Source of the DNA: an uncultured Clostridium sp.
Lineage (GTDB): Bacteria > Bacillota > Clostridia > TANB77 > CAG-508
Direction: 5' to 3'
DNA: 43,436 bases
Assembly (NCBI GenBank): GCA_964620415.1
Contig: CAZUHD010000003.1
Location: 1-43,436 of the forward strand
The position numbers and the translations under genes are program-made. Positions within the stretch are counted from its first letter, which is position 1. The number at the start of each line of letters is the position of its first letter. Under the pieces are notes generated by a model that worked only from the letters and a program-made list of their open reading frames with translations, was not told the origin of the DNA and did no database searches. This document shows, piece by piece, positions 1-43,436 of the stretch.

Positions 1-91
1 ATAACTCAAAAAGTGATAAAAGTAGATAAATAAAATTATAGAATCAAATAACTAAATACCATGTAAAAGTAATAAAATAAATTTTTTTAAG

Positions 92-138
92 TAAATAAGT
101 GAAGTAATAAAAAGTTTTTTCACTTATTTATTTTTTTT
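92..138 (+). terminator. Rho-independent terminator-like hairpin plus T-run, probably ending a gene upstream of the window
   Basis: TAAATAAGTGAA (92-103) pairs with TTCACTTATTTA (119-130) and is followed by T8. Confidence 0.5.
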
Positions 139-842
139 AAAAAATAAATTTAGACTTGTATTTCTAAAAAAAGTAGTAAATATATGTAAGGTGGTACAGA
201 ATAGCAAGTCTACAGCTAGAAAGATTAAAGAAATTTAATTTAGAAGAAAAAAATTTGATGAATGAAGAATCCTAGAAGTATGAAAGCTAGAGACATGATA
301 GAAATGATAAATATAAAATTAAGAAGATATTAATGGATAACTATAAAAGTTTGTGTAGCTTTCGTAAATTACAAGTTATTTATTTTTAACAAAGAAATAT
401 AATAGAGTAAGAGAAATAGTAAACATGAAAAAGAAAGCAAATTTTTTTATAAACTTATAAATTTATGTAAAATATATAAAGACTTTACAAAAGTTAACCG
501 AGGAATTAAAAGAAAAACTATGCAAAATGCGGATGTTTCACGTTATACTGTAGAAAAAACTGAAAAACTAAAAACTTATTTAGATGCATTTAGACCATTA
601 TTTGGTAAACATGTTAAATTAACTGCTCATACTGATAACAATAGTATTAGATTAACAGTTACAAATACAAAGCTACAGTTATAGGATCAAAAGAAATAAG
701 TAAATAATTTACAACTAGGTTTGTAAATTACTAAATGTATCTATAAAAAGTTGCATAAAAAAGACAGTATAACAGTTATAAAAATTTTAACGAAAGGAAA
801 GTATAATGTTTTTCTATATATTCATTATACAAGGAATGTGGA

Positions 843-1166
843 ATGAGCAAAAAGTGGATAGCTTTAATAGCTGTAGTATTAATAGTGGTAGCTATTGCAG
901 TATTAGTTGTTATTAATAAACCAGAGAAAGCAGGAGATTTCTACGTTGTATCAGAAGATGGAACAAAAGTAAACAATAGCGAAAAATTACACAAAACAAA
1001 AAATTTTGAAGGCTTGAAATTTAGTGAATTTATTGACAAAGACGGAAATACATTAGATTCTTTAAATTGGTATGCTCCTAAATTACTTCCAGGTGATTCT
1101 ACACAATTAAGCACATCTGCATCAATAAATGTTACTGTTGTTTATGACTTTACATTAGGAAAGTAG
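843..1166 (+). CDS. Small membrane-anchored hypothetical protein (107 aa)
   Basis: Uninterrupted ORF with an AAGGAA-like RBS upstream. N-terminal hydrophobic helix WIALIAVVLIVVAIAVLVVI. No family recognised. Confidence 0.5.
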   Translation: MSKKWIALIAVVLIVVAIAVLVVINKPEKAGDFYVVSEDGTKVNNSEKLHKTKNFEGLKFSEFIDKDGNTLDSLNWYAPKLLPGDSTQLSTSASINVTVVYDFTLGK

Positions 1167-1379
1167 ATTTGAGATATTTTGGAATAAGATAAAATATGCT
1201 TGAGAAAAAAAAGAGAAATATCTTATATGATATTCCTCTTTAAATCTTTATCTACTATTTCTTAAGAGAATGAATTAATTGATAAATCAAGCATTGACAA
1301 ATATGATATTTGTTACTAAGAGCTTTATATGTTATTTCAAAAGTTGATAGTATTTAATCAATTTTATTAGTTAATTCCC

Positions 1380-2345
1380 TTATTCATCTAGTAGCCAATC
1401 AATTACATTGATTCTTCGTATTCCATTGTACGATGCAACTGGTAAATTATCTAAAGTAAGAATATATTTAGGATAATGATCTGTAATTCTATCTAAAGGT
1501 CTAAGTTCTCTTTTTAAAGTTTCTTCATCTAACACAGAAGCGCAAACTTGATAATAAACAACTTCGTTCATTTTAGTAACAACAAAATCAATTTCTTCAT
1601 TTCCTATTTTTCCTATATTAACATCATACCCACGGCGTAATAATTCGATATATACAATATTTTCTAATATATGTCCTATATTAGTTTCTTTACTATTCAA
1701 CAATAAATTCCTTAATCCCATATCAACTATATAATATTTTTCAAGGCTCTTCAAGTATTCTTTTCTTTTTATATCATATCTATTTGCCTCATAAATAAAG
1801 AAACTATCTTTTAAAGCAGATATATATTCTTCAACTGTGTGAATAGAAATATTTTTTCCATTTGAGTTTAATGTATTACATATTTTATTAGTTGAGGTTA
1901 TATTACCAATGTTATCCATAATGAATTTAACTATATTTTCTAATGTAGTAATATTTTGAATATTTTTTCTTGAAACAATACCTTTTAACAAAACTGTAGA
2001 ATAAATTCCTTCAAGATAGTCTTTTATTGCTGCAGTATTCTTATTTAATTCATTAATAAATGGGAAAGAACCAAATTCTAGATATTCTCTAAAAGCATCA
2101 GACTTACTATTAGAGGAAGTGATTTGCATATATTCTTTGAAAGACAATGGTAGCATTTCAATTTTTACATATCTTCCTGAAAGTAATGTTGCAAGTTCAC
2201 CAGATAAGAGATAAGCATTTGAGCATGTAATATATAGATCCACGTTTTTTTTAACAAATAAACTATCTACAGTTTTCTCAAAATTAACCACATTTTGAAT
2301 TAGAAATAAAATTGAAATAGATTTTTTTATTAGAAAGAATAACAT
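1380..2345 (-). pseudogene. 5'-truncated AAA+ ATPase (DUF4143 family), paralog of the intact gene at 36843-38045
   Basis: Shares SGELATxxxGRYV, EIDFV and YPKYxL..D blocks with the 400-aa paralog. It lacks the first ~90 aa including the P-loop, and the Walker B region is degenerate (ILFLIQNV instead of FFDEIQNV). The ORF abuts an opposite-strand fragment at 2344. Confidence 0.7.
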
Positions 2346-2511
2346 TGCAACTGCAGTTGAGGTAAAATCAGCGGATAATACAAAATCAAAGTCTATGTAT
2401 TCTATAATACAGAATTGGGGAGTAAAACATGGAATAAAATTATCTACAAAAAATATAAGTAAAAGCGATAAAATTGATAGTTACCCATTGTATATGGCTA
2501 TGTTTTTATAA
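2344..2511 (+). pseudogene. C-terminal fragment (~55 codons) of a second type of DUF4143 AAA ATPase
   Basis: Translation IATAVEVKSADNTKSKSMYSIIQNWGVKHGIKLSTKNISKSDKIDSYPLYMAMFL* matches the typical C-terminus of these ATPases (IEVKS..., PLYM..F). No start codon and no upstream domains. Confidence 0.5.
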
Positions 2512-2559
2512 AATTATAGTATTATGCATATTAGAACACTTTTTACAATATAAAAGTAA

Positions 2560-3090
2560 ATGATTAACCTGCTAAATTTTAATAATAGTAACTGCTTTAA
2601 TTACACATATTCTATTGGGACAAAATATGGCGAAATACAATATGCACCAGATTTACTTAGATATATAAAAATAGCAATTGATAATAGCGAAGAAAATGCC
2701 ATTTTTTATTTAACTGGTTCACAACAATTTTATCTAATGAAAAATGTAAGCGAAAGTTTAGCAGAAAGAATTGGAATATTAAATCTTTTAGGACTAAGTT
2801 TAAGAGAAATAAAAGGAATAGATTTTCATATGCCATTTATTCTTACAGAAAATTATTTACAAGAGCACGAAAAATACAATACAAATATTTCATACGATGA
2901 ACTTTGGAATATTATTCATAAAGGAACAATGCTAGCTTTATACCAAAAAGAAAGTGATTTTAAAATGTTTTACACCATGTATGTAAATACTTATATGGAA
3001 CGAGATGTTAGAAATCTAACTCAAATTGGAAATACTTTAACTTTTTTTAAAATTTATGACAGCATTAGCAAGCTGTTAATGATAAAATAA
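2560..3090 (+). pseudogene. Internal fragment of a DUF4143 AAA ATPase, lacking the P-loop and with a degenerate C-terminus
   Basis: Contains LTGSQQFYLMKNVSESLAERIGILNLLGLSLREI and YVNTYMERDVRNL blocks typical of the family. It is truncated at both ends. Its matching C-terminal type lies upstream at 2344-2511, which is out of order. Confidence 0.6.
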
Positions 3091-3202
3091 GAATGTAAAA
3101 AAATGGAAAATAAAAATGTAAGAAATTGTACATTTTTTATATTGACATTAACATAAATGCAATTGTATTTTAATATACTTTAGTAAAAAGCTCTGTGTAT
3201 AC

Positions 3203-3245
3203 TAGCCCCAAAATCTAACTTTTATTAAGTTGGATTTTGGGGCTA
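3203..3245. terminator. Strong hairpin between converging genes, a possible bidirectional terminator
   Basis: TAGCCCCAAAATC (3203-3215) pairs with GATTTTGGGGCTA (3233-3245). The flanking T/A tracts are weak. Confidence 0.45.
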
Positions 3246-3255
3246 TAGTTTAACT

Positions 3256-4425
3256 TTATAACGACTTATTTATAGTTTGAATTCTATATAATAGACCATC
3301 ATATAGTTTTTCAATTCTCTCGTCTGACATATCTGTATAGTTTTTATATTCTATTAATTTTTCTTTAAAATCTTGTGCAAGTCCATCCAATTTTGAAATG
3401 TTATATTTTGATATATCTATATATTTTAATAAATCAGAAAAATCTTTGTTACTATTTTTAAAAAATTTACATTTGCCATCTATAAAATTCATTTCATTTG
3501 TAAGTTTATTACATTCCATGCATTCACCAGTGTCAAAGATAGGGGTAGGGCGTTCCCATTTTAAAGTTTCTACATTTCTAATAATTCCAAAATTTCTCAT
3601 GTGTCTGTCTATGTTCATAACTAAGTAATCAACAAAAAACATATTTTCTAGGCGTTCCCTAGCATTAGATATACCATTTTCTTCTAATATTTTTATATAA
3701 TGCTCAAAATCATTAATATTGTTATTTTGTCTTTTAGAATTAAAAACTTCATGAGCTGTTATTATTTCTTCATTTTCAGTTATAAAGGCTTTACATTTAG
3801 AAACTAATTTGTTATTTTCTATTCCTATTTCATAATTACAATAATCTAAATCTAATCTCTTGCATATCTGAGACACAAGCCATTCATTTATAGGTTCTTG
3901 CCTTGATTCATAAAATGTTCCTTTAACAAGTATCCTTTCATTATTTTCTATTACCCAAGCTTTTTTAAGCATTCCATCAGTAGTGTTATTAGGTGAATAT
4001 AAGTCAATTCTCTCTTGTGAAAAACTTGAACTTAAAGATACTTGTAAATATCCTTTATATTGGAAATCGTTTGTAAAAAAATTAATATCTTTCCATTGTA
4101 AATTTTTTTGCTTTTCTGACTTAATCCAATATTGGTCAGATAATGATAAACCATAAGCTTTATTTAATAATTCATCAGGAGAGAAAACATTTAAATTTTT
4201 TAGTAGGTTTTCTAAGTCTTTTCTCCAATTTGGAATACCTCTTCCTTTAAACCATAAGTTTAACTCTTTTACATCACTTAAAGATTTATCTGTAACTGCA
4301 TTTTTTAAAGAAAGTGGTGCATAGTCAAGTGCATATATTTCATAAATTTTAGTGATAGCATTATAATTTGTATTGTATTCAATTAATGCAATTTTTTTAT
4401 TTTTATTCATTAAAAAGCATTTCAT
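3256..4425 (-). CDS. HipA-like kinase domain protein (toxin-type Ser/Thr kinase family)
   Basis: 389-aa ORF. Has a catalytic-loop-like NIDRHMRNFGIIRN (D-x-H-x-x-N), an N-terminal WFKGRGIP...SLSDQYWIK block, and the size typical of HipA-family proteins. Confidence 0.55.
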   Translation of the reverse strand: MKCFLMNKNKKIALIEYNTNYNAITKIYEIYALDYAPLSLKNAVTDKSLSDVKELNLWFKGRGIPNWRKDLENLLKNLNVFSPDELLNKAYGLSLSDQYWIKSEKQKNLQWKDINFFTNDFQYKGYLQVSLSSSFSQERIDLYSPNNTTDGMLKKAWVIENNERILVKGTFYESRQEPINEWLVSQICKRLDLDYCNYEIGIENNKLVSKCKAFITENEEIITAHEVFNSKRQNNNINDFEHYIKILEENGISNARERLENMFFVDYLVMNIDRHMRNFGIIRNVETLKWERPTPIFDTGECMECNKLTNEMNFIDGKCKFFKNSNKDFSDLLKYIDISKYNISKLDGLAQDFKEKLIEYKNYTDMSDERIEKLYDGLLYRIQTINKSL

Positions 4426-4586
4426 GGTTTTCCTCTTTTCTTAATTTAATAAAAGTATTTTAAAAATCTTTTATCCTTGAAAAACTGACTTATATAGTTC
4501 TTGTAATTGTATACATTATATTGAAATAAGAAGTAAAAGTCAATATTTATGTATTAATGGAATTTATAGATTTTGAAGAAAGCCCA

Positions 4587-4810
4587 AACTTAAAACTCAG
4601 GGTAATTTCACCGATTATTACAAAATTGTAATATTTGAATTTAACCATTGAGTTTTCAATACTTTTATAATTAATAAATTTTATATTTTATTTAATAACG
4701 TAAAGCAATTAACATAATTAAGATGATACGCAGCGATTGATATTTAAGCATTTTTTTAGAAATGTTACAAAATTGTAATAAATGATGAAATGACCCTGCT
4801 TAAAACTTTT
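4587..4810. repeat. Pair of ~50-bp imperfect inverted repeats (4587-4637 and 4759-4810) flanking ~120 bp. Each arm contains the near-palindrome TTACAAAATTGTAATA
   Basis: Arm 1 is ...CTCAGGGTAATTTCACCGATTATTACAAAATTGTAATATTT. The reverse complement of arm 2 is ...AGCAGGGTCATTTCATCATTTATTACAATTTTGTAACATTT. Confidence 0.6.
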
Positions 4811-4816
4811 AGCATA

Positions 4817-4845
4817 TAGACAAATGAATAAAAATAATGTATAAT
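4817..4845 (+). promoter_or_regulatory. Candidate sigma-A promoter for truA
   Basis: TAGACA (4817-4822), 17-nt spacer, TATAAT (4840-4845) with an extended -10 TG at 4838-4839. Confidence 0.45.
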
Positions 4846-4920
4846 GAAAAATATTTTACACGGTTGTAATATAAATTTAAAATTATAATTAAAATATGTA
4901 AAAGTGAACGGAGAGTAAGT

Positions 4921-5662
4921 ATGCGTAATATTAAGTTAACAATAGAGTATGATGGAAAAGAATATAATCGGATGGCAAAGGCAGCCTAATAAATTAAATA
5001 TACAAGGTTCAATAGAAGAAGCCATAAAAGAAATAACAGGGGAAGAGGTTAATCTTATTGCCTCTGGTAGAACAGATAGTGGTGTTCATGCTCTTGGTCA
5101 GGTTGCGAATTTTAAAACTAATTCGACTCTTCCTATAGATAAATTTGCTTTAGCCATAAATACAAAAATAAAAAAGTCTATTAGGATAATAAAAGCAGAA
5201 GAAGTAGATGAGATGTTTCATAGTAGACTGAGCTGCAAAGAAAAGACATATAGGTATACAATAAATAATTCTCATGTTCAATCTGCTATTTTTAGAAATT
5301 TAGAATACCATATACCTCAAAAACTTGATGTGGATAAAATGATTGAGGCTGTAAAGTATTTTGAAGGAGAGCACGATTTTAAAGCATTTAAAGCAAGTGG
5401 TACTAGCAGTAAAAGTAGTGTAAGAACAATTTACAAGGCAAAAGTTTATAAAACTGAAAAAGATAGAATTATTATAGAATTAACAGGAAATGGTTTTTTA
5501 TACAATATGGTAAGAATTATCAGTGGCACTTTAGTTGACGTAGGTCTAGGAAAGATTGATCCAGATGATATACCAAATATAATTGAATCTAAAAAAAGAG
5601 AAAATGCGGGAAAAACTTTACCTCCTTATGGATTATGTTTAATGGAAGTTAAATATAAGTAA
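4921..5662 (+). CDS. truA: tRNA pseudouridine(38-40) synthase TruA. Needs a +1 shift at zero-frame CGG (4969-4971)
   Basis: ATG at 4921 follows GGAGAG and gives MRNIKLTIEYDGKEYN. The 0 frame then reads CGG and stops at 4987. Skipping C4969 gives G-WQRQPNK..SGRTDSGVHALGQV, the conserved YDGxxxxGWQ and RTD(S/A)GVHA TruA motifs. Confidence 0.85.
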
Positions 5663-5715
5663 CTTTTAATTGAGTAAATTCATAATATATATAAAAAATA
5701 AAAAGGAGAGGTATT

Positions 5716-6274
5716 ATGAATTTACTTATTTTTTTTGCTATTCCACTTGCTACTATTCTTCTTGCAATAGTTTTAGAGAGAATATTAGATAGACCTATTC
5801 TGGTTGCTATAACATTTTTTGCTATTTATTTAATTATTGCATTTGCTTTATTTGCATTAGGAACTATTACAGATCTAGGCACAGCTTTAGTGGCAGTAAT
5901 TGTATATACATTAATTGCTTTTATTACAGCTTATATTACAAAACTGATAAGATTTATCTTAAGAAGACTAATGGATAACAATAATGATGAAAATCATTGC
6001 AATAATCATTGTAATAAATGTAATAACCACGATAATGATTGTAATTCAAGCGATGATAATTTATTGACAGTTAGTTGTAGATGCAATAATGGAGATAGCC
6101 AGGATTTATTAACTATAAATAGTAGCTGTGGAAGTTCTGATGATAATGATAATAATGATAATGGATGTGGTTGTGGAAGTAACAATCGGTATTGCTTTAA
6201 CAGGAAATATTATTCCAAATCAAGCTAACGGTGGCAGAACAGGTGCTATTCGTGGACGTTATAGAAGATTTTAA
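5716..6274 (+). CDS. Membrane protein with a Cys/Asn/Asp-rich low-complexity tail. Possible +1 shift at zero-frame CGG (6187-6189); the 0-frame version ends at 6228
   Basis: RBS GGAGAGG. Three N-terminal hydrophobic helices, then HCNNHCNKCNNHDNDCN...GCGCGSNN. Skipping C6187 gives G-IALTGNIIPNQANGGRTGAIRGRYRRF* (stop 6272-6274). The 0 frame gives RYCFNRKYYSKSS*. Confidence 0.55.
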
Positions 6275-6299
6275 ATAACAATTAAATTGCATAAAAAAT

Positions 6300-6331
6300 C
6301 CACTTAAGTTGTTATAAAATAACTTAAGTGG
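6300..6331. terminator. Bidirectional terminator hairpin between converging genes
   Basis: CCACTTAAGTT (6300-6310) pairs with AACTTAAGTGG (6321-6331), with A-run and T-run flanks. Confidence 0.6.
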
Positions 6332-6341
6332 AAATAATTTT

Positions 6342-7256
6342 TTAATCTTTTTTAGCTTTTTTGTCTGTAACTACATCTTTGATAGCGCCAATACTGCTTA
6401 ATGCAGCTGTTGCTTCAAATGGAATAAATACTTTATTTGCATCTCCATTTGCAATTTCTTTTAAAGCTTCTAATGATTTTAACTGTACAAGTTTTTCATC
6501 AGGATTTGAATCTTTCATTGCACCATAAATTAATGAAATTTCTTTAGCTTTAGCTTCAGCAACTTCTTTTATAGCCTTAGCTTCACCAGCTGCTCTTCTT
6601 ATTTTAGCTTCGCTTTCAGCTTCAGCCTCTAAAATAGCAGCTTCTTTTTTACCTTCTGCAACAGTTATATCAGATTGCTTTTGAGCTTCAGCTTCTAGGA
6701 TAAGAGCTCTTTTATTACGCTCAGCATTCATTTGTTTTTCCATTGCATCTCTAATATCTGCTGGTGGGTTAATATCTTTTATTTCAACCCTATTAATTTT
6801 ACAACCCCATTTATCTGTAGCTTCATCTAAGATAGAACGAAGTTGAAAGTTGATATTATCTCTTGAACCAAAAGTTTCATCTAAGTCCATTTTACCAACA
6901 ATATCACGAATTGTGGTAATTGCTAAATACTCTATACCTTTTTTCAAATTTGCAATCTCATAAACTGATTTTGCAGGATCGGTAATTTGATAGAATACAA
7001 CTGTATCAATATTTATTGTAACATTATCTTTAGTAATAACTCCCTGTGGAGGGATGTCCATTGTTAGCTCTTTTAAAAGAACTACTGAGCTTACCCTATC
7101 AATAAATGGTATTATTAATGTTAATCCAGCATCTGCTGTTTTATAATATTTACCAAGTCTTTCTATGATATACACTTCAGATTGGCTTACAACCTTTATT
7201 GATTTATAAGCAATAATAGCGATTATTATGATTAGAACTACTAAAAAAATCCACAT
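6342..7256 (-). CDS. SPFH/band-7 (stomatin/QmcA-like) membrane protein
   Basis: N-terminal TM segment. PHB-domain blocks (VVSQSEVYIIERLGKY, ITKDNVTINIDTVVFYQI). A/E/K-rich coiled-coil tail. Sits in the classic pairing with the upstream NfeD gene. Confidence 0.85.
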   Translation of the reverse strand: MWIFLVVLIIIIAIIAYKSIKVVSQSEVYIIERLGKYYKTADAGLTLIIPFIDRVSSVVLLKELTMDIPPQGVITKDNVTINIDTVVFYQITDPAKSVYEIANLKKGIEYLAITTIRDIVGKMDLDETFGSRDNINFQLRSILDEATDKWGCKINRVEIKDINPPADIRDAMEKQMNAERNKRALILEAEAQKQSDITVAEGKKEAAILEAEAESEAKIRRAAGEAKAIKEVAEAKAKEISLIYGAMKDSNPDEKLVQLKSLEALKEIANGDANKVFIPFEATAALSSIGAIKDVVTDKKAKKD

Positions 7257-7321
7257 AATAGTACCTCCTAAAAATAAATTTATATATAAAAATTAAAAAT
7301 TAAAAATCAAAAATAATAATT

Positions 7322-7753
7322 TTATTGTTGCGTTTCTACTTTTTCTACTTTAAGTTTAACACCATTAATACTAATAACTTTTACTTTTGTATCTTTTTCT
7401 ATATTTTCATCAGAGGTAGCAGACCAAAGTTCGCCTTTAACTTTTACTTTGCCAGTTCCATTTATACTGTCGATATTTTCTAGTACAACACCTTCTTTTC
7501 CTATTAATCTAAAAACATTTGTAGGAACTGTTTCATTGTTTTTTACAAATTTTTTTACTAGAGGTTTTGTAAGTACTAATAATAGTGCAGATGATATTAT
7601 AAATACGACAGCCTGTATAAGAATATTATCTATAAATAGACTTACAATTAAGGCAATAAGAGCACCTACTGCAAACCAAAAAACAAAAAAACCTGTTGTT
7701 ATTGATTCAATAATTATAAATACTCCTGCTAATATAAGCCAATATTTCCACAT
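7322..7753 (-). CDS. NfeD-family membrane protein, partner of the SPFH protein
   Basis: Preferred start is MWKYW (ATG 7753-7751), 7 nt after AGGAGG. Has TM helices plus a C-terminal OB-like segment GKVKVKGELWSATS. Confidence 0.8.
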   Translation of the reverse strand: MWKYWLILAGVFIIIESITTGFFVFWFAVGALIALIVSLFIDNILIQAVVFIISSALLLVLTKPLVKKFVKNNETVPTNVFRLIGKEGVVLENIDSINGTGKVKVKGELWSATSDENIEKDTKVKVISINGVKLKVEKVETQQ

Positions 7754-8091
7754 AATAAAACCTCCTAAAATATTTGGATATTTCAAAAATTAAAACTACT
7801 ATACTTATATTATACCATAAAATGGCAAAAAAGTCTATATTAACGTGTAAAAATACTAGAAATAAAGACAATTTTTTATTTGAATATTTAAAAATGCAAG
7901 TATTTCCAAGACTTTCATGAAACTCTTTTTAATTTCCTAAATTGTAAAAATATAATATTAATATATTATGAACTTAGAGGTTTATGAATATAAATTAATA
8001 TAAGGAAAATTAAATAAAAAATAAAAAAAACTTGTAAATGTAAAAGAAAAATGATAATATATTGTATGAACTGTATAAGGGGGCATAGTCG

Positions 8092-8991
8092 ATGTTAGAA
8101 GAAACATTAAATATTGAGAAAAAAATAATATTTGATGAACCTATGAAAAATCATACATCATTTAAAATTGGCGGAAAAGCTGATTTATTCATCGAGATAA
8201 CCACAGTAGATGAATTATGTGAAATTTTAAAATATGCTAAAGAAAAAAATATAAGAACAACAATAGTAGGAAATGGAAGTAATATTTTAGTTACAGATAA
8301 AGGAATTAGAGGATTAGTAATAAAAATTAATATAGATAATTTAAAAATTGAAAAACATAAAGATAATGTATTAGTAACAGTAGGTGCAGGATATAAGATT
8401 TCAAAACTTGCACAAGAATTATTAAAAAAAGGAATTTCAGGACTAGAAGAACTAGCAGCAATACCAGGTACTGTAGGTGGAGCAATATTTATGAATGCAG
8501 GCTCTTTTGGTAAAGAAATGAAAGATATTGTTGAATCAACTAAATGTATAGATTTAAATGAAAATATATTTGAATTATCAAATATAGAGCAACAATTTGA
8601 TTATAGAGCTAGTATTTTTAATAAAAAAGATTATATAATTCTGGAAACAACATTAAAATTAAACTATGGAAATTCAAAAGATATAAAAGGTAAAATGGAA
8701 GAATACTTAACACAAAGAAGAGAAAAACAGCCTATAGAATATTTTTCAGCCGGTAGCTCTTTTAAAAGAAAAAATGGCATTATAACTGCAAAGCTTATAG
8801 ATGAATGTGGTCTAAAAGGCTATCAAATAGGTGGAGCCAAAGTTTCAGAAAAACATGCAGGTTTTATAATAAATGATAATAATGCTACTGCAAAAGATGT
8901 TTTAGATTTAATTAAATATGTAAAACAAAAAGTGTATGAAAAATATGGGGTTGAAATAGAAGAGGAAATAAGAATTATAGGAGAAAAATAG
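8092..8991 (+). CDS. murB: UDP-N-acetylenolpyruvoylglucosamine reductase
   Basis: 299 aa. FAD-binding domain blocks HTSFKIGGKADLF and VGNGSNILV, and a C-terminal SAGSSFK...GGAKVSEKHAGFIIN. Confidence 0.9.
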   Translation: MLEETLNIEKKIIFDEPMKNHTSFKIGGKADLFIEITTVDELCEILKYAKEKNIRTTIVGNGSNILVTDKGIRGLVIKINIDNLKIEKHKDNVLVTVGAGYKISKLAQELLKKGISGLEELAAIPGTVGGAIFMNAGSFGKEMKDIVESTKCIDLNENIFELSNIEQQFDYRASIFNKKDYIILETTLKLNYGNSKDIKGKMEEYLTQRREKQPIEYFSAGSSFKRKNGIITAKLIDECGLKGYQIGGAKVSEKHAGFIINDNNATAKDVLDLIKYVKQKVYEKYGVEIEEEIRIIGEK

Positions 8992-8994
8992 AAA

Positions 8995-10491
8995 ATGAAA
9001 GGTATATTTTACTGGCTAAAAGATAGTGCAAAAATGAAAAGATGGATAATGTTAATTCTAGTGGGAGTAGTATTTGCTTCATTTGGTATGGCAGAACTTA
9101 TAACTCCTAGTAAGGCAATTACATTTACCTATGCAGCAAAAATAATTGTGTATTTTGTAATAGGATTTACTTGTGTTGTACTTGGAATGGTTTATATTAA
9201 TAAGAGAAATATGGAATTATTTATTGAAGCAACAGATAATAGAATTGAAGGGAAAAAGAAAGTTAATGTTAATTCATTAATATTTGACAAAACAGTATAT
9301 AATCAAGGACCAAAAGTTGTTGTAATAGGAGGAGGAAGTGGTTTAAATACTATATTAGAGGGATTAAAAAAACATACGAGTAATATTACAGCAGTAGTTA
9401 CTATTTCAGATTATGGAGAAAGTTTTGGAAAAAATAGTGAAACGATGTTATATAGACAACTTGAAGATATAAAAAACTCATTTGCAGCTTTAAGAGTCGA
9501 TGATTATAGCGAAATGAAAAAATTGCTAGATTATAAATTTGGCAAAGGAAAGCTAAAAGGTTTAACTTTTTCTGACTTGTATTTTTCTACAATGTGTGAT
9601 CTTTCAGGAAATGTTGTTGAAGCAATAAAAAACTCAAATGATATTTTTAAAATATGTGGAAAAGTTTTACCAATTACAAGAGAGAAAATGACTATTTGTG
9701 CAGAATTAGACAATGGCTATATGATTGATGAAAAAGCTAGAGTACCAGAGATGGTATATAATAATAGTACTAAAATAAATAGAGTATATTTAAGTCCATC
9801 AAATTGTAGCCCTCTTCCAGAAGTGATTAAAGCAATTAGGGAAGCAGATGGAATTATAATAGGACCTGGAAGCCTATATGAAAATGTTATTCCTAATTTA
9901 CTTGTTAAAGGTGTAACAAGAGCAATTAAAGAATCAAAGGCAGTTAAATTATATGTATGTAATATAATGACAGAGCCTGGATTTACAGACGACTTCACGG
10001 TTTCTGATTATTTAAATGTAATAACAGACCATTGTGGAGAAGAATTAATTAATTATTGTTTATATGATACAGGAGAAGTAATGCCTGAATTTATAAAAAA
10101 ATATAACTTAGAAGGTTCTAATCTTGTAATTCAAGATTTATCAAAAGTAAAAGATAAACGTATTAAATTCATAAAGGAAAATATGTCTGTTATAAAAGAT
10201 GGATATATAAGGCATAATGCAATGATTGTTGCAGATACTTTAATTAAAATAATATGTGATGATTTAAAATATCAAGATAAACATAATGAAATAGAGTATA
10301 TGCTAATGGATTCAAAACTTCAAGTAGATAAGCAAATAAAAAAAGAAAATGAGAGAAGAAAAAGACTTTTAAAGTATGGAAAACCTACAGATGATAAAAA
10401 AATTCAAAGCAAATTTGCTATTAAATATAAGGAAAGAATACAGTCTATAAAAGATTCTGATAAAAATAAAAAAATAAAAAGTAAAACATAA
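8995..10491 (+). CDS. YvcK/CofD-family (UPF0052) protein with an N-terminal two-helix membrane anchor and a Lys-rich tail
   Basis: VVVIGGGSGLNTILEGLK...ITAVVTISDYGES...IIIGPGSLYENVIPNLLV...YVCNIMTEPG aligns from memory to B. subtilis YvcK. The usual ADDGGSSG motif is replaced by SDYGESFG. Confidence 0.7.
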   Translation: MKGIFYWLKDSAKMKRWIMLILVGVVFASFGMAELITPSKAITFTYAAKIIVYFVIGFTCVVLGMVYINKRNMELFIEATDNRIEGKKKVNVNSLIFDKTVYNQGPKVVVIGGGSGLNTILEGLKKHTSNITAVVTISDYGESFGKNSETMLYRQLEDIKNSFAALRVDDYSEMKKLLDYKFGKGKLKGLTFSDLYFSTMCDLSGNVVEAIKNSNDIFKICGKVLPITREKMTICAELDNGYMIDEKARVPEMVYNNSTKINRVYLSPSNCSPLPEVIKAIREADGIIIGPGSLYENVIPNLLVKGVTRAIKESKAVKLYVCNIMTEPGFTDDFTVSDYLNVITDHCGEELINYCLYDTGEVMPEFIKKYNLEGSNLVIQDLSKVKDKRIKFIKENMSVIKDGYIRHNAMIVADTLIKIICDDLKYQDKHNEIEYMLMDSKLQVDKQIKKENERRKRLLKYGKPTDDKKIQSKFAIKYKERIQSIKDSDKNKKIKSKT

Positions 10492-10527
10492 AGATAAAAA
10501 GTACTAATGAATATTGGAGGTATACTA

Positions 10528-12570
10528 ATGAAATTTGAAAAAACAGACTTAGAGCTAGATAAAGGTATGCAAAGAGAATGGATTATTACAAATGGAATAG
10601 GAGGGTTTGCTTCATCTACAGTTATTGGAGCGAATACTAGAAAGTATCATGGATTACTTGTAGCACCATTTACTCCACCAGCAAGAAGAATGCTTATTTT
10701 GTCTAAATTAGATGAAAGTATAATTTTGGATGGTCAGAAATATGATTTGTATACAAATATATGTAGAAATTATGTTTCACAGGGATTTAAATATTTGGAG
10801 TCATTTCAAAAAAATATTTTACCTGTATACAAATATAAAGTAAATGATACAGAAATTACAAAAGCTATTTGTATGAAACATGGAGAAAATACGGTTGTAG
10901 TTTATTATAAAATAAGAAATGGAAACAAACGAGCAAAACTTGAATTAGCTCCTATATTAAATTATAGAAACTTCCATGAAATGAGTACGAATCACAATTT
11001 TGAACTTAGTCAAGAAATTAAGAGCGATAAGATAAAATTAGTAATTGATAAAAAAGTAGCACATCCTATTTATATGAAGACATCTGAAGGAAATTATAAA
11101 ATACATACAAATGATATGTTTTATAATATGTTTTATATTGAAGAAGAAAAACGTGGATTTTATCCAGAAGAAAATCATATAGTTTCAGGTGTTTTTGAAA
11201 TAGACATTGAACCTAATGAAGAAAAAGATGTTAGTTTTATTTGTTCTTTAGAAGAAAGTATTGATGAGATAGATGCTAAAAGTTTAATTAATGGCGAGAT
11301 TGTAAGAATTAATAATATATATAATCAGTCTTTTTTAATAGATAATAGCAAAGAGAAAAAAACGAAAGAAGAATTAGCAAAAGATGAATTAGCAAGAACT
11401 TTTTTAACGGCATTAGATAATTTCGTTGTATATAGACCTACTTTTGGTTTGCATACTCTAATTGCAGGATTCCCATGGTTCTTAGATTGGGGAAGAGATG
11501 CTTTAATTTCTTTTGAGGGAGCAGTTTTACTTCCTAAAAGGTATGCTATAGCTAAACAAATTTTGCTTACTTATACAAGAGATATAAAAAAAGGTTTAGT
11601 TCCAAATGGCTATTCTGAGGTAGATAATAGTGCTCTTTATAATAGTGCAGATAGTAGTTTGTTATTATTTGAACAAGTCCAAAAGTATTTAGATTATACT
11701 GAAGATATTGACTTTATAAAAGAAAATATTTATCCAAAATTAAAAAAAATAATTGAAGAATATTCTAATGGAATTGATTTAGATGGAAATAATATTTATT
11801 TAGATGAAGATGGATTAATTTCTTCTGGTACAGAAAATACACAAAATACATGGATGGATGCAAAATATGGCGATTTTGTAGTTACACCAAGATATGGAAA
11901 AGTAGTTGAGATTAATGCTCTTTGGTACAATGCTTTAAAGATAATGGAAAATTTAAGTAAAAAGTGTGAAGGCATAGGAAAAAAACTAATAAGTAAAAAA
12001 TATGGTGATATGGCTGAAACTTGTAAAGAATCTTTTGTAAAGGAATTTTATAATAGTAAAAAGAGATGCTTATATGATGTAATAGGAGATGGCAAAGTAA
12101 GACCAAATCAACTTTTTGCATTAAGTTTAACGAATCCTGTTATAGATCCTAATTCAGAAATTGCAAGTGAAATTATTGATACTGTAGAAAAGAAGTTATT
12201 AAATAATTATGGATTAAAGACTTTAGCTAAAGGCGAAAAGAATTATGTGGATGTATACGAAGGAGATGGATTTAGAAGAGATATGAGCTATCACCAAGGA
12301 ATAACATGGCCGTGGCTTCTTGGACTATATAATGATGCTATAAGAAATATGTATAACTTTGAAACAGACAAGGATAAGAAAAAAGAATTAAAAACTAAAT
12401 TAGATAGTTTTAAGAAGAAAGTAGAAAAGACTTTTACAAAGGAAATAAATGAAGTAGGTTGTATTGGCTCAATTTCAGAACTATATGATTCTAAAAAGCC
12501 AAATTTACCAAAAGGAGCTTTTGCACAATGCTGGAGTGTAGCAGAAGTTTTTAGAATTATTTTTGAATAA
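10528..12570 (+). CDS. Glycogen debranching enzyme (amylo-alpha-1,6-glucosidase, GDE_C type)
   Basis: Start chosen at ATG 10528, 7 nt after GGAGG (the ORF track starts at 10507). Contains WIITNGIGGFAS..TRKYHGLL and GFPWFLDWGRDALISFEG blocks. Confidence 0.8.
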   Translation: MKFEKTDLELDKGMQREWIITNGIGGFASSTVIGANTRKYHGLLVAPFTPPARRMLILSKLDESIILDGQKYDLYTNICRNYVSQGFKYLESFQKNILPVYKYKVNDTEITKAICMKHGENTVVVYYKIRNGNKRAKLELAPILNYRNFHEMSTNHNFELSQEIKSDKIKLVIDKKVAHPIYMKTSEGNYKIHTNDMFYNMFYIEEEKRGFYPEENHIVSGVFEIDIEPNEEKDVSFICSLEESIDEIDAKSLINGEIVRINNIYNQSFLIDNSKEKKTKEELAKDELARTFLTALDNFVVYRPTFGLHTLIAGFPWFLDWGRDALISFEGAVLLPKRYAIAKQILLTYTRDIKKGLVPNGYSEVDNSALYNSADSSLLLFEQVQKYLDYTEDIDFIKENIYPKLKKIIEEYSNGIDLDGNNIYLDEDGLISSGTENTQNTWMDAKYGDFVVTPRYGKVVEINALWYNALKIMENLSKKCEGIGKKLISKKYGDMAETCKESFVKEFYNSKKRCLYDVIGDGKVRPNQLFALSLTNPVIDPNSEIASEIIDTVEKKLLNNYGLKTLAKGEKNYVDVYEGDGFRRDMSYHQGITWPWLLGLYNDAIRNMYNFETDKDKKKELKTKLDSFKKKVEKTFTKEINEVGCIGSISELYDSKKPNLPKGAFAQCWSVAEVFRIIFE

Positions 12571-12587
12571 AAACAGGAGGATTTTAC

Positions 12588-13613
12588 TTGAAAGTAGAGG
12601 AATTGGAAAAGAAACTAAATAGTGGCATTATAGATACGATTTATTTATTATATGGAGAAGAACGTTTTTTGCTTGAAAGTGCTTTAAAAAAAATAATTAA
12701 ATTATTTGGTGAAACATTAAAAGGTGTTAATTTTGTGAATTTAGATGAAACTAATGTGACAGAATTAATTCCAAATATTGAAACTCCTGCTTTTGGATTT
12801 GATAAAAAACTTATTGTTGTTAAAAATTCAGGATTATTTAAAAAAGAAACAAAAAAGAAAAGTAAGAAAGATGATAAAGATATTAATGACAAGATTTTAA
12901 ATTATTTAAATGATAATTTTAGTTTTATAAAAGATTATGTGGTTGTTGTGTTTGTGGAAGAAGATGCTGATAAATCCTCTGAACTTTTCAAGTTTATAGA
13001 TGTAAATGGAATTGTTTGTAATTTTGAATTTCAAAAGGCAAGTGAGATTATGACAAGATTAAAGGCTATTGTAAAAGCTTATAATGTGAATATTGATAAT
13101 TTTACTTTGAGTTATTTTATAGAGTGTTGTGGTACTTCTATGCAAGATTTAATTAATGAAATTAGAAAATTAATTGAATATGCAGGAAATGGTGGAACTA
13201 TAACTAAAGACGATATAGATCATCTTTCAATAAAAAAGATGGAAAGTGTAATTTTTGATTTAACAGATAGTTTAGGTAAGAAAAATACAAAACAAGCTAT
13301 TGAGGTTTACAGAAATTTGGTTCTCGCAAAAGAGCCTGTTCAAAAGATTTTGGTTACTTTATATAATCATTTTAGGAAATTATATATTGTAAAACTAGCT
13401 GTGAAATGGAATAAGGATATTGCTTCAAGCTTAGATTTAAAGGCTAATCAGATGTTTTTAGTTAATAAATATAAAATGCAAGCTGGATATTTTAAAGAAG
13501 ATGAAATTAGAACAATTTTAAGCAAACTAAGTGAGCTTGATTATAAATATAAAATTGGTTTAATTGATTTAGATATAGGTTTTGAATCAATTTTATGCAC
13601 ATATTGTAGTTAA
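12588..13613 (+). CDS. holA: DNA polymerase III delta subunit
   Basis: TTG start after AGGAGG. 341 aa with an N-terminal YLLYGEERFLLE block and the length typical of HolA. Confidence 0.75.
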   Translation: MKVEELEKKLNSGIIDTIYLLYGEERFLLESALKKIIKLFGETLKGVNFVNLDETNVTELIPNIETPAFGFDKKLIVVKNSGLFKKETKKKSKKDDKDINDKILNYLNDNFSFIKDYVVVVFVEEDADKSSELFKFIDVNGIVCNFEFQKASEIMTRLKAIVKAYNVNIDNFTLSYFIECCGTSMQDLINEIRKLIEYAGNGGTITKDDIDHLSIKKMESVIFDLTDSLGKKNTKQAIEVYRNLVLAKEPVQKILVTLYNHFRKLYIVKLAVKWNKDIASSLDLKANQMFLVNKYKMQAGYFKEDEIRTILSKLSELDYKYKIGLIDLDIGFESILCTYCS

Positions 13614-13642
13614 AGAGATATTAATACATATCTCTTTTTCTA
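13612..13642 (+). terminator. Rho-independent terminator after holA
   Basis: AAAGAGATA (13612-13620) pairs with TATCTCTTT (13629-13637), followed by TTC. Confidence 0.55.
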
Positions 13643-13717
13643 GTTATAAATTATGTATAAAAAACCTTTTTTGGATAAAACTATAATTATAATATTATAT
13701 TAGAAAGAGGTTTTTTA

Positions 13718-14422
13718 ATGATAAGAAAAATTTTGAAACATAAATTATTAATTTTTATGAGTTTGGTAGGGTTAATTACAATTATTACAGTGGTAGGATT
13801 TTCTAGAAATAATGTTTCTCAAGCTTTATCTAAATATGGATCTAACAGTAATGAAGTAAAACAAATACAAGAAAAATTAAAAAGATGGGGTTATTATAAT
13901 GGCTCTGTAGATGGTGTTTATGGAAGCAAAACTCTTGCTGCTGTAAAGTCTTTTCAAAAGAAAAATGGATTAACAGCTGATGGAATTGCAGGAGAGAAAA
14001 CACTTGCTGCTATGGGAATTACAAGCTCTGGTTCCACTTCTTCATCAAATAGTAATTCATCTGGTAGTAATTCTAATAATGTAAATCTTTTAGCAAGGTT
14101 GATTTATGGAGAAGCAAGAGGGGAAAGCTATACAGGGCAAGTTGCAGTTGGTGCAGTTGTTATGAATAGAGTAAAAAGTAGTTCTTTTCCAAATACTATT
14201 GCAGGAGTGATTTACCAATCTGGTTCTTTTGATGCTGTTTCTGATGGACAAGTTAATATGAATCCTGATAACACAGCAAAAAGTGCTGCAAGAGATGCTT
14301 TAAATGGATGGGATCCATCTTATGGAGCAATTTATTACTTTAATCCTGCTACTGCAACTAATAAATGGATTTGGTCTAGACCTATGACAGTTACAATTGG
14401 TAAACATAGATTTTGTAAATAA
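13718..14422 (+). CDS. sleB: SleB-type spore cortex-lytic enzyme (PG_binding_1 plus CwlJ/SleB hydrolase domain)
   Basis: Signal/TM segment. Peptidoglycan-binding repeat (VKQIQEKLKRWGYYNGSVDGVYGSKTLAAVKSFQKKNGLTADGIAG). Hydrolase_2 block (LLARLIYGEARGES..VAVGAVVMNRV). Confidence 0.8.
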   Translation: MIRKILKHKLLIFMSLVGLITIITVVGFSRNNVSQALSKYGSNSNEVKQIQEKLKRWGYYNGSVDGVYGSKTLAAVKSFQKKNGLTADGIAGEKTLAAMGITSSGSTSSSNSNSSGSNSNNVNLLARLIYGEARGESYTGQVAVGAVVMNRVKSSSFPNTIAGVIYQSGSFDAVSDGQVNMNPDNTAKSAARDALNGWDPSYGAIYYFNPATATNKWIWSRPMTVTIGKHRFCK

Positions 14423-14430
14423 TTAACTTG

Positions 14431-14462
14431 CACTAATACGGAATATGTATTAGTGTATTTTT
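14431..14462 (+). terminator. Rho-independent terminator of sleB
   Basis: CACTAATAC (14431-14439) pairs with GTATTAGTG (14447-14455), then TATTTTT. Confidence 0.7.
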
Positions 14463-14600
14463 GTGTGCTCAGCATGGGCAACAACTTGTGGGTGAAAGTC
14501 CTATACAGTGCCTGATAGTGGTGAGCTGTTAGCGAACGGCAAGGGTTTTGGGTTAAGTGTAAAAGTAAGTTCCAGTTTGAAATCCAAGATTAAATGCCAG
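14463..14600 (+). mobile_element. 5' remnant (domain I part only) of a group IIC intron inserted right after the sleB terminator
   Basis: Starts with GTGTG. GUGUGCUCAGCAUGGGCAAC..GGGUGAAAGUCC..CUGUUAGCGAACGGCAAGGGU closely parallels, from memory, the 5' end of the Oceanobacillus iheyensis IIC intron (GUGUGCCCGGCAUGGGUGCAG..GGGUGAGAGUCC..GUUAGCCUAACGCAAGGGU). No domain V/VI and no RT ORF follow. Confidence 0.65.
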
Positions 14601-14636
14601 TTTTAGAACAAATCTGGCATTTACTTTTAAAATTTT
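14592..14636 (+). terminator. Hairpin plus T-rich tail at the end of the intron remnant
   Basis: AAATGCCAG (14592-14600) pairs with CTGGCATTT (14614-14622), then ACTTTTAAAATTTT. Confidence 0.4.
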
Positions 14637-14671
14637 CGTTTAAATTTTTTTTTGCCTTTTTTCTTAAAATA

Positions 14672-14700
14672 ATTGCAAGAAGAGAATTTTTTTGGTATAA
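14672..14700 (+). promoter_or_regulatory. Sigma-A promoter of the stand-alone tRNA-Gln gene
   Basis: TTGCAA (14672-14677), 17-nt spacer, TATAAT (14695-14700) preceded by TGG. The tRNA starts 14 nt downstream. Confidence 0.65.
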
Positions 14701-14713
14701 TGTAAAAGTAAAT

Positions 14714-14788
14714 TGGGGTATCGCCAAGCGGTAAGGCATCGGACTCTGACTCCGACATTCCTGTGTTCGAATCACAGTACCCCAGCCA
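14714..14788 (+). tRNA. tRNA-Gln, anticodon CUG, with encoded CCA
   Basis: Cloverleaf: acceptor TGGGGTA/TACCCCA, anticodon stem TCGGA/TCCGA with 7-nt loop CTCTGAC, T arm CTGTG-TTCGAAT-CACAG, then G-CCA. Very similar to E. coli tRNA-Gln. Confidence 0.9.
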
Positions 14789-14797
14789 AACTTTAAT

Positions 14798-14845
14798 CTG
14801 TAAATGTAAGTACATTTGATAGTACATTTGCAGATTTATTTTTTG
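14798..14845 (+). terminator. Terminator after tRNA-Gln
   Basis: CTGTAAATGTA (14798-14808) pairs with TACATTTGCAG (14823-14833, one G-T pair), then ATTTATTTTTT. Confidence 0.55.
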
Positions 14846-14875
14846 TATTTTTTTCTAAATGAGTATAAATATTAG

Positions 14876-14906
14876 CAAAAAATGAGATATGTGGTCAACA
14901 TATCTC
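14876..14906 (-). terminator. Minus-strand terminator downstream of the RHH gene
   Basis: AGATATGT/ACATATCT hairpin. On the minus strand it is followed by ATTTTTTG. Confidence 0.45.
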
Positions 14907-15074
14907 TGTGAACAATCAAGCACATCGATTTATTCTCTTGCTTAAGCTAAATATAGTATACTGCATTTTTTATGATATTTTAAATTTTTTAAAAATATTC
15001 ATAAAAATTGAATACACATAAAAAACAACACATTTATAATATAAAATTTGTCAAATAAAAATTTTTTCTTTTTG

Positions 15075-15263
15075 TTATTTCATATGTTTTAAAGCAAATT
15101 CACAAGCTGAAACAACAAATCCATTGAAAGAATATTCTTTTTTATCTAGTCCTTTGTTAGCTTTTTCAACAATATCAATTATTTGTGAATTCATTTCAAC
15201 GGGAAATCTTATACTTTTATAGATATTGGCTTCGGCAGACTTTTTCATTACAAACTTTTCCAT
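15075..15263 (-). CDS. Small putative ribbon-helix-helix/Arc-type DNA-binding protein (62 aa)
   Basis: Start chosen at MEKFVMKK (ATG 15263-15261), 7 nt after AAGAGG. The KSIRFPVEMNSQI beta-strand-like segment followed by two helices fits an RHH fold. Confidence 0.4.
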   Translation of the reverse strand: MEKFVMKKSAEANIYKSIRFPVEMNSQIIDIVEKANKGLDKKEYSFNGFVVSACEFALKHMK

Positions 15264-15534
15264 AGCATAACCTCTTTTCATAGTATTTTATTTACTATTG
15301 AAATTATACTTAAAATATGATATATAAAATATAACTGAATATCAGTTATAAAAATGAGTCGATAACAAAATGTTGAGTGAATATTTTTTTATCTTGTGAA
15401 ATTGTCTGAAGCAGAAAGAAAACGACAAATCTTAATAATGGTAGGCTTTCGGCATGCATTTCTACTTGTAGGATTTAAAGAATATAAAATAGGAAGAAAA
15501 AGAAAAACAAAAACCAAAAGTAAAAATGTTTATA

Positions 15535-15563
15535 TTGAAAAAAAGATAAATTTTTGCTATTAT
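15535..15563 (+). promoter_or_regulatory. Candidate sigma-A promoter for the VanZ gene pair
   Basis: TTGAAA (15535-15540), 17-nt spacer, TATTAT (15558-15563). Confidence 0.4.
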
Positions 15564-15596
15564 TTAGCTAGATAAATATAAGGTGGGAGATTAAAA

Positions 15597-16286
15597 GTGA
15601 GAAGAATAATTAATGGTATTATTATAGGTATTAGTATTATATTAATAGGATCTGTAATGATATTTAGTTTATTACCTAATACTGTGTTAAATATAGTTGT
15701 AACTCTAGGTGGATTTGCAATACCAATATTTTTAATTATTATTACAATGATTGTAGAAGCAAAGAAATCAAAGAATATACAAAAAAAGAATCAAATTAGA
15801 AATTTTTGGCTAAAAATTTTATTTATAATAGATTTGTTACTTTTAATCACAGTATTATTTTTGAATAGTGAATATAGAAGAACAGGAGGTTTTGAAAATA
15901 TTAATATATTCTCAAAGGAACATTTTGAAACATGTAATATTATTCCATTTGCTACTATAATAAATTATATTAGTCGTTTGCTATCTAGTGATATTAAAGC
16001 AAGCATAGTAATAATTAATTTGGCTACTAATTTACTTTTATTTGCTCCAATGGGATTCTTTATTCCAATTTTATTTGAAAACAGAATAAAAAATATAAAG
16101 CAATTTGGAATAATGATAATTATAATTACAATATTTGTTGAAATATTGCAATTTATAACTTATAGTGGTGGAGCGGATGTTGATGATATTATATTAAATA
16201 CAATAGGTGCAATTATTGTGTATATGCTAATGAAAACAAAATTTGTAAAGAATTTGCTGAAAAAAATGATTGATATACCAGAATAA
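15597..16286 (+). CDS. VanZ-family membrane protein
   Basis: GTG start after GGTGGGAG. Multi-pass protein with NIIPF..., NLLLFAPMGFFIP and DVDDIILNTIGA blocks typical of VanZ-like proteins. Confidence 0.7.
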   Translation: MRRIINGIIIGISIILIGSVMIFSLLPNTVLNIVVTLGGFAIPIFLIIITMIVEAKKSKNIQKKNQIRNFWLKILFIIDLLLLITVLFLNSEYRRTGGFENINIFSKEHFETCNIIPFATIINYISRLLSSDIKASIVIINLATNLLLFAPMGFFIPILFENRIKNIKQFGIMIIIITIFVEILQFITYSGGADVDDIILNTIGAIIVYMLMKTKFVKNLLKKMIDIPE

Positions 16287-16335
16287 CAAATTTTGTAGTT
16301 TGAAAGATATATAGTAAATTGTCAAGGAGGAAGAA

Positions 16336-17763
16336 ATGAACATATATGAAATTGCTCATTTATTAAAAAGATATACAATTTTTGCCTTTTTTATAGTTGT
16401 CTTTTGCTTATTGTTTTTTTGTATTATTAACAAATTTGTTTACAAAAAGGAAATCAAGGCTAAGAAACTCATAATACCAACTATATTTTTATTTTATATA
16501 GTAATATTATTATGTGCTACATTTGCAGGGAGAAGTTCAAATTATAAAACAACATTTAATTGGAATTTGTTTAGCTCATATAAAGAAGCCTATATTACAG
16601 GAGAGAAATCTGCTTGGTTAAATTTAATACTAAATATACTGATATTTATACCAATGGGATTTTTGCTTCCATTATTAAGCAAAAAATTAAATAAATGGTA
16701 TAAAGTAGTTAGCGTTGGTTTCATAATTACACTAATAATTGAATTTACCCAATTATTAAGGCATGTAGGAATATTTGAAATAGATGATATATTTAATAAT
16801 ACACTTGGAACAATAATTGGATTTTTCATTATAAAGATATTTTTTATTATTATAAATAAAGGAGAAAGGAAAAAGATATTAAAGTGTGTTTTATGTTGCA
16901 TGCCATTAGTTTTAACTATCTTATTTTTTACGATAATTTTTACGAAATATAATTCACAAAAATATGGAAATTTAGATATATTATTATATACAAAAACTAA
17001 TATGAAAGACGTAACAGTAGAAGGAGATATTTCTTTCAATGTGGAGGAACGATATTTACCAGTATATAGTGCAAAAACATATTCTAAGCAAGAAGCAAGA
17101 CAAAATGCTGATGAAATAATGAAAAAAATGAATTTAGAGATAGTACGAGCAATTAATCTTGATACATTTTCTATTTTTCACACTGAAAGCGGAATAGATA
17201 TGCGATACTACTATAAAGGTGGAACATATACAATTGATAATACCAATATAAGTGATGATACCTTGAAAGAAAATAGTGTTAGCAACACAGGGATTGCAGT
17301 ACAGCAGAAACAATCTAATGCTGTGACTGAAAAAGATATAGTAATAAGAAAATTAGAAGAATTAGGAATAGAAATGAATTATGATTATATATATACTTTT
17401 GAAAATGGTTATCATATATTTACTGCTGATATGTATGATAATAAGGAATATGTAACTGATGGAAATCTTACAATTCGTTTGAATGAAAATGGAGGATATG
17501 AAATTAATAATAATATAATAAACTATTATAAAATAGATAATTGTAAAATTATTTCAGAAAATCAGGCATATCAAATATTGCTAAGTGGAAAATATAAATC
17601 CACATTTAATGAAAAAATAAAGAAGATAAAGATAAACTCAATAGAAATAGATTATATGCTTGACAGCAAAAATTATTATCAACCAGTTTATAAATTTAAA
17701 GTTTTCTTTAATGATATGGAAAATGATGAAAACATTTATATACCAGCAATTATAGTAAAATAA
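16336..17763 (+). CDS. VanZ-like membrane domain fused to a ~270-aa extracytoplasmic C-terminal domain of unknown function
   Basis: RBS AAGGAGG. The N-terminal half has NILIFIPMGFLLP and EIDDIFNNTLGT VanZ blocks. The C-terminal half is soluble-looking with no recognised family. Confidence 0.65.
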   Translation: MNIYEIAHLLKRYTIFAFFIVVFCLLFFCIINKFVYKKEIKAKKLIIPTIFLFYIVILLCATFAGRSSNYKTTFNWNLFSSYKEAYITGEKSAWLNLILNILIFIPMGFLLPLLSKKLNKWYKVVSVGFIITLIIEFTQLLRHVGIFEIDDIFNNTLGTIIGFFIIKIFFIIINKGERKKILKCVLCCMPLVLTILFFTIIFTKYNSQKYGNLDILLYTKTNMKDVTVEGDISFNVEERYLPVYSAKTYSKQEARQNADEIMKKMNLEIVRAINLDTFSIFHTESGIDMRYYYKGGTYTIDNTNISDDTLKENSVSNTGIAVQQKQSNAVTEKDIVIRKLEELGIEMNYDYIYTFENGYHIFTADMYDNKEYVTDGNLTIRLNENGGYEINNNIINYYKIDNCKIISENQAYQILLSGKYKSTFNEKIKKIKINSIEIDYMLDSKNYYQPVYKFKVFFNDMENDENIYIPAIIVK

Positions 17764-17812
17764 TATAATATGAATAAGTAGAGAGAATATAGTAGATAGT
17801 GTACCAAATAAA

Positions 17813-17853
17813 GTGTATAAGTTTTGGTATCTTTAACTTACACACCTTATTTT
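17813..17853 (+). terminator. Terminator after the VanZ pair
   Basis: GTGTATAAGTT (17813-17823) pairs with AACTTACACAC (17835-17845, one mismatch), then CTTATTTT. Confidence 0.45.
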
Positions 17854-18020
17854 GCACTATCAATATAATATATACTAAATTTTTTATCAGCAGGACTTAT
17901 TGTTCCTAAATGATTTAAATTTCTTTCTAAAACTTTATAAAAAGAGTACTTTAAGTACTTTGTAATAATTTATATTTATATTTTAATTGTTTAAAGGTTA
18001 ACAAACTTAAAAAATATTGA

Positions 18021-18296
18021 GCTAGATATTACTTTAGATTAAGAAAAATTTTAGATGATAATCATGAATATGGAAATAAATTTATAGATGAAGTTGCAAA
18101 AAACTTAAAAATAGATTTTACAAATTCAATATCAGTAAGAAACTTAAAATATATGAAAAAATTTTATCTTGAATATAATAACGACAAAGAAATGCAACAA
18201 CTTGTTGCACAAATTCCTTTGGGGACACAATATTGTTGTTATGGAAAAAATAAAAGATAGAAAAATAAGGAAAATTTATGTTTTTTTAACAATATG
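18021..18296 (+). pseudogene. Remnant of a DUF1016 (YhcG-like PDDEXK nuclease) gene, N-terminal part only, frameshifted
   Basis: Translation ..RKILDDNHEYGNKFIDEVAKNLKIDFTNSISVRNLKYMKKFYLEY..QQLVAQIP. A 1-nt T insertion then breaks PWGHNIVVMEKIKDRKIRKIY and the ORF ends. This break is not at a CGG. Confidence 0.55.
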
Positions 18297-28385: not shown

Positions 28386-28748
28386 TTTAAAAAATATATA
28401 TGAAGGTCAAATAAAATGTACATATATTAAGAATTTAAATGCTAGTTACATAAATATATAAAAATAGAATAGGATTTACTAGGTACACTAGCTAGAAAAG
28501 ATGTGGATATATTTGCAGAGTTGGGAAGTAGAGTCAAATGATAAAATTTAATACATAAACTAATGATTTTCAGAATAAAAAATATCCTAAGTTTGACAGT
28601 TAAAATGAGCAATCTTATATGGAAGTAAGAATTGCTCGTTTTTAAGCTGTTGTCTAATTTAATCAAAAAAATTTTTTCAAAATTTATAATAATGTCATAA
28701 ATCTTTTAGAAAAAACTAGATTAAAAGCTTTTCCTAAATGTGTTATAA

Positions 28749-29558
28749 TTAATAATTTAAAAATTGTATTAAAGCTTGATTGAGTTCGTCTTTAACATCA
28801 TAAAAAGCACCATGCCCAGCATTTTCAAATGGAAATAGAACAGAAGAGCAAATATTATTATGCATAATTTCTGCCATAGGAAAAGAACATATTTTATCTT
28901 CTTTACCATGAAAAATCCCTGTTGGAACATTAATATATTTTAAAGAACCAAATATATCTTCATCTCTAAGTGCAATTAGAGAATTCATTTCTCCTATTCC
29001 AGATGCAGTATTGCTTAAATTTTGAAACCAATTTTTGAAAGCAATTGAAGGCTTTTTGTAAAAAAATATGTTCCCAAAATTTTCATTTAAAGCAGGCCTA
29101 TCATTATAACCTAGATTTATTAAATTATTAGTAGATTCTATCGTTTGACCATATGGATTATTTAGTGTTTTTGAATATGAAGGGACAGCAGAATCTAATA
29201 AGCATAATTTTCTAACGCCATATCCGTTATATAATTGCATATATTTAACAGCAATTGCACCTCCCATTGAAAAACCTAGCAAATCAAAGTTTGATAAATT
29301 TAAAGCATATATTACACAATATAGATCAGTTGCAAATTGACTATAATTATATCCATTACTTGTTTCATCAGAATTTCCAAATCCTCTTAAATCAATGCTT
29401 ATAATTCTATATCCACTTTTAATTAAATCAGGCACTTGGTATTCAAACATCTTATGAGATAAAGGCCAACCATGAATTAAAACTATTGTCTTATATCCAT
29501 TTGGATTTAATTCGTAAACTGCAATATTTGCATTATCAGTTGATGGAATAAAAAACAT
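28749..29558 (-). CDS. Alpha/beta-fold hydrolase
   Basis: Start chosen at MFFIPS (ATG 29558-29556) after GAAGGAG. Contains HGWPLS, nucleophile elbow GFSMGG, and C-terminal GHGAF. Confidence 0.75.
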   Translation of the reverse strand: MFFIPSTDNANIAVYELNPNGYKTIVLIHGWPLSHKMFEYQVPDLIKSGYRIISIDLRGFGNSDETSNGYNYSQFATDLYCVIYALNLSNFDLLGFSMGGAIAVKYMQLYNGYGVRKLCLLDSAVPSYSKTLNNPYGQTIESTNNLINLGYNDRPALNENFGNIFFYKKPSIAFKNWFQNLSNTASGIGEMNSLIALRDEDIFGSLKYINVPTGIFHGKEDKICSFPMAEIMHNNICSSVLFPFENAGHGAFYDVKDELNQALIQFLNY

Positions 29559-29716
29559 AAAATCTCCTTCTTTCATAAATTGTAATATATAATATGAAAA
29601 TTAATATAAATAGTGATTTTAAATACTAATATAATGAACAAAAGCTATGTTGCTATAACTTTTTTACTTGTTCTTTTAAATCATTAAAATTCTACAATCA
29701 GCAGGTTCATATTTAC

Positions 29717-29737
29717 ATCTTTATGGAACAGAAGAAT
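29717..29737. repeat. attR of element 1: half-site ATCTTTATGG (29717-29726) plus shared core ACAGAAGAAT (29728-29737)
   Basis: See attL at 19442-19466. There is a 9/10 inverted match between the half-sites. Confidence 0.7.
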
Positions 29738-29895
29738 TAGCCCATTTGGAAATGGTAGGAACTATAGTTCATCAATTAACAAAAGATGCTTCTATAGAAG
29801 AAATTGAAAAAGCTGGATTAGGAGAATATTATACAGACCATGGAGTAGATGTATATCCTGCATCAGCTGCTGGAAATCCATTTACTGCTGCATAT
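29737..29895 (+). CDS. cotJC: cotJC segment 2 of 3 (53 codons)
   Basis: LAHLEMVGTIVHQLTKDASIEEIEKAGLGEYYTDHGVDVYPASAAGNPFTAAY is the central Mn-catalase/CotJC block (E-x-x-H metal motif). It is in frame with segment 1 once element 1 is removed. Confidence 0.85.
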
Positions 29896-29913
29896 GGTGC
29901 TGTTAGATTAAGG
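29891..29913. repeat. attL of element 2: shared core CATAT (29891-29895) plus element half-site GGTGCTGTTAGATTAAGG (29896-29913)
   Basis: Inverted partner CCTTAAGTGTATAGCACC lies at 32999-33016. The core is repeated at 33016-33020. Confidence 0.75.
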
Positions 29914-30087
29914 AGAATAATACAAGTTTAGAGTAGAAAATCACCTAATTAAAGATTTTTAAGATTTTGTTCAAACTACCTATTTTAAAAATATTGGAAA
30001 ATACTATTTTTATTTTAATTTGTGTACAAGTTATTTTATTTTTATGTAAAATATGTTATACTAGTACAAGTAAAGGAGGAATACGAA

Positions 30088-30393
30088 ATGGAAGAAAAAT
30101 TAAATAATTTGCCGAACTCTTATAAAGAAGATATAAAGAAAGCCACTAAAATATTAAAGGAAAATGGTGCTAAGGAAGTATTTATTTTTGGGTCTGTTGC
30201 AAATGGAAAAATTAACGAAAATTCAGACATAGATATTGCAGTTAGAGGGATAAATGGAAAAGACTTTTACAAAGTTGCAGGTATATTAATGTTTGAGCTT
30301 GAAAATGAATTTGATTTAATAGATTTAGATGATAAAGAAAATCGTTTTTCTCAAATGTTATTAAGAGTAGGAGGATTATTAAAAGTTGGATAA
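30088..30393 (+). CDS. Nucleotidyltransferase-fold protein (MntA-like antitoxin candidate)
   Basis: ATG 30088 follows AAGGAGG. Contains the GS-x(10)-SDIDIAV minimal nucleotidyltransferase motif (FIFGSVANGKINENSDIDIAV). Overlaps the downstream HEPN gene by 8 nt. Confidence 0.7.
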   Translation: MEEKLNNLPNSYKEDIKKATKILKENGAKEVFIFGSVANGKINENSDIDIAVRGINGKDFYKVAGILMFELENEFDLIDLDDKENRFSQMLLRVGGLLKVG

Positions 30394-30835
30394 AATAATA
30401 AAAGAACAAATAGAATTTAAAATAAATGAAATAGATAAATTATTTTTAGAATATGATTTAATATTCAAAAAAATAGAAACAGAAACGCCAGATTTATTTG
30501 ATTTGACTATATTAGGCAGTGTTTTACATTCTTTTTATAATGGATTAGAAAATATATTTGATATTATTGCTAAAAATATAGACGGTAATGTTCCAATAGG
30601 AAACAAGTCTCATCAAGAATTACTACATCAAATGGCAAGTGAAAATAACAAAAGAGATGAAATTATTGATGAACAGCTATATTTAAAATTAAGAGAATAC
30701 GCAACTTTTAGACATTTTTATAGACATGCATATTCATTTCAATTAAATTGGGAGAAAATGCAACCGTTAGTCAAAAATATACATACCGTTTGGAAAGAAA
30801 GTAAACAAAGCTTGGAGAAATTTATTGGTGAATAG
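30386..30835 (+). CDS. HEPN-domain protein (HepT-like toxin candidate)
   Basis: TTG start. R-x4-H motif in FRHFYRHAY. Size and genetic coupling to the nucleotidyltransferase gene fit the family. Confidence 0.65.
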   Translation: MDKIIKEQIEFKINEIDKLFLEYDLIFKKIETETPDLFDLTILGSVLHSFYNGLENIFDIIAKNIDGNVPIGNKSHQELLHQMASENNKRDEIIDEQLYLKLREYATFRHFYRHAYSFQLNWEKMQPLVKNIHTVWKESKQSLEKFIGE

Positions 30836-31043
30836 GTTTATAAAAAAAATTATGTTTAAAAATTCACATGAAAAATTTAAACAAGATAGTATGGAATATT
30901 TAAAGGAATCAATATTTATTGAAAAAAATAAGGAAATTTTGCATAATAAAGGTTAGATTAAAATGTACTAAGCTTTTTTATTTACATAATATTTTTAAAA
31001 AGATTGCAGTTTAAATAGCAATTTTTATATGGTATTTTATTAT

Positions 31044-31077
31044 AGCAGAAGCAAGTTAAAATGGCTTCTGCTTTTTA
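31044..31077 (+). terminator. Terminator between the TA pair and the recombinase module
   Basis: AGCAGAAGC (31044-31052) pairs with GCTTCTGCT (31064-31072), then TTTTT. Confidence 0.6.
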
Positions 31078-31170
31078 GTTTGGGTAAAAATAATATTTGA
31101 TATATAAGTTTTATGCATAAACCTAAATACTAAAAATATTTATTTAAAGAGGTGTATGTGTGTGGAAAAA

Positions 31171-31275
31171 ATGAATTATAACATTAAAATTGAATATGGA
31201 AATAAAGATTTAAAAAATATCATATTACAAATATTTGAGGAATACTGTAGCAATAAGATTCTTGAGAAAGATTAG
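31171..31275 (+). CDS. 34-aa ORF upstream of recombinase 2; the start is uncertain (in-frame GTG 31162 or ATG 31156 are possible)
   Basis: MNYNIKIEYGNKDLKNIILQIFEEYCSNKILEKD*. An AGAGG lies 8 nt before GTG 31162. Positionally analogous to the small ORF before recombinase 1. Confidence 0.3.
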   Translation: MNYNIKIEYGNKDLKNIILQIFEEYCSNKILEKD

Positions 31276-31348
31276 AATAAGCATTTATGTTTTACTTATA
31301 ATGTAAAAAGACAAATGATTGCCTAAACCTTAAGGGAAGGAGGTAATT

Positions 31349-32974
31349 TTGCAAAAATCAGACAACATATATGAAAAACAATTTTATGTTGGATTATATA
31401 AAAGACTATCAAGAGATGACAATGATGGAAAAAAGGAAAGTGAAAGTATATCAAATCAGGACAAGATTCTAAGACAATATATTTTAGAATTAGCTAAGAA
31501 AGAGCCTCAGAATAGATTTATTATAGTAAAAGACTATACTGATGACGGGTACACAGGAACAAATTTCAATAGACCAGGTTTTATAGAAATGATTCATGAC
31601 ATTGAAAATGAAATAATAAATATGGTACTTGTAAAAGATTTAACAAGACTAGGGCGTAAAACAAACGAAGTACTTAGATATTATCAAGAATATTTTCCGT
31701 CAAAAAAAGTTAGATTTATTACTGCAACAGAAGATGCAATTGATACATATTATAAGGAAGATGATGATTTTATTCCTTTTAAAGCTGTTATGAGTGAGCA
31801 ATATCCAAAAGAAACATCAAGAAAAATTAAAGCTGTAAAAATTGCAAAAGCAAAACAAGGTTTATTTCAAGGAAATACAGCTCCTTATGGGTATAAAAAA
31901 GATTCAAATAATAAAAACAAATTAATAATTGATAAAGAAGTGTCAGAAATTATAAAAGAAATTTTTGAAAAATATTCAGAAGGATATACTCGTACAGAAA
32001 TAGTCAAAAGCTTAAATGAACGAAATATAAAACCACCAAGAGAATATTTAAAAATAAAGGGAATACAAGCAAATTCAGAAGGATGGAAAGAAGTAACAAT
32101 AACAAGAATTATTAGTAATCCTGTATATATAGGGACTATGGTAGGAGCAAAAACTATAAAACCAAGTTTTAGAAGAAAAGAGAGAATCATAAACAGCAAA
32201 GAAAATCAAATTATTGTTGAAAATACCCATGAACCTATAATTGATATAGAAACATTTAATAAATGCCAGAAGCTGAAAGAAAAATTTAAAAATAATCGAA
32301 ATCGAAAATATGATGATATTTTTAAAGGATTGGTCTATTGCAAAGATTGTGGTAGTATTTCAACATTAAAACATAAGGAAAAATCTAACAAAAATGGAAG
32401 AAAATGTGAAATCAATTCCTATATATGCTCTAGAGCTAACAAAGGAGTAAATAAAAGATGTAATAATACAAAATCTATCAGTAGTAATAAATTATATAAT
32501 TTAATTATACAAATTATAAAAAATGAATGTAAAAGTGTTTGTTTTAATGATAATGATATACGAACAGTTATGAATAATTTAGAAAAAAATATAAATTTTG
32601 AATGTTATAGATTAGAAGATGAAAAACAAAATTTATTTGCCAAAATAGATAAACTAAATGAGCAGATAAAAATTACATATAATGATAAACTCGAAAACAT
32701 CATCAATAATGAAACTTTTTTATCTATAAAAGAACAAAAGGAAATTGAGATTGAAGAATGTAAAAAACGAATTTATGTCTTAGAGAAGAAAATAGATATT
32801 GAAAGAAATAAATATACAATAAGTTATAATGGAATTAAAAAGCTATCTGAGGATTTTTTTAATACAAATAAAATAACTAAGCAGGCATTAAATAAACTAA
32901 TAGATAAAATTGAATTTGACAGTAATCGTAACATAAATTTAAAATTAGTATTCTCAAATATAAATAACAATTAA
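31349..32974 (+). CDS. Large serine recombinase of element 2 (541 aa)
   Basis: TTG start after GGAAGGAGG. Catalytic LYKRLSRDD...VLVKDLTRLGR resolvase domain, recombinase domain (GNTAPYGYKK), zinc ribbon (CKDCGS...CSRANKGVNKRC) and coiled coil. The stop lies 25 bp from the att half-site. Confidence 0.85.
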   Translation: MQKSDNIYEKQFYVGLYKRLSRDDNDGKKESESISNQDKILRQYILELAKKEPQNRFIIVKDYTDDGYTGTNFNRPGFIEMIHDIENEIINMVLVKDLTRLGRKTNEVLRYYQEYFPSKKVRFITATEDAIDTYYKEDDDFIPFKAVMSEQYPKETSRKIKAVKIAKAKQGLFQGNTAPYGYKKDSNNKNKLIIDKEVSEIIKEIFEKYSEGYTRTEIVKSLNERNIKPPREYLKIKGIQANSEGWKEVTITRIISNPVYIGTMVGAKTIKPSFRRKERIINSKENQIIVENTHEPIIDIETFNKCQKLKEKFKNNRNRKYDDIFKGLVYCKDCGSISTLKHKEKSNKNGRKCEINSYICSRANKGVNKRCNNTKSISSNKLYNLIIQIIKNECKSVCFNDNDIRTVMNNLEKNINFECYRLEDEKQNLFAKIDKLNEQIKITYNDKLENIINNETFLSIKEQKEIEIEECKKRIYVLEKKIDIERNKYTISYNGIKKLSEDFFNTNKITKQALNKLIDKIEFDSNRNINLKLVFSNINNN

Positions 32975-32998
32975 ACAATATCTTTATCAAAAAAGTAC

Positions 32999-33020
32999 CC
33001 TTAAGTGTATAGCACCATAT
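32999..33020. repeat. attR of element 2: half-site CCTTAAGTGTATAGCACC plus core (C)ATAT
   Basis: See attL at 29891-29913. Confidence 0.75.
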
Positions 33021-33269
33021 ATTGCTTGTAAAGGAGATCCTATAGCTAATTTACAAGAGGATTTAGCAGCAGAACAAAAAGCAAGGGCAACTTATGAAAA
33101 ACTAATTGACTTATGTAGAGATAATCCAGATGTATTAGATCCACTTAAATTTTTAAGACAAAGAGAAATAGTACACTTCCAAAGATTTGGAGAAGCACTT
33201 CGTAAGGTTCAAGATAGATTACAAGATAAAAATTGTTATATGAATGATTGTAGCTGTAATAAAAAATAA
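33021..33269 (+). CDS. cotJC: cotJC segment 3 of 3 (82 codons plus stop)
   Basis: IACKGDPIANLQEDLAAEQKARATYEKLIDLCRDNPDVLDPLKFLRQREIVHFQRFGEALRKV... matches the CotJC/Mn-catalase C-terminal half (second E..H motif). Confidence 0.85.
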   Translation: MACKGDPIANLQEDLAAEQKARATYEKLIDLCRDNPDVLDPLKFLRQREIVHFQRFGEALRKVQDRLQDKNCYMNDCSCNKK

Positions 33270-33350
33270 TTAAAATTATATTGAAAAATATTCACTCTGA
33301 AACTTACTTAAGAATTTGCATGAAACTATTATATTTCAATAAATCAAAGC

Positions 33351-33382
33351 AAGACTATCCCATTTTGAGATAGTCTTTTTAT
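33351..33382 (+). terminator. Terminator after cotJC
   Basis: AAGACTATC (33351-33359) pairs with GATAGTCTT (33369-33377), then TTTTATT. Confidence 0.65.
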
Positions 33383-33397
33383 TAATTTCAAATTTAT

Positions 33398-33776
33398 CTA
33401 CATTTTCTGTGTGCCAGGTATTAAATAATCAACAATACCATAAATTAAAGCTCCTATAATTGCAGCCATCCAAGAAATTGTGTAACCTGCTACGAAGAAC
33501 TGTGTTACATAAAGAATAATTGCAGCAAGAGTAAATCCTACAAAACCTTTTCCGAATGGACTAGCATGTAGCCCCGTAAATTTTACTATTAAATAATCTA
33601 AAACAGTTAAAACTACAGCGGCAATAACTAAAGACCAAATATTATTAATTGTAAAACCAGGTGTAAAAAATGCAGTAATAGCCAAAACAACAGCAGCAGC
33701 AATAAGTCTTCCAACAATTTGCCAAACTGTACTAGTATTATTTGATTCGTTTGTTCCGAGTTCGAGTGTCTGACAT
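33398..33776 (-). CDS. Small multi-pass membrane protein (YndM/DUF2512-like or holin-4-like). Needs a +1 shift at zero-frame CGG (33758-33756)
   Basis: ATG 33776 lies 9 nt after GGAGGA and gives MSDTRT. The 0 frame then reads CGG and stops 6 codons later. Skipping C33758 gives G-TNESNNTSTVWQIVGRLIAAAVVLAITAFFTPG..., which runs into the 95-aa ORF of the track (that ORF otherwise starts at an internal TTG without an RBS). Confidence 0.65.
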
Positions 33777-33979
33777 AAAGCTCATCCTCCTTTTCTGATT
33801 GATTGTGCCTATTTTGTAAATATTGAAAAATACAAGCATAAAAAGAAAAAATAATATTCACAAAAAATTTTAGCTATATAAAAATATTGTTTACATTAAA
33901 AAAATTTTTATTCAAAGTCGAATAAAAATATCAAAAAAAGAGAAAATAAAAAAGAAAAACATAAAAAAGGAGAAAAACT

Positions 33980-34669
33980 ATGCTTATAAATTTTTTTAGA
34001 GCAATAATTTTATATGTAGTTGTTTTGATTGTAATGAGATTGATGGGAAAAAGAGAAATAGGACAACTTCAACCATTTGAGCTTGCTATTGCAATTATGA
34101 TTGCAGATTTAGCATCAATTCCTATGACAGAACCAGGTATACCAATTTCAAGCGGAATTGCGGCAATAATGGGACTTCTTGTATCACATTTGGTAATTTC
34201 TGTGATAAATATAAAAAGTATAAAAGCTAGAGAAATAATATGTGGAAAACCAAGAATTTTAATTTACAGAGGAAAAATAGATGAAAAAGCATTAATAAAA
34301 GAAAGATTTACGTTAAATGAATTACAAGAAAGATTAAGAGATAGAGATATAACTAATATTTCAGATGTAGAATATGCTATCTTAGAAACAAGTGGACAAG
34401 TAACAGTTATACAAAAACCAAACAAAAGAAATACAATTCCAGAAGATTTTGGAATTGCACCAGAATATGAAGGATTACCTTATGACTTAGTAGTAGATGG
34501 AAAAATAATGAGTCAAAATTTAAAAGAAATTGGAAAAGATTATAATTGGCTTGAAAAAGAAGTTAGAAAATTTGGATATGAACCAGAGGAAGCTTTACTA
34601 GTAACTCTTGATGGAAAAGGACAAATTTTTTCTCAAAAAAAAGAAAATAAGAAAGGAAAAAATAACTAA
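33980..34669 (+). CDS. DUF421 (YetF-like) membrane protein
   Basis: MRLMGKREIGQLQPFELAIAIMIADLA is the family signature. RBS AAGGAG. Confidence 0.75.
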   Translation: MLINFFRAIILYVVVLIVMRLMGKREIGQLQPFELAIAIMIADLASIPMTEPGIPISSGIAAIMGLLVSHLVISVINIKSIKAREIICGKPRILIYRGKIDEKALIKERFTLNELQERLRDRDITNISDVEYAILETSGQVTVIQKPNKRNTIPEDFGIAPEYEGLPYDLVVDGKIMSQNLKEIGKDYNWLEKEVRKFGYEPEEALLVTLDGKGQIFSQKKENKKGKNN

Positions 34670-35062
34670 TGTATAAAGAAACAGTTATATCAATTATTAT
34701 AGTAATTTTGATTTTTACAATAGATTATATAACACGGAAATTATACAGAAGAAAAGGTACAAGATGTTCGAAACGATCTTCTTACTTTAAAGCAATGCTT
34801 AGAAAAAGAAGATTTAAACTTTGCAGAAGATAATATTAAACAAATAGAACAAAAATGGAATAATGTTAAAAATAAATTTGCATGCTATATAGAACATAAT
34901 GAATTAAATAAAATAGAAACAAGCTTTACAATATGTAAAAGCTTTGTTAAAAGAGAAAACTTTGACATGGCAATAAGTAAATTAGATGAAACTATTTTTG
35001 TCTTGGAACACATGAACGAAAGATATATGCTAAGCTTAGAAAATATTTTTTAGAAATTATTG
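34669..35062 (+). CDS. DUF4363-like small membrane-anchored protein. Needs a +1 shift at zero-frame CGG (34735-34737)
   Basis: TAATG overlap with the DUF421 gene, which is the usual gene pair. MYKETVISIIIVILIFTIDYIT, then skipping C34735 gives G-NYTEEKVQDVRNDLLTLKQCLEKEDLNFAEDNIKQIEQKW... ending at 35062. Confidence 0.65.
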
Positions 35063-35115
35063 ATAAAGTTTATATGAAGTGATATGCTATATAAAACAAA
35101 AAAGAGAGGTGTAAA

Positions 35116-43436: not shown

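Follow-up and report, generated by a model that had tools for sequence, protein, structure and literature searches.

Element 2, a 3.1-kb insertion in cotJC of a gut Clostridium, is probably a miniature non-phage element of the large serine recombinase family

The excision of DNA from sporulation genes by large serine recombinases (LSRs) is already known from several systems. The skinCd element (CD1231 and CD1234), inserted in sigK, is 14.6 kb in size. It combines a constitutively expressed LSR with a 72-aa recombination-directionality factor (RDF) controlled by sigma-E/SpoIIID (PMC5025042). The gin element of Bacillus cereus ATCC 10987 (GirC and GirX, in gerE) is a non-phage intervening element of 28.6 kb with three recombinases, in which the LSR is joined by an extra factor and the short core shared by the att sites is flanked by an imperfect inverted repeat (PMC5595907). 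SPbeta (SprA and SprB, in spsM), vfbin (in spoVFB) and vrin (in spoVR), in which LSR-mediated excision also rebuilds sporulation genes, are prophages, complete or remnant, tens of kb in length. In Tn4451 (TnpX) and Tn5397 (TndX), which encode the characterised recombinases closest to the one described below, the crossover dinucleotide is GA. Both enzymes are bidirectional and need no RDF or other accessory factor (PMC2475636).

The insertion analysed here, Element 2, lies in a metagenome contig of 43,436 bp, which as a whole is called the window. Element 2 is probably a miniature non-phage integrative element of the LSR family. For the whole explanation, an LSR element with attP/attB arms at a cotJC site that leaves the gene in the mother cell when triggered by the small ORF orf37, the estimated probability is about 0.6. 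Compared with the systems above, it would be a variant with a palindromic TA crossover, a core of about 2.3 kb and a conserved 37-codon partner ORF. It resembles skinCd as an LSR element encoding a small partner protein in a presumed mother-cell sporulation gene, and differs from it in the lack of phage genes, in the target (cotJC, not sigK), in the size of the partner (37 vs 72 aa, no sequence similarity) and in its own size (3.1 kb, 2.3-7.7 kb in relatives). It is roughly ten times smaller than gin, occupies another target in another host clade and has a palindromic TA core, whereas the predicted crossover of gin is the asymmetric AA. The insertion and its host gene comprise the following features:

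19256..19451, plus strand: cotJC segment A (codons 1-65), from the ORF list and the reconstruction, colinear with the intact cotJC of locus L038
29738..29895, plus strand: cotJC segment B (codons 66-118), host sequence that separates Elements 1 and 2
29896..33020, plus strand: Element 2, 3125 bp, the exact deletion of which regenerates the empty-site sequence of L038
33021..33269, plus strand: cotJC segment C (codons 119-200 plus stop)

The interrupted gene comes third in a cotJA-cotJB-cotJC operon (Pfam CotJA, CotJB and Mn_catalase, recorded at both L032 and L038). Segment A is located downstream of cotJA (18493-18882) and cotJB (18879-19256) and is followed by Element 1 (19452-29737). The in silico removal of 29896-33020 together with Element 1 gave a 200-aa ORF which was colinear with solved Mn catalases across the junction and 84-92% identical to intact homologues. 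Its alignment with the uninterrupted cotJC of L038, where the genes downstream are syntenic with the window, was gap-free at 87% nucleotide identity. By sequence comparison, the insertion point is exactly codon 118/119, and the boundary may be written anywhere inside the CATAT shared by both junctions (29891-29895 and 33016-33020). The empty-site junction of L038, CCATTTACTGCTGCATATATTGC, was the same to the base as the predicted repaired site. The sequences of the original prediction stand at the positions given there, and its boundaries, inverted-repeat arms, inferred attP and repaired attB were borne out. In B. subtilis, cotJ is expressed in the mother cell. The cotJ-type operons of C. difficile are mother-cell (sigma-K) genes as well (PMC3789822), and by analogy with these two species the host gene may be regarded as a mother-cell-expressed sporulation gene.

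The recombination sites were delimited as follows, attL and attR on the basis of a junction alignment over 8 loci and a half-site consensus built from 9-15 loci, and the relic by comparing right ends in 18 loci:

29872..29915, no strand assigned: attL, consisting of the host B arm CCATTTACTGCTGCAT, central TA (29893-29894) and the element P' arm ATGGTGCTGTTAGATTAAGG
32975..32998, no strand assigned: relic of the family's first attP, ATCTTTATCAAAA (corresponding to the outer portion of the P1 arm), joined directly to the 17-bp spacer AAAAGTAC
32997..33040, no strand assigned: attR, consisting of the element P arm CCTTAAGTGTATAGCACCAT, central TA (33018-33019) and the host B' arm ATATTGCTTGTAAAGG

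The left end GGTGCTGTTAGATTAAGG (29896-29913) matched the reverse complement of the right end CCTTAAGTGTATAGCACC (32999-33016) at 13 of 18 positions, with the inner six and outer six perfect; counted from the dyad centre with the shared AT included, the match was 15/20. Among random 18-mer pairs from the window a 13/18 match had P = 3.9e-4 at fixed register. It is the empty site that fixes the register, independently of the repeat, which makes a sliding correction unnecessary. Read from the centre outward, the P and P' arms are ATGaTGCTGTnnnnnTAAGG, the B' arm is ATATTGCntgtAAAGG and the B arm (reverse complement) is AtGntGCtGTaAAtGG. In the P arms the outer motif, TAAGG, occupies positions 16-20; in the B arms it reads AA(A/T)GG and occupies positions 12-16, so it lies 4 bp nearer the centre in attB. 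Judged by the rules for LSR sites, the half-sites are of attP type in the arms of Element 2 and of attB type in the host flanks, and both element arms in the window keep the conserved inner and outer motifs. In the LI/A118 integrase, the zinc-ribbon-domain motif is likewise shifted, by 5 bp (PMC3783163). A pseudo-palindromic attP and an inner motif common to attP and attB are further points of likeness, which is structural only (17-20% identity); the phage integrases compared have asymmetric central dinucleotides.

The dyad centre and the shared CATAT place the putative crossover at a palindromic TA. Orientation depends only on the central dinucleotide, according to Ghosh 2003 and Smith 2004 (cited in PMC3783163). 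A self-complementary TA leaves the site without polarity, which would allow integration either way, and attL x attR recombination could invert or excise the element. Inversion regenerates excisable sites, so excision would stay the end point. About 14 loci have a TA-core element in the forward orientation, L042/L043 and L075 have it inverted, and elements with asymmetric cores followed the polarity of the host allele, a distribution which fits the central-dinucleotide rule. In many relatives two complete attP sites lie next to each other, separated by 16-17 bp and differing in the central dinucleotide (TA and GT/AC), and in the window copy site 1 of this dual attP is deleted.

The survey of relatives for different boundaries found recombinases 82-92% identical, with the same arms at the same cotJC codon, in 14 of 16 species-level genomes, and also empty sites, in agreement with the element as originally drawn. 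The same site and arms occurred in several metagenome contigs, including one relative with a recombinase only 51% identical. To judge from these sequences, this widespread family targets a single 40-bp site within cotJC. More distant relatives sit in a polysaccharide-deacetylase-like ORF beside yabP/yqfD, probably another sporulation gene. The synonymous divergence of the recombinase (Rec2) was uncorrelated with that of the hosts (for L001 vs L032, pS of 0.19 in Rec2 and 0.67 in the host), by which measure the family moves horizontally. The host cotJC fragments were intact, highly conserved ORFs in nearly all carriers and the rebuilt gene was full length in four of five occupied loci. The cotJC of L005 has a frameshift. 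Pattern scans of the metagenome and viral collections detected no free circle junction for this element; two attP-type junctions were found (L006 and L041), both inside longer contigs.

Apart from its arms, Element 2 carries the following genes and signals:

29934..29946, plus strand: degenerate left-end box TAGAAAATCACCT (family box TAGACAACCATTC)
30088..30393, plus strand: MntA-like nucleotidyltransferase (type VII TA antitoxin), variable cargo
30386..30835, plus strand: HepT-like HEPN toxin (Pfam HepT-like_2, 1.5e-31) with the RHFYRH (Rx4H) motif
31044..31076, plus strand: terminator-like hairpin with a T-run closing the cargo module (-13.3 kcal/mol, z = -2.0)
31162..31275, plus strand: orf37, 37 codons, GTG start, RBS AGAGGTG, candidate RDF or regulator
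31313..31325, minus strand: degenerate box TAGGCAATCATTT (conserved form as at the left end), 36 nt upstream of the Rec2 start
31349..32974, plus strand: Rec2, an LSR of 541 aa, TTG start, RBS GGAAGGAGG

Rec2 contains the Pfam domains Resolvase (PF00239), Recombinase (PF07508) and Zn_ribbon_recom (PF13408) and carries the YKRLSRDD motif. In its AF2 model, the NTD, RD and ZD were seen together with a helical hairpin at 401-486 (pLDDT above 90), and Foldseek matched the model to full-length serine integrases, including full-length integrase complexes, at E 1e-23 to 1e-14, as well as to 4kis. As modelled, Rec2 is an LSR of full architecture, including the coiled-coil hairpin, with a resolvase-type catalytic domain. 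Values of dN/dS of 0.08-0.13, as low in pairs of the window with a relative as in other pairs, indicate that it is under purifying selection. It is only about 27% identical to the recombinase of Element 1, and the claim that the two elements use different LSRs held. The nearest characterised recombinases were TnpX, matched in the catalytic domain at E 7e-21 with an RLSRDD-type active-site motif, and TndX, which is 40% identical over residues 14-397. Like Element 2, Tn4451 is small and non-phage. A Tn4451/Tn5397-type assignment was nevertheless rejected: Element 2 has a TA centre instead of GA, a single fixed target, differentiated attP/attB-type half-sites and no resistance gene, no Mob, Rep or conjugation gene and no oriT module were found in 29896-33020, and no DUF4368 was detected in Rec2 by Pfam, yet the N-terminal two-thirds of Rec2 remain nearest to TndX/TnpX. 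DUF4368 serves here as a proxy for the TnpX/TndX type and was reported for some recombinases of neighbouring elements (L044 and L072). A prophage or defective prophage was rejected too, as no phage structural, lysis or replication ORFs were found within Element 2 and the best match of Rec2 among 50,697 phage records was only 33% identical (28% in IMG/VR).

The TA-like pair of the original prediction was recovered as domains. The first gene showed Pfam Polbeta (3e-12) and NTP_transf_2 (2e-9), PADLOC PDC-S09 and an NCBIfam MntA score of 1.6e-10, which is below cutoff, and overlaps the HepT-like gene by 8 nt. The MNT catalytic motif GSx(n)DxD is present as FGSVANGKINENSDIDIA and the HEPN motif as RHFYRH, so the pair looks like a type VII MntA/HepT toxin-antitoxin locus of predicted function. 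A homologue of the MntA-like gene was found in only 3-4 relatives, and the pair is optional cargo in the family: in L014, the 402 bp between attL and the small ORF hold no ORF of 70 aa or more, which makes that element about 2.3 kb long. The statement that a self-sufficient skin-type element could hardly be smaller than Element 2 did not survive this comparison, and self-sufficiency would apply at most to recombination, the element having no transfer or replication function. The terminator-like hairpin was kept in relatives with compensatory changes in the alignment. On the available sequences, everything besides the arms, Rec2 and orf37 is interchangeable cargo.

The tiny ORF noted originally proved to be real, with a length of 37 codons from the GTG at 31162 by homology instead of 34. 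It was intact at 34-37 codons in 17 of 17 loci with pN/pS of 0.34, a ratio pointing to purifying selection, and homologues were located upstream of recombinases 51% and 39% identical to Rec2, including where another gene is the target. Pfam, PHROG and PADLOC gave no match, similarity to known RDFs was not detectable, and a single-sequence model gave one helix only. We regard orf37 as a candidate RDF or regulator. In most relatives the Rec2 promoter is a housekeeping-type TTTACA-17-TATAAT and a separate conserved promoter-like block precedes orf37, a two-promoter layout resembling that of skinCd. In the window a 10-bp deletion has removed the -35 of the Rec2 promoter. Neither orf37 nor Rec2 could be given a sigma-E or sigma-K promoter, simple promoter scans being at chance level, and the conserved block G(C/A)ATAAAC showed no clean fit to any consensus. 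In 8 relatives the 13-bp family box stands about 38 nt inward of the left end, and the box at -36 has 0-1 mismatch in 15 of 17 relatives and 3 mismatches in the window, where both boxes are degenerate (3 or more mismatches).

Most likely, Element 2 excises from cotJC to rebuild the gene, as skin-type elements do. Rec2 dimers would bind attL and attR and cut at the central TA with a 2-bp stagger, and half-site exchange would release a 3125-bp circle bearing CCTTAAGTGTATAGCACC-ATAT-GGTGCTGTTAGATTAAGG. The chromosome would then read ...TTTACTGCTGCATATATTGCTTGTAAA... with the frame restored, and the rejoined host site would be expected to carry ...GCTGCATATATTGCTTG.... By analogy with CD1231/CD1234 of skinCd, SprA/SprB of SPbeta and GirC/GirX of gin, from which we infer the sporulation-timed excision, orf37 acting as an RDF would trigger the reaction in the terminal mother cell, and the spore germ-line copy would retain Element 2. 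In the window, cotJC could not be rebuilt by the loss of Element 2 only. A frameshift splits the recombinase of Element 1 (Rec1), so that the 5' third would not be rejoinable and cotJC may be irreparable in this genome; the frameshift could be an assembly error in the metagenome contig.

A rather unlikely alternative is that cotJC serves as a safe harbour, the element having no developmental role, with Rec2 acting in the TndX/TnpX manner. It would excise and integrate at low frequency without a partner, serving horizontal spread, and the spores of carriers would lack CotJC. The closeness of Rec2 to enzymes that need no accessory factor (PMC2475636), the horizontal movement of the family, the presence of up to three or more different elements in one gene, the lack of an assignable sporulation promoter and the frameshifts in the L005 cotJC and in Rec1 are all compatible with it. 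In C. difficile the catalase-type coat proteins are dispensable for coat formation (PMC11222575), so permanent inactivation of cotJC might be tolerated. Against such a harbour stand cotJC fragments that stay intact and highly conserved in nearly all carriers, sites split into attP and attB types as in directional integrases and a tiny partner ORF strictly kept beside the recombinase. The distant relatives in the probable second sporulation gene, the lack of DUF4368 and the missing Mob/oriT module also speak against it.

It is improbable that the window copy is an immobilised, decaying relic which lost regulated excision and left cotJC dead here, the family being or having been active elsewhere. 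The lost -35 of the Rec2 promoter, the two degenerate boxes, the deleted site 1 of the dual attP and the split Rec1 suggest decay, but Rec2 and orf37 are intact with dN/dS as low as in other pairs, both arms retain the inner and outer motifs, the three cotJC fragments in the window have no stops or frameshifts, and the Rec1 defect may stem from assembly. An artefact of chance repeats or chimeric assembly, conceivable in a metagenome contig of 25% G+C, where short repeats are common, is in effect refuted by comparison with relatives: assemblies made independently from many samples and species show these junctions, arms and gene order again, the empty site matches to the base and the repeat has P of about 4e-4 at fixed register.

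A tentative extension is that the Rec2 family forms a class of its own, made up of miniature non-phage 'gene-switch' cassettes that move horizontally, with three unusual properties and a multi-element cotJ landing pad. If so, about 2.3 kb, comprising two att arms, a 37-aa protein and an LSR, would make up the cassette core, and the 37-aa protein would be the smallest RDF known. The palindromic TA crossover would give an orientation-free element that flips in place, and the dual attP would let one element enter either allele (A-Y-I or S-V-L) of the same cotJC codon pair. Across these gut Clostridia, different LSR elements interrupt cotJC at up to three or more positions and the cotJ operon may be such a landing pad, in which case rebuilding one 600-bp gene would need up to three or four independent, compatible excisions. 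A possible lead on regulation comes from the conserved box TTAGACAACC, which fits the SpoIIID consensus WWRRACARNY.

The sequences flanking Element 2 (29896-33020) were found to be pieces of a cotJC-type manganese catalase gene, which is cut twice in the window. The features of the region are listed below.

Features of the interrupted cotJC region
18493-18882: cotJA, upstream of cotJC
18879-19256: cotJB, upstream of cotJC
19256-19451: cotJC codons 1-65
19452-29737: Element 1, 10,286 bp, bounded by a shared ACAGAAGAAT and cutting cotJC at codon 65
26825-28216 plus 28128-28385: Rec1, recombinase of Element 1, split by a frameshift near 28175-28195
29738-29895: cotJC codons 66-118, between Element 1 and Element 2 (segment B)
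30088-30393: MntA-like nucleotidyltransferase
30386-30835: HepT-like HEPN protein, overlapping the MntA-like gene
31044-31076: hairpin and T-run (terminator)
from GTG 31162: orf37, 37 codons, start set by homology
31349-32974: Rec2, 541 aa, with Resolvase, Recombinase and Zn_ribbon_recom domains
32975-32998: relic of the first attP site, at the right end
33021-33269: cotJC codons 119-200, after Element 2 (segment C)

The in silico deletion of both elements resulted in a 200-aa ORF, colinear with solved Mn catalases across both junctions and 84-92% identical to many intact proteins of 193-210 aa. One of these, P0121, is encoded by L038 (contig CANRPS010000004.1), where cotJA and cotJB precede its gene and, as in the window, holin_4_2 and DUF421 genes follow it. 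The rebuilt window gene and that of L038 were aligned without gaps at 87% nucleotide identity. Junction 2 of L038 reads CCATTTACTGCTGCATATATTGC, exactly the repaired site that had been predicted for Element 2, and because this empty site equals the predicted one, the boundaries of the element are confirmed to the base. No same-species pair of occupied and empty sites was found among the intact-cotJC contigs (L038-L040 and L051-L053), which represent other species or contexts. Element 2 is almost certainly an integrative element of the large serine recombinase (LSR) type precisely inserted in cotJC. The rebuilt gene was full length in the window and in three relatives (L001, L032 and L042), and in L005 a +1 frameshift was present at the Element 1 site. 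This frameshift (L005:3605-3630) is accompanied by substitutions (GATGTACGGTACTGAAG vs GATATAGGTACAGAAG) located exactly at the Element 1 attachment site, with cotJC otherwise intact; either imprecise excision or an error in the assembly could explain it.

The end sequences quoted in the original prediction were present at 29896-29913 and 32999-33016 and proved to be inverted repeats matching at 13 of 18 positions, with perfect inner and outer hexamers (15 of 20 when counted from the dyad centre). Random pairs of 18-mers from the window reached 13/18 with P = 3.9e-4, a value that applies as it stands because the empty site sets the register independently. CATAT was found at both junctions.

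Protein clusters at 74-88% identity to Rec2 number about 90, nearly all of them of 541 aa. A scan of one genome per species revealed 16 loci with an 82-92% identical recombinase, all in uncultured Clostridium or Clostridia, with rabbit, sheep and human gut as the sources. Segment C of cotJC directly followed the recombinase in 12 of them; in L014, segment B preceded the element and the contig ended inside the recombinase, in L008 the element was inverted and abutted segment B, and L015 was too short to judge. The remaining locus, L006 (contig CANQXD010000034.1), showed a different arrangement, with Rec2 followed by an intact attP junction, CCTTAACAATACTGCATC-ATAT-AATGCTGTATCATTAAGG, and then the element left end (7620-8027), and no cotJC within 6 kb upstream; such an order could represent a circle, a tandem array or a capture in another replicon. 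The survey of relatives suggested with the original prediction returned the same junction layout throughout the aligned loci: host ...ACAGCA(T/G)C-ATAT followed by G(A/G/C)TGC(T/G)GT-n5-TAAGG on the left, and CCTTA-n5-ACAGCAnC-ATAT followed by ATTGC on the right. The same cotJC site is used by the L048 recombinase, which is only 51% identical to Rec2. Read from the centre outward, the consensus was ATGaTGCTGTnnnnnTAAGG for the element arms P and P', ATATTGCntgtAAAGG for the host arm B' and AtGntGCtGTaAAtGG for the reverse complement of B. The outer motif lies 4 bp closer to the centre in the host arms than in the element arms, and it is characteristic of LSRs that attB differs from attP in this way; the corresponding shift for LI integrase is 5 bp (PMC3783163).

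An AlphaFold2 model of Rec2 built from a 32-sequence alignment comprised a catalytic domain, a recombinase domain, a beta-rich zinc-ribbon domain, a long helical hairpin (residues 401-486, pLDDT above 90) and terminal strands, and it matched full-length serine integrase-DNA complexes in Foldseek (E 1e-23 to 1e-14). The dN/dS against 12 relatives was 0.08-0.13; the gene is under purifying selection. No phage record was more than 33% identical to Rec2 and no IMG/VR contig more than 28%, and on these and the PHROGs results a phage origin of Element 2 was rejected. No correlation was seen between the synonymous divergence of Rec2 and that of host segment C (r = -0.06), the pS between L001 and L032 being 0.19 for Rec2 and 0.67 for the host, so the family moves from one species to another. 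For the family as a whole, strictly vertical inheritance or domestication was rejected on the same data, a rejection that does not extend to the window lineage.

With its dyad centre at CCAT|ATGG, the inferred attP would have its 2-bp crossover at a self-complementary TA. LSR polarity is set by the central dinucleotide alone (Ghosh 2003 and Smith 2004, cited in PMC3783163), so integration in either orientation is predicted, with in-place inversion as a side reaction. Among relatives with a TA core, about 14 loci had the element in the forward orientation, and L042/L043 and L075 had it inverted. The core varied with the host allele: it was TG in L032, where the host reads N-C-L, AC in L009, with the element forward, and GT in the cotJC sense in L008 and L041, where it reads AC in the element frame because the element is inverted. 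The orientation of elements with an asymmetric core thus matches the polarity of that core, and host alleles matching these variants exist as intact genes.

Seven of 18 right ends carried a complete palindromic attP-like site (P1-A GT A-P1'), 16-17 bp, and then the used arm. Such right ends include those of L004, L010, L016 and L042, with central dinucleotides GT/AC and TA. The reverse case was observed in L008 and L041, which hold one and the same element (99.65% identity across 4.3 kb); here the first site served for integration, and a TA-type attP remains intact within the element. The paired sites are read as a dual attP, either of which would be usable for integration; alternatively, they may be a relic of tandem insertion. 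A search of metagenome and IMG/VR collections with an IUPAC attP-junction pattern revealed no free circle junction, the pattern giving one metagenome match (L041) and none in viral contigs. L041 was rejected as a free circle, its match being the internal unused attP of an integrated relative, and the element-sized contigs L074 and L075 were rejected as ordinary integrated copies with no terminal overlap.

An ORF of 34-37 codons was kept upstream of Rec2 in all 17 loci (consensus MEKVNYNIKIEYGNQDLKNIILQIFEEYCANKIL..., pN/pS 0.34), and its homologues also precede 51%- and 39%-identical recombinases. The small ORF of the original prediction is real; its length of 34 aa had to be revised to 37 codons by homology. 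No similarity of orf37 was found in Pfam, PHROGs or PADLOC, and its single-sequence AF2 model consisted of one helix only. The recombinase with 39% identity lies at 7824-9620 of L049/L050, preceded by a homologous ORF of 39 aa, in an element with T7SS-like cargo (FtsK/EssC-like, WXG100-like) abutting a truncated polysaccharide-deacetylase-like ORF beside yabP/yqfD. This target differs from cotJC and suggests that the wider Rec2 clade targets other sporulation genes too.

The stretch from the left arm to the terminator differed among loci, encoding RhuM, HTH_36, DUF2207_C, DUF5710, NUDIX, an acetyltransferase, a methyltransferase, a GTPase-like gene or the MNT/HepT pair. The pair was found only in the window, L010 and L044, and MNT alone in L042 and L075. 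Elements measured between 3.1 kb (window) and about 7.7 kb. The distance from attL to orf37 is only 402 bp in L014, without any ORF of at least 70 aa, which implies an element of about 2.3 kb, a size inferred for a contig ending inside the recombinase; the claim that Element 2 is about as small as possible is hence not correct.

The terminator hairpin, with compensatory changes, and a promoter-like block, TAATATTTG...TTAGGTTTTATG(C/A)ATAAAC, upstream of orf37 were common to the relatives, in which a near-consensus TTTACA-17-TATAAT promoter is also located between orf37 and Rec2. The block is similar to a mother-cell -10 (CATA...) as well as to a forespore -35 (GnATAA), and neither reading as a sporulation sigma-factor promoter had the correct spacing in all loci. 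A sigma-70 scan gave hits at chance level (30 found vs 25.7 expected). Of 17 loci, 15 have a 13-bp box, TAGACAACCATTC, at -36 relative to the start of Rec2, and in eight loci the box recurs in inverted form some 38 nt in from the left end. The box fits the SpoIIID consensus WWRRACARNY, a match that is a lead only. The two-promoter layout of the family resembles that of skinCd, in which the LSR is constitutive and a 72-aa recombination directionality factor (RDF) is under sigma-E/SpoIIID control (PMC5025042). The window departs from the family in that the -35 of the Rec2 promoter was lost by a 10-bp deletion (window 31297-31302, from an alignment of 17 loci), both boxes are degenerate (29934-29946 and 31313-31325) and the first of two attP sites is deleted.

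Excision in the mother cell, by analogy with skin, SPbeta, vfbin and gin, would rebuild cotJC and leave a circle junction CCTTAAGTGTATAGCACC-ATAT-GGTGCTGTTAGATTAAGG and the rejoined host site GCTGCATATATTGCTTG. This reading, to which we assign a probability of about 0.6, draws also on the intact gene fragments, the differentiated att sites and the conserved partner ORF. Its main rival is a TndX-like, RDF-independent element using cotJC as a safe harbour. TndX of Tn5397 is the closest characterised relative of Rec2 by sequence (40% identity over residues 14-397), the catalytic domain of TnpX also being among the closest (E 7e-21); the safe-harbour explanation is considered rather unlikely. A further point bears on the window itself. 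The last 59 residues of Rec1 are in another frame and homologous to the C-terminus of an intact 519-aa homologue from L014, so that the split gene is either a pseudogene or an assembly error; if the frameshift is real, cotJC is not restorable in the window whatever Element 2 does.

Intervening elements in sporulation genes are already established, and cotJC was reportedly listed among their targets by Abe et al. 2013, as far as a citing preprint relates. Apparently new are the extreme degree to which Element 2 is reduced, the partner ORF of 37 aa, a palindromic core that occurs in nature in both orientations, the dual attP seen in relatives and the serial interruption of one short gene. If excision does take place, Element 2 would be, to our knowledge, the smallest element intervening in a sporulation gene, pared to its recombination module and offering a clean system for timing studies. 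Since short RDFs are useful, the compact LSR/att pair with its candidate 37-aa directionality factor is attractive for genome engineering. The family is also a natural test of a palindromic central dinucleotide, and the dual attP, if functional, would be a new way to widen host range with an unchanged recombinase.

Other LSR families were found elsewhere in cotJC: Element 1 at codon 65, recombinases of the DUF4368 type, with RepL/Mob_Pre or Fic cargo, near codon 99, and others near codon 135. A further element, in L033/L034, probably occupies cotJB, immediately before the start of cotJC. At least three elements interrupt the single cotJC of L072, the pieces of which are located at 3-62, 4805-4882, 9699-9773 and 17065-17250. 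How the excisions are coordinated in a 600-bp spore-coat gene with up to three or more independent LSR elements, and why cotJC is favoured, become questions of interest. In L072, as well as in L004, L007, L010 and L044, three or more different LSR elements cut cotJC, near codons 99, 118 and 135, and RepL/Mob_Pre, Fic or paired recombinases are carried by some of them. Of an AbiLi-like ATPase, Element 1 encodes in its first ORF (19478-19870) only the C-terminal third (positions 193-299 of the 326 in the PADLOC AbiLi profile), which suggests truncated defence cargo at the left edge of the element.
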